Shown here: in pieces, positions 1 to 58,887 of the stretch
How the letters are laid out: each line of letters starts with the position of its first letter
Numbering within the stretch: the stretch's first letter is position 1
Assembly (NCBI GenBank): GCA_037445735.1
Contig: JBBIJY010000018.1
Location: forward strand, 1 to 58,887
Origin: Armatimonadota bacterium
GTDB taxonomy: Bacteria > Armatimonadota > Fimbriimonadia > Fimbriimonadales > GBS-DC
DNA length: 58,887 bases
Direction: 5' to 3'
Translations under genes and position numbers: made by a program
Notes under the pieces: model-generated
Told to the model about the DNA's origin: nothing
What the model saw: the letters and a program-made list of their open reading frames with translations, nothing else
Databases searched by the model: none

Positions 1-2
1 TG

Positions 3-659
3 GTGCGCACGATGGCGTCAGATTACACGCTGTCTGGGTTCCAGTGGCGTGGGGTGTGGGGTGAGGTTCAGAGTTCGCTCGGTGCTGGCAGGGGTTATTG
101 CGCCAATCTGGGTCATTTGGAGGATGAGACGGGCTTGGTCTATATGCGAGCGCGGTATTATGAGCCTTTGACAGGTCGGTTCATCTCGGAAGACCCTGCG
201 CGGGATGGTGTGAACTGGTATCTCTATGCCGATGGGAATCCTGTAGGGCTAGTAGATGTCCACGGTCTATTCACGATGATTGACTTAGGACTTGCCAGCC
301 TATTTGAAGGACTATTGGAGCGTGGTGACTCTCTTGCTGCACAAGCAGCCCAACAATGGGGTAAACAAAAGATTATAGATGCATGCTCCTATTGGTCAGG
401 TAGAATCTTTGGAGAGATCTTTCAAATGGAGGTCGAGCTACCATTTGGTGTTGATTTTCAAAAAGGATATGTTAAGCTAACTTTTAGGAATGTCAAAGGC
501 TATATAGGTCTGGATTTCACTGGTCATCATGGGCGTCCTCACATTGACTTTACTGGCGAATTTGCGCATTATATCAAAAAGAACTTTATGATAGGGTTGC
601 CTGGTCCTATTCGTCTCGATCTATTCGCTGAAGGATTTCTGCAGGGTATTCTCCGATGA
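3..659 (+). CDS. Rhs repeat-associated core protein, C-terminal part (open at window edge) with ~130-aa toxin tip
   Basis: GLVYMRARYYEPLTGRFISEDP...NWYLYADGNPVGLVDVHGL Rhs core motif; DxxG-type boundary (DVHG) at 255-266, after which composition becomes AT-richer. Confidence 0.9.
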   Translation: MRTMASDYTLSGFQWRGVWGEVQSSLGAGRGYCANLGHLEDETGLVYMRARYYEPLTGRFISEDPARDGVNWYLYADGNPVGLVDVHGLFTMIDLGLASLFEGLLERGDSLAAQAAQQWGKQKIIDACSYWSGRIFGEIFQMEVELPFGVDFQKGYVKLTFRNVKGYIGLDFTGHHGRPHIDFTGEFAHYIKKNFMIGLPGPIRLDLFAEGFLQGILR

Positions 660-1432
660 GTGAGCAACTTCCTATCCTCTGTATCTTGTCAGAAGCAACT
701 TGGGTAAGGGCGGATTGGACTCATATGCGATCCGACCTTAAGGCAGAGCGCAAACTCACCGCGTGTTTTACAAACGTCTATCAGTATGACGCGAGCGGTC
801 AGAGAAAGCCAATAACTGATTGGGAAGCCGCGAAACGAGAGTGTCTTATTAATATTGGGAATCATTTTAGTTTTAATTTTCTTGTGGAGGTAATTAAAAA
901 AATTGTTGGAAATCGTAAAGGTTTTTTGGTTTATAGTGGTAGCACGACTGAATATAGTTCGGCTGAGCCTCTTGTAATCACTCCTACGTTCAAGGCTTGT
1001 CGTGATCCAATCTATGCCGTGACCTTTGCGGCTTCGTGCGCAGAAGAATTTCCTCTGTTACAAGGTTTTCCTCCAGGAGACACCCCTATAGATCATTTCT
1101 ATCTAGGCTGGTTCCCTGAGAAGGATAGTGACATAATAGACGTGATCTTGGAGCGATGGCAGAGGTGGCCCTCCCCCGATTTTTCACCTTTTTTACCGAA
1201 TGGTCCATCACCTTCGCTTTATTCCGTGGAAATCACTTTCTTTGGAGAAGAGAACACTATGTTGGGGTTGTATGTTGGAGAGACTTTTGAGAATCGTGTC
1301 TGCGTAAAGTGGCTTCGTGAGGTGTTTGGGACAGAGGTGCTGCTAAAGCGATTGATTCGTGGTGAATTGTGGCGCTGGGCATTTGCTGGTTCGTACGAGG
1401 ACCTAGAAGAAGTACAATCGATTGAGGAATAG
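656..1432 (+). CDS. Hypothetical protein, probable Rhs immunity protein
   Basis: 258-aa ORF, ATGA overlap with the toxin stop, same AT-rich composition; function inferred from position only. Confidence 0.6.
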   Translation: MSEQLPILCILSEATWVRADWTHMRSDLKAERKLTACFTNVYQYDASGQRKPITDWEAAKRECLINIGNHFSFNFLVEVIKKIVGNRKGFLVYSGSTTEYSSAEPLVITPTFKACRDPIYAVTFAASCAEEFPLLQGFPPGDTPIDHFYLGWFPEKDSDIIDVILERWQRWPSPDFSPFLPNGPSPSLYSVEITFFGEENTMLGLYVGETFENRVCVKWLREVFGTEVLLKRLIRGELWRWAFAGSYEDLEEVQSIEE

Positions 1433-1570
1433 AACAGGAAATTCGTGGCGGGTGGAGTATCTGTGTGTTGGGGAGAGATGGTGTGGGTGCTCTTACAAAA
1501 TGGATCCTGATACTGTACCCCTGATAGCCTGTACCGATGGACTTTCACGCTTGCACCGATATATTGGTGA

Positions 1571-2662
1571 ATGGCGATGCGGATTCTGGAGATTGTGTCG
1601 GGCAGGGATGCGTGCGGGGCGACGGTGCATACCCTTCAAATCGCGAAGGAGCTGCATCGGCGCGGCAACACGGTCTATCTGCTGGGACGACCGGGCGCGT
1701 GGGTCTTGCAGCAAGCGCGGGTGGCAGGCGTTCCCACGCTGGAATCGGAGTTGCGACGACTGCCCCTGCACGATTTGCGAGCCGTTGCCCGCTTCTGCCG
1801 CGAGCAACAGATAGAGGTGATTCTGGCACACATGTCGCGGGCGAACAACTTTGCGGTGTGGTTGCGCCGCCTGACAGGTATTCCCGCTGTGTTGCGCGCG
1901 CATGCGCACACGCTGCACTTCCACTGGCGCATGGCAGACCATATTATTGCTGTCTCGGAGCAGACGCGCCGCTATCATATGCGCTACAATCGCGTGCTGC
2001 CGCATCGCATCAGTGTGGTGCACGGTTTTATTGAGCCGGAGCGGTTGCCGCTGACCGATAAGGCGGTTCGGGCGCAGATGCGGGCGGAGCTGGGGCTGGA
2101 GCCGGGCGCGTTTGGGGTGGGCGTGGTGGGCAATATCCTTCCGCGCAAGGGTCAGATTTATCTCGTTCGTGCGTTGCCCTCGGTTGTGCGCGAGGCGCCG
2201 CAGGTGCGCGTGCTGCTGGTGGGTGCCGTGCATCCGCCCCGCTATGGCGAGCAGATTCGGCGTGCAATCGAGCGGCTCCAGCTGGAGCCGTATGTGCACT
2301 GGCTGGGCGTGCGCTCGGATGTGCCGCGCCTGCTGCAGGCGTTTGATCTCTACGCGCTGCCGACGCTGAACGATATGCTACCGATGGCGTTGCTGGAGGC
2401 GATGTGGATGGGATTACCCGTGCTGGCAACGCGCGTGGGCGGTATTCCGGAGGCGGTGCGTGACGGGATCGACGGCTGGCTCGTGCCGCCGCGCGATCCC
2501 GCTGCACTGGCTGACGCGCTGCTGACGGCAATCCGTCAGCCCGATGAGCGTGCCCGCCGCGCCCACAACGCCCACCAGCGCATCGCCACCAGCTTCACTG
2601 CCCCGCAAAAGGTTGCCGAGATTGAGGCGATTCTGCAGAAGGTGGTGGATTCACAGCCATAG
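1571..2662 (+). CDS. Glycosyltransferase family 4
   Basis: GT-B motifs VGNILPRKGQ and LPMALLEAMWMGLPVLATRVGGIPEAV. Confidence 0.92.
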   Translation: MAMRILEIVSGRDACGATVHTLQIAKELHRRGNTVYLLGRPGAWVLQQARVAGVPTLESELRRLPLHDLRAVARFCREQQIEVILAHMSRANNFAVWLRRLTGIPAVLRAHAHTLHFHWRMADHIIAVSEQTRRYHMRYNRVLPHRISVVHGFIEPERLPLTDKAVRAQMRAELGLEPGAFGVGVVGNILPRKGQIYLVRALPSVVREAPQVRVLLVGAVHPPRYGEQIRRAIERLQLEPYVHWLGVRSDVPRLLQAFDLYALPTLNDMLPMALLEAMWMGLPVLATRVGGIPEAVRDGIDGWLVPPRDPAALADALLTAIRQPDERARRAHNAHQRIATSFTAPQKVAEIEAILQKVVDSQP

Positions 2663-2821
2663 GTGAACCCCTCAGGCGTGCTCCTTAGCAGGTGCTGTTC
2701 AGAATACACAGGAAGCTACTTCAGCAGCGCCATCCGATAATCCACCACGCGATTCCGGTTGGCTGCGTCATCCGCATGGGTACCTTCTCTGGGTCAACTG
2801 CCTCAGGTAAAATCGCTCTTG

Positions 2822-3325
2822 ATGCAGCCGCTGGTGGGCGTGATTATGGGGTCGCAATCGGACTGGGAGACGATGCGCCATGCGGTGGAGACGCTCGAAT
2901 CGCTGGGCGTGCCGTATGAGGTGCGCATCGTGTCGGCGCATCGCACGCCGGACTTACTGTTCGAGTATGCCAGCACGGCGGAGTCGCGCGGGCTGGAGGT
3001 GATTATTGCAGGCGCGGGCGGCGCGGCACACCTACCTGGTATGACGGCATCTAAAACCACCCTGCCCGTGCTGGGCGTGCCCATCGAATCGCGGGCGCTG
3101 AACGGGCTGGATTCGCTGCTGTCGATTGTGCAGATGCCGGCGGGCGTGCCCGTGGGCACGCTTGCGATTGGCAGAGCGGGCGCTGTCAACGCCGCGCTGC
3201 TGGCAACGGCAATCCTGGCGAACAAGTATCCCCATTTCCGCGAGGCGCTCCGCACCTATCGCCAGCGGCAGACCCTGGCGGTGCTGGAGAACCCCGATCC
3301 GCGAACGGAGTCGCAGCAGGGATGA
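2822..3325 (+). CDS. purE: N5-carboxyaminoimidazole ribonucleotide mutase
   Basis: [35 protein letters not shown]; start reassigned to ATG 2822. Confidence 0.97.
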
Positions 3326-4413
3326 GAGTGGGCATTCTGGGCGGTGGACAGCTGGGACGCATGCTGGCGCTGGCGGGCTATCCGCTGGGCATCACCTGTG
3401 AGGTGTTGGATCCTGCACCCGACGCATGCGCAGGTCAGGTCGCACCCCATCGCTGCGCACCCTTTGATGACCTGCATGCGCTGGCGGCGTTCGCCGACGG
3501 CAAGCGGTGCATCACCTATGAGTTCGAGAATGTGCCTCCCCAAGCCGCTGAGTGGCTGGCGATGCGCCTGCCTGTGCGACCGACCCCGCGCGCACTGGCG
3601 ATTTTTCAGGATCGGCTGACCGAGAGGGAGTTCCTGCGTTCGCTGGGCATTCCCGTGCCCGCCTTCGCCCCGATTGAGCCGAGTGAGCCAGAGCGTGCGC
3701 TTCAGCAGGTGGGGCTGCCTGCCATCATCAAAACGCGCCGATTCGGCTACGACGGCAAAGGTCAATGGCGCATCGACACCGAAGAGCAGTACCTGCGCAT
3801 CGTGCGTCAGCAGTCTCAACCGCTGCTGATGGAGGCGTTCGTCGCTTTTGAGACCGAGCTGTCGATCATCGGCGTGCGTTCGCTGCAGGGCGAAGTGGCA
3901 TGCTATCCGCTGATTGAGAACATTCACGGAGGCGGCATTTTGCGCTATTCGTTCGCGCCCGCCCGCGTGGACACAAGCCGCTTGCAGCCTGTGGCGGAGC
4001 GGTTCATCGCGACCCTGTTCGATGTGCTGGACTATGTGGGCGTGCTGACCATCGAGCTGTTTCTGGTGGGAGGACGCCTGCTGGTGAACGAGGTCGCGCC
4101 GCGCGTGCATAACAGCGGGCACTGGACAATTGAGGGCGCGGAAACGAGCCAGTTTGAGAATCACCTGCGGGCGATTCTGGGCTGGCCGCTGGGCAGCACC
4201 ACCCCGCGCGGCTACTGCCTGATGGCAAACCTCATTGGTGAGCTGCCCGACCCCCAATCGGTATTGACCATCCCGAACGCGCATCTGCATCTTTACGGCA
4301 AGCAACCGCACGCAGGCAGAAAGTTGGGACACATCACCCTGCGACACGACACCCCCGAAGAGCGCATGCAGGGCTTCGAACAGCTGCAGGCGGTTGTTCC
4401 GCTGCAGGGTTGA
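3322..4413 (+). CDS. purK: N5-carboxyaminoimidazole ribonucleotide synthase
   Basis: [44 protein letters not shown]; overlaps purE stop. Confidence 0.97.
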
Positions 4414-4439
4414 CTTACCGCACGGGTATCAGGTAAACT
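4410..4439 (+). promoter_or_regulatory. Putative sigma70-type promoter for G5/3D gene
   Basis: TTGACT-18 nt-TAAACT; SD GGGAGG before ATG 4491. Confidence 0.45.
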
Positions 4440-4490
4440 GGGCTGGTCAATCGGCGAGACCGTTCACGGTTTCGCAAAGGGAGGTGACGA

Positions 4491-5192
4491 ATGAGCCGTG
4501 GAAGCGGCACCCTTCGGGGAGACGGGTGGCGACGGTACGGCTGGGTGGCAGGACTGGTGCTTGTTGTCAGCGGCGCGGCGCAATCGCGCCCGCCGTCAAC
4601 ATTAGCGGTGTCCTACTGCGTGGAGCGACTGGAGCGCATTGAGCCACCCACCATTTTCGAGGTGAATCATCGCTTACAACCGCGCCAGCGCGTGCTGGTG
4701 CAGAAAGGCGAGCCGGGGCTGCAGCGCGTGCGCTGGCGCGTGGTGCAACGCAACGGACGCATTCTGGAGCGCCAGCTGCTCGAATCGGAGCTGTTGAAAC
4801 CCCCGCAGCCGAATCTCTACCATGTGGGCGTCTATCGGCATATCGCCTCGCGCGGGCAGGTGGCGCGCGGCAATAGCTTCCGCACGACGCGCGTGCTGGA
4901 GATGGAGGCGACCGCCTACACCGCGCATCGGAGCGGCGGCGGCACGGGCACGGGGCGTACCGCCTCTGGTCTGCCCGCTGGCTACGGACTGGTCGCCGTC
5001 GATCCGCGTGTGATCCCGTTCGGCACAGTGCTGTATATTGAAGGCTACGGCATGGCGATTGCCGCCGATCGCGGACGCGCCATCAAAGGACGCCGCATCG
5101 ACCTCTATTTCCATTCGCGGCGGGCTGCCCTCCAGTTCGGGCGACGGCGCGTGCGCGTGCATATCCTGCAAATCCATCCTTCGGAGGAGTGA
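4491..5192 (+). CDS. Secreted G5 + 3D domain protein (cell-wall associated)
   Basis: N-terminal hydrophobic segment, G5-like VQKGEPG region, MEATAYT...TASG...AVDPRVIPFGT...ADRGRAIKGRRIDLY 3D domain. Confidence 0.88.
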   Translation: MSRGSGTLRGDGWRRYGWVAGLVLVVSGAAQSRPPSTLAVSYCVERLERIEPPTIFEVNHRLQPRQRVLVQKGEPGLQRVRWRVVQRNGRILERQLLESELLKPPQPNLYHVGVYRHIASRGQVARGNSFRTTRVLEMEATAYTAHRSGGGTGTGRTASGLPAGYGLVAVDPRVIPFGTVLYIEGYGMAIAADRGRAIKGRRIDLYFHSRRAALQFGRRRVRVHILQIHPSEE

Positions 5193-5197
5193 GCGCA

Positions 5198-5884
5198 ATG
5201 CAGACAATCAAACAGCAGGAAGTAGCGCTTCTGGTGGGCGGCGAGCGGGTGCGCGCCTATGCCGCCATCCCTGCCCAACCGCGCGGCGGAATGCTGCTCG
5301 TGCACGAATGGTGGGGGCTGAACGACTGGATTAAAGAGCAGGCGAACCGTCTGGCGCAGAACGGCTACCTCGCGCTGGCGGTCGACCTCTATCGGGGCAA
5401 GGTGGCGACCGATCCCGAAACGGCGCACGAGCTGTCGCGCGCCCTGCCCGAAGACCGCGCCATGCGTGACCTCAAGGCGGGCATCGACTGGCTGCTGCGC
5501 CGTTCCGAGCTGCGCGGCAAGAAGGTGGGCGTCATCGGCTGGTGCATGGGGGGCGGGCTGGCGCTGAGCCTCGCGTTGCAGGAGCCGCGCCTGTCCGCCT
5601 GCATCATCTACTACGGGCGCCTGCTGACCGACGAGGCGACCCTGCGCCACCTGCGCTGCCCCGTGCTGGGCATCTTCGGCGACCAGGATCGGGGCATCCC
5701 CATCGAATCGGTGCGCCAGTTCGAAACGACACTCAAACGGCTGGGCAAGCGCGTGGAGGTGCATATCTTTCAGGGTGCAGGGCACGCCTTCGCGAACCCC
5801 AACAACCGCCGCGGCTATAACCCCCAGGCTGCCGCCCAGGCCTGGCGCCTCACCCTGCGATTCCTGAATACCACCCTGAAGTAG
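5198..5884 (+). CDS. Dienelactone hydrolase family protein
   Basis: HEWWGLN, GWCMGG nucleophile motif, GAGHAFAN. Confidence 0.92.
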   Translation: MQTIKQQEVALLVGGERVRAYAAIPAQPRGGMLLVHEWWGLNDWIKEQANRLAQNGYLALAVDLYRGKVATDPETAHELSRALPEDRAMRDLKAGIDWLLRRSELRGKKVGVIGWCMGGGLALSLALQEPRLSACIIYYGRLLTDEATLRHLRCPVLGIFGDQDRGIPIESVRQFETTLKRLGKRVEVHIFQGAGHAFANPNNRRGYNPQAAAQAWRLTLRFLNTTLK

Positions 5885-6079
5885 CACCTGACCGTATGGA
5901 AACAGATAGAGACAGGCGATCCTAACTGGCGCAAGGTGCGCGTGAATGACCTGATTCGGCTTTATGATGCTGCCATCACCTTCACCAGGCCGCACTTTCG
6001 GGACCCACGGCTTGCCGAGGGGTTCGGATTAGAATCGCTGTTCACCAAGCTGCGAGGTGCAACCCATGGCGAACCATAA
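5885..6079 (+). pseudogene. 3' remnant of an unknown gene directly upstream of the methyltransferase
   Basis: Open frame without a convincing start (HLTVWKQIETGDPNWRKVRVNDLIRLYDAAITFTRPHFRDPRLAEGFGLESLFTKLRGATHGEP*) whose stop overlaps the MTase start. Confidence 0.5.
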
Positions 6080-7876
6080 GCGCTGGACACTGATTCTCAA
6101 GCTCCGCAGTAATATCGAACTGGAAGGCGATTTGCAGCTGGCGGAGATGGAAATCAGCCGCCTGCTGGACTGCCTGCCTGAGCCACTGGATAGAAGTGAA
6201 CTTGACTCGCTGGTATCCGAAGGGGTTCTGCTATCTCACGATGCACGCCACTGCCGCAAGAACGGCATAGTTGCCTATCGCGCCAGCACGAATGAATTCG
6301 AACCTTTCAAGCTGTTTCAGCGGCTCTCGTTTGTTGAATTGGTGGTCGGGGAAGCAAATATTTCAGAAGGATACTCGGATAAGGCTCTGCAGGCTCTTGA
6401 GCGCGTGCCAGCACCTTTTATTCGGCTCGAATCGTGCTACCGCACACTTCGATTCCGTTTGATACCGTTTAATACCGCCGCGGAATGGTCGGATGTGGTC
6501 GCTAAGCGTGCCACCAGCCCAGAGGAGGCTATTAAAGCGCTGGAGCGGACACTTAAACTGGCACTTGAGGGCGACTGTACCCATCGAAGAGAGAGCCTGC
6601 CAGAACAGGCTATATCTGCCCGATTGACCACGGGACATCTCTTTCACGGGTTGCACATTTACAAAGCGAAGTTCTTCCCTCGTATGGCGCGCGCCATCCT
6701 CAATATCTGGGCACCATGCACGAACGCTGTTGTGCTTGACCCCTATGTTGGCAGTGGCACGGCTCTCACCGAGGCAACCGTCATGGGAATGCCGTCGGCA
6801 GGCGTGGATATCGATCCGCTGTCGGTGTTAATCGCTCAAGCAAAAGTCAACCTGCTTCATGCGGCAGAGGGAACCATTCGGGAGCAAGCATTGACGGCAA
6901 TAGAGCGATTGGAGAGCTTAAAGTCGGGGCAACCATCGCTGTTCCAGATACATGATAAGCGCGCCGCTTACGGAGTCATTCCGCCATTCCTCCTGAGACG
7001 GATTCCTGCCCCAATACAGGAGGAAATCGCTGGGGACATCGCTCTATCTTTGTCGGCGATTACCGGGCTGGATGAAGCAATTATCCCTTTGCGCGTGGCA
7101 TTAAGCGACGCCATTTCACGCAAACTCAGATTTCGGTTTCTGGGGTTAGGCTACGGGCGCTTCTCGCTTACCATTGCGCCGTGGCGTATCGCGGAGATGT
7201 TTCGCAGCAATCTGGAGTACCTGGCAAAATCGATAGCGGTCTGGTGCTGGTTGCGAGAGGTAGCGCGGATACCACTACCACCTTCAGAGGCGCTGCTGGG
7301 CGATGCTCGCGCTCTGCCCTTTGAGAATAACACTTTTGATCTGGTGATTACAAGCCCGCCCTACATGCCCGCCTCATCGGGACGGGAGAACTATCTCAAA
7401 AGCAAAGCGCTGGCGATGACGGTTCTCGGGCTGCTCCGCTCCGAGCAGATAGAGGAACAGGAGGCTCGGCAGGTCGGTTCCGTGCATCGCGCGGGCACAC
7501 TGGAGGAGCTACCGCCAAGGGCGCGGGAGGTCGTGCAGTGGATGGAGTCGGACGAGGTGCGCCGGGTCAAGGCTGCTGCAACGGCTGGATATTTTGCCGA
7601 CCTTGCCCAATCGTTGCGTGAGATTCGGCGCGTGTTGCGTCCGGGGGGCGCTGTGCCATCGTCGTTGCTCGCCAGCACACCTTCTATCGCTACCGCTCGC
7701 GCGAGATTGTGCGGGTGATTGATAACGCGGAGGTGGTCGCGGAGCTGGCAGCCGCGAACGGCTTGCAGGTCGAGACCGCCCTTCATGTGGAACTGAACAA
7801 GCAGAACGCGGTCGCACGCCCGCGCTCGCTGGATGCCTACTATGAGACGATCCTGATCCTCCACCACCCAGCCTGA
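6066..7876 (+). pseudogene. DNA methyltransferase (N4-C/N6-A, motif I before motif IV), frameshifted at a G6 run
   Basis: HGLHIYKAKF, VLDPYVGSGT (~6738), TSPPY (7353-7364), RRVLRPGG; one extra G at 7643-7648 gives RPGGRCAIVVARQHTF...YETILILHHPA* ending 7876. Confidence 0.85.
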
Positions 7877-7913
7877 GTCTTCTTCTTTTTGTAGCGGGGT
7901 ACACTGCGCATGG

Positions 7914-8855
7914 ATGGACCGCCTGATTGTGATTCTGGGTCCGACGGCGGTGGGGAAGACAGCAGTGGGACTGCGAGTGGCGGAGCAGATAGGAGCCGAG
8001 ATTATCTCCGCCGATTCAGCAGCCGTCTATCGCGGGATGGACATCGGCACAGCGAAGCCCACGCCCGAAGAGCGCGCCCGCGTGCGATTCCACCTGATCG
8101 ATGTGGCAGACCCGAGCGAGCCGTTCACCGCCGCGAAGTTCCGCGAGCGGGCGCTCGACGCCATTCGCGAGATTCAGGCGCGAGGCAGGCGCGTGCTGAT
8201 TGTAGGGGGCACGGGACTCTATTTGCGCGTGCTGCTGCACGGCTTCAGCCTCGCGCCGCCGCCCGGCGACCCCGCCGTGCGCCAGAGGCTCCAGCAGGAA
8301 GCGCGACAGCACGGCTTGCCCGCCCTCTATGCACGATTGCAACAGATCGACCCCGAAGCCGCCGCTCGAATCCATCCTAACGACGCCGTGCGCATCGTGC
8401 GCGCGCTGGAGGTGTACGCGACCACAGGCAAGCCCATCAGCCAGTGGCAACGGCGCGCCGAATCGGAGCTGCCCGCGCTCAAGTTCGGACTGACCATGCC
8501 CCGAAACCTGCTCTACCAGCGCATCGACGCGCGCGTCGACCAGATGATGGCGCAGGGATTTCTCAACGAGGTGCAGAATCTGCTCTCGAAAGGGTACAAT
8601 AAAGACCTGCCCGCCCTCAAAGGGTTGGGCTACCGGCATCTGATCGCCCATCTGATGGGCGAATGCACGCTGGACGAAGCGGTCGCACGCTGGAAACGCG
8701 ACACGCGACGCTTCGCAAAGCGTCAGATGACCTGGTTCCGTCGGGAGCCAGTCATCCGCTGGCTCGATGCCAGCGCGGGCGTGGAAGCGACCGCGCAACA
8801 AATTGTGCAGATGATTGCGCAACAGGGAGGGCAAGATTATGGCAAAAGCGATTAA
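7914..8855 (+). CDS. miaA: tRNA dimethylallyltransferase
   Basis: [41 protein letters not shown]. Confidence 0.97.
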
Positions 8856-9102
8856 CTTGCAGGATATGTTTTTGAATCAGGTGCGCAAGGAAGGAATCGG
8901 CGTCACTGTCTACCTGAGCGGAGGCATCCAGCTGCGGGGGGTTGTGCGCGGCTTCGACGCATTCACCATCCTGCTGGAAAGCCCGGGCAAGCCCGTGCAA
9001 CTGGTGTATAAACACGCCATCACGACGATTGTGCCGTCGCGACCCGTAACGGGCTACGGTCCCGGTCGCCCCCAGCAGGAAACCAGCGAGTACGAAGAGT
9101 GA
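8839..9102 (+). CDS. hfq: RNA chaperone Hfq
   Basis: [26 protein letters not shown]...FDAFTILL...LVYKHAITT; miaA-hfq synteny; SD GGGAGG. Confidence 0.96.
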
Positions 9103-9995
9103 GTCGGCGAGCGTTCGTTAAGCTGCAGGGCAACGGCAACGACTTCGTGCTGGTCGACGCGCTCGATCCCGCCTGTGGCTGGCAGGGGGAGTCGGGGACG
9201 GCTCCCGACTGGAGCCGCTGGGCGGTTCGGCTGTGCGATCGGCGGTTCGGCGTCGGCGCGGACGGCTTGCTGGTCGTCGAACGGGGCGAGCAGGCGCCCT
9301 ATCGGATGCGCATTTTCAACCCCGACGGCAGCGAGGCGGAGATGTGCGGCAACGGCATCCGCTGCTTCGCCCGCTACCTGCTGATGCGCTGGGAGCCAGG
9401 CGCACCAACCGTTGCGATTGAGACGGGCGCCGGAGTGCGATTCGTGCACCGTGCCGACGCCGAAGGGCGGCAGCTGACCGTCGAGATGGGCGTTCCGCGC
9501 CTCGCCCGCCGCGAGGTGCCCGCGCTCGGCGAGCCGCCTGACCAGCCGATGCTCCAGCAGCCACTGGAGATCGGCGGGCAAACCCTGCGGGTGAGCGCGG
9601 TCAACACGGGCACGCCCCACGCCGTGCTGTTCACCGAGGATGTGCAGGCGTTCCCGCTGGAATCGGTCGGCGCCGCTATCGAAAATCATCCGCTCTTCCC
9701 CCAGCGCGTGAATGTGCAGGTGGCTCAAATCGTGCGACCCGATTATGCCCTCGTGCGCACATGGGAGCGGAGCGCGGGCGCCACGCTCGCCTGCGGCACC
9801 GGCGCATGCGCCGTCGTGGTCGTGGGACACCTGCTCCAGAAACTGAACCGCTGCGCCACCATCCGCATGCCCGGCGGCGAACTGCTCATCGAATGGCGCG
9901 ACGACAACCTGCTATTGATGACCGGACCCGCCGATGCAGTGTTCAAGGGCGAGCTGAGCGGGTGGTGGGACGAAACCTCAACCGAAGGAGGCTGA
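9099..9995 (+). CDS. dapF: Diaminopimelate epimerase
   Basis: [46 protein letters not shown]. Confidence 0.96.
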
Positions 9996-9996
9996 C

Positions 9997-10746
9997 ATGG
10001 CAGTGATTCGTGTGCTGGTGTGGGACGAGAACCCGCCCCATGTGGCGAAGGCGATCTACCCTGAAAGCATTCGGGGCACAATCGCGGACGGCTTGCGCGA
10101 GCTGGGCGGCGACAGCCTGCAGGTGCAGACCGCGCACCTCGATGAACCCGAACAGGGCTGCTCGATGGAGCGCCTGCGCCAGACCGATGTGCTGATCTGG
10201 TGGGGACATGTGCGGCACGCGCAGGTGTCGGACGAGACCGTCGAGCGCATCCGCCAGCGCGTGCATCACGAGGGCATGGGGCTTGTGGTGCTGCATTCGG
10301 GACACTATTCCAAGCCGTTCCAGCGCGTGCTGGGCTGTACAGGTCATCTCAAAGGCGGCTGGCGCGAGAAGCACCCACCCGAACCCGAACAGATTCGCGT
10401 GTGCGCGCCGTGGCACCCGATTGCACAGGGCATCGAGGACTTCGTGATCGAGCATGAGGAGATGTACGGCGCGCCTTTCGATGTGCCGCCGCCGCTGGTG
10501 GTTGTGTTCCAGTCCTACTTCCCTGAAGGGGGCGAGAGCTTCCCCAGCGGGCTATGCTGGACGGTGGGCGACGGCATCGATCCGGACTTCACCTCTGGTC
10601 CGGGCGGCGGCGTGCATCAGGGCTACGGCATCGGGCGCGTGTTCTACTTCCGACCCGGACACGAATCGGTGCCCACCTACCATCACCCGATAGTGCGCCG
10701 CATCATCTATAATGGGGTGCTGTGGTGCGCGAAGCGGACGGGGTAA
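9997..10746 (+). CDS. ThuA-like (trehalose utilisation) domain protein
   Basis: [38 protein letters not shown]. Confidence 0.88.
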
Positions 10747-10832
10747 TCGATCTGCGTTCCGACACGGTGACTCAGCCGACGCCCGCCATGCGCCGCGCGA
10801 TGGCGGAGGCAGAGGTGGGTGACGATGTGCTG
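10722..10832 (+). pseudogene. ltaE: 5' fragment of low-specificity L-threonine aldolase
   Basis: Translates ...[30 protein letters not shown], the conserved N-terminus; similarity then stops abruptly. Confidence 0.85.
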
Positions 10833-10851
10833 GCGCATTTAGACCAGCCCC

Positions 10852-10881
10852 TTGAAAAACGCGCATCCGATGTGCTATACT
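10852..10881 (+). promoter_or_regulatory. Sigma70-type promoter of the island
   Basis: TTGAAA (10852)-18 nt-TATACT (10876) with TGn extension; SD GGGAGG 10912-10917 before ATG 10924. Confidence 0.65.
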
Positions 10882-10991
10882 ATAGACCAGCGTAGCAGAA
10901 TACAAAGAAGTGGGAGGCAGACCATGCGACGGCTGACGATGGATGGTCACAGTGGCTTTGTAAGAATCCTCACAACCCGCTTCAATCCAGC

Positions 10992-11003
10992 GGGGGGGGG
11001 GGG
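10992..11003 (+). repeat. G12 homopolymer (candidate slipped-strand switch)
   Basis: 12 consecutive G between ATG 10924 and ATG 11007. Confidence 0.9.
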
Positions 11004-11006
11004 TGG

Positions 11007-13994
11007 ATGCTGCGCCAAGGTCGATCTCGAGCTAAGTTGGTGATCTACCCGGTGGCTGCGTTGCTTCTATTGATGAGGGTAGTTGCTCAGGTGCCTGACG
11101 AAAGATTCGCTCGAATTGTGCCGGAGATCCTATCGGCTGCGGCTCAAAATGGCTCCCTTGTAAAATTTGAGAACGATAGTGTGCAGGGTATTGCGGGCGT
11201 TAACAGGGTGGTTGTGCCTGCTGATGGGCGCAGTTTAGCCTGGGGCGTAATTCGACTCACTGATAAACAGGGACAGCCCATTTCCGATGAAGTGGTCGAA
11301 ACATCGGTCAGTGAAGGCAGATTGCATATCATTGGTAGAAATCCGCTAACGGATCCTGCAGGCAATCTTGTCTTTGCTGTTCAGGCAGTTGAGGGGCGTA
11401 CTGTATCGGCAACGGTACGATTTTACTTTCCACGACTGCAAGCAGGTGGTCAAATAGACCTGCTCTTTTACACAGATTACTTTGCGCCTGCTGATGGGTG
11501 CGATGGTATACAAAGCGCATCGGTTTTCTATAGACCTGTGATTTCTGAAGGGCAACTCGAAGTATGTTTTCCATCTCAGTTCGCCGATATGTTTGGTATG
11601 GAAGTGGATTCATCGCCCTATGTGCCTGCCTTTGATTTTGAAGCAACTTTTCGCGCCACCAATCGTCCTACTGAGGCTTTCAGTGAAGTTAGTTTCTCGC
11701 TGTATAATGCTTCTTGCTGCTCTCCTCCTGGGCAATGCAGAAGATCGGTGTGTTATTGCGACGATGGTATACACGGTTATCCTGCAAGCAGTAATCTACT
11801 CTCATCGTACTTGCTTCCAAATGATGATGTTGTTGCCGAAGTGGAGTATCTGGTATATTCGCCTGGAGGGGGCACTGTTTGTTCGCAAGAGTTTACCTAC
11901 ACAGTTCGTAATCCAATATTAATTATAGAAGATCTAGAAGAGCTTTATCTTTTCGATCATCCTTATGAATCTGATTTTCGTCAACCCGCAAGGATATACA
12001 TCTCGATTGAATCGCCTCTTGTCAGGGCAGAAAGAGGATGGTGGTGGTATAATTCCGCATTCTATTTGCAAGTCATGGTACGAAATCAGCCAGAAATTAT
12101 TCCTGTTACTGTCCCCACAACACAGCCTATAGAAGTAGTGATACCTTCTATCTCTTCTGGTACGGTTAATCCAATAGAGATAAAATTGTTTAGAAATATT
12201 TCGTTAAATAACCAAATCGAAGTTGATGGAACACATGGTTATTTGAATTTGAGAGTGGACAGAATCTATGCTCTGGGTAGAGATTCCGTTACCCGCACTT
12301 TTGATTTTGAGATTACTTACACCTTAAGTCTATCGCGCCAGCTATCCACTTCGCGGGGAGCATCATCGGGTGTAGTTATTGTGCGTGATCCCGCCAACGA
12401 GGTGATATACCGCTACACGGTACCACCTCAAAAGCTTACATTAGGTTCGCATACGGTGGTGGTCAAGATTCCAGAGGATCAGATGCTTCGTTTTGGGCGA
12501 TATGTTTTTGTGCCGCACTTTATAGATGATTTGGCAGATTACTACCGCAATCGGCAACCGAAGTTGGCACGCGTAAGCGGCACACTGCATTTTGATACGC
12601 CTAACAGTCCATATGATATATTCGGCTCGGATTACCTTCGTCGTCTGCACCCTTATTACACAATATATAATATTTCAAATGATTTAAGAAATAATTTAGC
12701 CCGTCAAAGTTTCCCCACCGAAGGCGAAACATGTTTCCTTATTGCAGCAATGTCTCGCTATCTCTATGAGCCTATACCCCAGGAGCTCAACGGCGCATTG
12801 TTTGTGGGGGAAGACTACTGGCGGGATAATGGAGGTGCGCGGCGTCCCAATCCACCTTCGAATAGCCACATCGATGAATTCTTTGGTGCATTACGATACC
12901 GGGGCAGAATACCCTTCTTCACCAATAATCGCCAAGCAGAAGCACTGGGTACTGACTGGCGTTTATGGCCGGGGCCGAAACTGGAATTCCGATGGCTCAA
13001 GCTTTCACATGTCGCCAGTAATGAAGAGAGGCGGCTATATTACTGGAAATATCAGGACACTTCATGCCTCAGCCCAAGTTATGTATGGCGTTCCAGAGTG
13101 GGAACTCACTACTTTGCAGTTGCTGTAACTTCACCGTCACTGGATCACTATGTTGTTTCGGGGCCATATGTTGAGCGCAACCAGAATCGAATCATCTCCA
13201 AGCAACGGTTTGAACGGCTGCTTCGCAGTGGTCAACTGATAAGTCGGTACGCTTCGGATGGTTTTACCGCTCCGCTACGGATATCCAGCAAGCGTTCGTA
13301 TGCCGATGTGGCAACGCAGGAATACAAGCGGAGGGTGATTGAATGGGCAAGCACCTTTGTAAATGTACGCTATGAGTGGGGTGGTTGCTGGTTTGGTGGG
13401 CGTGCCCACCCCAGCCAGCGCGATAGTGGTGGCTTTGCCGGCTATGAAGGCTTTGGCATCGACTGCTCCAAACTGGTCAGCGCAGCAGCGATGATGGCGG
13501 GTCTACGCTGGGATCGGCGGAATAATATTCGCTGGTGGGATATCGGCGGTGTTCACTTTGCTGATAGGTATCCTTATACATCGGGCTGGAACGTTGCTCG
13601 CGCGTGGGCTTTCTGTTCCCACTCTTAAGATAGGTATCCTTATACATCGGGCTGGAACAGCAACGAGGAGGCGCGCCTGAACGCAGAGCCCGGCGATATC
13701 TTGGTCAAGTATGGTGCCCATGTCGCCATCATCGCACAGTTTGCACAAGTTAGGAATAAGATCAATCTGAGAACGGGTCAAGTCACGGACCGATACATCT
13801 GGGCGACAATTATTGACTCTTCTGGTAGCTATAACGGGGTGACCATCAACACTGGTTCCCATCTTACTCGCTCCCATACACGGATTTCCAGAGGTAATGA
13901 GAGGCGTTCTGATACTGTAGGAATTCTGATGGAACATTTAGATGATAGGGGAAAAACTTACACTCTGCGTCAGCTACGGCAGATTCAAAACTAA
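11007..13994 (+). pseudogene. Large secreted Ig-like + NlpC/P60 peptidase protein interrupted by a 66-bp insertion
   Basis: Signal-like N-terminus; invasin-type Ig pattern (VPADG..IRLTDKQGQPI..TDPAG); YEWGG...GIDCSKLV (Cys 13464); EPGDILVKYGAHVAII (His 13719) in the same frame after TAA 13626-13628. Confidence 0.85.
13563..13658 (+). repeat. Perfect 30-bp direct repeat flanking a 36-bp insert (repeat-spacer-repeat architecture)
   Basis: GATAGGTATCCTTATACATCGGGCTGGAAC at 13563-13592 and 13629-13658; insert GTTGCTCGCGCGTGGGCTTTCTGTTCCCACTCTTAA at 13593-13628. Confidence 0.95.
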
Positions 13995-14008
13995 GTGAGG
14001 TGAGAGCA

Positions 14009-15366
14009 ATGCGATGGACACAGCACACACGAGAAACATTCGGACAAACCGTCCCGGTGATGCTGTTGATATTGATCGGCATGCTGGCAATTGCTGCCGC
14101 CAGCTTCGGACGAAAAGCCACTGTCCAAACGGATTCCCAGCCCGTTTCCCTGTTCAAGATCACTTATGGCGAAGAGCCAACGAAACTTCGCCTGCGTTTC
14201 CCCGGCTCCCTGCGGCTCGGCGAGGAAGAGGAGGAGCCATTGTTCGGCGGTGGACCAACCACCTTTTGTGTCAGCTGGGATGGGCAGCTGTTTTATATCG
14301 CCGATCCCCTGCGCGTCTATGGCAAAGACCTGAAACCACCGCAGCCGTCTGATGATGAAGTAGAGGAAGAGAGGAATGAGGAGCTAGTCCCCTGGGTGCA
14401 GGTTTACAATCGTCAGGGGCAGTGGGTACGCACGATTAAAATCAAGTACGGTTTCCCATCCCGGATACGCGTGGACGAGCGAGGCTGGCTCTATGTGGAT
14501 GACGCTGGGCGTGGTGTGGCAGTCTACCGTCCTGACGGCGCTTATGACCAGCAGCGAACGGAGGCGATTGCGGCAGAAATCCGACGAGCAGAAACGGAGC
14601 ATCGCTTAGACCCAGAGCTTAAACCCGAGTTTTTCGAGGTTGACCGTCAGGGCAGGGTCTACTTTCTGGCTAATCAAATCGTCTCAGAAGAAGGTGAACC
14701 AAGTATCTCCAGTTGCGTTTGCTGATCGTTCACCCTGACGGTGGTTACAATCTCCTTGATTACAGTGACTACAATCAGTGTGGGATTGATCGCTATCGCG
14801 GTGACGTTATTATGGGCAACTATGACGAACCCGCTGAAGGTCAGATGGAGATTGAGTTTGTAATCTCACCCTTCGGCGAGGGGAATCGTGAGAGGCGAAA
14901 AACCATAACTCTGTTTAAGGTTGAGCCCTACAAGCGTGTTCGTCCGAACGGCGAGGTGGTGCAGAAGTTTGACTGGCAGCTGGACATTTCTGATCAGGTG
15001 CCGAATGTGTGGGATGGTTTCGTCGGTACTGAGAACCTTGCAAATCAGATGGCGATTGCCACTGACGAGGCGGGACGCCTTTATCGGGTATATACGGCGG
15101 CGCGGCGCCGCTGGGTGAGGTTAGATGACCCCGACGATCCTAATCGTGGCATGGCTTTACAGGAAGGTTTCTGGATTATTGAATTCACTTCTGATGGGCG
15201 ATACATTCGCTCGCGCGCCTCCAACCTCCGCTTGATTGGCAGCTACGGACACCAGTCGAACCTTGTCGGATCAACCACCAACCTCTGGGATGTGGACAAG
15301 CATGGTAATGTGTACTGGATGGAGTTTCATCCGCGCTATGTGGAGATCAAGATGGCGCCGCGTTAG
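14009..15366 (+). pseudogene. Secreted beta-propeller/NHL-like protein, frameshifted
   Basis: Hydrophobic signal MLLILIGMLAIAAASFG; repeated VDERGWLYV/VDRQGRVYF/TDEAGRLYR/VDKHGNVYW blade motifs across two ORFs; adding one base near 14700 joins them (EGEPKYLQLRLLIVHPDGG). Confidence 0.75.
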
Positions 15367-15464
15367 TCGTTGGGCAGGTTAGCCGTTTCTGGTTCCTGCC
15401 AATAGCGGGTATCAACGGGTATAAATGGAGCGTACTTTTCACTGGTGGAACCTGTGGAACCTGC

Positions 15465-16336
15465 ATGCGGGCGCGATGGGCACAACTCGGATGGCTACTG
15501 TTGGCTCTGTTAGCCGCTGGGCTGTTTGGGCTGCTGCCGCAAGGGTTGCCTTCGGTGCGCTGGCTGCTGATGGCGCCCTTCCGCAAACTGCAGCTCAACT
15601 CCCCGCGTGAACGGCGTTTGTAGCCTACCTCTGAGGGATTGAAACGCGATTGACAAACGATCTATTGCGCATTCGGCGAGAGGCGCAGGCGTTTCGTGCT
15701 TACGAGGCGCACGCCCGCGCGGTATTTCCCGATCCTGCCCGGATGGGCGCCTTATCGGAACAGTTCCTTAAGCGCACCTTCGCGCCGCTCTATCGGCTGC
15801 GCGCGGCAATCGCGATAGGGTTCTGTATCCTGTGGACCCTGCTGGCGATGGGGCTTGCCCTGATGATAGCGCGTCGCGTGCGCCCCGACGGATTCTGGCT
15901 CTTTGGAGCCGCACTGCTAACAGGATGGCTGGCAGCGTTTCTGTTCAGTTTCACCAGCCTGTCAGCCATCGGCACCGCTTCCCTCGCGGAAATCCGAACT
16001 GGCTTCTTTGGCGACCCTTATATTACCGCAGGGCAGGCTGAACAGGAGCGGTTTCAGAGCGCGCTGCTCAGGGCGCGAACCGATATCGCCAGCATCGGCT
16101 TCTGGTCGGGCTTGGGGCTGTTGCTGCTGATGCTGGGCATCACATATGCCCGCGCTCGAAGCCGCAAACCGCTGCTGGGTTATGAGCGGTTTCTGAAGGC
16201 GCTACCATGGGTGCTGAGCCTGATAATTCTGGTGCTGATCTATCTGTTTGCCCTCTACGCATCAGCAGAGCATGAAGCCAGCCAGCGAGTGGAGCAGCGG
16301 CTTCGTAACGAGCGGCTCCTCATGGGTGGGGTATAA
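15465..16336 (+). pseudogene. Membrane protein gene broken at a CRISPR repeat
   Basis: N-terminal piece MRARWAQLGWLLLALLAAGLFGLL... (15465-15623) stops inside the repeat; 228-aa multi-TM piece 15650-16336 lacks a good start/SD. Confidence 0.55.
15616..15645 (+). CRISPR. Solitary CRISPR repeat unit (30 bp, ATTGAAAC-ending, type I-B/III-like); no array
   Basis: GTTTGTAGCCTACCTCTGAGGGATTGAAAC: GTTT start, internal CCT/AGG palindrome, ATTGAAAC end; no second copy in the window. Confidence 0.85.
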
Positions 16337-16359
16337 TCCGCTCAAAGGAGGGTCGGACG

Positions 16360-16713
16360 ATGGTGGAACGACCTGACGAGCAGGCGACACAGGCGCAGCC
16401 AGGCGATAGGGAACAGGCGATGCAGGGCACCGATGTGCCCACCCTGCTGCAATACACGCTCCATCTCTATATTGCCGCTGCCTGGCAGATGATGGGGCTG
16501 GTGCCCGATCCCATCACGCACCAGATTCGCACCGACCTGCAACAGGCGAAAATCGCCATCGATTGCGCCGACTTTCTGGCAGGACACCTGCGACCGTTCG
16601 TCGAAGAATCGACGATGCGGGAGTATCAGCGACAGATTCGCGATTTGAAAGTGAACTATGTGGCGCGTGTCGGGGCAGCCGGCGGCTCCGATACGCCAGG
16701 CACGGAGGCGTAA
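16360..16713 (+). CDS. DUF1844 family protein
   Basis: AWQMMGLVPDPIT...DLQQAKIAID...LKVNYV; TATAAT and SD AAGGAGG upstream. Confidence 0.8.
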   Translation: MVERPDEQATQAQPGDREQAMQGTDVPTLLQYTLHLYIAAAWQMMGLVPDPITHQIRTDLQQAKIAIDCADFLAGHLRPFVEESTMREYQRQIRDLKVNYVARVGAAGGSDTPGTEA

Positions 16714-16714
16714 G

Positions 16715-17275
16715 ATGGACATCGGGACATGGGCACGCACCCTTGCGCAGGGTCTGAATCGACGCATCTTAATGACGCTGGCATCGCTGCCTGTGCGGGC
16801 GCAGTTGTGGACGCGCGACGCGCTGGCGACTGCGCGCACGCTGCCCGCCACCATCCGCGAGCAGATTCGACACTGGCGGGGACAGACACTGACTTTGCCG
16901 CTGGAGGAGCAGCGCGCGCTGCTCGCCGAGTTCTATGAGCGTTACGAGCAACTGACTGAACTCATCTGCGACGCCGCCTTCTGCGGCACAGGTGAACCGT
17001 TCCAGCAGCCGTATGCGGCGCTGCGCTCCTGGCTGCAACGCGCCTATCCCCATCTCCGCCCCTACCTCTGCGCCCACCTGAACTATGACCCCAGCGACGA
17101 AGCCGTCGGACTCAAAGCGCGGGGTCAGCCGACCGACGCTTTTGAGGCGCTCTTCTGCTTCGAAACGCTGGAGGCGCTGATTCAGGCGGACGAGGGCGAC
17201 TTAATCGGGCGCATCGAGCGCACGCGCAGCGCGCTCTACCGCTACGCCGATTACATCCGACAGTGGTTGCCATGA
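16715..17275 (+). CDS. Hypothetical protein
   Basis: ORF filling the operon gap; start at ATG 16715 immediately after the upstream stop. Confidence 0.7.
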   Translation: MDIGTWARTLAQGLNRRILMTLASLPVRAQLWTRDALATARTLPATIREQIRHWRGQTLTLPLEEQRALLAEFYERYEQLTELICDAAFCGTGEPFQQPYAALRSWLQRAYPHLRPYLCAHLNYDPSDEAVGLKARGQPTDAFEALFCFETLEALIQADEGDLIGRIERTRSALYRYADYIRQWLP

Positions 17276-18531
17276 GAAGCGATGCTCGAAGTGGGCAGAC
17301 GGAACTCACGCGGCGCGAGTTCCTCCGGCAAGCCGCGCTGGGCGCCGCCGTGTTCAGCTTCGGCATCCTGACCGCCCGCGCCAACCAGCAGGAGAAGGTG
17401 CGCATCGGTGTCATCGGCACGGGCGCACAGGGGCAGAACCTGCTGCGCCAGCTGATGGCAATCCCTACTGCCGAAGTGGTCGCCCTCTGCGACATCTATG
17501 CCCCTCACCGAATCAGCGCCCTCGAAATCACAGGTGGGAAAGCCCAATCTTACACCGACTATCGCGCCCTGCTGGAACGCAAGGACATCGAGGCGGTGGT
17601 GGTCGCCACGCCGCTGCACCTGCACGCGCCCATCAGCATCGACGCGATGCGCGCGGGCAAACATGTGTTCTGCGAGAAGGCGATTGCCTACTCGCTGGAG
17701 GCGGCGAAGGTGATGGCGCGCACCGCCCGCGAAACGCGCCGAATCCTGCAAATCGGGCATCAGCGCCACTACAATCCCATCTACGAGCAGGCATATCGGC
17801 TCATTCAGGAGGGCGCAATCGGGCGTATCACCCATGTGCGGGCGCTGTGGCACCGCAACGGCAGCTGGCGCCGCGCCGTGCCCAACCCCAAATTCGAACA
17901 CCTGCTCAACTGGCGACTGTATAAAGAATATTCGCACGGGCTGCTGACCGAACTCGCCAGCCACCAGCTGGATGTGATCAACTGGTTTCTGGGCAGCTAT
18001 CCGATAGCGGTGGTCGGTACAGGCGGCATCGATTACTGGAAAGATGGGCGCGAAGTGTACGACAATGTGGAACTGCTGTACGAATACCCGAATGGGGTTA
18101 AGGTGGTCTACAGCAGCATCACGGCGAACGCCTACGACGGCTACGGCGAGTGGTTCATGGGCGATCAGGGCACGATTGTGCTGACGGAGGAGAACAAAGG
18201 GTTGCTCTTTCGGGAGCCGCGCGCGGGCAAGCTGGAGTGGGAGCAGGACGCCAGCACGCAGCAGGTGGGCGGTCGCACCGCCATCACTTTGCAGGCGCGT
18301 CCGACCCGCCGCGCCCAAACCGCCAGCGAGCAACTCAACTACGGCGCCAACCGCAACGCCTACTACCTGGAACTGGAACATTTCTGCCAGTGCGTGCGCA
18401 CGGGCGAGACTCCCCGCTGCACGCCCAGAGAAGCCATTCCCGCGCTCGCGACCGTGCTGATCGCCGAAGAAGCCATCGCCACCGGCACCAGAAAGCAGTT
18501 CACGCCCGACATGTTCACAGATGGGTTATAA
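17272..18531 (+). CDS. Tat-exported Gfo/Idh/MocA oxidoreductase
   Basis: TRREFL Tat motif, IGVIGTGAQG, ATPLHLH, GKHVFCEK. Confidence 0.92.
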   Translation: MRSDARSGQTELTRREFLRQAALGAAVFSFGILTARANQQEKVRIGVIGTGAQGQNLLRQLMAIPTAEVVALCDIYAPHRISALEITGGKAQSYTDYRALLERKDIEAVVVATPLHLHAPISIDAMRAGKHVFCEKAIAYSLEAAKVMARTARETRRILQIGHQRHYNPIYEQAYRLIQEGAIGRITHVRALWHRNGSWRRAVPNPKFEHLLNWRLYKEYSHGLLTELASHQLDVINWFLGSYPIAVVGTGGIDYWKDGREVYDNVELLYEYPNGVKVVYSSITANAYDGYGEWFMGDQGTIVLTEENKGLLFREPRAGKLEWEQDASTQQVGGRTAITLQARPTRRAQTASEQLNYGANRNAYYLELEHFCQCVRTGETPRCTPREAIPALATVLIAEEAIATGTRKQFTPDMFTDGL

Positions 18532-18551
18532 TCCATATGGAGGTGGCTCTT

Positions 18552-20255
18552 GTGCGATGGCAGATGAGAGTGGGCAGTGTATGGCTGGCAGCGATGCTCC
18601 TGAGCGTTGCCTTCGGGCAGCGGCTGGAGGGCTGGGATGTGCGCACCGACAGCGGCACCCGCTTTGATGCGCTGATAGGCGCGGGGCTGAACTCCTTCCA
18701 GTGGGGTCAGCTGCGCGGTCAGCAGGATGTGCCGCCCCGCACCGCCCGCCACGCCTATATCCGCAATATCCGCGTGATCGACGGCGGCGACCCATTCGGG
18801 CGAGTCGCCATCCTCTGGAGCGGCTGGGAAGGCAACGGCACCGACCGCACCGAATACTGGATTCGCGACGGCTACAAAGCCCCACCCCGCTACGAAGCCG
18901 CGCGCGTCGGGCAAACCTGGAGCGGCGACTATCTGTTCCGCATCCGTATGTGGAACGAGCAGTATTTCAGCTGGCAGCCGCGCAGCGTGGTGGTGAGCGT
19001 CTACGCCGCAAACGCGCCCACGCCCGTCTTGCTCACTGCCGACGCGCCCACCTGGACCGACCTGAGCGGGCTGGATCTGCTACCGAACCGACCCGGCATC
19101 CAGATTGACCCCGACCAGACGCCCGCGCTCTTTATGCAGGTGCGTTTCGGCAGCTATCAGGTGCGCCGCGCGTGGGTGCAGGGACTGAAGCGCGTGGTGC
19201 GACTGGATCAATACGAAACGGAGAGCCGACCGTCGCCGTTCCGCGATCAGGTGCAGTTCACGGCGTCGTTCAATACGCGCATTAATGGCAATCCCACCTC
19301 CTACAACGGCGACGCCTCCCACCTGCTGGAGTGGGCGCCGCTGGACAGCACGGTCGACAGGGGCGTGCCAGTGTATGGTGGCGACTGGACGATCCCGCTC
19401 ACAGGTTTGCCGCTCGGCTCCATTATCAGCTTCGACCTGAACGCGACGCTGCGCCATCTGCCGTTTGACCAGAACAACCAGCCGATCGCGCCTGCGCCGC
19501 GCCCGCCTGTGGACGACCTGCGACTGGCAGATCGCCTCTATTTCGACCTGCGCGGGCTGACCTACAGCTATTCGGGCGCCATCAGCGGTGGAGGTTCCGT
19601 CTCCGATGAGGACGCGCCACCCGTATGCATACCCAAACAGCCCGGCACGCTCGACATCACGCTCAACCTTCAGGACTTCGGCTTGCCTTACAACATCAGC
19701 ATCACGCTCGCGGGACGCGCCATCGATGCCGACAAAGTGGAGTGGTCGGTCGATATCTACCCGGACCTGTGCATCACGGTGGAGGGTGTGCAGGTGAAGA
19801 TCAAGCGCATCTGGGGCAAGCTAACGGCGCAGCTGACGCGCCAGCCCTATTTCATCGAGCCGCTCTGCGGGCGAACCTTCAATCTGGTGGCGACCCCGTT
19901 CGGAGGCGACAGCGGCAGCTGGCTCAACGGCGAGTTCTACGCGCTCTGCCAGGAGACCAGCTTCACGCGCATCAACGCGCAGGTGCGCTCCATCGATTAT
20001 CGGGCGACCAGCGGCATCGACTATGAACCGCCCGACCCGCGCCGGCTCTATCAGTTCACCCGCTCGCAGTGGGCGGAACTCATTCGGCAGGGCGATGTGA
20101 ATGGCGATGGCTGCGTGGACGATGCCGACCTGCTGGCGGTGCTGTTCGCCTTTGGGCAAACGGGCAGCGAGCTGCCCGAAGATGTGAACGGCGATGGCAC
20201 AGTGGACGACGCCGACCTGCTGATCGTGCTGTTCAACTTCGGCAGAGGGTGCTGA
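18552..20255 (+). CDS. Secreted protein with C-terminal dockerin-like double EF-hand repeat
   Basis: TATAAT 18527 and SD GGAGGT before GTG 18552; signal peptide; tail [22 protein letters not shown]...EDVNGDGTVDDADLLIVLFNFGRGC. Confidence 0.82.
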   Translation: MRWQMRVGSVWLAAMLLSVAFGQRLEGWDVRTDSGTRFDALIGAGLNSFQWGQLRGQQDVPPRTARHAYIRNIRVIDGGDPFGRVAILWSGWEGNGTDRTEYWIRDGYKAPPRYEAARVGQTWSGDYLFRIRMWNEQYFSWQPRSVVVSVYAANAPTPVLLTADAPTWTDLSGLDLLPNRPGIQIDPDQTPALFMQVRFGSYQVRRAWVQGLKRVVRLDQYETESRPSPFRDQVQFTASFNTRINGNPTSYNGDASHLLEWAPLDSTVDRGVPVYGGDWTIPLTGLPLGSIISFDLNATLRHLPFDQNNQPIAPAPRPPVDDLRLADRLYFDLRGLTYSYSGAISGGGSVSDEDAPPVCIPKQPGTLDITLNLQDFGLPYNISITLAGRAIDADKVEWSVDIYPDLCITVEGVQVKIKRIWGKLTAQLTRQPYFIEPLCGRTFNLVATPFGGDSGSWLNGEFYALCQETSFTRINAQVRSIDYRATSGIDYEPPDPRRLYQFTRSQWAELIRQGDVNGDGCVDDADLLAVLFAFGQTGSELPEDVNGDGTVDDADLLIVLFNFGRGC

Positions 20256-20263
20256 TCAGAATA

Positions 20264-21337
20264 TTATATCTCAATTTTGCTTTCATGAGCGATGCGTAGC
20301 GGGATAGGTTTGCCCAGGTGGCGTCCGCGCAGTTGCCCGCAGGCGGCGTCGATATCGCGTCCGCGCTCCATCCGCTGGCTCACCGCTATCCCCGCCTGTT
20401 CCAGAATCGCCCGAAAGCGGCGCACGCGCTCTGGTTCTGGACGCTGAAAGTTCTCTGGCGTCGGAACCTCGTTGAACGGGATGAGGTTCACCAGACAGGG
20501 CACGCCACGCAGCTTCTGCGCCAGCAGCTTCGCGTGCGCAGGCGTGTCGTTCACCTCGCGCAGGAGCAGATATTCGAAGGTAACGCGCCGCCGCGTGCGT
20601 TCGAAATAGTCTCGCGCCGCCTGCAACAGCGCGTCCACGCCCCACTTGCGATTCACGGGCATAATGCGGGCACGGGTCTCATCGTCGGGCGCGTGCAGCG
20701 AAATCGCCAGCGTAATCGGCAGCTGGTGTTCCGCCAGCTCGTAAATTTTGGGCACGATGCCAACTGTGGAGAGGGTGATGTGTCGCATGCTGATGCCCAC
20801 CTCATCGTGAATAAGATGCAGCGCGCGCACAACCGCTGACAGGTTCAGCAACGGTTCGCCCATGCCCATCAGCACCACATGGCTGATGCGGCGCTCGCTG
20901 AGCCGTTGCAGGTGCAGGAGCTGATCAACAATCTCGCCCGCGCTCAGATTGCGCGTGTAGCCGCCCTGCGCGGTGGCGCAGAACCGACAGCCCAGCGCAC
21001 AGCCGACCTGCGTGGACAGACACACCGACACCCGATGCTCGTAGGGCAACAACACGCATTCGACGGCATTCCCGTCCGACAGCTCCAGCAGGCACTTGAG
21101 CGTGCCGTCGCACGACTGCTGCGTCTGTGCGATTCGGTTCGGCGTGATGACGGCGCACTCGTTCAGCCGTGCGCGCAGGCGGGTGGGCAGGTCGCTCATC
21201 ACCTCAAACGAATCGGCAGCCTTGCGATAGACCCAGTGAGCGATCTGGTTGCCCCGATAGGGCGGTTCATCGAACGCCTGCTCCACCCACGCCCGCAACT
21301 CCGCCGTGCTCATCCCCACCAGCACACTCGGCGCCAT
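20264..21337 (-). CDS. rlmN: 23S rRNA m2A2503 / tRNA methyltransferase RlmN
   Basis: CLSTQVGCALGCRFCAT radical SAM motif, MGMGEPLLN, ISLHAP, DIDAACGQL. Confidence 0.96.
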   Translation of the reverse strand: MAPSVLVGMSTAELRAWVEQAFDEPPYRGNQIAHWVYRKAADSFEVMSDLPTRLRARLNECAVITPNRIAQTQQSCDGTLKCLLELSDGNAVECVLLPYEHRVSVCLSTQVGCALGCRFCATAQGGYTRNLSAGEIVDQLLHLQRLSERRISHVVLMGMGEPLLNLSAVVRALHLIHDEVGISMRHITLSTVGIVPKIYELAEHQLPITLAISLHAPDDETRARIMPVNRKWGVDALLQAARDYFERTRRRVTFEYLLLREVNDTPAHAKLLAQKLRGVPCLVNLIPFNEVPTPENFQRPEPERVRRFRAILEQAGIAVSQRMERGRDIDAACGQLRGRHLGKPIPLRIAHESKIEI

Positions 21338-21357
21338 ACAAACAGAGTATACCGCCT

Positions 21358-24312
21358 CTAAGGGGACGCAGTTGCTACCTGCAAGCCCGCATACCTCTGC
21401 ACCTGTTGGGTGAGGTTGAGCCACTCTTCACTGCCAAAGCGACCTTTGCCCCAGCCGAGGGCGACCCAGCCACCTGACAGGGGGCGCGACGCGCCTGCAG
21501 GAACCGTTATCGATAGGGGAACCCACAGGTCAGGATGCTGATTGCCCCCTTCATCTTTGAAGAAGTAGCACCGCCATCCGAGCGGGTCGAGCGGCATCGC
21601 GCCGTAGAAACGGTTGGCCGCGCGGTCTTGCCAGACGCCCGCGCTCAGGTAGTAGTTCGGCACGCCGCCTGGCTCATCGTCCGCACCGTTGCCGCCCAGC
21701 AGACTCAGCGGATAGTGGTAGACGCCCTTCATTTCCATCGGCTCTTTGCCCCGATTCTGCACCTTCAGCCAGCGCACGAGCAGCAGATTGTTCACCCACA
21801 TAAACTCCCACTCGATGGCGAAGGGGATGTCGGCGGAGTCGGGTGCTGGCTGATGGATGAGCCAGCCGCGTCCGTAGTCAATGCCGTCCATCGTGGCAAG
21901 AGCCACCTCGTGCTGGTTGGGTGCGAGCCAGCGGTTCTCACGGCGCACCTGCCACAGCAGCACCGTGTAGCGCCCATACCGCTCGCCCTGCCAGCGCAGT
22001 TCGCCAATCGGTGCCCGCTCGGTGGTGAAACGCAACTGGAGCGGTGAACGGCTGAAGCTGATCAACGCATCCGGCGCGAGCAGATTGCGCGATTGGGGAC
22101 GCGCGGCGCGCGGACGCGCTGCCACAAAGCGCAGCACATATTCGCGTCGTTCGCCCGACTTCAGATTCTGCAGGTAAATCCATGCGCGTTCGCAATACAA
22201 TGGCTCCACAGTGAAGCGCACAGGCTTGCCTTCGCGCGTGCGGCAGCTAAAAGTCCCTTTCCAGCGAGAGGCGAGATTATTCGGCGGTAAATCCACACAC
22301 ACCCAGCCCGTGAACGCCCGCTCACCCTGATTGATGACAGCAACTGGCAGGTGCATCGAGTCTCTGCCCGTTCGTGCCTTAACCGATGGAGCGGGTATCG
22401 CTTCCGTCGGCTGGGGGCTGCGCTCCCAGAAGCGTTTTGAAGCCGCATGAATCGTGTAGGCGCGACGGTGAACCATGGTCGCGGTGCGTACCAGCTCCTC
22501 ATAGGGCACGCCCTGCTCGTTGACCAGCCCGTAGTTGCTGTCTTCGGAGAAGGTGCGGCTGATGCCCAGCGCAGGCTCATCCACCCACATAAAGAAGTTG
22601 GAACCGACAACAAAGGGCAAGGCAAGCGCGGTCTCCTGAAAGATTCGGAAGCAGAGCGCCCGCTGCGCCTGCGTGTCCACGCGCATGCCTGCGCCGTGCT
22701 TGCAGGGCAGCCCGCTATCCAGGGCAGGGAAACTCCACTCGGTAATCATCAGGGGGCGACCGCTCTGCTTGTGCCATCGGCGCAGATGCTCCTCCCAGTC
22801 CAGCACGCGCCGCCGACGCAAATCAATTCGCGGATAGGTATTGACGCTGATCACATCGCAATATTTGCCTGCGATGTCCCAGACAGGGGGCGCATCGCCA
22901 GCGAACCGACAGCCCAGAATCAAATGATTGGGGTCATATGTGCGAATGGCGCGCGTCGCGACTTCGAAGTAGCGGCGGGCAGCCAGTCGCACGAAGGCGA
23001 TGCCATCCTGCTGGGCGCGCGGCGTGCGAATAGCAGGCGGTGAATCGCTTTCGGCAATCTCCTGAAAATCGCGCAGGTTCGCCTCCCATGCGCGATTGAA
23101 GGCGGAAACATCGTTCCGATAGCGCTGGCGCAGCAGCTCGGCGAGCGCGACCCGCGCGGTGTGCCCTGGCGGACGACGCAACGCCTCCACTGCCAGTCCC
23201 CATTGCAAATAATCCTTGCCGAACCACTCCAGCTCGTTATCCAGCATATAGCCAAGCAGCCACGGGTCATCGCGGTTGGGACGGCAGCGCTCGTAGGCAA
23301 CCCACTCGCACCACTGCTCCCATTCAGGCGAGAACACATTCGGGAAGCCCGTCCAGTGAATCGGTTTCACCAGATCATCGTGATAGGCGAATCCCTGCCC
23401 CATGCCCAGTATCTGTTCGGGATGCGGCAGCCCCTTATGGCGCAGGTGGACGGAATGGTTGACCCCCAGCGCGGTGAAGCCCCACGCTTTCAGCCGTTGC
23501 AGGGTCTCCTGCGCCCAGCGCTCTTCCGAGCCGTGCCGACGCTCCATGTTGCGATGATAGGGCGCGTAGCCGAGCTGCTCGCACCAGTGAACGAAGTAGC
23601 TGGCGTGATCGGTGCCCAGTGCCAGAAACAGGTTGCCGCTGGGGTCGATCAACCACCAGACGCCATCGACCTGCTCCACACGGAAGAAGCCGGTGGCGCG
23701 TTGTCGGGCTGGTTTCACGCGCGCCCTCACGGGAGGCGGCTTGAGAATCGCTACGGAGGGCGCGTACGGCTCTCTGCGCTCGATTCGCGCGTCGCGAATG
23801 GCCGCCTGAAAGCCGTTCACGATAATACCGAGCCTGCCGAAGTAGAAGCCCTGCTCGAATCGCCAGCCTGCCCGCCAGCAGAGCGTGTCGCCCTCCCACA
23901 CTTCGCCTGTAATCTTTTGCTCGTCCCACTCCATTCGCAGGCGATAGGGTGTGCCATATGCCCACTGCCAGCCCTCGCGCGTGTAAGCGAAGCTTTCGTC
24001 GGGTGCGACGCCCTCCCGCGAGAGCCACTGACCCCCATACATCTGCTGCAGCTCGACAAAATGGCGTCGGTCGGTCTCGTCGGGAGCTTCCACAAGGTTC
24101 AGTCGCCAGTGGTTGCGCTCATCCCGCCAGAGGGTCAGCCCTGCCGTCTTCCACTGGCTGGTGGTGGCGCGATGAAGCGTGAACAGGGCGGAGAACGCGC
24201 CCGCTTTGGAGAAGGAATCACGCCAGAGCAGCGGCGATCCAAGCCCGCGCGCCTCTATCGTACCATCAGGCTGCTCCCTGTAGCCAAACGGCACTATCTC
24301 CCACCGCTGCAT
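21358..24312 (-). CDS. Large glycoside hydrolase, beta-agarase (GH50)-like catalytic domain with extra domains
   Basis: GFFRVEQVDGVWWLIDPSG, RLKAWGFTALG, DPWLLGYMLDNEL, DPNHLILGCRF, PLMITEWSF; start at ATG 24312. Confidence 0.75.
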   Translation of the reverse strand: MQRWEIVPFGYREQPDGTIEARGLGSPLLWRDSFSKAGAFSALFTLHRATTSQWKTAGLTLWRDERNHWRLNLVEAPDETDRRHFVELQQMYGGQWLSREGVAPDESFAYTREGWQWAYGTPYRLRMEWDEQKITGEVWEGDTLCWRAGWRFEQGFYFGRLGIIVNGFQAAIRDARIERREPYAPSVAILKPPPVRARVKPARQRATGFFRVEQVDGVWWLIDPSGNLFLALGTDHASYFVHWCEQLGYAPYHRNMERRHGSEERWAQETLQRLKAWGFTALGVNHSVHLRHKGLPHPEQILGMGQGFAYHDDLVKPIHWTGFPNVFSPEWEQWCEWVAYERCRPNRDDPWLLGYMLDNELEWFGKDYLQWGLAVEALRRPPGHTARVALAELLRQRYRNDVSAFNRAWEANLRDFQEIAESDSPPAIRTPRAQQDGIAFVRLAARRYFEVATRAIRTYDPNHLILGCRFAGDAPPVWDIAGKYCDVISVNTYPRIDLRRRRVLDWEEHLRRWHKQSGRPLMITEWSFPALDSGLPCKHGAGMRVDTQAQRALCFRIFQETALALPFVVGSNFFMWVDEPALGISRTFSEDSNYGLVNEQGVPYEELVRTATMVHRRAYTIHAASKRFWERSPQPTEAIPAPSVKARTGRDSMHLPVAVINQGERAFTGWVCVDLPPNNLASRWKGTFSCRTREGKPVRFTVEPLYCERAWIYLQNLKSGERREYVLRFVAARPRAARPQSRNLLAPDALISFSRSPLQLRFTTERAPIGELRWQGERYGRYTVLLWQVRRENRWLAPNQHEVALATMDGIDYGRGWLIHQPAPDSADIPFAIEWEFMWVNNLLLVRWLKVQNRGKEPMEMKGVYHYPLSLLGGNGADDEPGGVPNYYLSAGVWQDRAANRFYGAMPLDPLGWRCYFFKDEGGNQHPDLWVPLSITVPAGASRPLSGGWVALGWGKGRFGSEEWLNLTQQVQRYAGLQVATASP

Positions 24313-24390
24313 ATTCGACTCGTTCGCCTGAGCTGGAACATCTCCTGCCAAGCGCCCTGCAGGTGGTATAATCTTGGGTGGAAAAAGCCG

Positions 24391-25413
24391 ATGAATGTGC
24401 AGGATTTGCATGACCTGATACGCCTGCTGGAGCAACATCCAGAGTGGCGGGCAGAACTGCGCCGTCTGGTGCTGACAGATGAGCTGCTGGAGCTGCCAGA
24501 GCTGGTGCGCCAGCTGATTGAAGCCCAGCAGCGCATCGAAGCGCAAATCGCGGAGCTGGTCGCGACGCAGCAGATGCTGGTAGAAACGCAAAAACAGCAT
24601 TCGCAGGAGATTCGCGAGCTGCGGGAGATTGCCCAGCAGAACACCGAAGCCATTCGCGAGCTGCGGGAGGTTTCCCGCCAGAACACGGAGGCGATTCGCG
24701 AGCTGCAGGCAACGGTGCAACAGCACTCCCAGGAGATTCGCGAGCTGCGCGCGATTGCCCAGCAAAACACTGAAGCGATTCGCGAGCTGCGGGAGGCTAC
24801 CCAGCGGAACACGGAGGCTATTAACAGGCTTAGCGCGATTCAGGAGCAACAGACTGCGGAGTTGCGTCACCTGCAAAGAACGGTTGCTGAGTTATCGGAA
24901 GATGTAAGAGGCTTGTTAGAATGGCAACGCGGTGAGGCAGGACGACGCGAGGGCGAGCAGTACGAGCAACGCATCCTGAAGCGGGCGGTTAACCTGTTCT
25001 ACGGGGGAGATGGCGGAGCAACGGGCGAAACCCATGTGCGCCGTCGCATCGCGCGGTGGCTGCGCCCGCTCTACCAGTCCGACAACCTGCCCGATTCTCC
25101 GGCTGATCCAGCTGAGGCAGACCTCATCTGGTGGAAGGGCGACACGGTGATGGTGGTGGAGGTCTCGCTGAAGGTGAACGGTCAGGATGTTCGGCGGGCG
25201 CGTCGGCGTGCCGATACCCTGCGGCAGGTGGGCGTCAACGCCGTGCCTGTCGTCATCGGCGAGGAGTGGGCAACGCCCGACGCCCGAACCACCGCCCAGC
25301 AGGAACAGGTCGAATGGAAGATTGGTAGCGAGCTATCAGCCGGCTTTATCGCCCTTCGCCAGATACCAGACGAAACCCCAGAGAATGCAGAGCCTGCCAG
25401 TGAGTACCGATAA
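24391..25413 (+). CDS. Coiled-coil repeat protein with C-terminal PD-(D/E)xK-like domain
   Basis: HPEWRAELRRLVLTDELLELP N-terminus; 14-aa repeats; EADLIW...VVEVSLKV...DVRRARRRA; TATAAT at 24367. Confidence 0.78.
   Translation: MNVQDLHDLIRLLEQHPEWRAELRRLVLTDELLELPELVRQLIEAQQRIEAQIAELVATQQMLVETQKQHSQEIRELREIAQQNTEAIRELREVSRQNTEAIRELQATVQQHSQEIRELRAIAQQNTEAIRELREATQRNTEAINRLSAIQEQQTAELRHLQRTVAELSEDVRGLLEWQRGEAGRREGEQYEQRILKRAVNLFYGGDGGATGETHVRRRIARWLRPLYQSDNLPDSPADPAEADLIWWKGDTVMVVEVSLKVNGQDVRRARRRADTLRQVGVNAVPVVIGEEWATPDARTTAQQEQVEWKIGSELSAGFIALRQIPDETPENAEPASEYR
24595..24830 (+). repeat. In-frame 42-bp tandem repeats
   Basis: ATTCGCGAGCTGC at 24610, 24652, 24694, 24736, 24778. Confidence 0.9.
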
Positions 25414-25424
25414 TCTTTGCAGGC

Positions 25425-27557
25425 ATGGGACTCACAGGCTGGCTGACGCGCGCCTTGCGCCACTCCGATCTGATAATCGCACTCGCCATTCTGGTGGTGG
25501 TGACGATTCTCATTCTGCCACTGCCCGAATGGTTGCTGGACACCTGCCTGGTGATTAACTTCGCCGCGGCAATCATCATCGCGCTGATGGCGGTCAACAT
25601 CACTGACCCGCTCCAGTTCTCGGTGTTCCCTGCCCTGCTGCTGGTGACCACGCTCTTTCGGCTGGCGCTGAGCATCGCAGCGACGAAGCTCATACTGGGC
25701 ACGGGCAGTGCGGGGCATGTGATAGAAACCTTCGGCAGCTTCGTGGTGGGAGGCGACTTTGTGGTGGGCGTGGTCGCCTTCCTGATTCTGGTGATTGTGC
25801 AGTTTGTGGTGATTACGAACGGCGCGGGGCGTGTGGCGGAGGTCGCCGCCCGATTCACGCTGGACGCGATGCCCGGCAAGCAGATGGCAATCGACGCCGA
25901 CCTGAACGCCGGGCTGATCGATCAGGATGAGGCACGCCGTCGCCGCCGACTGGTGGAGCTGGAAGCCGATTTCTACGGCGCGATGGACGGCGCGAGCAAG
26001 TTTGTCAAGGGCGATGCCATCGCTGCCGTGCTGATTATTCTCATCAACATCATCGGCGGGTTCGCCGTTGGCTACCTGCGCGGTCAAGGCGACCCGATGA
26101 CCGTGCTGCAGACCTACACGCTGCTCACAGTGGGCGAAGGTCTGGTGGCGCAAATCCCTGCCCTGCTGATTTCGACCGCCACAGGCTTAATGGTGACGCG
26201 CGCCTCCACCGAGCAGGCGATGGGACAGGATGTGGTGGGGCAGGTGCTGCAGTACCCGCGCGTGCTGATGGGCGCAGGCGTCGCGATCGGGCTGCTTGCG
26301 CTGGTGCCGGGCTTCCCCAAACTCCAGTTTCTGATGATTGGGCTGGCGATTGCAGGGCTGGGCTATCTGGCGAGCCGCACGGTTCTCCTACCTGCCGCCC
26401 AGCCGTCCGCGCTTCAGCCAGCAGGCGGCACGCCCGCTGGCACAGCCGCCGAGCCAGCGCCTGCAACGCCCACCGGACCCGAAGCGGTGCTGCCCCTGCT
26501 GAAAGTGGATGCGATCGAACTCGAAATCGGCTACGGACTGCTGCCGCTGGTGGACACGAACCAGCGTGGCGATCTGCTGGAGCGTATCGCGGCGATTCGG
26601 CGGCAGCTCGCGCTGGAGCTGGGCTTCGTGATGCCGTCCGTGCGCGTGCGCGACAATGTGCGCCTCAAGTCCTATCAATATCAGATCAAGATTCGGGGCG
26701 AGGTGGTGGCGCTGGCGGAGGTGATGCCACGCCTGCTGCTGGCGATGCCGCCCGCGACCGACGCTCCCCCGGTGGAGGGCATGCTGACCACCGAGCCAGT
26801 GTTCGGCATGCGCGCTTACTGGATCGAGCCTGCCCAGCGCGAGCAAGCAGAACGCTGGGGCTACACCGTCGTGGAGCCATCAGCCGTGATTGCCACCCAC
26901 CTGACCGAAGTCGTGCGCCAGCATGCAGCCGACCTGCTGGGACGCGCCGAAGTGCAACAGCTATTAGATAACCTCAAGGAGCAGAATCCAGTCGTGGTGC
27001 AGGAGCTGGTGCCCGACCTGCTCACACTGGGCGAGGTGCAGAAGGTGCTTCAGCATCTGTTGCGTGAAGGCGTGCCCATTCGCGATCTGGTAACGATTCT
27101 GGAGGCGCTGGCGGACTACGCGCCGCGCACGCGCGATGTGGAGGCGCTGGGCGAGTATGCCCGCGCCGCGCTGGCGCGCACCATCACCCATCGGCTGGTC
27201 GATCCACAGGGACGCCTGCATGTGATGGTGCTGGAGCCTGCTCTGGAAGCCTCTCTGCGCGAGCAGGTGGAGCAGACGCCGCAGGGCGTGGTGCTGACGC
27301 TGGAGCCAGCGACAGCCCGAAGCCTCCTGCAGGCAATCGGTCAGCATGCTCAGCAGATGAGCGCGAAGGGCTATCTACCTGTGATAGCAGTGCCCGCCCA
27401 GTTGCGATTGCCCATCCGCAAACTGCTCGGCGCCGACCTGCCCGCCATGCATGTGATCGCCTATCACGAAATCGCGCCGCGCACACCCATTCAGGTGATA
27501 AGTCAGGTAGCTCTCAGTGAACTGATGATCCCATCGGTACAGTTGAGCGCGGCATAG
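25425..27557 (+). CDS. flhA: Flagellar export protein FlhA
   Basis: RVAEVAARFTLDAMPGKQMAIDADLNAG, FYGAMDGASKFVKGDAIA. Confidence 0.95.
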   Translation: MGLTGWLTRALRHSDLIIALAILVVVTILILPLPEWLLDTCLVINFAAAIIIALMAVNITDPLQFSVFPALLLVTTLFRLALSIAATKLILGTGSAGHVIETFGSFVVGGDFVVGVVAFLILVIVQFVVITNGAGRVAEVAARFTLDAMPGKQMAIDADLNAGLIDQDEARRRRRLVELEADFYGAMDGASKFVKGDAIAAVLIILINIIGGFAVGYLRGQGDPMTVLQTYTLLTVGEGLVAQIPALLISTATGLMVTRASTEQAMGQDVVGQVLQYPRVLMGAGVAIGLLALVPGFPKLQFLMIGLAIAGLGYLASRTVLLPAAQPSALQPAGGTPAGTAAEPAPATPTGPEAVLPLLKVDAIELEIGYGLLPLVDTNQRGDLLERIAAIRRQLALELGFVMPSVRVRDNVRLKSYQYQIKIRGEVVALAEVMPRLLLAMPPATDAPPVEGMLTTEPVFGMRAYWIEPAQREQAERWGYTVVEPSAVIATHLTEVVRQHAADLLGRAEVQQLLDNLKEQNPVVVQELVPDLLTLGEVQKVLQHLLREGVPIRDLVTILEALADYAPRTRDVEALGEYARAALARTITHRLVDPQGRLHVMVLEPALEASLREQVEQTPQGVVLTLEPATARSLLQAIGQHAQQMSAKGYLPVIAVPAQLRLPIRKLLGADLPAMHVIAYHEIAPRTPIQVISQVALSELMIPSVQLSAA

Positions 27558-27593
27558 GCAGGGAAACCGTTGTCGTTAGCCAAAAAGGGGGCT

Positions 27594-30500
27594 ATGATTC
27601 GCAGATTATGGCTAACGGCGTTCGGATGTCTGCTATCGGCGCTGGCGTTTGCACAGTTGCCCGCGGCTCAACCGGAGCCGATTCGCGGTGCCAGGCTACC
27701 CGCGCTCAGCCCCGATGGTCGCCAGCTGGCGTTCGTGTATCGGGGCGACATCTGGCTGGCATCCTCCGAGGGCGGGCGCGCCACCCCGCTCACCCGCCAT
27801 GTGGAATACGACTCCTACCCGCTCTGGTCGCCCGATGGCAACTGGATAGCGTTCGCCAGCTTGCGCAACGGCAACTGGGATATTTTCGTGATGTCTGCGA
27901 CAGGCGGCGCCCCGCGCCAGATCACCTTCCACAGCCAGTCGGAAATCCCCAGCAGCTGGAGCCGCGACGGACGCTACCTCTATTACAGCGCGCCCTACGA
28001 TTCGAACAACCCCGCCGTCATCCAGCTGGATGTGCGCACGGGTCAGTTCAGGCGTGTGCTGGACGACTACAACGCTATCAACAGCCCGCAGATTTCGCCC
28101 GACGGCAACTGGATCGCCTTCGGTCGGCACGGCTTCCCGTGGTGGCGTCCGCGCTATGTCGGCTCTGCAGCGATGCAAGTTTGGCTCTATAACCTGAACA
28201 CAGGCGAGCGGCGCGCGCTCACGAACGACCGCCGCCAGCATCTATGGACACAGTGGATGCCCGACGGCAACGCGCTGCTGACCGTGACGATTGGCGAGGA
28301 GACGCCCGCTTCGCCCCGACTGGGCGAACGCCTGCCCGTGTTCAAAGACAACCCGCGTCGCACGCCCAACCTGTGGCTGATCGACCTGCGCGGGCGCGAA
28401 CGGCAACTCACCCAGTTCACAGGGGGCAGCGTGCGCTTCCCCTCCGTCGCCTATCGTACGGGCGATATCGCCTTCGAGTATGAGGGCGACCTCTATATTC
28501 TGCGGGCGGGTCAGCGCGAGCCGCAAAAACTCACCCTTTATGCCACGCAGGACGAAACGCAGAACCCGCGCCGCCGCGAACTGCTCACCGCTGGCGTTTC
28601 GGAAGCCGAGCCGTCGCCCGACGGCAAACTGTTCGCCTTCGGACTGCGCGGCGACATCTGGACCATTCAAATCGAAAAGCCGAAGGAGACGCCCGCCAAA
28701 CGCAACGCCGAGTTCGCCCGCCAACTCACCGACTGGGTGGGCAACGACTCCGACTTCGTGTGGTCTAAAGACGGCAAAACGCTCTACTTCACCTCCGACC
28801 GCAATTACTATCAGCAGCTCTACGCGCTGGATATCGAGAGCCTGCAGGTGCGCCCGCTCTGGAAGCAGCCGTCGGATATAACACGCCTGAAGCTCTCGCC
28901 CGACGGCAAGCAACTCGGCTTCTGGGTGTCGGGTTCCGAAGGCGGTCTCTATGTGATGAACCTCGAAACGGGCGAAGCGAAGCGTGTGCTGAAGGAGCCC
29001 GGCACGCACTGGTACGGGCTGGGTGGTGGCGACTTTGCCTGGTCGCCCGATATGAAGTGGCTCTGCGTCCAGCGGCGGGGCAAGAACCGCGCGTGGAACC
29101 TCTGGATTATCCCCGCCGAGGGCGGTGAACCCATCAACATTACCCGCCTGAACGCCTATCACAGCCAGCCCGCATGGTCGCCCGATGGCAGGTATCTCTT
29201 CTTCCAGAGCAATCGCGATGGGAACGGTCTCTACATCCTGCCGCTGACCGAAGAGGTCGCCCGCACCGACGATATGGACATCCAGTTCGAGAAGCTCAAA
29301 GAGCCAGTGCAGGTCAAAATCGACTTCGAGCGCATCGATCAGCGTATCCGTCGGCATCACACGCAGAACTCCGATGCCGATCTCGCGGTCAGCAGCGATG
29401 GCAAAATCTATTTCATCTCGGAGGGTGACCTCTGGCAACTCTCCTACGACGGCAAAGAGAGCAAGCGGCTGACCACGGGCGGAGGGTGTGCCGCACTGCG
29501 GGTGTCCGCCGACGGCAAAATGCTGTACTATATGCGCAACGGCGAGCTGTACACGCTGAATCTCGCCGCGAACAATAAGGTGGAGAAGGTCGATTTCAAG
29601 GCGGATATGGAGGTGGACACCCGCGCGGAGCGTCAGGCGGCGTTCGTGCAGTTCTGGCGGGCGTACGAGCGCGGTTTCTATGACCCGTCGTTTCACGGGC
29701 GCGACTGGGTCGCCATCCGCCAGCGGTACGAGCCGCTTCTGAACGGTGTGGAGACGCGCGAGGAGTTCGCCCTTGTGCTACAGATGATGGTCGGCGAGCT
29801 GGAAGCCTCGCACAGTGAGGTCGGACCCGCGCCCGGCGGTGTCCGCAGCCCCAGCACGCCCCACCTCGGCTTCACCATCGACTACAGCCATGCAGGACCC
29901 GGGCTGAAAGTGGGCGAAGTGCCACAGGGCGCGCCCGGCTCCTACCCCGAAACGCGCATCCGCCCCGGCGAATATGTGCTGAAAATCAACGGCGAACCCG
30001 TACGCCCCGACCAGCGACTGTGGCAACTGATTAACGACAAGGGCGACCGCACCTTCGAGTTCCTGGTCAACAGCAAGCCGATCGAGGAAGGCGCGCGCGT
30101 CGTCAAATACAAGCCACTCAGCGGCGGCGAGTGGAGCAGTCTCCACTATCGCAACCGCATCGAGCGGGCACGACGCCTCGTGGAAGAGCGCAGCAGCGGC
30201 GCCATCGGCTATGTGCATATCGCTGGCATGGGCGGCGGCAATCAGGCTCGATTCGAACGCGAGTTCTATGAATACGCCGTCGACAAAAAGGCAATGATTA
30301 TCGATGTGCGCTTCAACGGTGGCGGCAATATCGCCGACACGCTCGTCGACTGGCTGGAGCGCAAGCCGTATGCGTTCTATGTGCCGCGCGATGGCTATGC
30401 GGAGACCGCGCCCTACGGCTCGCTCAACATCCCGATGGTGGTAATGATGAACGAGCGCAGCTTCTCCAACGCTGAGATGTTCCCCTACGCGATGCGGGCG

Positions 30501-30758
30501 CGCGGGCTGGCGAAACTCGTCGGCTGGGAGACGCCCGGCTATGTCATCTGGACATGGGGACTGCAACTGGTGGACGGCACGGACGCCCGTATGCCCCAGC
30601 AGGGCGCGTTCCGTAAAGATGGCTCCAATATGGAGAACAACGGTGAGAAGCCCGATGTCGCGGTGTGGATGTCGCCGGAAGACTGGCTCAACGAACGCGA
30701 CCCCCAATTAGAAAAAGCGGTCGAACTGCTGATGGATGCTATCAAAAATCAGCGATAG
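27594..30758 (+). CDS. Tricorn-like S41 protease (PD40 propellers, PDZ)
   Basis: Many WSPDG repeats, MVGELEASH, IIDVRFNGGG, SFSNAEMF. Confidence 0.92.
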   Translation: MIRRLWLTAFGCLLSALAFAQLPAAQPEPIRGARLPALSPDGRQLAFVYRGDIWLASSEGGRATPLTRHVEYDSYPLWSPDGNWIAFASLRNGNWDIFVMSATGGAPRQITFHSQSEIPSSWSRDGRYLYYSAPYDSNNPAVIQLDVRTGQFRRVLDDYNAINSPQISPDGNWIAFGRHGFPWWRPRYVGSAAMQVWLYNLNTGERRALTNDRRQHLWTQWMPDGNALLTVTIGEETPASPRLGERLPVFKDNPRRTPNLWLIDLRGRERQLTQFTGGSVRFPSVAYRTGDIAFEYEGDLYILRAGQREPQKLTLYATQDETQNPRRRELLTAGVSEAEPSPDGKLFAFGLRGDIWTIQIEKPKETPAKRNAEFARQLTDWVGNDSDFVWSKDGKTLYFTSDRNYYQQLYALDIESLQVRPLWKQPSDITRLKLSPDGKQLGFWVSGSEGGLYVMNLETGEAKRVLKEPGTHWYGLGGGDFAWSPDMKWLCVQRRGKNRAWNLWIIPAEGGEPINITRLNAYHSQPAWSPDGRYLFFQSNRDGNGLYILPLTEEVARTDDMDIQFEKLKEPVQVKIDFERIDQRIRRHHTQNSDADLAVSSDGKIYFISEGDLWQLSYDGKESKRLTTGGGCAALRVSADGKMLYYMRNGELYTLNLAANNKVEKVDFKADMEVDTRAERQAAFVQFWRAYERGFYDPSFHGRDWVAIRQRYEPLLNGVETREEFALVLQMMVGELEASHSEVGPAPGGVRSPSTPHLGFTIDYSHAGPGLKVGEVPQGAPGSYPETRIRPGEYVLKINGEPVRPDQRLWQLINDKGDRTFEFLVNSKPIEEGARVVKYKPLSGGEWSSLHYRNRIERARRLVEERSSGAIGYVHIAGMGGGNQARFEREFYEYAVDKKAMIIDVRFNGGGNIADTLVDWLERKPYAFYVPRDGYAETAPYGSLNIPMVVMMNERSFSNAEMFPYAMRARGLAKLVGWETPGYVIWTWGLQLVDGTDARMPQQGAFRKDGSNMENNGEKPDVAVWMSPEDWLNERDPQLEKAVELLMDAIKNQR

Positions 30759-30760
30759 AA

Positions 30761-30853
30761 GCGTTTCCGCTCCACACTATAGGCGAACTCGTACGGGCGC
30801 GGTCTCCGCGCCCCCCTCGCCTTATCAGACAACTCGTACGGGCGCGGAAACGC
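30761..30853. repeat. REP-like palindromes between convergent genes (probable bidirectional terminator)
   Basis: AACTCGTACGGGCGCGG at 30786 and 30831; hairpin GGGCGCGG-TCT-CCGCGCCC; outer IR GCGTTTCCGC/GCGGAAACGC. Confidence 0.7.
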
Positions 30854-30854
30854 A

Positions 30855-32306
30855 CTATCGCAGGAGCGACAGCACCGATTGCGGGATGTTGTTCGCCTGT
30901 GCCAGCACCGCCATGCCCGATTGCATCAGGATCTGCTGGCGTGTGAGGGCAGTGATCTCGGTGGCGAAGTCGGCATCGCGAATGGTCGATTCGCTGGCGC
31001 TGACATTTTCGCGTGCGACATTCAGCGAGCGAATGTTGCTCTCCAGCACATAGCGCTGGAAGGAGCCGATGTCGCCCCGAATGCGGGACACCTGCTGGAT
31101 GGCAGCGTCGATGATGCGCAGCGCGGTGTCGGTCTGATCCTGTTGCGTTACATCGATATCGGCGAGGCTTTTGCCCGCCACCACGCTGGTGCCGAGCTTG
31201 TTGGCGTGAATATCGATGAGGGAGAATCGCACGAACTGCCCGCTGTTGGCGCCGACCTGGAACTGGAGCTGCCCTGCGCTCACATAGGCGACGCTGTTGG
31301 TGCCTGTGGCGATGTTGCCCTGCTCGGTGAGCAGCAGCACATTGCCGTAGGCGTCGGAAACGCGCAGCCCCGAATCGCCCACGCCACGCCCGCCCGTGAA
31401 CAGCACTGCGGTCAAGCCGGCACTGGTGCTCGCCTGCACATTGACCACCGCGTCGGTTCCCGCCACCTGCGCACTGGTGCCCGCTGTGGCGACGAAACCT
31501 GCCGTGTCGTGCATGATGATACGGTACTGCGAGCCATAGTCGCGCTGGCGTAGCCGAATCACATAACTGCCGTTTGCGAAGGACGCCTCCGCCACCACGC
31601 CCGTGAGGTTGGAAACCGCGTTCACCTTGTTGAGGAAGGTCTCCAGGGTGTCGCTGCTCTCAGCAGTGATGGTATTCCCGTTAATAACGATATTGCCCGT
31701 GCGCCCCATTTGCGAGGTGAGGAAGGCATAGGTGACGCCTCCTGCATAGATGGCACGAGTCGCCTGCGTAACAACGCTGATTTCAATATAGCCGGTGGTG
31801 GTCGGCAGCCCTGCAAAGGTACCGCCAATAAACACACCTGCCAGCAAGTTCGCGTTGGTGATCTGCGCGGAGATGCCTGAGGTGCCGTCCAGCAGCTTCT
31901 TGGTGCCGAAAGCGGTCTGATCGGCGATGCGATTGATGCTGTCGATCAGGGCGCGGATCTGGGTCTGGTCAGCCAGCAGCGCGTTGTAGTCGTTGACGCC
32001 CGTGTTGGCGGCGTGCAGCACGAGCTGGCGCATGGTGCGCAGCGCGTTATGCACCTCATCCAGGGCGGCTTCCGCCGTTTTGAGCATGTTGGTGGCGTCC
32101 TGCGCATTGTTGATGGCTTGCTGCAGGCTGGCGATTTGCGCCCGCAGGTTCTCCGAAATAATCAGTCCTGCCGGGTCATCCGCCCCGCGATTGACCCGCA
32201 GCCCCGATGCCAGCCGCTCAATCGTGCGCCCCAGCAAATCGGAAGTCTGGGTCAGATTCCTCAACGCATTCATCGCCTGAATATTGGTATTGATCCTCAG
32301 GCTCAT
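30855..32306 (-). CDS. fliC: Flagellin
   Basis: MSLRINTNIQAMNA...LASGLRVNRGADDPAGL; ...SESTIRDADFA...AVLAQANNIPQSVLSLL. Confidence 0.96.
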   Translation of the reverse strand: MSLRINTNIQAMNALRNLTQTSDLLGRTIERLASGLRVNRGADDPAGLIISENLRAQIASLQQAINNAQDATNMLKTAEAALDEVHNALRTMRQLVLHAANTGVNDYNALLADQTQIRALIDSINRIADQTAFGTKKLLDGTSGISAQITNANLLAGVFIGGTFAGLPTTTGYIEISVVTQATRAIYAGGVTYAFLTSQMGRTGNIVINGNTITAESSDTLETFLNKVNAVSNLTGVVAEASFANGSYVIRLRQRDYGSQYRIIMHDTAGFVATAGTSAQVAGTDAVVNVQASTSAGLTAVLFTGGRGVGDSGLRVSDAYGNVLLLTEQGNIATGTNSVAYVSAGQLQFQVGANSGQFVRFSLIDIHANKLGTSVVAGKSLADIDVTQQDQTDTALRIIDAAIQQVSRIRGDIGSFQRYVLESNIRSLNVARENVSASESTIRDADFATEITALTRQQILMQSGMAVLAQANNIPQSVLSLLR

Positions 32307-32357
32307 CGGTTAGACCCCCTTGCATTGCGGGCAGCCCCGCAATTTTGCTGATGGCGA

Positions 32358-32385
32358 TTATCGGCAGAGGGGCCCCGCATCTTTA
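32358..32385 (-). promoter_or_regulatory. Sigma28 (FliA/SigD) promoter of flagellin
   Basis: Minus strand TAAA-16 nt-GCCGATAA. Confidence 0.85.
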
Positions 32386-34005
32386 GGGGGTTCGGTCGGG
32401 CATCATCGCCTGCACAATCGCAGCGAGTTCCTGCCCGTTGTGGCATTCGCGCACGGCGTCGGCAAGCGTCTGCATAAAGGCGTGATACCGCTCGTGCCAC
32501 TGGCGGTAGGCAAGCGCGATTCGGTTGCGGCTGTGGGGTGGCAGCGCGGGATAGACGGGGCGCAACTCCGCCTTGAGCAGTTCAATCTGCTCGCGATAGG
32601 GCGCCAGTGCCTGCTCCATCTCGCCCCGGAGATGATGATACTGCCGATAAAGCGCCTGATAGCGGCGAATGGCGACCCATGCCTGCTGGTCAGCGGGCGG
32701 GGTGGGCGAAGCGGGCTTGCTCTCGGAACCCTCCTGCAGGATAGCCGTCGCTGGGGTCTCGCGCTCGCGCGGTTCATGCGCCGGCTCGCCCGGCGCTGCC
32801 CGCGCTCGCTGGGCGCGTTCACGCTCATCCTGCGTGAGGCGAGCCGCCACCCAGTGCCCCATCGGTTTGGCTCGCCCCTCCAGAAAGCCCTCCAGCATCG
32901 CGCAAGCCAGCAACGGCAGCATCAGCAGCATCGTCGCCAGCATCACTAGCGAGACCCAGCCACTGGATGCGCTCGCTGAACGCGCCAGATTGACCAGCAG
33001 CAGCCACCCGGGCGCCAGCGCGAGCAAGGTCAGCAGCAGCCCGATGCCGACGCCCCACGCTGCAAGGCGCGACTTGCTGGCACTCCAGCCGAACAGGTGA
33101 TAGAGTTCGGCGACAACCGCCATCGCGCCCCATAACACGCGCGTCCACAGATATGCCAGCGCGATGCCTGTCAGCGATGCCAGCGCCGTCAGGATCGGCT
33201 CACGGATGGGTTGACCGGGCACAACCAGCCCCACAATCAGCGCGAGCATCAGCCCCAGCCCCGCGCCCGCGACCACGATTAGCGCCCACCACAGGGCTGG
33301 GGGAACCAGCCGTCCCTGATAGTGCGGCAGGTTCTGCTCATGAATCACTTCCGAGGGGGTCAGCGGGGGCGGTTCAGGCGGTTGCACGATGGACAGTGCG
33401 GGCAGGTTCGGCTCGGTTCGGGGCGCGGGCGGCAGTGTCGCACCCGCCCCGGCAGGGCTGGCGCTGCTCATGGGCGATTGAGTGGGGCTATTCGCGGTGA
33501 ACGCCTCCTCGCTCAGCGGGTCGCCGCGCAGGTTGATGCCCGCCTGCGCCGCCTGCTCGTAAGCCTCGCGCCACGCCCTGTACAGCTCCTCCCGCAGGGC
33601 GTCGAGTTCGGGTTGCCATCGCTGGCGGATGGGTTCCATCTGCTGCTCGATGGCGCGAATCTGCTCGCGGAGGATGTCGTTGCGCCCCTCCGATTCCGCC
33701 CGCTCCTGCACAAAGCGTGCCTCCTCCTGCTCGCGTATCTGCCGATAACGCTGATAGGCGACACGAATCTCCTCATAGAGGGAGATGAGCAGGTTCGCCT
33801 TCGCCAGATTGACCTGCTTGATCTGTTCAATCAGCGGTTTCCAGCCGCTCTGCTCATACGGCACATCCTCAAAAACGGGTTCACGCAGCCACCCCTCCTG
33901 CTCGTACCAGGGCGTGCCGTCGCTGCCCGCCGCCGTCTGATGAGGCAGGTTGAACATAACAGACCACTCCACCCGCATGATACCCGCCTCAGGGTGTGCA
34001 TGCAT
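32383..34005 (-). CDS. Hypothetical membrane protein (coiled coils flanking ~4 TM helices)
   Basis: 540-aa ORF abutting the upstream gene; exact start uncertain. Confidence 0.75.
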   Translation of the reverse strand: MHAHPEAGIMRVEWSVMFNLPHQTAAGSDGTPWYEQEGWLREPVFEDVPYEQSGWKPLIEQIKQVNLAKANLLISLYEEIRVAYQRYRQIREQEEARFVQERAESEGRNDILREQIRAIEQQMEPIRQRWQPELDALREELYRAWREAYEQAAQAGINLRGDPLSEEAFTANSPTQSPMSSASPAGAGATLPPAPRTEPNLPALSIVQPPEPPPLTPSEVIHEQNLPHYQGRLVPPALWWALIVVAGAGLGLMLALIVGLVVPGQPIREPILTALASLTGIALAYLWTRVLWGAMAVVAELYHLFGWSASKSRLAAWGVGIGLLLTLLALAPGWLLLVNLARSASASSGWVSLVMLATMLLMLPLLACAMLEGFLEGRAKPMGHWVAARLTQDERERAQRARAAPGEPAHEPRERETPATAILQEGSESKPASPTPPADQQAWVAIRRYQALYRQYHHLRGEMEQALAPYREQIELLKAELRPVYPALPPHSRNRIALAYRQWHERYHAFMQTLADAVRECHNGQELAAIVQAMMPDRTP

Positions 34006-36507
34006 CTAACGCAAACATTCAGCGACGAGATGAGCATACTGCTCCATCAGGTGGCGAGCATCGGTTTCATCGGGCGCCTCAGCGTAGAGGTGGATCAGCG
34101 GCTCGGCGGAATCGGGTAGCAGGAGCACCCATGCGTCGGGGCGGGCATAAATTTTCAAGCCGTCGATGGTCTCCACACGCCCCTGCACGCGCTGGGCAAT
34201 CGCGCGCATCACGCGCCCCTTCTGCTCCCACGCGCACGGGAGGCTCTGGTGCAGTTGCACAAAGGGCGGTATCTGGTCGCGGATCTCGGCGAGGCTGCAG
34301 TTGGACTGCTGGGCGGCTTCCAGCAGGCGCACATAGGCGAACATCGCGTCAAACCCCGGATGGAAATCAGGGAAGATGAACCCGCCGTTCAAATCGCCGG
34401 CGAGCAGCAACCGTTCCGCCTGCTCCACCGCCGTCGCGGTCAGCGAGCGCACATCGGCGCGCGTGCGCACGACCTCTACCCCGAACGGCTCCACCAGCGG
34501 CTCCAGCGCGGCGGGCGCATGCACGGGCACGGCAATCGCGCCGCCACCCTGCACCCGCGCCATCAGCACAGCGAACACCATCAGCAGCATGGCGCCCTCA
34601 ATCGGGCGCCCGCGCTCGTCGATCACGGTCAACCGCTCGCCCTCATTCTCCATCAGCATCCCGCAGTCCGCGTTCAGTGCCTGCACAATCTGGCGCAGGG
34701 TGCCCGTGAACGCTTCATGCTCCGACGGCGTGCGCGGCGTGCGCACAGGGTCGGGATAGGCGTTCAGCGCAATCACCTCATAGCCCAGCTGACCCAGAAT
34801 CGCCGGGTAGATATTCGCCACACGGCTGAAAGCGAAATCTGCCACGATTCGAAGCCGCCGCCCGCCCAGCGGCAACTTCAGCAACTGGAAGAACTGATCC
34901 TGATACTGCTCGATCGCGCGTGAGGCGAAATGGATTGTGCCGACCGCTTCCGGGTCGCTGCGGGCGAAGTCCTCCCGAAAGAAGAGATGCTCGATTTTGC
35001 GCTCGTTGCGTCGGGGCAGATAGCTTCCGCGCCTGTCGAAAAACTCCACCAGCGTCATGCGGCTGTTGTTCGGTGCGACGCGGATGTTCACCCCGCCCGC
35101 CGCGCCCGATGTGCGAATCGTGAAGCGGGTGATCGGCAGCGGCATCGCCCGCAAATCCAGCACATCGACGCCTGTCGACAGCACGCCCGCGATAAATGCC
35201 CGCTTGAGCATCCGCGACGCGCGAAAGGTGTCGCGGGCGACCACCACCGTCGAACCGCGCGCGAGCGAGGAGCCGTACGCCGCGCCCAGCTTCGTCGCCA
35301 GCTCCGGCGTGATCTCAATATTCGACAGCCCCGACACACCCAGCTCATGAAACAGCGCACCCCGCCAGCGCGCGCCCCACACCAGGCTCATCGTCACCGT
35401 CGAACCGCTCTCGATGTATTTATCTGGCCAGAGCTTCACGCGCGGGCGCAAAGTGCTATCGCGCTCGATATGGCAGCGGTCGGCGACCACCGTCTCTTCC
35501 TGCAGCTGCACATTCTCTTTGATGATGACGCCTGTGCCCACAATCGCGCCCTGCAGATGGCTGCCCGCCCCGATGTAGGTGCGATCCCATACCACGCTGT
35601 GCGTGATAATCGCGTCGCGCTCCACGATGCAGTTGTCGCCCAGCACGCTGAAGGGTCCCAGCGTGGCGCCGCCGCGAATATGGCAGTTGCTGCCGATGCA
35701 CACAGGCGGCACAATCTGCACATCGGTCTCAATCGTTGTGTTCGCGCCGACTCGCACGCCCGGCATCGTCTCGGTGCCCGGCAGCGTCAGTTTCGCCCTG
35801 CCTGTGAGCAAATCGTGGTGCGCATCGCGATACTGCTGGAGCGAGCCGATGTCGCTCCAGTATTCGCTCATCACATAGCCGTACAGCGGCTTGCCCTCGC
35901 GCAACAGCAACGGGAACAGGTCCTGGCTGAAATCGTACGGCTTGCCCGCCTCCATGTAATCAAAAATCTCCGGCTCCAGAATATAGATGCCTGTGTTAAC
36001 GGTATCGGAGAACACCTCGCCCCAGGAGGGCTTCTCTAAGAATCGCGTGATGCGTCCCGTTTCGTCGGTGATGACCACGCCGAACTCCAGCGGGTTGGGC
36101 ACGCGGGTCAGAATCAGCGTTGCGAGTGCGCCGCGCTCGCGATGGAACTCCAGCGCGGGTTGCAAATTCACATCGGTCAGCGCGTCGCCGCTGATAATCA
36201 AAAAAGTGCCGTCCTGCAGCAGATGTTCCGCCTGCTTGACGCTGCCTGCTGTGCCCAGCGGTGTGTCCTCGATGGAGTAGAACAGGCTCATATCCCAGTC
36301 GCTGCCGTCGCCGAAGTAGCCCTGGATGGCGTCCGCCAGATAGTGGAGCGTCGCCACCACAAAGGTGATGCCCTGCGCCCGCAACAGCAGCAGAATATGC
36401 TCCATAATCGGGCGGTTGCACACGGGCACCAGCGGCTTGGGACGGTTCGCCGTGATGGGGCGCAGGCGCGAGCCTTCGCCCCCTGCCATCACCACTGCCT
36501 TCATCAC
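34006..36507 (-). CDS. Bifunctional mannose-1-phosphate guanylyltransferase / phosphomannomutase-like protein
   Basis: [31 protein letters not shown], hexapeptide region, C-terminal phosphohexomutase-like domains. Confidence 0.9.
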
Positions 36508-36604
36508 GCCTTAAACCGTTCGCCCCATCGCCACCACTTTCCTGCCTCCGCAACCAGCGGGTACAATCTTACGCATGCATAGAGCGTTATGGAGGTTCAG
36601 ACCG

Positions 36605-37339
36605 ATGAGGACAGGCACGCTGTTGATGGCATGGCTGATACTGTTATTGATGGTTCCCGTTGGGCTGACGGCACAGCGTGGGCGTCTGACCGCCGCGCAG
36701 ATTCTGGATCGAGCGGCGCAATCAGAAGCGCCGCCCAGCGCCCGCGCCCGCATCAAAAGCCTGCGTATCAAAGGACAGGTATCCGTTCCGGCGCAGAATA
36801 TGAACGGTAGCGTCGAAATCTACTGGAAATCGCCCAACAAGCTGCTGGTGGTGCAGAACCTGTCCGGGGTGGGCGAAATCCGTCAGGGTTTTGATGGCAA
36901 GGTCGGCTGGGAGAAAAGTCCGCTTACTGGACTGCGCCGCCTGCAGGGTGCCGAGCTGGAGCAGTTCAAATACACCTCGGACAATAGCGCCGCCGTGCGC
37001 TGGCGCCAGTTCGTGCGCTCGCCAAAACTCAAAGGCACGCAGCAGGTGGGCAACACTCAAACCTATGTGGTGCAGGCGACCACCACCTACGGCGCCAGCA
37101 TCACCTTCTACATCGACACGAAGCAGTTCCTCACCCGCCGTGTCGATACCGAAGTCGCGATGCAGGGCGGCAAAGTGCCCGTGAGCCTCTTTTTTGAAGA
37201 CTATCGCAGGGTGGACGGCATCCATTATCCCTTCCGCACGCGGCAGCAGATGGCAGGACTGGAGATGATTATGCAGTTTCAGCAGGTCCGCCACAATGTG
37301 TCGCTGCCCGATTCGATATTTGCGATGCCGAAAGAGTAG
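36605..37339 (+). CDS. Secreted LolA-like / lipoprotein-sorting fold protein
   Basis: Signal peptide; QGFDGKVGWE, FEDYRRVDGIHYPF, NVSLPDSIFAMP; SD GGAGGT. Confidence 0.7.
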   Translation: MRTGTLLMAWLILLLMVPVGLTAQRGRLTAAQILDRAAQSEAPPSARARIKSLRIKGQVSVPAQNMNGSVEIYWKSPNKLLVVQNLSGVGEIRQGFDGKVGWEKSPLTGLRRLQGAELEQFKYTSDNSAAVRWRQFVRSPKLKGTQQVGNTQTYVVQATTTYGASITFYIDTKQFLTRRVDTEVAMQGGKVPVSLFFEDYRRVDGIHYPFRTRQQMAGLEMIMQFQQVRHNVSLPDSIFAMPKE

Positions 37340-37354
37340 AGGTGGACAGTCATT

Positions 37355-38149
37355 ATGTTAGAGGTTGAGGGGCTGGTCAAGTCGTTCAAGGGTTTCCGCG
37401 CGGTGGATGGCATCAGCTTTCGTGTGGAGGCGGGCGAGATTGTGGGGCTGCTGGGTCCCAACGGGGCGGGCAAGACGACCACATTGCGCTGTATCTGCGG
37501 GATTCTGAAACCCGACGCGGGGCGCATCATCATCGGCGGCTACGATCTCGCCCAGCAGGAGCGCGAAGCCAAGCGCCTGCTCGCCTTCATCCCCGAAACG
37601 CCGAACCCCTACGAACTGCTCACCGTGCGCGAGCATCTGAAGCTGATAGCGATGTGCTACGACACCATGCACCTCTATCATCAGCGTGCGGATGAATTGC
37701 TCGCCCGCTTCGAACTGCTGGACAAGGCGGACGCGCTGGCGGGCACGCTCTCAAAGGGCATGAAGCAGAAGCTGGCAGCGGTGTGCGCGCTGATTCACGA
37801 CGCGAAGGTGTTCCTGTGCGACGAGCCGCTGATGGGCATCGACCCACGCGGGCAATACACGCTCAAGGCGGAACTGCAACGCCTGCGCGACGAGGGCTGT
37901 GCCATCTTCGTCAGCACGCACCAGCTCGACACCGCCGAGCGCCTGTGCGACCGCGTCATCATTATGCACAGAGGTCAGATTCTGGCGGAGGGCACGCTGA
38001 GCGAGCTTCAGGCGCGAGCGCAGATGGCGGGCAGCACGCTGGAAGAGGTGTTCCTGCGCCTGACCGAAGAAGCCGAGACGCCCACCGCCGAGCCAGCTCC
38101 CACCTACGCGCTCGGCTCAACGCGCTCCGAAACTGAACAGCACCAGTAG
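37355..38149 (+). CDS. ABC transporter ATP-binding protein
   Basis: GPNGAGKTT, LSKGMKQK, CDEP, STH. Confidence 0.93.
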   Translation: MLEVEGLVKSFKGFRAVDGISFRVEAGEIVGLLGPNGAGKTTTLRCICGILKPDAGRIIIGGYDLAQQEREAKRLLAFIPETPNPYELLTVREHLKLIAMCYDTMHLYHQRADELLARFELLDKADALAGTLSKGMKQKLAAVCALIHDAKVFLCDEPLMGIDPRGQYTLKAELQRLRDEGCAIFVSTHQLDTAERLCDRVIIMHRGQILAEGTLSELQARAQMAGSTLEEVFLRLTEEAETPTAEPAPTYALGSTRSETEQHQ

Positions 38150-39037
38150 CAGGTCGGCATCGTCCACCACACCGTTCCGATCGATGTCGGTGGGGTGGTT
38201 GCAACCCACCACCCTGCCGAAGTCGAACAGCACGGCGAGCAGATCGGCGTCGTCCACGATGCCGTCCATGTTCACATCGGCGGGCAGGTGGGCGATGCTG
38301 ACCTCAAGGTAGTCGAATCGGGCGACGGGCGCAGGCGCGCCACTACCGCCCGCTGTATCCACATACAGTCCGACCCAACCACCCTGCTGCGCCACCGCCT
38401 GCAGGCTGGCAAACGCGCTCAGCGGGCGAGGCGAACCCTGCAACGGGCGCCAGTAGAGACCGTCCTCACGGTCATAGAAGAAGTGAACCTGATCCGTTGC
38501 AGGGTCGTAGCGAATCAGCAGGCGAACGGTATTGCCTTCAGCTGGCTCCCAGAGGGGGCTGTCCAGCCCCGCCCACTGATAGACGCCGAGCGCCTCATGC
38601 CCGCCACTCACCCGCAGCCGATGGCTCTGGGTCGGGTCGTAAACCAGGTGAAGATTGAAATAGTTGTCCGCATCGGTGAAGACAACAACGCCCGCCTGCA
38701 CATAGGTGCCGCTGACCCCGCCTCTTTCAAGCTGCAGGCGCGTTTCGATTCGCCATTCGCCACGCAGCGGGGGCACGGAAATGCTGGGCAAATTGCGGAT
38801 GCTGTTGTAGCCCTGATAGAGCGTGCCGGGCTGGGCGGTGATTTGCAGGCTATCGCCGTCGAACGCAACACGGCTGCCATCCAGCGTATCGAACGGGTTG
38901 TTGCCCGCCACCTGCCAGCTCCATCGGTCTATCAGCTCGAAGCCATCGCGGAACTCGTCCAGCCATGTCTGGGCGGGTGTCAGTCCGCACAGTATCCCCA
39001 TCAGTCCCAGCAGGCTCGCAAATCGCATCGCCATCAC
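38117..39037 (-). CDS. Secreted ConA-like (DUF1349/beta-xylosidase C-terminal-like) protein with dockerin-like tail
   Basis: Signal peptide; YVQAGVVVFTDADNYF; tail ADVNMDGIVDDADLLAVLFDFG..TDIDRNGVVDDADLLLVLFSFG. Confidence 0.78.
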   Translation of the reverse strand: MMAMRFASLLGLMGILCGLTPAQTWLDEFRDGFELIDRWSWQVAGNNPFDTLDGSRVAFDGDSLQITAQPGTLYQGYNSIRNLPSISVPPLRGEWRIETRLQLERGGVSGTYVQAGVVVFTDADNYFNLHLVYDPTQSHRLRVSGGHEALGVYQWAGLDSPLWEPAEGNTVRLLIRYDPATDQVHFFYDREDGLYWRPLQGSPRPLSAFASLQAVAQQGGWVGLYVDTAGGSGAPAPVARFDYLEVSIAHLPADVNMDGIVDDADLLAVLFDFGRVVGCNHPTDIDRNGVVDDADLLLVLFSFGAR

Positions 39038-39708
39038 CTCAACGGGATGAACTCGAATCGGCTGATAATCACCTCCACCTCACGCCCATCGGTGGGCGGC
39101 TGACCGTTCAGCAGCCACAGATTGATGCGCGGCGTTTCATCGCCGGGTGGCGGCACGAAGCTGCCCGTGTAGACCCACTCGGCAACAAGATCGCCCGTGC
39201 GCGGGGTGTCAACCCGATGCCCACGCAGGCTCTGGAAGGTGATGCGACCTGGCTCCCAGCGGAACCAGTGGAGCGAGCGAGGCGTGTTCGCCAGCCACCA
39301 GAATGCGCGCTGCGGATTACCCGAATCGTGTGGGCGAATCGTGTAGTAGCCGTTGGGCCCCGAAGCGCCCTGAAAGCGGGCGAACTCGATATCGATCTCG
39401 CGATAGCCATACTGGGCGTTGTTGCTCCATGTGAACAGCCCCAGCACCACGCGCGGGTCGAGCGCGTGCACCTCGCTCTCTAAATAGAAGCGATAGGTGC
39501 CGTAGCCGAGCGACTGGGTGTGGATCACCTCGGCGCAGAGCCAGCGACTGCCCTCGCGCGTGATTTTGAGATGCAGTCGCCCCTGCGCGTCCACCCACAC
39601 ATTGCACTCCGAGTCGGAGAAGTAGTTCGGTCCGGGTCCGACGGGCGTGTTATGGCGCTTGACCCGCCACTGCGCTCCTGAAAAAGTGATGGTTCGGCTG
39701 TATTGCAT
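39034..39708 (-). CDS. GH16-like glycoside hydrolase
   Basis: NVWVDAQGRLHL, LGYGTYRF, GLFTW, catalytic REIDIEF. Confidence 0.8.
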   Translation of the reverse strand: MQYSRTITFSGAQWRVKRHNTPVGPGPNYFSDSECNVWVDAQGRLHLKITREGSRWLCAEVIHTQSLGYGTYRFYLESEVHALDPRVVLGLFTWSNNAQYGYREIDIEFARFQGASGPNGYYTIRPHDSGNPQRAFWWLANTPRSLHWFRWEPGRITFQSLRGHRVDTPRTGDLVAEWVYTGSFVPPPGDETPRINLWLLNGQPPTDGREVEVIISRFEFIPLR

Positions 39709-39713
39709 GGGTT

Positions 39714-40526
<813 letters not shown>

Positions 40527-40600
40527 TCGGTTCCACCTCCATCGGGTTTCAGCTGGCAGGGAGACTCGCGCTCCCCACCAGCCATACAGGTGATGCCAAT

Positions 40601-41551
40601 TTAGCAACCTGTGCCGAAGTTGAACAGCACGGTCAGCAGGTCGCTATCGTCAACGGTGCCGTCCAGGTTGGTGTCTTCATCCATGCAGTCGCCTGTGCTG
40701 CCGAAGGCGAACAGCACGGCTAACAGGTCGCTATCGTCCACACAGCCATTGGCGTTGATGTCGCCAGCGGGCGCGACGGGCAGATTGGTCGCGATGTAGT
40801 CGAACTCGAAGGCGTCCCGGTAGCCCCCGCCCGCGTTATCGGTGTAAACACCGACGCGCACACCCGGGTTATTCAACAGGTTGAAAATAGCCTGATACTG
40901 CCAGCTCGACGAGTCGTAGACACCGCCGTTGAAGCCATCGAACAGCACCCAGTCGGGGTCGGTCGAGCGCCGATAGTAGAGATTGATGCGGTCGGTTGCA
41001 GGGTCGTATTCGACCTTCACCCCGATCCAGTTGGTGTCGGGTATCCAGGCGTTGCTGACGCGCTCGCCCCAGGCGAAGTTGTCGTTGGTTTCAATATTGG
41101 TCGAGCCGTACACATTCTGATTGCCGCTGCCAGGGCTGTTCGCGTCGCGGGTCACCAGCAGCTGGAAGTAGTTCGCCGCGTCGGTGAAGACGACCAGTCC
41201 CGCCTGCACATAGTTGTAGTCGGCGAACACGCTCCAGTCGGTGCGGAAGGCGGTCTCGATGTACCAGCCGAAGCCATCGGGTAGAGGGCCCACCACGCGC
41301 AGGTTGGGCACATCCCGATGCGCATTGTAGAAGGAGAACATGCCACCGTCACGCATCTGGATGACCAGCGCCTCGCTGGTGAAGCTCACGGCAGTTGGGT
41401 CCAGGGTACATTCGGGGTTGTTCACGGGGACGCGCCACGACCATCGCAGGGAGGAACTGAACCCGCCGTCGAAGTCATCGCGGGTCTGCACATACGCTGT
41501 GCCCAGCATCATCGCACAGCTCAACGCCATCATCACTGTTCGCACTCTCAT
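40601..41551 (-). CDS. Secreted ConA-like protein with dockerin-like tail (paralog of 38117-39037)
   Basis: [16 protein letters not shown]; tail [47 protein letters not shown]. Confidence 0.78.
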
Positions 41552-42630
41552 CGTTTGGAACCTCCTTCACTGGATTGAGGGGAGCCAATACCTGCCCGCA
41601 CAACGGCGCGAGGGGCAATCACGGTATGGCGCACAATTAGCGTGCCTGGCAGCAGGATCGGCTGCGGTGTGCTCTGACCCTGCTCCAGCTGTTGCAGGAG
41701 AATCTGCGCCGCCAGATAGCCGACCTGATACTTATCGTGACGGATGGTGGTCAGATGCGGAATAACGGGCTGGATGAGCGGCTCGTCGTCGAAGCCTGCC
41801 ACTGAGAGGTCTTCGGGGATTCGGATTCCGCGTCGCTCGCACGCCTGAATGAAGCCCGCTGCCATGCCGTCGTTGGCGCAGAGGACGACCGACGGCAGCG
41901 CGGCGCATCGGAGCAACTGCTCGGCAGCCCGCTGACCCGATTCCATCGAGTAGTCGCCCTGCAGGACCCACTCTTCACGCACGGGATAGCCCCATTCACC
42001 CATCACGGCACGGAAAGCGCGCTCACGCTGATGCGCGCTCCAGTGGAGCGGATGCCCCTTCACGAAGCCAATCTCCCGATGTCCCTGCTGCAGAATCCAC
42101 TCCACAAGCAGGCGCATCGCGCCCTCGTTGTCGATATCGACGGCGCTGAGCGAGTAGTTTGCGGGCAGCGTGCTGCCAGCGGCAACGGCGGGCAGAGCCG
42201 AATGCTGACACCACTCCAGCAGAGGGGAGCCAATCGTGGGCGCCAGCAATATGGCGCCGTCGATGGTGCCATTATCGATGCGCCGCCAGAACGAGTCGGG
42301 GTCGGTCACGCGTGGAGAGATAATTTTGACATCGTACTCCAGCGGCTCCAGGTATGCCAGCACACCATCCAGCACATGCTGGGCGTAATCGCTGCGGGTG
42401 ATGCGCGCGTGCGTCGGGTCTAAAATGAAGCCAATCGTACAGGTACGCTGGCGGGCGAGACTGCGTGCCAGATGGTTCGCGCGATAGCCCAGCTCCCGCG
42501 CGGCGGTCAACACCCGCTCGACGGTCTGTGCCTGATAGAGGTGATAGCGCCCCTGCAGAATGTTCGAAGCGGTGGTCAGTGAACATCCCGCCCGTTGCGC
42601 CACCTCCCGCAGCGTCACGCGTCGCTTCAT
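41548..42630 (-). CDS. LacI family transcriptional regulator
   Basis: VTLREVAQRAGCSLTTASNIL HTH, LGYRANHLARSL, IPEDLSVAGFDD. Confidence 0.95.
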   Translation of the reverse strand: MKRRVTLREVAQRAGCSLTTASNILQGRYHLYQAQTVERVLTAARELGYRANHLARSLARQRTCTIGFILDPTHARITRSDYAQHVLDGVLAYLEPLEYDVKIISPRVTDPDSFWRRIDNGTIDGAILLAPTIGSPLLEWCQHSALPAVAAGSTLPANYSLSAVDIDNEGAMRLLVEWILQQGHREIGFVKGHPLHWSAHQRERAFRAVMGEWGYPVREEWVLQGDYSMESGQRAAEQLLRCAALPSVVLCANDGMAAGFIQACERRGIRIPEDLSVAGFDDEPLIQPVIPHLTTIRHDKYQVGYLAAQILLQQLEQGQSTPQPILLPGTLIVRHTVIAPRAVVRAGIGSPQSSEGGSKR

Positions 42631-42644
42631 CGCTATCCCCTGTA

Positions 42645-42715
42645 TGGAAACGCTTCCACAATATGCGCCTTTTTACATCTTGCTCCGTACCAGCCAGCCC
42701 GTGAAAGCGCTTCCA
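42645..42715. promoter_or_regulatory. Two LacI-family operators
   Basis: TGGAAACGCTTCCA (42645-42658) and TGAAAGCGCTTCCA (42702-42715): CG-centred palindromes between promoter and start codon. Confidence 0.8.
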
Positions 42716-42722
42716 TAACCCT

Positions 42723-42752
42723 ATTATATCCCATCGAGGGGCAGTTTGTCAA
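42723..42752 (-). promoter_or_regulatory. Consensus sigma70 promoter of the LacI operon
   Basis: Minus strand TTGACA-18 nt-TATAAT. Confidence 0.85.
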
Positions 42753-42833
42753 GAGGGACTGAGGGTGTTCGAAAAATCCGATTTGGGAGGCTGATCCCCG
42801 CTTCCTGAACCCTCTCCCACTGAGGCGAGGATG

Positions 42834-42915
42834 CCCCCTCACCCCGACCCTCTCCTTAGCAGGGAGAAACTAAGCCCCTCTCCCCCTGAAGGGGGAGAGG
42901 GTACGGGTGAGGGGG
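42834..42915. repeat. Purine/pyrimidine-skewed palindromic interspersed repeat
   Basis: CCCCCTCACCCCGACCCTCTCC...GGGGGAGAGGGTACGGGTGAGGGGG; 42891-42915 is the exact reverse complement of 55951-55975. Confidence 0.85.
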
Positions 42916-42964
42916 TTCTGTACTCTTTGCCCATGCTCCGCAGCGGAGGTAAACGCACTGAGGG

Positions 42965-44140
42965 TTACGCGCGACGACGCAGGCGTATCAGCCCGACCAG
43001 CCCAACACCCAGCGCCAGCAGGCTCGCCGGCTCCGGCACCACCTCGTAGATGTCCAGACGGTCAATATAGGTACCGGTACCGCCACCACCCTGAACAACA
43101 AAGATGAACAGGCGCCCGTTAGAGGTGATAAAGTAGCTGCTATTCAGCAGCGTGTTCGCGTATCCACTGGGTGGGGTGAAGCCGTCCGCTGTCGGTCCGA
43201 CACCCGTCAGGGTGGCGATGGGAACCCCGTTCACATCCACCACAAACAGCTGGTTGGTTCCAGAGACACGGTTGTTGTACAGGATCAAATCCGTCAGATG
43301 CCCATAAGCCTGAGATACAGGGACATAGGTAACTGTGGATTGCTGTTGCGCGCCCTCCGTCAAAGCGACAAAGTTGCCTGCGTCGCTAAAAGTGGTGACG
43401 CCAGTGCGGGTAAACAGGCGCACGCCTGCGGCGTTACCTGTACCACCGTTCCATTTGTAATACATATTGCCGTTCGGGGCGAAGGTGATGTCCCGTATGG
43501 CGGTGGGCGCTCCTGAAACCGCGCTGGTATTGCCCGCATTTGTGCCAGTACCCAGGTCAAAGCGGCGGATGATGGTGCTACCGAACACCCCCACAGCCAG
43601 ACTGGGCCCTGAGCCGCTATAGCCCGGATCGATCTCCAGTGTATCATACCGACTGACACCTGCCTCACTCAGGGACAGCAGCCCATCGCCTGCCCAGCTG
43701 GTGACCAGGCTGCCGTTCGTGTCGTACTTGCGAATACCAGTGTTCGCCGCAGTACCGCTACCCAATCCCGTGCCGAGATAAAGGGAGCCATTGTGGTAAA
43801 CCAGCCGGGTATCGCGCGAACCACCATCCTGTGACAGCTGCACCTTCCATGCGGGTGTCAGCGTAGTATTGCTGGCAACAAAGCTTGTGCCATCGAAAAA
43901 GTTGCTGATTCGCGCCATGCCAACGGTTTGCAGACCACTGCTTGTATGATAACCGGCGACATAGAGATTGGTGCCGTCAAAAGCGACATCGCCAATATTG
44001 CTGCCGATGCCGTTGGCAGTGCCGTCGAACAGGTCAGCCAGTGTGTAGCTGCGCAGATGCACAATCTGATGCTGCGCCAGAGCAGGCACAATCATGCTCG
44101 TTATCAGCCCTATTGTCCAGAAGCAGTGCCATCTCCTCAT
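42965..44140 (-). CDS. PEP-CTERM sorting domain protein
   Basis: Signal peptide; C-terminal VVPEPASLLALGVGLVGLIRLRRRA. Confidence 0.92.
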   Translation of the reverse strand: MRRWHCFWTIGLITSMIVPALAQHQIVHLRSYTLADLFDGTANGIGSNIGDVAFDGTNLYVAGYHTSSGLQTVGMARISNFFDGTSFVASNTTLTPAWKVQLSQDGGSRDTRLVYHNGSLYLGTGLGSGTAANTGIRKYDTNGSLVTSWAGDGLLSLSEAGVSRYDTLEIDPGYSGSGPSLAVGVFGSTIIRRFDLGTGTNAGNTSAVSGAPTAIRDITFAPNGNMYYKWNGGTGNAAGVRLFTRTGVTTFSDAGNFVALTEGAQQQSTVTYVPVSQAYGHLTDLILYNNRVSGTNQLFVVDVNGVPIATLTGVGPTADGFTPPSGYANTLLNSSYFITSNGRLFIFVVQGGGGTGTYIDRLDIYEVVPEPASLLALGVGLVGLIRLRRRA

Positions 44141-44277
44141 ATCGGTCGAACCTCCTCGTTGTTAGAGTGGGGAAACCACCCTGCAGGGCGTCCCATCTAT
44201 TTATTGACTCGGAAACCGTCCAAAAGCGGACAGGGGCGCCCCGCAAAAATACGGGATTTTGGGCAAAAACCACGCGA

Positions 44278-45555
44278 TTATGGGGTTATTCGCTCCAGCC
44301 CGTCCATGTAGGGGCGGAGAGCATGGGGGATTAGCACGCTGCCGTCTGCCTGCTGGTAGTTCTCTAACAGCGCCGCCATCAGGCGGGCGGTCGCCACGCC
44401 CGAAGCGTTCAGCGTGTGCACATATTCGGGCTTCGCGGTCGGCTCCCGACGGAACCGAATATTTGCCCGCCGCGCCTGAAAATCCTCAAAGTTGCTGCAC
44501 GACGACACCTCCAGCCACTGCTGGACACCGGGCGACCAGACCTCTAAATCGTAGCATTTGGCGGCGGCGAAGCCCAGATCGCCCGTGCAGAGGAGCATAA
44601 TGCGATAGGGCAGCTCCAGCCGTTGCAGCACCGTCTCGGCATCGCGCAGCAGGCGCTCATGCTCGGCATAAGAGGTTTCAGGTGTGGTGAATTTAACCAG
44701 CTCCACCTTATTGAACTGATGCACGCGCAGCAGTCCGCGCGTGAGGCGTCCTGCCGCGCCCGCCTCTCGCCGAAAGCAGGGCGAATAGGCGACCAGATTG
44801 ATGGGCAGCTGCTCCGCGCTCAGAATCTCATCGCGATAGAGGTTCGTCACGGGCACTTCGGCGGTCGGAATCAGATAGAGCGGGTCATCGGCACAGCGAT
44901 ACATCTCTTCGGCGAACTTTGGCAGTTGCCCCGTGCCCTGCATCACTTCGGGGCGCACCAGAAAGGGTGGGAAGACCTCTGTGTAGCCATGCTCGCGCGT
45001 GTGCAGGTCAAGCATGAAGTTGATAAGGGCGCGTTCGAGGCGGGCGCCCAGCCCCGTGTAGACATGAAAGCCGCTGCCGCTGATTCTGGTGCCGCGCTCG
45101 AAGTCGATCAACCCCAGTCGCTCGGCGATTTCCCAGTGGGGGCGCGGTTCGAACTCCATCGGGTGTGGCGCCCCGCCGCGTCGCACCTCCACATTGTGGC
45201 TCGCATCCGCGCCGATGGGTGTGGTCTCGTGCGGAATATTGGGGAACATCAGCAGCATCTGCTCGCGCTGTTCCTCCAGCTCGCGCCGCTGCTGCTCCAG
45301 ATGTTTGATCTGCTCGCCCAGCTCGCGCATCTGGGCGATCAGCCCGCTCACATCCTGCCCCGCCTTTTTGAGCTGGGGAATCTCGCGCGACACGCGGTTC
45401 TGCTCAGCGGTGAGCGTCTCTACCTGCGTGGTCAGCTCGCGCCAGCGCGTATCGACGGCAAGCCATTCGTCCACCATCGATGGCTCGTAGCCACGCTGAC
45501 GCAGAGCCTCGCGCACCCGCTCCGGCTCACTCCGAATCAGACGATAGTCAATCAT
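44278..45555 (-). CDS. serS: Serine--tRNA ligase
   Basis: [46 protein letters not shown]. Confidence 0.98.
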
Positions 45556-45592
45556 GGCACACCGTATTGTACCAGAACGCCGAAGGTCAAAA

Positions 45593-46786
45593 ATCGGCTA
45601 TAATAGAGGTGGGTGAACCCTTATGGCGCTGAGCGAGGCGATTGAGAAGCGGGAATGGACACTGGACGAATGGCTCAACTGCGAAACTGAAGAGCGGTTC
45701 GAGTTCGAAAATGGGAGGATTATCATTATGCCCGCACCAACAATCCGACATCAGAAGATCGTGTTGCTCGCTGGTCACGCGATGTATCAGTTCTGCCAGG
45801 CAAATCGGCTCGGCACAGTGATGATGGGTGTGGATGTGGCGCTGCCTTCCATCAACAGGGGCTATATTCCCGATTTGACCTTTGTGCGGCGGGAGCGCGA
45901 AGCCGAAGTGATAACCCCGCAGGGCAAGATAAAAGGTGTGCCTGACCTGGTGGTGGAGGTGATCTCGCCTGGCGGGTTCGCCCGCGACGCAATGCACAAA
46001 CTGAACACCTATCAGCAGGTGGGAGTGCCGTGGTACTGGCTGATCGATAGCGAAACGCTTCTGGTACAGGAGTTCCAGCTGACGCCCGAGGGCTATCTGT
46101 TGCGCACGGTGGCGGATGCGGGCGAGGTGTTCCGCCCCGCCGCCCTGCCCGGCTTCGAGATTAATCTCCAGCAGCTGATGGAAGAGCCTGCTAACCTTGG
46201 GCAGCAGGTGCAGTGAGGCGATCCTCTCCATCGGCTATAATAGAGGTGGGTGAACTCTTATGGTGCTGAGCGAGGCGATTGAGAAGCGGGAATGGACACT
46301 GGACGAATGGCTCAACTGCGAAACTGAAGAGCGGTTCGAGTTCGAAAATGGGAGGATTATCATTATGCCCGCACCAACAATCCGACATCAGAAGATCGTG
46401 TTGCTCGCTGGTCACGCGATGTATCAGTTCTGCCAGGCAAATCGGCTCGGCACAGTGATGATGGGTGTGGATGTGGCGCTGCCTTCCATCAACAGGGGCT
46501 ATATTCCCGATTTGACCTTTGTGCGGCGGGAGCGCGAAGCCGAAGTGATAACCCCGCAGGGCAAGATAAAAGGTGTGCCTGACCTGGTGGTGGAGGTGAT
46601 CTCGCCTGGCGGGTTCGCCCGCGACGCAATGCACAAACTGAACACCTATCAGCAGGTGGGAGTGCCGTGGTACTGGCTGATCGATAGCGAAACGCTTCTG
46701 GTACAGGAGTTCCAGCTGACGCCCGAGGGCTATCTGTTGCGCACGGTGGCGGATGCGGGCGAGGTGTTCCGCCCCGCCGCCCTGCC
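45593..46786 (+). repeat. Near-perfect ~557-bp direct duplication (offset 637 bp) including promoter
   Basis: 45593-46149 matches 46230-46786; only two substitutions seen, both near the start codon; each copy begins ATCGGCTATAATAGAGGTGG. Confidence 0.9.
45623..46216 (+). CDS. Uma2 (DUF820) family endonuclease, copy 1
   Basis: EFENG..MPAPTIRHQ, YIPDL, VPDLVVEVISP, YQQVGVPWYWLID. Confidence 0.92.
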   Translation: MALSEAIEKREWTLDEWLNCETEERFEFENGRIIIMPAPTIRHQKIVLLAGHAMYQFCQANRLGTVMMGVDVALPSINRGYIPDLTFVRREREAEVITPQGKIKGVPDLVVEVISPGGFARDAMHKLNTYQQVGVPWYWLIDSETLLVQEFQLTPEGYLLRTVADAGEVFRPAALPGFEINLQQLMEEPANLGQQVQ

Positions 46787-46844
46787 TGGACTGGAGATTA
46801 ATCTGCAGGCGTTGCTGGAGGAGGGTAGCGATGGCACTGAGTGA
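46260..46844 (+). CDS. Uma2 family endonuclease, copy 2
   Basis: Identical to copy 1 except residue 2 and the C-terminal tail. Confidence 0.92.
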   Translation: MVLSEAIEKREWTLDEWLNCETEERFEFENGRIIIMPAPTIRHQKIVLLAGHAMYQFCQANRLGTVMMGVDVALPSINRGYIPDLTFVRREREAEVITPQGKIKGVPDLVVEVISPGGFARDAMHKLNTYQQVGVPWYWLIDSETLLVQEFQLTPEGYLLRTVADAGEVFRPAALPGLEINLQALLEEGSDGTE

Positions 46845-47400
46845 AGCGATTGAGAAGCGTGACTGGACACTGGAGGAGTGGCTCAAAGCCGAGCTGGAGC
46901 CACGCTTCGAGTTCGAAGAGGGGAGGCTTGTGCCGATGGCATCGCCGACACGCCAGCATCAGCGAATTGTGGGCAGGCTGTTCACTCAGATGGAGCGCTG
47001 GGCAAACCAGACTGGGAGCGGATCGATTGAGATGGAGCTGGATGTCGCTTTGCCGACGGGGGTGGGCTTCATTCCTGACCTGATGTTTATTCGGCGCGAG
47101 CGCGAAAGCGAACTCTACACGCCCGGCGGCAAAATCAGAGGCGTGCCCGATCTGGTGGTGGAAGTCGTATCGCCCAGCACGCGCACGCGGGATACCGTGC
47201 GCAAACTGCGTGCCTATCAGGCTGCTGGCGTGCCATGGTACTGGCTGATAGACAGCGAAACGCTCGTGGCGCAGGAACTCAAGCTCACCCCTGATGGCTA
47301 TCAGATCAGCACCGTTGCCGATGCGGGCGAGGTGTTCCGCCCCGCTGCCCTGCCCGGCTTCGAGATTAATCTCCAGCAGCGGATGGAAGAGCCTCCATAA
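46831..47400 (+). CDS. Uma2 family endonuclease, diverged copy 3
   Basis: MALSEAIEKRDWTLEEWL, FIPDL, VPDLVVEVVSPS, YQAAGVPWYWLID. Confidence 0.92.
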   Translation: MALSEAIEKRDWTLEEWLKAELEPRFEFEEGRLVPMASPTRQHQRIVGRLFTQMERWANQTGSGSIEMELDVALPTGVGFIPDLMFIRRERESELYTPGGKIRGVPDLVVEVVSPSTRTRDTVRKLRAYQAAGVPWYWLIDSETLVAQELKLTPDGYQISTVADAGEVFRPAALPGFEINLQQRMEEPP

Positions 47401-47461
47401 GTCGGGAAACGGGGGTAAAATTGCCAGCGCGATATGGAATACTTGAAAGGGACGGACGCTG

Positions 47462-48778
47462 ATGAGAGTGAGTATTTTCGGACTGGGCTATGTGGGAGCG
47501 GTGTCGGCGGCGTGCTTCGCCCGTGAGGGGCACAGCGTGATCGGCGTCGATGTGGACCCCTACAAGTTAGGGCTGATACGGCAGGGGCGCGCGCCCATCG
47601 TGGAGGAGAACCTTGAGCCGCTCCTGCAGGAGGCGGTGCGAACAGGGCGATTGACCGTGACCGATTGCGCGGAGGAAGCTGCCCACCAGACCGACCTTTC
47701 GCTGATTTGCGTCGGCACGCCCAGCAAGGAGAATGGCGACCTGCGCACCGAGTTTCTGGAACGGGTGGCAACCGAAATCGGCGACGCCCTGCGCACCAAA
47801 GAGGGCTATCATATCGTGGTCATTCGGAGCACCATTTTGCCCGGCACCGCTGAAGAGGTGGTGTTGCCCATTCTGGAGCAGCGTTCTGGCAAGCGCGTGA
47901 ATGAGGGCTTCGGGCTGTGTGTGAACCCTGAATTCCTGCGAGAGGGGGTTGCCATCCGCGATTTTTATGACCCGCCCTTCACGATTATCGGCTCGCTCAA
48001 GCGCGACGATGCCGAACTGGTTGCCCAGCTCTATGCGGGCGTTGAAGCCCAGCTGTTCATCACCTCCATTCGCGCTGCCGAGATGATCAAATATGCCTGC
48101 AACGCCTTTCACGCCGTCAAAATCACCTTTGCGAACGAGCTGGGCATGCTCTGCAAGGCGGAGGGCATCGATAGCCATGAGGTGATGCGCATCTTCTGCG
48201 CCGACACCAAGCTCAACATCTCGCCGCGCTACCTGACGCCGGGCTTCGCCTTTGGCGGCTCCTGTTTGCCCAAAGATTTGCGCGCGCTCACCTATCGCGC
48301 CCGCCTGCACGACCTGCAACTGCCCATGCTCGAACATGTGCTGCCCAGCAATCGCATGCAGATTGAGCGCGTGGTCAAACAGGTTCAGCAACTTCGGCGA
48401 CGGCAGGTCGGGCTGTTCGGGCTGTCGTTCAAGCCCGGTACCGACGACCTGCGCGAAAGCCCGCTTGTGGAGCTGGCGGAACGACTCATCGGCAAAGGGT
48501 ATAATCTGCTTATCTATGATCCGAATGTGTCGTATGCCGCGCTGCACGGCTCGAACAAGGCGTATATCGAGCGGGAGATTCCGCATATTCGCGAGATTCT
48601 TTGCGAGGATGTCGGGCAGCTGCTCTCCCATGCGGAGGTGGTCATCGTGGGGCATTTAGAGCGCTCGCTGCGCGAGGCAGTTCAACAGCAGATACGCGAC
48701 GACCAGGTGGTGATCGACCTGGCGCGTGCCCTCGATCCCTCTAAAATGCGAGGTGATTATGTCGGACTGTACTGGTAA
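47462..48778 (+). CDS. GDP-mannose/UDP-glucose 6-dehydrogenase (AlgD-like)
   Basis: FGLGYVGAV, CVGTPS, NPEFLREG, GFAFGGSCLPKD, FKPGTDDLRESP. Confidence 0.93.
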   Translation: MRVSIFGLGYVGAVSAACFAREGHSVIGVDVDPYKLGLIRQGRAPIVEENLEPLLQEAVRTGRLTVTDCAEEAAHQTDLSLICVGTPSKENGDLRTEFLERVATEIGDALRTKEGYHIVVIRSTILPGTAEEVVLPILEQRSGKRVNEGFGLCVNPEFLREGVAIRDFYDPPFTIIGSLKRDDAELVAQLYAGVEAQLFITSIRAAEMIKYACNAFHAVKITFANELGMLCKAEGIDSHEVMRIFCADTKLNISPRYLTPGFAFGGSCLPKDLRALTYRARLHDLQLPMLEHVLPSNRMQIERVVKQVQQLRRRQVGLFGLSFKPGTDDLRESPLVELAERLIGKGYNLLIYDPNVSYAALHGSNKAYIEREIPHIREILCEDVGQLLSHAEVVIVGHLERSLREAVQQQIRDDQVVIDLARALDPSKMRGDYVGLYW

Positions 48779-50015
48779 CTGCGAAGGGAGCATCCTGATA
48801 CTGGTGGAGAACCTGCCTGTGCCGATGGACAGGCGCGTGTGGCAGGAATCGCTGGCGCTCACCGAAGCGGGATACAAAGTGTCGGTGATCTCGCCCCGCC
48901 CGCCCGATGAACCGGAGTATATGGAGCTGCAGGGCGTGCATCTCTACCGCTATCCGATGCCGCCCCCTACGCGCAGCATCTTCAGCTTCTTCTACGAGTT
49001 CATCTACTGCTGGCTGCACACATGGCGGCTCACACGGCGAGTCGCTCGCGAGCAGGGCATCGATGTCATCCATACCTGCAACCCGCCCGACACCTTCTGG
49101 ACAATCGCCCGCTGGTACAAGCGCAAGGGCGTCAAGTTCGTGTATGATCAGCACGATCTTTGCCCGGAGCTGTACGAGTCACGATTCGGCAAGCGCGGAC
49201 TGCTCTACAGGGGGCTTCTGTGGCTGGAGAAGCAGACCTATCGCACAGCAGACGGCGTGATTGCACCCAACGAATCGTATCGGCGCGTGGCGATGGAACG
49301 GGGTGGTATCCCGCCAGAGCGCATTACCATCGTGCGCAGCGGACCGATGGCCAGCCAGTTCAAGCGTGTGGAGCCTGACCCCAGTCTCAAACGCGGGCGA
49401 CGCTATCTGGGCGTGTATCTGGGCGTGATGGGCGCACAGGACGGCGTGGACTACCTCCTGCGTGCCATCCACCATGTGGTCTACACTTTCAATCATACCG
49501 AGACCCACTTCGCGCTGATTGGCGGTGGCGACATGTTTCCTGACTTAGTACAGATGTGCCACGACCTGCGCCTGAACGAGTTTGTGGAGTTCACAGGGCG
49601 CATCCCCGATGAAGAGGTGCTGCGCTACTTCTCCACCGCCGATGTCGCCCTCGCGCCCGACCCGCTCAACCCGCTGAACGATGTTTCCACGATGAACAAG
49701 GTGATCGAATACATGGCAATCGGGCTGCCGATTGTATCGTTCGACCTGAAGGAGTCGCGCTATTCGGCGCAGGATGCGGCGGTCTATGTGCCCAATAATG
49801 ACGAGCGTGCCTTCGCACAGGCGATTATCGAGCTGCTCAACGACCCTGAACGCCGCGCCCGCATGGGCGAGTTCGGGCGCAAACGCTTTCTGGAATGCCT
49901 CAGCTGGGAGCATAGCAAGAAGAAGCTCATAGAGTTCTATGACCACCTGCTGCAGAATGAGCTATCTGCAGCGCCTGTGTCCGCAGGCGTGTCGGATCAG
50001 GGGGTGAGCCGATGA
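48759..50015 (+). CDS. Glycosyltransferase family 4
   Basis: VENLPVPMDRRVWQE, YLGVMGAQDG, STMNKVIEYMAIGLPIV. Confidence 0.9.
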   Translation: MSDCTGNCEGSILILVENLPVPMDRRVWQESLALTEAGYKVSVISPRPPDEPEYMELQGVHLYRYPMPPPTRSIFSFFYEFIYCWLHTWRLTRRVAREQGIDVIHTCNPPDTFWTIARWYKRKGVKFVYDQHDLCPELYESRFGKRGLLYRGLLWLEKQTYRTADGVIAPNESYRRVAMERGGIPPERITIVRSGPMASQFKRVEPDPSLKRGRRYLGVYLGVMGAQDGVDYLLRAIHHVVYTFNHTETHFALIGGGDMFPDLVQMCHDLRLNEFVEFTGRIPDEEVLRYFSTADVALAPDPLNPLNDVSTMNKVIEYMAIGLPIVSFDLKESRYSAQDAAVYVPNNDERAFAQAIIELLNDPERRARMGEFGRKRFLECLSWEHSKKKLIEFYDHLLQNELSAAPVSAGVSDQGVSR

Positions 50016-51244
50016 GCCGGCTGGTGCTGATTTACAGCGGCGACTTTCAGGGCTATCCGATGGGGGGTGTGCTGGAGTATGCCAAGAACTTCGCCCGCTA
50101 CGCGCCTGTTGAGGTACTTATCGTCGGCTTGACCCTTGACGCCCACCAGCCGATAGGCGAGTGGAGCCGCATTCAGCTGGGCACTATCGAACGCCCGTTT
50201 CTGCCGATTCTGTTTGTGGACGAGGCGCGTCAGCGTCGCTCGCGCATCCCGCTTAATGCTCGCTTCGTGCGGGCGCTGCGCCGATTCCGCCGCGAGATTC
50301 TGGCTTTGAATGCGCCCCTTTACATTCAGCGGGCGGAGCATGGGCTGCCCTTCCTGCATGACGATGTGCCCCTCTATTTCAACACGCACGGTCAATCGGC
50401 GTTTGTGGAGCGCTGGACGAGCCATCCGTTATTCCGCTGGCGCTGGTTCCGCGCATGGTTCTATCGGATGGAGGCGCGAGTCATTCAGCGAGCACAGGGC
50501 GTGATCGTGATTAGCCCCGCCGATTACGAGTTCTACACGAATCGGTTCCCTGCCCTGCGCGAAAAGTTCCATTCCATTCCGCTGGGCGTGGAGATCGAGC
50601 GCTACTGCCCATCGCCGGAGCGCGAGCGCGACGAGAACGCGCCGCGCATTCTGTTCGTGGGACGGCTGGACGCCTCCAAGGGGCTCGACCTGCTCATCGC
50701 CGGCTTCGCACAGTTTCGAAAGGTATATCCGAACGCCCGCCTGATCCTGGTGGGTGGCTCGCAGGACTATAACCCGGTGGAGGAGCAGGTGCGTGCGTGG
50801 ATTGCCCAGCATGGCGTTCAGGAGGCGGTGGAGATGACAGGCTTGCTGCCGCGCGAGGCGATTTTACCGTATTATCAATCGGCGGATGTGTTCGTGCTGA
50901 CCTCGCTGTGGGAAGGGTTGCCGATGGCGCTGCTGGAGGCGATGGCGTGCGGGCTGCCAGCGGTCGTCACAGCGGTGGGCGGATTGCCCAGCGTGGTGAA
51001 GGACGACCACAACGGCTATGTGCTGACCGGGCGCGACCCTGAGCAACTGGCGAGGCTCATCGAACGCGCCTATCAACACCGAAAACGGCTCGGTGAGGGA
51101 GCCAGAGCCACCGCTCAACAGTTCTCTATTGAGGCGCATGTGCAACAGGTGTGCAACCGCATGGGACTGAGCCCTGTGATGCCACCCGACAGAGCCAATT
51201 TATCGGAAGTCCAGGAACCATCAAAGAGTGAATTAGTATGCTGA
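50012..51244 (+). CDS. Glycosyltransferase family 4
   Basis: FVGRLDASKG, SLWEGLPMALLEAMACGLP. Confidence 0.92.
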   Translation: MSRLVLIYSGDFQGYPMGGVLEYAKNFARYAPVEVLIVGLTLDAHQPIGEWSRIQLGTIERPFLPILFVDEARQRRSRIPLNARFVRALRRFRREILALNAPLYIQRAEHGLPFLHDDVPLYFNTHGQSAFVERWTSHPLFRWRWFRAWFYRMEARVIQRAQGVIVISPADYEFYTNRFPALREKFHSIPLGVEIERYCPSPERERDENAPRILFVGRLDASKGLDLLIAGFAQFRKVYPNARLILVGGSQDYNPVEEQVRAWIAQHGVQEAVEMTGLLPREAILPYYQSADVFVLTSLWEGLPMALLEAMACGLPAVVTAVGGLPSVVKDDHNGYVLTGRDPEQLARLIERAYQHRKRLGEGARATAQQFSIEAHVQQVCNRMGLSPVMPPDRANLSEVQEPSKSELVC

Positions 51245-52530
51245 ACAATCAGAGCTATGCTGAGACGAGTCAGCAAGGGATGAACGCAACGCGGCGCGTG
51301 TTGCTGGTGCTGGAGAACCTGCCAGTGCCTCACGATCGGCGCATGTGGCAGGTCGCCACCTCGCTGCGCCGCGCGGGCTACCATGTGTCGGTCATCTCGC
51401 CCCGCCCACCAGACGAACCCGAATATTGTGAGCTGGAAGGGATTCACCTCTATCGCTACCCGATGCTGCCGCCCACCCACAGCGTGGGCAACTTCGTGCG
51501 CGAAGCGCTCTACTGCCTCTGGCACACTTTCCGGCTCAGCCGGCGCGTGCTTAAAGAGCAGGGCTTCGATGTGTTCCACGCGGGCAACCCGCTCGACATC
51601 TTCTGGCTGATCGGGCTGTATTACAAGCTGCGTGGCAAAAAGTTCGTTTACGAGCATCGCGACCTGTGCCCTGAACTGTACGAGGTGCGGTTCAAGAAGC
51701 GCGGGCTGTTCTATCACCTGCAGGTGTGGTTCGAACGGCTCTCCTACCGATTCGCCGATATGATTATCGAGATGAACGAGTCATATCGTCAGAACGCGCT
51801 CCAGCGTGGGCGGGCGCGCCCCGACAAGATTGTGATTGTGCGCAGCGGTCCGCGCGCCTCCGAGTTCTACCCCGTGGAGCCAGACCCCGCTCTCAAGCAT
51901 GGCAAACGCTACCTGGTGTGCTACCTCGGCGTGATGGGACCGCAGGACGGCACCGACATCTTCGTGAAGGCGGCGCACCATATCGTGCATAAGCGCGGCT
52001 TCACCGATGTGCATTTCGTCGCGATTGGCTCTGGCGACTGCCTGGAAGAGGTCAAAGCGCTCAGCCAGCAACTCCATCTGCAGGACCACATCACCTTCAC
52101 AGGCTTCATTCGCGATCGGGAGCTGCTGGTGCGTTATCTCAGCACTGCCGATGTGGGTGTCGCCAGCGACCCCGATAACAGCTACACCGCTCGCTCCACG
52201 ATGAACAAGATTATCGAATTTATGTCGGTGGGGCTACCGATTGTAGCGACGCGCAGTATCGAGAACAAGTGGTCGGCGCAGGACGCGCTGATCGAACCGC
52301 CCGACGACAGCCCCGAAGCGTTCGGCGACACGATTCTGGAGCTGCTCAACGATGAGGATCGGCGCCGCCAGATGAGCGAGTTCGGGCGGAAGCGATTTCT
52401 GGACTGCCTGAGCTGGGAGCGCAGTGAATGCGTGCTGCTGCACGCCTACGACCGCCTCTTCCAGAACCTGCCCCCTAATGGAGAGGCAACTGCCGAGCCA
52501 GAGGCTACTGCTCTCCATACACCGCATTAA
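51238..52530 (+). CDS. Glycosyltransferase family 4 (paralog of 48759-50015)
   Basis: LENLPVPHDRRMWQ, YLGVMGPQDG, STMNKIIEFMSVGLPIV. Confidence 0.9.
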   Translation: MLNNQSYAETSQQGMNATRRVLLVLENLPVPHDRRMWQVATSLRRAGYHVSVISPRPPDEPEYCELEGIHLYRYPMLPPTHSVGNFVREALYCLWHTFRLSRRVLKEQGFDVFHAGNPLDIFWLIGLYYKLRGKKFVYEHRDLCPELYEVRFKKRGLFYHLQVWFERLSYRFADMIIEMNESYRQNALQRGRARPDKIVIVRSGPRASEFYPVEPDPALKHGKRYLVCYLGVMGPQDGTDIFVKAAHHIVHKRGFTDVHFVAIGSGDCLEEVKALSQQLHLQDHITFTGFIRDRELLVRYLSTADVGVASDPDNSYTARSTMNKIIEFMSVGLPIVATRSIENKWSAQDALIEPPDDSPEAFGDTILELLNDEDRRRQMSEFGRKRFLDCLSWERSECVLLHAYDRLFQNLPPNGEATAEPEATALHTPH

Positions 52531-53335
52531 TCGCGCCCTGCAGGAACGCCAGCGAGCGGCGGAAGCCTGCATCACCCTCCGATTGACCGTCCTCGATGCT
52601 GATATAGCCCGCATAGCCATGGTCGCGCAAAATGCGCAATAACGGCTCAAAAGGGACCCCGCCCTCGCCCAGCACGCAATGCTGATACTCGCCAGGCAGG
52701 CGATCGCCCGCATGCACATGGTGAACCTTATGCACCACGCGCCGAAGGAGCGCAACCGGGTCCGCACCCACCATCAGCGGGTTCGCAAAATCGAAGTTGA
52801 TGCGCACAGGGGTCGGCTCAAGCTGCTCAAAAATGCGCAGGAAGCGTTCGGGCAGAAACGAGAAGTCCTCGCGTGTCCAGCGGCGGTCTCTGTAATGGTT
52901 CTCATAGCAGGGATAGACGCCCATCGGCACGGCGTACGCAGCAAGTTGCACCATGCCCTCCACCGCATAGGCGATGCCGTCCGACTCGCGGAGGTCATCA
53001 TGCAGCATGCCCGCTGTGACGCGCACGGCGTCCGCGCCAAGCGCGGCAGCCCACTCCACTCGCTGGCGCATCGCCTCCAGCTCGCGCCGGCGCACCGAAG
53101 GGTCGGGGTTGGTGAAATCGGGCGCGCAGGTGATCTGGCTCACCTTCAATCCCAGCGTCTGGAGCTGCTGGCGAACGGCGGGCAGGTTCTGCTCGCTCAA
53201 AAAGCCGTGATAGAGTTCGACGGCGTCGATGCCGAAAGCAGGCACGCTCGCCAGCCAGTCGGCGAGTGCGAGCCGCCCCTCGACAATTGCGTGGATGTGT
53301 CGCACTGGCAGCCAGGCGATGCGGGGCTTAGCCAT
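52505..53335 (-). CDS. Sugar phosphate isomerase/epimerase (xylose isomerase-like TIM barrel)
   Basis: DAVEL, YENH, INFDFAN, HVHAGD, LGEGGVPF, GYISIE. Confidence 0.88.
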   Translation of the reverse strand: MAKPRIAWLPVRHIHAIVEGRLALADWLASVPAFGIDAVELYHGFLSEQNLPAVRQQLQTLGLKVSQITCAPDFTNPDPSVRRRELEAMRQRVEWAAALGADAVRVTAGMLHDDLRESDGIAYAVEGMVQLAAYAVPMGVYPCYENHYRDRRWTREDFSFLPERFLRIFEQLEPTPVRINFDFANPLMVGADPVALLRRVVHKVHHVHAGDRLPGEYQHCVLGEGGVPFEPLLRILRDHGYAGYISIEDGQSEGDAGFRRSLAFLQGAINAVYGEQ

Positions 53336-53660
53336 CTTTGAGCAGGCGCGTGATGCGATCTGCCTGGCGCAGCGACGGGTCATCCACAAACTGCAGGCGC
53401 GGAATACGCTTCAGATGCAACCGCTTGCCTAATAGCCCCTTGATATAGCCAGAGGCACGCTGCAGGCTCTCAATCACATTCTGCCGATGCGCCTCATCGC
53501 CCAGAATGCTCACATACACCGTCGCGTGGGAGAGGTCCCGCGCGATTTTGACGCCCGTGATGGTCGCCAGCCCGCGATGCTCGTCCTGCAGGTCGCGCAA
53601 AAGAACCTGACTGATCTCCTCCGTCAACAGCGATTCCAGTCGTTCCAATCGTCCGCCCAT
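53328..53660 (-). CDS. rbfA: Ribosome-binding factor A
   Basis: TITGVKIARDLSHATVYVS, ASGYIK..LGKRLHLKRIPRLQFVDD. Confidence 0.95.
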   Translation of the reverse strand: MGGRLERLESLLTEEISQVLLRDLQDEHRGLATITGVKIARDLSHATVYVSILGDEAHRQNVIESLQRASGYIKGLLGKRLHLKRIPRLQFVDDPSLRQADRITRLLKDG

Positions 53661-53676
53661 CGGCGTCCTCCTGTTC

Positions 53677-53964
53677 TCACAGCAGTTCGATCTGGCTCTC
53701 TATAAGAGAGATACGGCTTTCGACGGCGAGGCGTTCCAGCACGATGTCCAGCGTCCGATTCACATGCTCGGTGCGGTTGCCCACGCAGGCAATCGCGAGG
53801 CAGGCACGCTGGTGCTTGTCATGGTGATCCACCTCGGCAATCGCGAGATTGAACTCGTTGCGCAGGCGCACCATCAGGCTCTGCAACACCTGCCGCTTCT
53901 CCTTGAGCGATTGGCAGCCGCCGATGTACAGTTCGACGGTCAGCAGTCCCACTCGTGCCGCCAT
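53677..53964 (-). CDS. ylxP: DUF503 / YlxP family protein
   Basis: VGLLTVELYI..CQSLKEKRQVL...FNLAIAEVDHHDKHQRA. Confidence 0.9.
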   Translation of the reverse strand: MAARVGLLTVELYIGGCQSLKEKRQVLQSLMVRLRNEFNLAIAEVDHHDKHQRACLAIACVGNRTEHVNRTLDIVLERLAVESRISLIESQIELL

Positions 53965-54018
53965 CTCACGCCTATTGTACCCCGTCGGGTATACTGGCAT
54001 GGAAGGGGTTGAGAGCCG

Positions 54019-55941
<1,923 letters not shown>

Positions 55942-55949
55942 GCTGATGA

Positions 55950-56142
55950 CCCCCCTCACCCGTACCCTCTCCCCCAGAGGGGGAGAGGAATTGTGCAGAC
56001 CCCTCCCCCAGAGGGGGAGAGGAATTGTGCAGACCCCTCCCCCAGAGGGGGAGAGGAATTGTGCAGACCCCTCCCCCAGAGGGGGAGAGGAATTGTGCAG
56101 ACCCCTCTCCCACAGCGTGGGAGAGGGGCTGGGGGTGAGGGG
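55950..56142. repeat. Palindromic element containing four tandem 34-bp units
   Basis: Unit CCCCTCCCCCAGAGGGGGAGAGGAATTGTGCAGA at ~55965, 56000, 56034, 56068; termini CCCCTCACCC / GGGTGAGGGG. Confidence 0.92.
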
Positions 56143-56182
56143 TTTCTCGCAGGCGTGAGACACTTGGCTCCCTCACACCCGT

Positions 56183-56220
56183 GCCCTTTCGCCTGATGCT
56201 TCGGGCGAGGGGCTTTTGTT
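56183..56220 (+). terminator. Probable intrinsic terminator downstream of infB
   Basis: GCCCTTTCGCCTGA-tgct-TCGGGCGAGGGGC followed by TTTTGTT. Confidence 0.6.
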
Positions 56221-56298
56221 GATTGCGGGGCGTTTCAGCAGCCGTAGCAGGGGCATCCTGCCCCTGCTCCTTCGTAGCATGGGTATACTTGCGCTCTG

Positions 56299-57768
56299 AT
56301 GAGAGGGCGATACTGGCTCGCAGGGTTGGCTGGCTTGTGGCTGATCGTGGGTGTGCTGGCGCAGCCGCCTGAAAAGATAGAGAAGCGCATTGCGCCCCAT
56401 GTGGTGCTGTTTCAGGAGGTCAGCACGGAGCCGCTGCTGGTGGCATCAGGCTTGCGCATCACACCCTCACGCTCGGTGCGCCTGGTGGCAGCGCTGGGCA
56501 ACGATGTGGTGCTGGAGGACGAACCCGCGCGTGGGCGGGAGGTGGTCAGTCGCGCGGCGTGGCGCCATCGTGCGCTCGCCGCCATCAATGCCGACTTCTT
56601 TCCCTTCACGGGCGACCCGCTGGGACTGTGCATTATTGGAGGCGAAATCGTGAGCGAGCCGTTCCCGAACCGCCCCGCCGTCGGCTGGACCGTGCGCGGC
56701 AGGGTGGTGATGGGCGCGCCTGAACTGGACGCCGAAGTAACCCGCGCCGACGGGCAACGCTTCGCGCTCACAGGAATCAACCGCCCTGTGAGGGCAAACG
56801 GTGATCTGGTGCTGTTCACCAGCTTCTTCGGCGCGAATGCTCAGTCAGAGGCGGCGGGCACGGCGGTTGTGCTGGATTTACTGCAGCGTCCGCTGCGAGT
56901 GGGCAGCACGGTGCAGGCGGTCGTGCGCTCTGTGTTGACTAATCTGAACAGCGTGCCGATCCCCTTCACGGGCGGCGTGCTGATGGGCACGGGCGAAGCG
57001 AGCCAGTTCCTGCAATCGCTGCAGGCGGGTCAGAGGGTGCAGATTCGCATCGATTTGCGCGGGGAGGGCGCACCTGAATGGCGCGAGGTGTCGGAAGCCG
57101 TCGCGGGCGGACCGTGGCTGGTGCGTGACGGTAAACCGGTGGTCGCCGAAGAAGCAGCGCGCGCGGGCTTCAACAGCGGGTTCATCGAGCGGCGCCATCC
57201 GCGCACGGCGGTCGGACGCACGGCGAAGGGCGAACTCCTCTGGCTGGTGGTGGACGGACGCCAGGCGCACAGTCAGGGTGCCAGCCTGACTGAACTGGCG
57301 CAACTGATGCTGCGCTACGGTGCCATCGAAGCCATCAATCTCGATGGGGGCGGTTCCACCACGCTGGTGGCGTACAATCTGGTGCTGAATAGCCCATCGG
57401 ACGGCAACGAGCGCCCTGTGGCGAATATGCTGCTGCTGTTCGATGACAGCCTGCGCACTGCACTGCCGCGTGAGACCTATCGCATCGAGCCTTCAGCCGC
57501 CACGCTGAAAGTGGGCGAGCAGGTGCGCTTCCGACTCTGGCGCGGGCGCGAGCCTGTCTCCACCTGGGACGCTCTCTGGGGCTGCAACAGCGGGCTGGGC
57601 TTCATCGACCAGTGGGGGCGATTCACCGCGCTTCGCCCCGGACAGGGCACGATCAGCGTCTATATCGACCATCAGTGGCTACAGGTGCCGATTACGGTGG
57701 AAGCACCGTCGCCGCCTGCAGAACCCAATAAAAATGGAGGCGCCGGTGGGAATCGAACCCACGAATAG
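56299..57768 (+). CDS. Secreted phosphodiester glycosidase (NAGPA-like) family protein with C-terminal Ig-like domain
   Basis: AAINADFF, RHPRTAVG, VVDGRQ, AINLDGGGSTT, ERPVAN. Confidence 0.9.
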   Translation: MRGRYWLAGLAGLWLIVGVLAQPPEKIEKRIAPHVVLFQEVSTEPLLVASGLRITPSRSVRLVAALGNDVVLEDEPARGREVVSRAAWRHRALAAINADFFPFTGDPLGLCIIGGEIVSEPFPNRPAVGWTVRGRVVMGAPELDAEVTRADGQRFALTGINRPVRANGDLVLFTSFFGANAQSEAAGTAVVLDLLQRPLRVGSTVQAVVRSVLTNLNSVPIPFTGGVLMGTGEASQFLQSLQAGQRVQIRIDLRGEGAPEWREVSEAVAGGPWLVRDGKPVVAEEAARAGFNSGFIERRHPRTAVGRTAKGELLWLVVDGRQAHSQGASLTELAQLMLRYGAIEAINLDGGGSTTLVAYNLVLNSPSDGNERPVANMLLLFDDSLRTALPRETYRIEPSAATLKVGEQVRFRLWRGREPVSTWDALWGCNSGLGFIDQWGRFTALRPGQGTISVYIDHQWLQVPITVEAPSPPAEPNKNGGAGGNRTHE

Positions 57769-57810
57769 AGGCTTTGCAGGCCTCCCCCTTGGCCACTTGG
57801 GTACGGCGCC
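57735..57810 (-). tRNA. tRNA-Cys (GCA)
   Basis: Reverse complement GGCGCCGTACCCAAGTGGCCAAGGGGGAGGCCTGCAAAGCCTCTATTCGTGGGTTCGATTCCCACCGGCGCCTCCA: acceptor stem, GCA anticodon, TTCGA loop, encoded CCA. Confidence 0.96.
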
Positions 57811-57881
57811 TCTCAATCTGGTCATATTATACCCCATTTATACCCCATCACACGCCGATGAGTCAAGGGGTCAGGGAGGGT

Positions 57882-58887
57882 TTACGGCTTACCCGTCTCG
57901 TTCGGAACAGGCTCACGCTCAGGGCGATAATGAATCCCCCGCTCCTTCGGCTGACCGTAGAGTTCAGGGTGGAGGTACTTGCCCTTGATCGCGTCCTCCT
58001 TCTCCTGCTCCGTCTGGTAGCCGTACCGCTGCACCCACAGGTCATTGCGGATGGCTTCCACGCGCCAGAACACCTTCTTGCCTGGCGCACCGCCCGCTAT
58101 CTTGAAGCGATTGTTCTGGATTTCCACAGCGACATGCAGGTTCGGCATCGGCGTGCCTACAGGTGTGAGGCTGATGGTCGGGTCACGGTTGATGGCTTCA
58201 AAGTAATCGGGCAGTTGTACCCACGCTTCGCCGCGCGCGTCCAGCATCACCGTGCCCCGATAGAGGTTGTAGGGTTCGGGACCTTCGGCGCAGAAGTGGT
58301 TCAGGTAGTGGGTTTCGGGGCGGAGCGGGTGGTCAATCTGGAACAACTTGGTGCCGGTGGAGCCGATGGTTCCAGCGGCAAAGACGGCATGTCCTGCTCC
58401 ACCAGAGGGTTCCTCTCCGCGCACGCCATAGGCGGTGGAATCGGAGCTGTTCGTTTCACCCCACACGCCCTAGGCGCTGCCGCTGGTGGCGATTGCCCTG
58501 CCGAGCACGCCTATGCCAGCGGTGCTGGTGCTTTGCCCAAACACGCCGCGGGTGCCGCCACTGGTGGCAGTTGCCAAGCCGACCACACCCATGCCAGAAG
58601 TGCTGGCGCTTTGCCCAAACACGCCGAAGGTAAGACCGCTGGTGGCGGTTGCCTCGCCGAACACACCCATGCCACGGGGGCTACGGCTCAACCCATACAC
58701 GCCGTAAGTAAACCCACTGGTGGCGGTTGCCTCGCCGTACACGCCTGTGCCAGAAGTGCTGGCACTTTGCCCCCACACGCCGATGGCAGGACCACTGGTG
58801 GCGGTATGAAACCCAGAAATGGCTCGGACATGCGTGTTCGCTTCCACATGCAGCCGATATCAAGGACTGCTCGTCCCAATCCCGACA
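57882..58887 (-). pseudogene. Gly-rich repeat (GVxG) fibre/adhesin-like protein with two in-frame stops; open at window edge
   Basis: VGIGTSSP*YRLHVE (TGA 58862-58860); ~26-aa repeats GVxGQSASTSGxGVxGxATATSG; SGSA*GVWG (TAG 58472-58470); C-terminal FQIDHPLRPETHYLNHFCAEGPEP domain, all in one frame. Confidence 0.82.

Follow-up and report, generated by a model that had tools for sequence, protein, structure and literature searches.

The plus strand of the window, by which we mean the whole stretch of 58,887 nt analysed here, carries at positions 11007–13628 an open reading frame of 873 amino acids for a large secreted-type protein, which ends at a TAA codon (13626–13628) within a short repeat–insert–repeat unit (13563–13658). 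The first 30-bp copy of the duplicated target, hereafter the neo-repeat (13563–13592, plus strand), has G as its first and C as its last base and codes for DRYPYTSGWN. It is followed on the same strand by an insert of spacer length, 36 nt (13593–13628), which is unique in the genome and has the in-frame TAA at its 3′ end, and then by the second copy (13629–13658, plus strand), identical to the first in 30 of 30 positions and reading GATAGG...GGAAC. Bases bordering the two copies are unlike on either side (T versus A on the left, G versus A on the right), and the lengths are therefore exact, 30 bp for the duplication and 36 bp for the insert. The first-pass annotation of this DNA had described a perfect 30-bp duplication around an unrelated 36-bp insert, with a gain of 66 bp that keeps the frame and brings in a stop; both descriptions agree with the sequence, the frame being open downstream of the TAA. 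Terminal inverted repeats were not found at the ends of the insert, and its hairpin was non-significant (23/200), so that a hairpin element was rejected as a candidate for its identity. Two odd features should be added: GTTGCT, with which the insert opens, reads as the reverse complement of the 6 nt at the start of the right flank, and the target is flanked by TTGCT...AGCAA.

Downstream of the second copy, the remainder of the broken gene stays open in frame on the plus strand from 13659 to 13994 (GDILVK...AHVAII...LRQLRQIQN, followed by a stop), severed by the TAA, and its translation aligns with the C-termini of homologues. The truncated product keeps the Cys motif GIDCSKLV of an NlpC/P60-like domain and loses the His. 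In an alignment of 25 sequences of this domain, the Cys of the DCS motif was nearly invariant and the His invariant, and the insertion falls between these two residues. The earlier assignment of the domain to NlpC/P60 held in part: Pfam PF00877 on the domain of the intact ortholog reached 15.4 bits versus a cut-off of 23, whereas the structure model of the domain (pLDDT 80) had NlpC/P60 hydrolases as its top Foldseek matches (RipB, E 6.6e-4; 8er5, TMt 0.71), with a single match at E ≤ 0.001, and the Cys and His were conserved. Judged by sequence and modelled fold, the broken gene looks like that of a cell-wall hydrolase with a C-terminal NlpC/P60-like domain.

All five homologues found to span the site, namely the ortholog of G022, P0001, P0006 and two metagenome contigs, carry the target once and lack the insert; their amino-acid identity is 51–77%, with 77% for the contigs. 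Alignment with the homologues at the DNA level shows a clean gap at the site, of the size of the 66-bp gain, and the duplicated 30-mer belongs to the native gene and is conserved among them. By this comparison the insertion is the derived state, and the two identical copies together with the still-open downstream frame suggest that the event was recent. The uninterrupted alleles called for by the first-pass annotation were thus found as the one-copy state of homologues; no empty allele was found within the same species, nor within the same genus, where G001–G003 are without a close ortholog and synteny with G002 begins only at position 15429 of the window.

The host genome is a metagenome-assembled genome of 2.78 Mb in 59 contigs, with 99% completeness, and one may ask whether the repeat–insert–repeat arrangement exists in any real DNA molecule. 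This draft metagenome assembly is tangled at CRISPR loci, some contigs end inside arrays, the ends of contig C45 overlap one another and contig C9, and the support from the probable source run (X1) is at contig level only; two further runs of the study, X2 and X3, did not cover the site. On the other hand, a Logan contig of X1 (4434 nt, depth 15.3), which represents an independent k-mer assembly of that run, is identical to the window without differences over positions 12900–14300. Moreover, no known graph artefact creates a unique stretch of 36 bases with a copy of coding sequence on either side, and the duplicated 30-mer is native to the gene and conserved in homologues. We consider an assembly artefact to be very improbable.

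The host possesses a complete type I-B operon (Cas6, Cas8b, Cas7, Cas5, Cas3, Cas4, Cas1 and Cas2), all of whose genes are full-length ORFs. The only Cas1 of the genome scored 325 bits, and 450 bits with the Cas1b profile TIGR03641 (cut-off 304), the Cas8b profile matched with E 1e-102, and the proteins of the adaptation module, Cas1, Cas2 and Cas4, were full-length and above cut-offs. The canonical CRISPR repeat is 30 bp long and occurs in 17 copies in the genome; within the family, 13/29 genomes carry it. Spacers are 36 nt long in 5/8 cases in the host and in 59/119 cases in its relatives (35–37 nt in 101/119), the latter being drawn from 5 related genomes with 8 array segments in all. An intact Cas1/Cas2/Cas4 set and arrays with 30-bp repeats and spacers of about 36 nt had been named as a check on the scar, and both were found, the modal spacer being 36 nt. 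Accordingly, the duplication in the scar has the length of the host repeat and the insert that of the modal host spacer. The PAM of the system, as deduced from self DNA abutting canonical repeats, is CCN.

It had also been claimed that the target site resembles the canonical repeat. The length of 30 and the count of 12/30 identities (ungapped, forward) are correct, and 13/30 positions agree in reverse complement (40–43% identity); the similarity is marginal, as 13/30 on either strand is reached by 3.2% of 30-mers of the genome. The site has the border bases G1 and C30, which likewise occur in 9.6% of genome windows. The two mid-repeat motifs needed by the type I-B system of Haloarcula hispanica had no clear counterparts at the site on inspection by eye, and no leader-like sequence was present upstream, this region being coding DNA without similarity to conserved leaders. 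The neo-repeat folds unlike the canonical repeat and forms no Cas6-type structure. Having one spacer, no leader and a neo-repeat without the canonical fold, the unit differs from a functional CRISPR array. Since the leader is absent and the neo-repeat has neither the canonical sequence nor the canonical fold, the unit, which had been suggested to be possibly a nascent array, is unlikely to serve as a working one.

A duplication of 30 bp with 36 nt of filler could, without participation of Cas1–Cas2, be left by an accident of repair or replication, such as slippage, template switching or end joining. Several short matches agree with such an origin: the insert opens with 6 nt that, in reverse complement, also open the right flank; CTGTTCC, a 7-mer contained in the best reverse-strand alignment to the right flank, is complementary to the junction of repeat and flank; and when the final 9 nt of the insert are set against the 9 nt to the left of the target, 6/9 positions agree. 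However, when the insert was aligned locally to the flanks (±200 bp, both strands), 1161/2000 shuffles did as well or better, and the reverse-complement matches GTTGCT and CTGTTCC, which the first-pass annotation had listed as a sign of template switching, are consequently at chance level; template switching was rejected on this ground. Furthermore, this model does not predict that the duplication and the filler have the lengths of the host repeat and of the modal host spacer. We regard an accident of this kind as improbable. Tandem duplication with subsequent divergence is excluded because the insert and the 36-nt stretch on the left side of the target are alike at just 12/36 positions, while the copies of the 30-mer agree at 30/30.

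Small mobile elements, or another insertion process of unknown type with long target duplications, would also leave a unit of this shape, in which case the match to the CRISPR metrics would be a coincidence. The whole genome was listed for direct repeats that are exact over 20 nt or more, with periods between 40 and 110. Six rows of this list had a period of 66, namely five adjacent repeat pairs of canonical arrays and the present site. The search for further 30+36+30 scars, proposed earlier, was thereby carried out genome-wide, and its relaxed version revealed none that was convincing, leaving a single such unit in 2.78 Mb. The sequences at C3:119343 (27/30, period 65), C8:56672, C35:17979 and C2:71569 were considered as scars and rejected as tandem or regulatory-type repeats. 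A second copy of the insert was absent from the genome. The single occurrence, the lack of another insert copy, of a significant hairpin and of terminal inverted repeats, and the duplication and insert lengths, which are those of the repeat and the modal spacer in the host itself, all speak against a mobile element, and we find this explanation hardly plausible.

As regards the origin of the 36 nt, no exact match was detected in the viral, metagenome and genome contig collections, and blastn against phage and plasmid records returned only partial matches at chance level (E ≥ 3). The silence of the viral contigs says little about the insert, because two bona fide host spacers used as a control, which covered that collection only, were likewise unmatched in the exact scan (0/2). 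The insert had no match among the 119 spacers of the relatives, and it was not found in the segments of G002 that are missing from the host genome. Within the host genome, the best match of the insert is exact over 16 nt (C10:98117, E 0.013) and was examined as a possible source; its flanks do not extend the match, it lies in an unrelated ORF, and it was judged to be due to chance. The source was presumably a mobile element, or else DNA that was not assembled.

Based on the sequence, we conclude that positions 13563–13658 probably represent a natural off-target full-site integration by Cas1–Cas2, which knocked out the gene, and we infer Cas1–Cas2 to be the agent of the insertion. The proposal of the first-pass annotation that CRISPR adaptation acted here as an insertional mutagen gains support from the geometry of the unit, the intact Cas1, Cas2 and Cas4, the array metrics, the homologues and the lack of relationship between the insert and its flanks. 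According to the mechanism that we propose, the type I-B integrase (Cas1–Cas2, with Cas4) would have performed a two-ended integration at a non-CRISPR site in a coding gene, where each of the two 3′-OH ends of a 36-nt prespacer would attack one strand, in both cases at a G (G1 and the base paired with C30), with 30 bp between the points of attack. The 30 bp would then be duplicated by gap filling, which leaves the 36-nt insert between two copies of the target. By chance the insert holds an in-frame TAA, which cuts the NlpC/P60-like domain between the catalytic Cys and His and inactivates the gene.

Approximately 2 kb downstream of the scar there is a solitary type I-B repeat (15616–15645, plus strand), which stands in place of 817 bp of an ORF in the sister species G002. 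The first-pass annotation had recognised a CRISPR repeat at this position, and it is indeed canonical; it is a single copy, and the window contains no array next to it. The 36 nt of host gene immediately upstream ('A', 15580–15615, plus strand) are preceded by CCT, and by its sequence this segment behaves like a self-derived spacer or protospacer. Host gene sequence also follows the repeat ('B', 15646–15681, plus strand), and in G002 the corresponding sequence has CCA in front of it. Altogether, canonical repeats or leader–repeat modules occur at four loci (15616 in the window, C45:4385, C9:98028 and C21:33388) where G002 has 0.5–0.8 kb of gene sequence. CCN precedes host DNA abutting canonical repeats in 6/7 cases, with a background CC frequency of 0.079, and this sequence signal suggests that adaptation acts on self DNA in the population. 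The replacement loci fit either a repair at self-targeted loci in which array segments with self-spacers served as templates, or an intramolecular one-ended Cas1–Cas2 integration which deletes adjacent DNA. The gene-breaking scar lies about 1.9 kb from the 15616 locus, as if a primed-acquisition complex on self DNA had brought the integrase there. Taking the four replacements and the scar together, it is conceivable, albeit doubtful, that the adaptation machinery remodels its own chromosome in this population, beyond one misfire.

Non-canonical integration with formation of 'neo-CRISPR' units was reported for the type I-E system of Escherichia coli by Nivala, Shipman and Church (2018, Nat Microbiol), as related in 10.1101/148544, PMC6698737, PMC7054753 and PMC11788318. 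As far as these accounts go, the present case resembles that of E. coli in the spacer-length insert, the repeat-length duplication of non-CRISPR DNA and the chromosomal site outside arrays. The E. coli events, in the same accounts, were obtained in the laboratory with over-expressed Cas1–Cas2 of type I-E, where repeats measure 28 bp and spacers 33 nt, whereas ours is natural and belongs to a type I-B system with Cas4 and a 30/36 metric. Unlike in the over-expression work, as related there, the host is an uncultured subsurface bacterium and a gene was inactivated. The citing preprint (10.1101/148544), in the portion available, mentions evidence from nature as circumstantial only and limited to two species.

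A closer biochemical parallel is offered by Pyrococcus furiosus, which, according to the available sections of PMC6698737, also has a 30-bp repeat and 36–37 nt spacers (here 30/36), and whose Cas1–Cas2 in vitro performed full-site integration outside CRISPR loci, at sites where G/C are spaced by 30 bp. The preferred non-CRISPR site was described there as 43% identical to the repeat; the site found here is 40–43% identical, with G1 and C30. Excerpts of PMC5737086 further indicate that P. furiosus uses a 5′-CCN PAM and samples its own chromosome, and a CCN signal is likewise seen in our genome. In contrast to the present locus, the work on P. furiosus, insofar as the available sections of PMC6698737 describe it, is archaeal plasmid biochemistry, in which no fixed chromosomal event or gene knockout appears. 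For the type I-B system of H. hispanica, canonical acquisition was described, in the available part of PMC4872114, as requiring the leader–repeat junction and two mid-repeat motifs. Compared with that account, the exact 30-bp duplication and the single spacer-length fragment are shared, whereas the site described here has no leader and no clear counterparts of the motifs, and for this reason the event is to be considered off-pathway.

Earlier evidence for off-target integration, in the literature as available to us, came from over-expressed E. coli and from P. furiosus in vitro, and natural occurrence and fitness cost are thinly evidenced therein. The present case is unusually complete, as one genome provides the scar, the genes of the integrase and arrays whose metrics match, and homologues show the uninterrupted state. 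If the off-target reading is true, insertional mutagenesis by CRISPR adaptation took place in a type I-B system in the wild, and the unoccupied target provides a concrete natural sequence for probing the recognition by the integrase. Furthermore, the scar and the PAM-flanked self sequences next to repeats suggest that the cost of adaptation, in terms of autoimmunity and mutagenesis, is directly readable from environmental genomes.

Inside the gene whose ORF starts at 11007, the 30-mer GATAGGTATCCTTATACATCGGGCTGGAAC is present in two exactly matching copies, at 13563-13592 and 13629-13658, with a 36-nt insert (13593-13628) between them. Since the outer neighbour bases of the two copies are unlike on either side, the duplication is 30 bp and the insert 36 nt long, to the base, which bears out the perfect duplication described in the first-pass annotation. 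All exact direct repeats in the genome that were 20 nt or longer and had periods from 40 to 110 were listed; period 66 was represented by six rows, namely five pairs of the canonical CRISPR repeat and this scar. When the genome scan was relaxed to 30-mers differing at up to 4 positions, with periods of 62-70, nothing came up beyond promoter repeats, REP-type elements and tandem coding repeats. The assembly thus contains this scar as a single case, with no family of its kind, the proposed search for further 30+36+30 units having returned this site alone. The chief source of the remaining short direct repeats in the genome were GC-rich palindromic repeats in tandem (CCCTCTCCCC...GGGGAGAGGG type), seen at 55964-56126 and on many contigs.

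The draft genome (G000; 2.78 Mb, 59 contigs, 99.2% complete), of which the window constitutes contig C18, belongs to a run labelled as subsurface metagenome. As had been anticipated for the host, it encodes Cas1, Cas2 and Cas4: a single Cas1 (450 bits against a cut-off of 304 with the type I-B model) and a single Cas2 are both located in a cas operon with the order Cas6, Cas8b (E 1e-102), Cas7, Cas5, Cas3, Cas4, Cas1, Cas2. The canonical repeat, GTTTGTAGCCTACCTCTGAGGGATTGAAAC, has the expected length of 30 bp and is represented by 17 copies in the genome, the most diverged of which differ at 2 positions; the repeat family was found in 13 of the 29 genomes of the family searched. Five of the eight own spacers readable in the assembly are 36 nt long (the others 32, 25 and 21 nt), and among 119 spacers of relatives (8 array segments from 5 related genomes) 59 measured 36 nt, 20 measured 35 nt and 22 measured 37 nt. 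These array metrics agree, so that the host's repeat length and modal spacer length equal the 30 + 36 of the scar. A second repeat family, with a 36-nt repeat (GTTTCAATCCCC...GGGAC) and a period of 70, was observed at C31:26032 in this genome with its one Cas1.

Five homologues spanning the site were recovered: an ortholog in G022 (51% identity, downstream gene syntenic), the proteins P0001 and P0006, and two metagenome contigs (77% amino-acid identity). All five carry a single YPYT.GW segment that is directly followed by ...ARLNA.PGDILVK, and the DNA alignment with the two metagenome contigs shows one gap at the scar position, as large as the 66-bp gain. Therefore the duplicated 30-mer is native coding sequence and the insertion the derived state. 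The search for uninterrupted alleles succeeded at the level of these homologues; a same-species empty allele was not found, and a close ortholog is absent in the three same-genus genomes.

Could the scar be an artefact of the assembler? Against this, the Logan contig, an independent k-mer assembly of the probable source run X1, is identical over 12900-14300 at a depth of 15 (contig level). Nor can the unit be a 66-bp tandem duplication that later diverged: the 30-mers are identical, yet no more than 12 of 36 positions agree between the insert and the 36 nt to the left of the target (own count). Template switching, for which short reverse-complement matches to the flank (GTTGCT, CTGTTCC) had been named as a sign, gains no support from them: when the insert was compared with 200 bp of flank on each side and on both strands, 1161 of 2000 shuffles aligned locally as well or better, i.e. 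the matches are at chance level. The small hairpin of the insert likewise lacks significance, with equally good folding in 23 of 200 shuffles. No second genomic copy of the insert was detected, the best match being 16 nt, exact, with flanks not extending; neither did exact scans of viral, metagenome and genome collections or blastn against phages and plasmids reveal a source. Two bona fide host spacers were equally matchless in the exact scan of the viral collection, and the silence of that scan therefore means little.

The site opens with G and closes with C, so that a 5' G is present on each strand at both attack points. Its identity to the canonical repeat, given as 12/30 in the first-pass annotation, was recounted as such in the forward orientation and amounts to 13/30 in reverse complement; 3.2% of genome 30-mers reach 13/30 on either strand, and 9.6% have G1 and C30. 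The resemblance appears genuine, though weak, and is comparable in degree to that of the preferred non-CRISPR site of Pyrococcus furiosus Cas1-Cas2, which is 43% identical to a 30-bp repeat and accepts full-site integration at G/C positions spaced by 30 bp (PMC6698737). No leader-like sequence was found upstream of the site, and the two mid-repeat motifs required in type I-B of H. hispanica (PMC4872114) have no clear counterparts in it. An inverted pair flanks the target, with TTGCT to its left and AGCAA to its right; the first bases of the insert are GTTGCT.

The host's repeat and spacer lengths, its intact operon, the single-copy homologues and an insert unrelated to its flanks all favour the original proposal, and the scar is quite probably a natural off-target Cas1-Cas2 integration, a fresh natural case of a known phenomenon. 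Support is unusually strong because scar, integrase, array metrics and uninterrupted homologues are all at hand for one genome. As portrayed in papers citing the E. coli work (10.1101/148544, PMC6698737, PMC7054753, PMC11788318), off-target integration was seen in cells over-producing Cas1-Cas2, and natural evidence was circumstantial only, in two other species; PMC6698737 documents the P. furiosus reaction with proteins in vitro. The present case, in contrast, is a natural scar read in the genome of a host with its own type I-B operon. It is not a functional CRISPR array.

The 66-bp gain keeps the frame, as annotated, yet brings a TAA at 13626-13628; the ORF from 11007 therefore ends after 873 residues, while the same frame is open onward to the natural stop at 13994. 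The C-terminal domain had been called NlpC/P60. Pfam remained under its threshold (best 15.4 bits, cut-off 23, for the C-terminal 230 residues of the intact ortholog), but an alignment of 25 sequences displays the pattern Y.WGG, G.DCS, PGD, HV, with a nearly invariant Cys and an invariant His, and the best Foldseek matches to an AlphaFold model (mean pLDDT 80) were NlpC/P60 peptidoglycan hydrolases (RipB, E 6.6e-4; an NlpC/P60 domain at TM 0.71 on target; E <= 0.001 in one hit only). Alignment pattern and predicted fold together support the assignment as NlpC/P60-like. The insertion point lies between Cys and His, and the truncated product consequently lacks the His. In the next gene downstream (14000-15366), one ORF in G022, a frameshift near 14713-14725 breaks the reading frame in two; this is either a sequence error or a second lesion in the two-gene cassette. 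Given this split, the cassette may have been in decay earlier or may be decaying now. A run of about 12 G is located at 10990-11003, just upstream of the ORF start, and the Logan contig, extending from about 10993 to 15426 by our own arithmetic, has one end near it.

Approximately 1.9 kb from the scar, the canonical repeat annotated at 15616 was verified as such, albeit as one lone copy standing in place of ORF sequence of the sister species G002. The latter is 88.6% identical to 15429-15612 and 95% to 15646-17833; the two blocks are separated in it by 817 bp belonging to an open frame of 626 residues, a position taken in the window by GGC and the repeat. The 36 nt before the repeat (15616-15645) are preceded by CCT and the sequence after it, in G002, by CCA, and the stretch 15580-15681 resembles one repeat between two spacers of self origin, gene-continuous on both sides. 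Similarly, repeat, 36 nt and repeat at C45:4385-4480 (L025) replace 528 bp of G002, within which the 36-nt spacer has its match; leader and two repeats at C9:98028-98112 (L026) replace 550 bp that contain the initial 7 nt of pdxT as well as a Uma2-type gene, the repeat end providing an in-frame TTG-AAA start of pdxT; and leader and one repeat at C21:33388-33417 (L044) replace 784 bp. A fifth solitary repeat, at C13:16042-16071, is also present in G002 (C8; L045, L047). This slightly degenerate copy, together with a promoter-like TTGACT...TATAGT box, directly precedes a membrane-protein gene. It looks old and, being conserved in both species, may be what is left of an old leader-repeat unit that has come to act as promoter and 5' UTR.

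Host DNA touching the repeats was preceded by CCN in six of seven instances (CCT, CCA, CCC, CCT, CCA, CCG; the other GGG), against a background CC frequency of 0.079 (binomial P 1.6e-6). The same motif is the adaptation PAM of P. furiosus, where the own chromosome is sampled too, with hotspots at CRISPR loci (PMC5737086). The pieces missing relative to G002 are each below 1 kb and do not occur anywhere in the assembly. Two readings of the replacements may be considered: with self spacers in arrays, the assembler may have followed a chimeric path from genome through spacer, repeat and spacer back to genome; or the replacements are real, by array-templated repair or one-ended integration. A 55-nt overlap of contig ends, hinting at k=55, would speak for real replacements, as 36-nt identities should then make no joins. 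The first 154 nt of contig C45 (10926 nt) equal its last 154 nt, and its last 55 nt are the reverse complement of the C9 end; this reflects either a circular contig or a tangle in the assembly graph where the CRISPR leader lies. Whichever reading of the replacements holds, self DNA has been a substrate of the adaptation module in this population.

Follow-up and report, generated by a model that had tools for sequence, protein, structure and literature searches.

A canonical CRISPR repeat that stands alone inside a broken membrane-protein gene of an Armatimonadota bacterium is, in our reading, a non-functional scar of CRISPR autoimmunity, formed when the gene recombined with an array unit of the form X-repeat-Y; we put the probability of this reading at roughly 0.55. 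The DNA analysed (hereafter the window) is contig C18 of genome G000 (59 contigs, 2.78 Mb), taken at its full length of 58,887 nt. In it the repeat is flanked by two stretches of spacer length, arm X on the left and arm Y on the right. The features to which the text refers are the following, where + denotes the forward strand:

10834-15428: AT-rich island, with 42-56% GC compared to 60-72% in its flanks
13563-13658, +: repeat-length duplication around an insert, in which 13563-13592 equals 13629-13658 (30 nt, exact) and the insert is 13593-13628 (36 nt, unique)
15465-15623, +: remnant ORF of 52 aa with a signal/TM-like N-terminus, whose stop is a TAG inside the repeat
15577-15579, +: PAM-like CCT immediately before arm X, shared with the sister genome G002
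15580-15615, +: arm X, the last 36 nt of the 5' part of the gene, spacer-sized and in array orientation
15616-15645, +: canonical CRISPR repeat of the host type I-B, with 0 mismatches, whose 3' end is ATTGAAAC
15646-15681, +: arm Y, the first 36 nt of the 3' part of the gene, with homology to the intact gene from its first base
15650-16336, +: remnant ORF of 228 aa that corresponds to the multi-TM C terminus of the gene product, in another frame and with a possible TTG start

An earlier note, made from the sequence of the window alone, had described a lone intact repeat with no leader, second repeat or cas gene around it, and this description proved accurate. The 30-nt repeat is exact and occurs once in the window when searched at up to 3 mismatches, with matches in 0 of 100 shuffled-sequence controls, and its 11-nt 3' end is also single-copy there (up to 1 mismatch). 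It was recognized by the Rfam model RF01315 (CRISPR-DR2) with 43.3 bits, above the gathering threshold of 37 (E value, 3.5e-5). The 100 nt that precede the repeat showed no significant match elsewhere in G000, array leaders included, and the only Cas1 match of the genome lies on a different contig, C2. Thus, if an array is taken to consist of at least 2 repeats with a spacer and a leader, 15616-15645 does not form part of one. The orientation of the repeat was set by the other arrays of the genome, in which leaders lie upstream and degenerate terminal repeats lie downstream; C41, for instance, ends as a normal array whose last repeat is degenerate.

A CRISPR system using this same repeat was also sought in the host, and it is present in the form of type I-B arrays and a cas operon. 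Throughout G000 the 30-mer was found at 17 sites (12 exact and 5 with 1 or 2 mismatches), and where the arrays are regular, their unit is a 30-nt repeat plus a 36-nt spacer, giving a period of 66 nt. Contig C2 carries a complete type I-B operon, with matches to cas6, cas7 (I-B Cst2/DevR), cas5, cas3, cas4, and cas1 (I-B) and with a 487-aa ORF without a family match at the position of cas8; no array adjoins this operon. Relatives of the same genus or family contain long arrays with the same repeat, and two of them, G001 and G003, retain a layout of operon, leader, and long array.

The nature of the interrupted gene was established by comparison with G002, a sister species of the same genus that is collinear with the window and shows 94-95% identity here. 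In G002 the gene is intact and encodes a 553-aa ORF that contains both flanks of the repeat, in agreement with the previous proposal that these are the N- and C-terminal parts of a single gene. For this reason a chimera of unrelated loci was ruled out, both flanks being neighbors in G002. The 553-aa membrane protein is an ORFan, without a Pfam family, and the homologue search returned just the protein of G002 itself (1 match). Homology between the window and G002 stops at 15612 and restarts exactly at 15646, and no repeat is present at that place in G002. Alignment with the intact homologue sized the deletion: ∼816-817 nt of gene middle in G002 correspond to exactly one repeat in the window. 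Given that a TAG lies within the repeat and that the right ORF is in another frame, removal of the repeat does not restore the gene, so that both the frame break and the loss of sequence had been correctly anticipated.

Since the repeat is 100% canonical and a cas6-containing operon is present in the genome, a function for the solitary repeat, also suggested in the earlier note, has to be weighed. Its RNA would be transcribed from the promoter of the gene and then bound and cut by Cas6, and it would act either as a decoy that sequesters Cas proteins, similar to the RNA anti-CRISPRs (Racrs), sparing the foreign island that lies 190 nt away, or as a 5'-AUUGAAAC-Y guide against intact alleles. 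Racrs, as presented in the account of PMC10651486, are solitary repeats of the host subtype located on viruses, prophages, and plasmids, in intergenic positions, usually just behind a promoter and often beside acr genes. Our repeat is similar to those of that account in being a single repeat of the host subtype that has neither cas genes nor another repeat in its vicinity, and it differs from them in that it lies in a broken chromosomal gene, between spacer-like arms flanked by PAMs. Indeed, its location is not viral, prophage, or plasmid borne: the gene remnant is chromosomal and syntenic with G002, with no mobile element. Neither does it resemble CreR or crlRNAs, whose repeats are degenerate, whose pseudo-spacer partially matches a promoter, and which usually lie within or next to the cas operon, given that the repeat is canonical, the cas genes are on a different contig, and Y is simply the gene continuing. 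A simple scan yielded 0 promoter-like sites in 15300-15760, and the RNA fold of the repeat region was no better than that of shuffled sequences (z, -0.26). A second solitary repeat, G000:C13:16042-16071, also found in G002:C8, has 2 mismatches in G000 and has decayed to 5 mismatches in the cas-less G002; judged by its letters, this decay would be as expected of a relic. The C13 repeat follows a leader-type promoter at a distance of 7 nt and lies shortly before a gene for a membrane protein. For its part, the exactness of the repeat in the window may be a consequence of youth. With a chromosomal remnant as its site, no promoter-like site in the scan, and no special fold, we consider a functional RNA very improbable.

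The arms, on the other hand, have what would be expected of a scar: both are of spacer length and in array orientation, and the PAM is at the expected place. In the arrays of the relatives (n = 309 spacers), the modal spacer length is 36 nt (145 spacers), with 62 spacers of 35 nt and 60 of 37 nt. Arm X can be read, from its sequence, as a putative former spacer that became one with its protospacer. Over the first 33 nt it aligns with G002 (33/33, 94% identity), whereas its last 3 nt, at 15613-15615, are GGC versus TGT in G002, and the stretch common to X and the gene may thus be limited to 33 nt; among the protein homologues there is no intact G000-type allele (only that of G002). The protospacer of Y in G002 is preceded by CCA, and in the window the 3' end of the repeat occupies that place.

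A CCN motif was found directly upstream in all of the repeat-to-gene junction spacers of G000 that were tested (7/7), namely X (CCT), Y (CCA), the two spacers of the anmK locus on C45 (CCT for the internal one and CCC for the junction one), C21 (CCG), pdxT on C9 (CCA), and C45b (CCT). These sites were read in G002 wherever intact sequence exists, and the CCT of X was read in the window itself. With a background frequency of CC of 0.079, the probability of 7/7 would be 2e-8 if the spacers are independent, a value to be read with the knowledge that the motif was first noticed on four of them (Y of C18, both spacers of the C45 anmK locus, and Y of C21) and then held on X, pdxT, and C45b. As reported in PMC5737086, the PAM of Pyrococcus furiosus is CCN, and its spacers, of 36-38 nt, are mostly host chromosomal, with hotspots around arrays. 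Exceptions to CCN were also found. The repeat-flank junction of G002 itself corresponds to GTG in the G000 orthologue, where the first 8 nt align poorly, and a G001 spacer matching G000:C3 over 35 nt with 3 mismatches is flanked by ATT. The junction at cas8b in G002 is ambiguous, giving CCT only with a 37-nt spacer. A search of the 309 spacers of the relatives against G000 gave 4 matches of at least 26 nt (3 different spacers), one of them near full length, which are too few for PAM determination.

Four other loci of G000 (C45 anmK, C21, C9 pdxT, and C45b) display a canonical repeat fused to the PAM-adjacent interior of a gene. At the anmK locus (G000:C45:4385-4480), a repeat-spacer-repeat is found in place of 528 nt that are present in G002, and its 36-nt spacer maps inside the missing 528 nt, on the same strand (first 20/20 nt at 95%, 28/36 overall). 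Of 9 internal or partial spacers of G000, this is the only one that maps to the DNA of the relatives that was compared, and it argues for ordinary spacer acquisition from such loci. In G002, anmK is intact, and a 12-nt remnant of the 3' end of the repeat lies upstream. At the C9 locus (G000:C9:98028-98142), the repeat stands in place of codons 1 and 2 of pdxT, to which it is fused at codon 3. A TTG of the repeat is in frame with pdxT and constitutes a possible new start. The same locus comprises a leader and then a pair of repeats whose intervening "spacer" is unusual, with a length of 25 nt and the 11 initial nt of the repeat within it; compared to G002, ∼550 nt of a Uma2-like gene are missing together with the start of pdxT.

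A junction of this type is also present in G002, at the expense of its own cas genes. This genome is devoid of the region from the 3' part of cas8b through cas2, and the interior of cas8b is joined directly to a repeat. At G002:C28 (∼8400-8700), cas6 and the truncated cas8b are followed by a two-repeat mini-array, and cas7 through cas2 were found nowhere in the G002 genome. Some 850 nt of trailer that are present in G000:C20 are missing from G002:C28 as well.

These loci lead us to a broader, tentative reading, to which we give somewhat less than an even chance: arrays of this lineage would recombine repeatedly with their own PAM-flanked targets, deleting the DNA in between and replacing the PAM with the repeat. 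The same tentative reading includes the planting of repeats or mini-arrays at new loci, at least five in G000, and the loss of cas genes in G002.

As for the window itself, the earlier note had considered a recombination with two adjacent self-derived spacers as homology arms. The 36-nt arms, their orientation, the CCN motif, the loss of the gene middle, and the occurrence of the same type of junction at four other loci agree with it. The expectation that both arms would also appear as neighboring spacers in host arrays was not borne out: X and Y occur once each in G000 and in 0/28 of the other family genomes (up to 3 mismatches), and a donor array X-repeat-Y was found neither in the G000 assembly nor in those 28 genomes.

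The missing donor array would be accounted for if the integrase had joined the ends directly. In such a case, following a break in the gene, Cas4-Cas1-Cas2 would trim long chromosomal ends at the PAM and at the ruler distance, and half-site integrations would join the 3' ends to the two borders of a repeat, thus rendering PAM-exact junctions without a prior X-repeat-Y array. The junctions are certainly exact at the repeat borders and at the PAM positions, off-target action of the integrase is apparent 2 kb away (see below), and spacer uptake has hotspots at DNA ends and around arrays in the system of PMC5737086. However, the anmK locus has a normal internal 36-nt spacer that comes from the deleted DNA, and recombination is the simpler explanation for it. 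Furthermore, the insertion of an entire repeat between two ends of the chromosome has no precedent known to us. We therefore regard joining by the integrase as improbable, and favor recombination with an X-repeat-Y unit, which explains the exact borders, the PAM positions, the shared orientation, the lost middle, and the frame break.

All the genomes used are metagenome assemblies, probably from one study. The junctions were also examined with independent contigs, namely Logan contigs (k = 31) from four runs of one study (runs X1 to X4), for which the threshold for a bridge was 31 letters. The right junction is covered by a contig of 4,527 nt from run X1 (depth, 19.3), which contains the right flank through 15617 with 0 differences. 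It carries 29/30 repeat letters, below the 31-letter bridge threshold, and is thus support for the right junction, not proof. No contig of run X1 enters Y from any other sequence. In a second contig of that run (6,105 nt), the repeat is continuous with pdxT, and run X3 contains both a contig with the cas8b-to-repeat junction of G002 and two spacers, between repeats, identical to those of the G002 mini-arrays. Runs X2 to X4 represent a G002-like strain in which the gene is intact, with 849 letters between 15612 and 15672.

The left junction is where an assembly path, an explanation also raised in the earlier note, has to be weighed. According to this explanation, the true array end would be ...repeat-X-repeat-Y-gene, and the 190 nt of the left part of the gene, from reads of a rarer strain, would have been attached to it through the 36-nt X. 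It needs X and Y to be true spacers, as they appear to be by PAM and length. The 52-aa ORF that spans the left junction is present on two NCBI metagenome contigs (58,887 nt and 63,332 nt) and has no match among the Logan proteins, which include the C-terminal piece only; of the two junctions, the right one has the backing of a Logan contig, and the left one is seen only in these two NCBI contigs. The array content of the G000-like strain in run X1 differs in addition from that of the MAG: its pdxT repeat is preceded by C, not by the A of the MAG, and several of its repeat neighbors are absent from the MAG. In the same run, the island contig ends at 15426 and the next contig starts at 15617, a hole that counts neither way. 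When metagenomes were scanned with the terminal 19 nt of the left flank, 3 loci were obtained, all of them unrelated.

Against an assembly path, the ends of G000 contigs overlap by 55 nt, which suggests an assembly at k = 55, a value at which two paths cannot be merged by a 30-nt repeat or a 36-nt spacer alone. Every 55-mer across the left part of the gene, X, and the repeat would then have to come from reads or from contigs inherited from an earlier round; assemblers of the SPAdes type, which work with several values of k, can pass contigs built at low k on to later rounds, and this counts in favor of such a path. The junction is, moreover, identical on the two NCBI contigs, and no MAG contig ends as ...repeat-X, the two open array ends finishing in other letters. 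Overall, we find an artificial path at the left junction unlikely. A collapsed longer array was ruled out, since at k = 55 the X-repeat-Y 55-mers must exist.

Other features of the assembly were also recorded. The two ends of C45 share an identical stretch of 154 nt from upstream of the leader, and the last 55 nt of C9 overlap the end of C45. The leader module is a multicopy repeat that breaks the assembly. Five G002 segments absent from G000 are uninformative, because none of them reaches the length of the smallest binned contig (2,104 nt).

The surroundings of the broken gene also bear signs of CRISPR activity, as the earlier note had supposed. The AT-rich island stops 37 nt short of the start codon of the gene, which leaves the repeat ∼190 nt outside it. 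It replaces ∼950 nt of G002, corresponding to most of a threonine-aldolase-like gene that is cut after approximately codon 34, and its genes match those of G022, which belongs to another genus, at 66-78% identity. The repeat-spacer-repeat structure that had been reported 2 kb from the solitary repeat is real and lies inside the island: at 13563-13658, the exact 30-nt duplication and the 36-nt insert have the sizes of the host repeat and of the modal spacer, respectively. The insertion puts a TAA into an 873-aa ORF, the homologue in G022 is single copy and has no insert, and a Logan contig covers the region with 0 differences. By its structure, this is the footprint of an off-target Cas1-Cas2 spacer integration. 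The "neo-CRISPR" arising from off-target spacer integration (Nivala et al. 2018, as cited in bioRxiv 10.1101/148544) has its likeness here, in the 30-nt target duplication with a 36-nt insert; 15616-15645 is unlike it, being the canonical repeat itself, with no duplication and with ∼816 nt lost.

Some additional observations were made on the island. Its first ∼60 nt resemble, by eye, the upstream promoter part of the C9 CRISPR leader; with MAFFT, the left end of the island did not align with CRISPR leaders. A run of 12 G is located at 10992-11003, just upstream of the ATG of the 873-aa ORF, and a Logan contig of run X1 ends inside it; this run may be a phase-variable tract or a sequencing drop-out. 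An NlpC/P60 domain guessed by eye at the end of the 873-aa ORF was not confirmed by Pfam.

Under the autoimmunity reading, the scar could have originated as follows. Type I-B adaptation (Cas1-Cas2-Cas4) would have taken the PAM-flanked 36-nt X and Y from the ORFan gene, probably after the foreign island next to it had been targeted. Both would come from the same strand, ∼0.8 kb apart and right beside the island, and would have been placed side by side in the array as X-repeat-Y. Cascade and Cas3 would then have attacked the chromosome. Type I Cas3 degrades DNA on the PAM side of its target, and damage upstream of the PAM of Y would fall on the middle of the gene. The gap would have been closed by homologous recombination with the sole matching template, X-repeat-Y, converting ∼816 nt into one repeat. 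The adjacency of X and Y in an array, the damage by Cas3 as the driver, and the repair by recombination rather than by the integrase are what we infer. As an outcome, the PAM of Y would be gone and the gene would be left in two out-of-frame pieces; with the 3' end of the repeat in place of its PAM, the Y site would read as "self." X retains its PAM (CCT) in the window, and therefore a guide carrying X could still direct targeting after this event.

The nearest known process is the recombination between spacer and target described for phages and arrays. In the work of Varble et al. 2019 (as cited in PMC8616872), spacer-protospacer recombination takes place between phages and CRISPR loci and results in the transduction of CRISPR loci. 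As in that system, an array spacer and its matching target would be the site of a crossover by homologous recombination. Unlike in the system so cited, both partners here would be host chromosomal, two adjacent spacers would serve as arms, and the outcome would be a gene deletion in which a repeat remains.

Escape from lethal self-targeting has been described to occur by target deletion, spacer loss, or cas loss (reviewed in PMC6990116; PMC7521656 for the type I-B system of Haloferax; PMC3630108 for Pectobacterium), the modes given in PMC6990116 and PMC7521656 being microhomology end joining, recombination between IS elements or paralogues, repeat-repeat recombination, and mutation. Self-derived spacers, chromosome damage, and survivors with target or cas deletions are shared with our case, and the cas loss of G002 fits directly. 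The differences with respect to the escapes as described in PMC6990116 and PMC7521656 are the canonical repeat at the deletion and the replacement of the PAM by the repeat. Similarly, the orphan type I-F arrays of Escherichia coli, with anti-cas spacers and cas loss (Almendros et al. 2016, as described in PMC8616872), are comparable to G002, which lacks cas7 through cas2 and has the interior of cas8b next to a repeat. In contrast to the E. coli case as described there, G002 keeps the junction itself, with the gene interior joined to the repeat border. Phrase searches of main texts on spacer-protospacer recombination returned no published description of such a chromosomal scar.

Self-targeting spacers are common, and survival of self-targeting is known mostly from laboratory selections, in which cells are known to escape through end joining that deletes the target or through loss of the spacer or of cas genes. 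If our reading of the window is true, the array itself can serve as a recombination partner or repair template, and the event leaves a signature, a repeat border at a former PAM site, that could be searched for in any genome. Such events could account for scattered mini-arrays and solitary chromosomal repeats without invoking function, and they call for caution in that chromosomal solitary repeats need not be RNA anti-CRISPRs. Should the tentative lineage-wide reading also be true, recombination of arrays with their own targets would constitute a general route of escape from autoimmunity, of array dispersal, and of gene loss.
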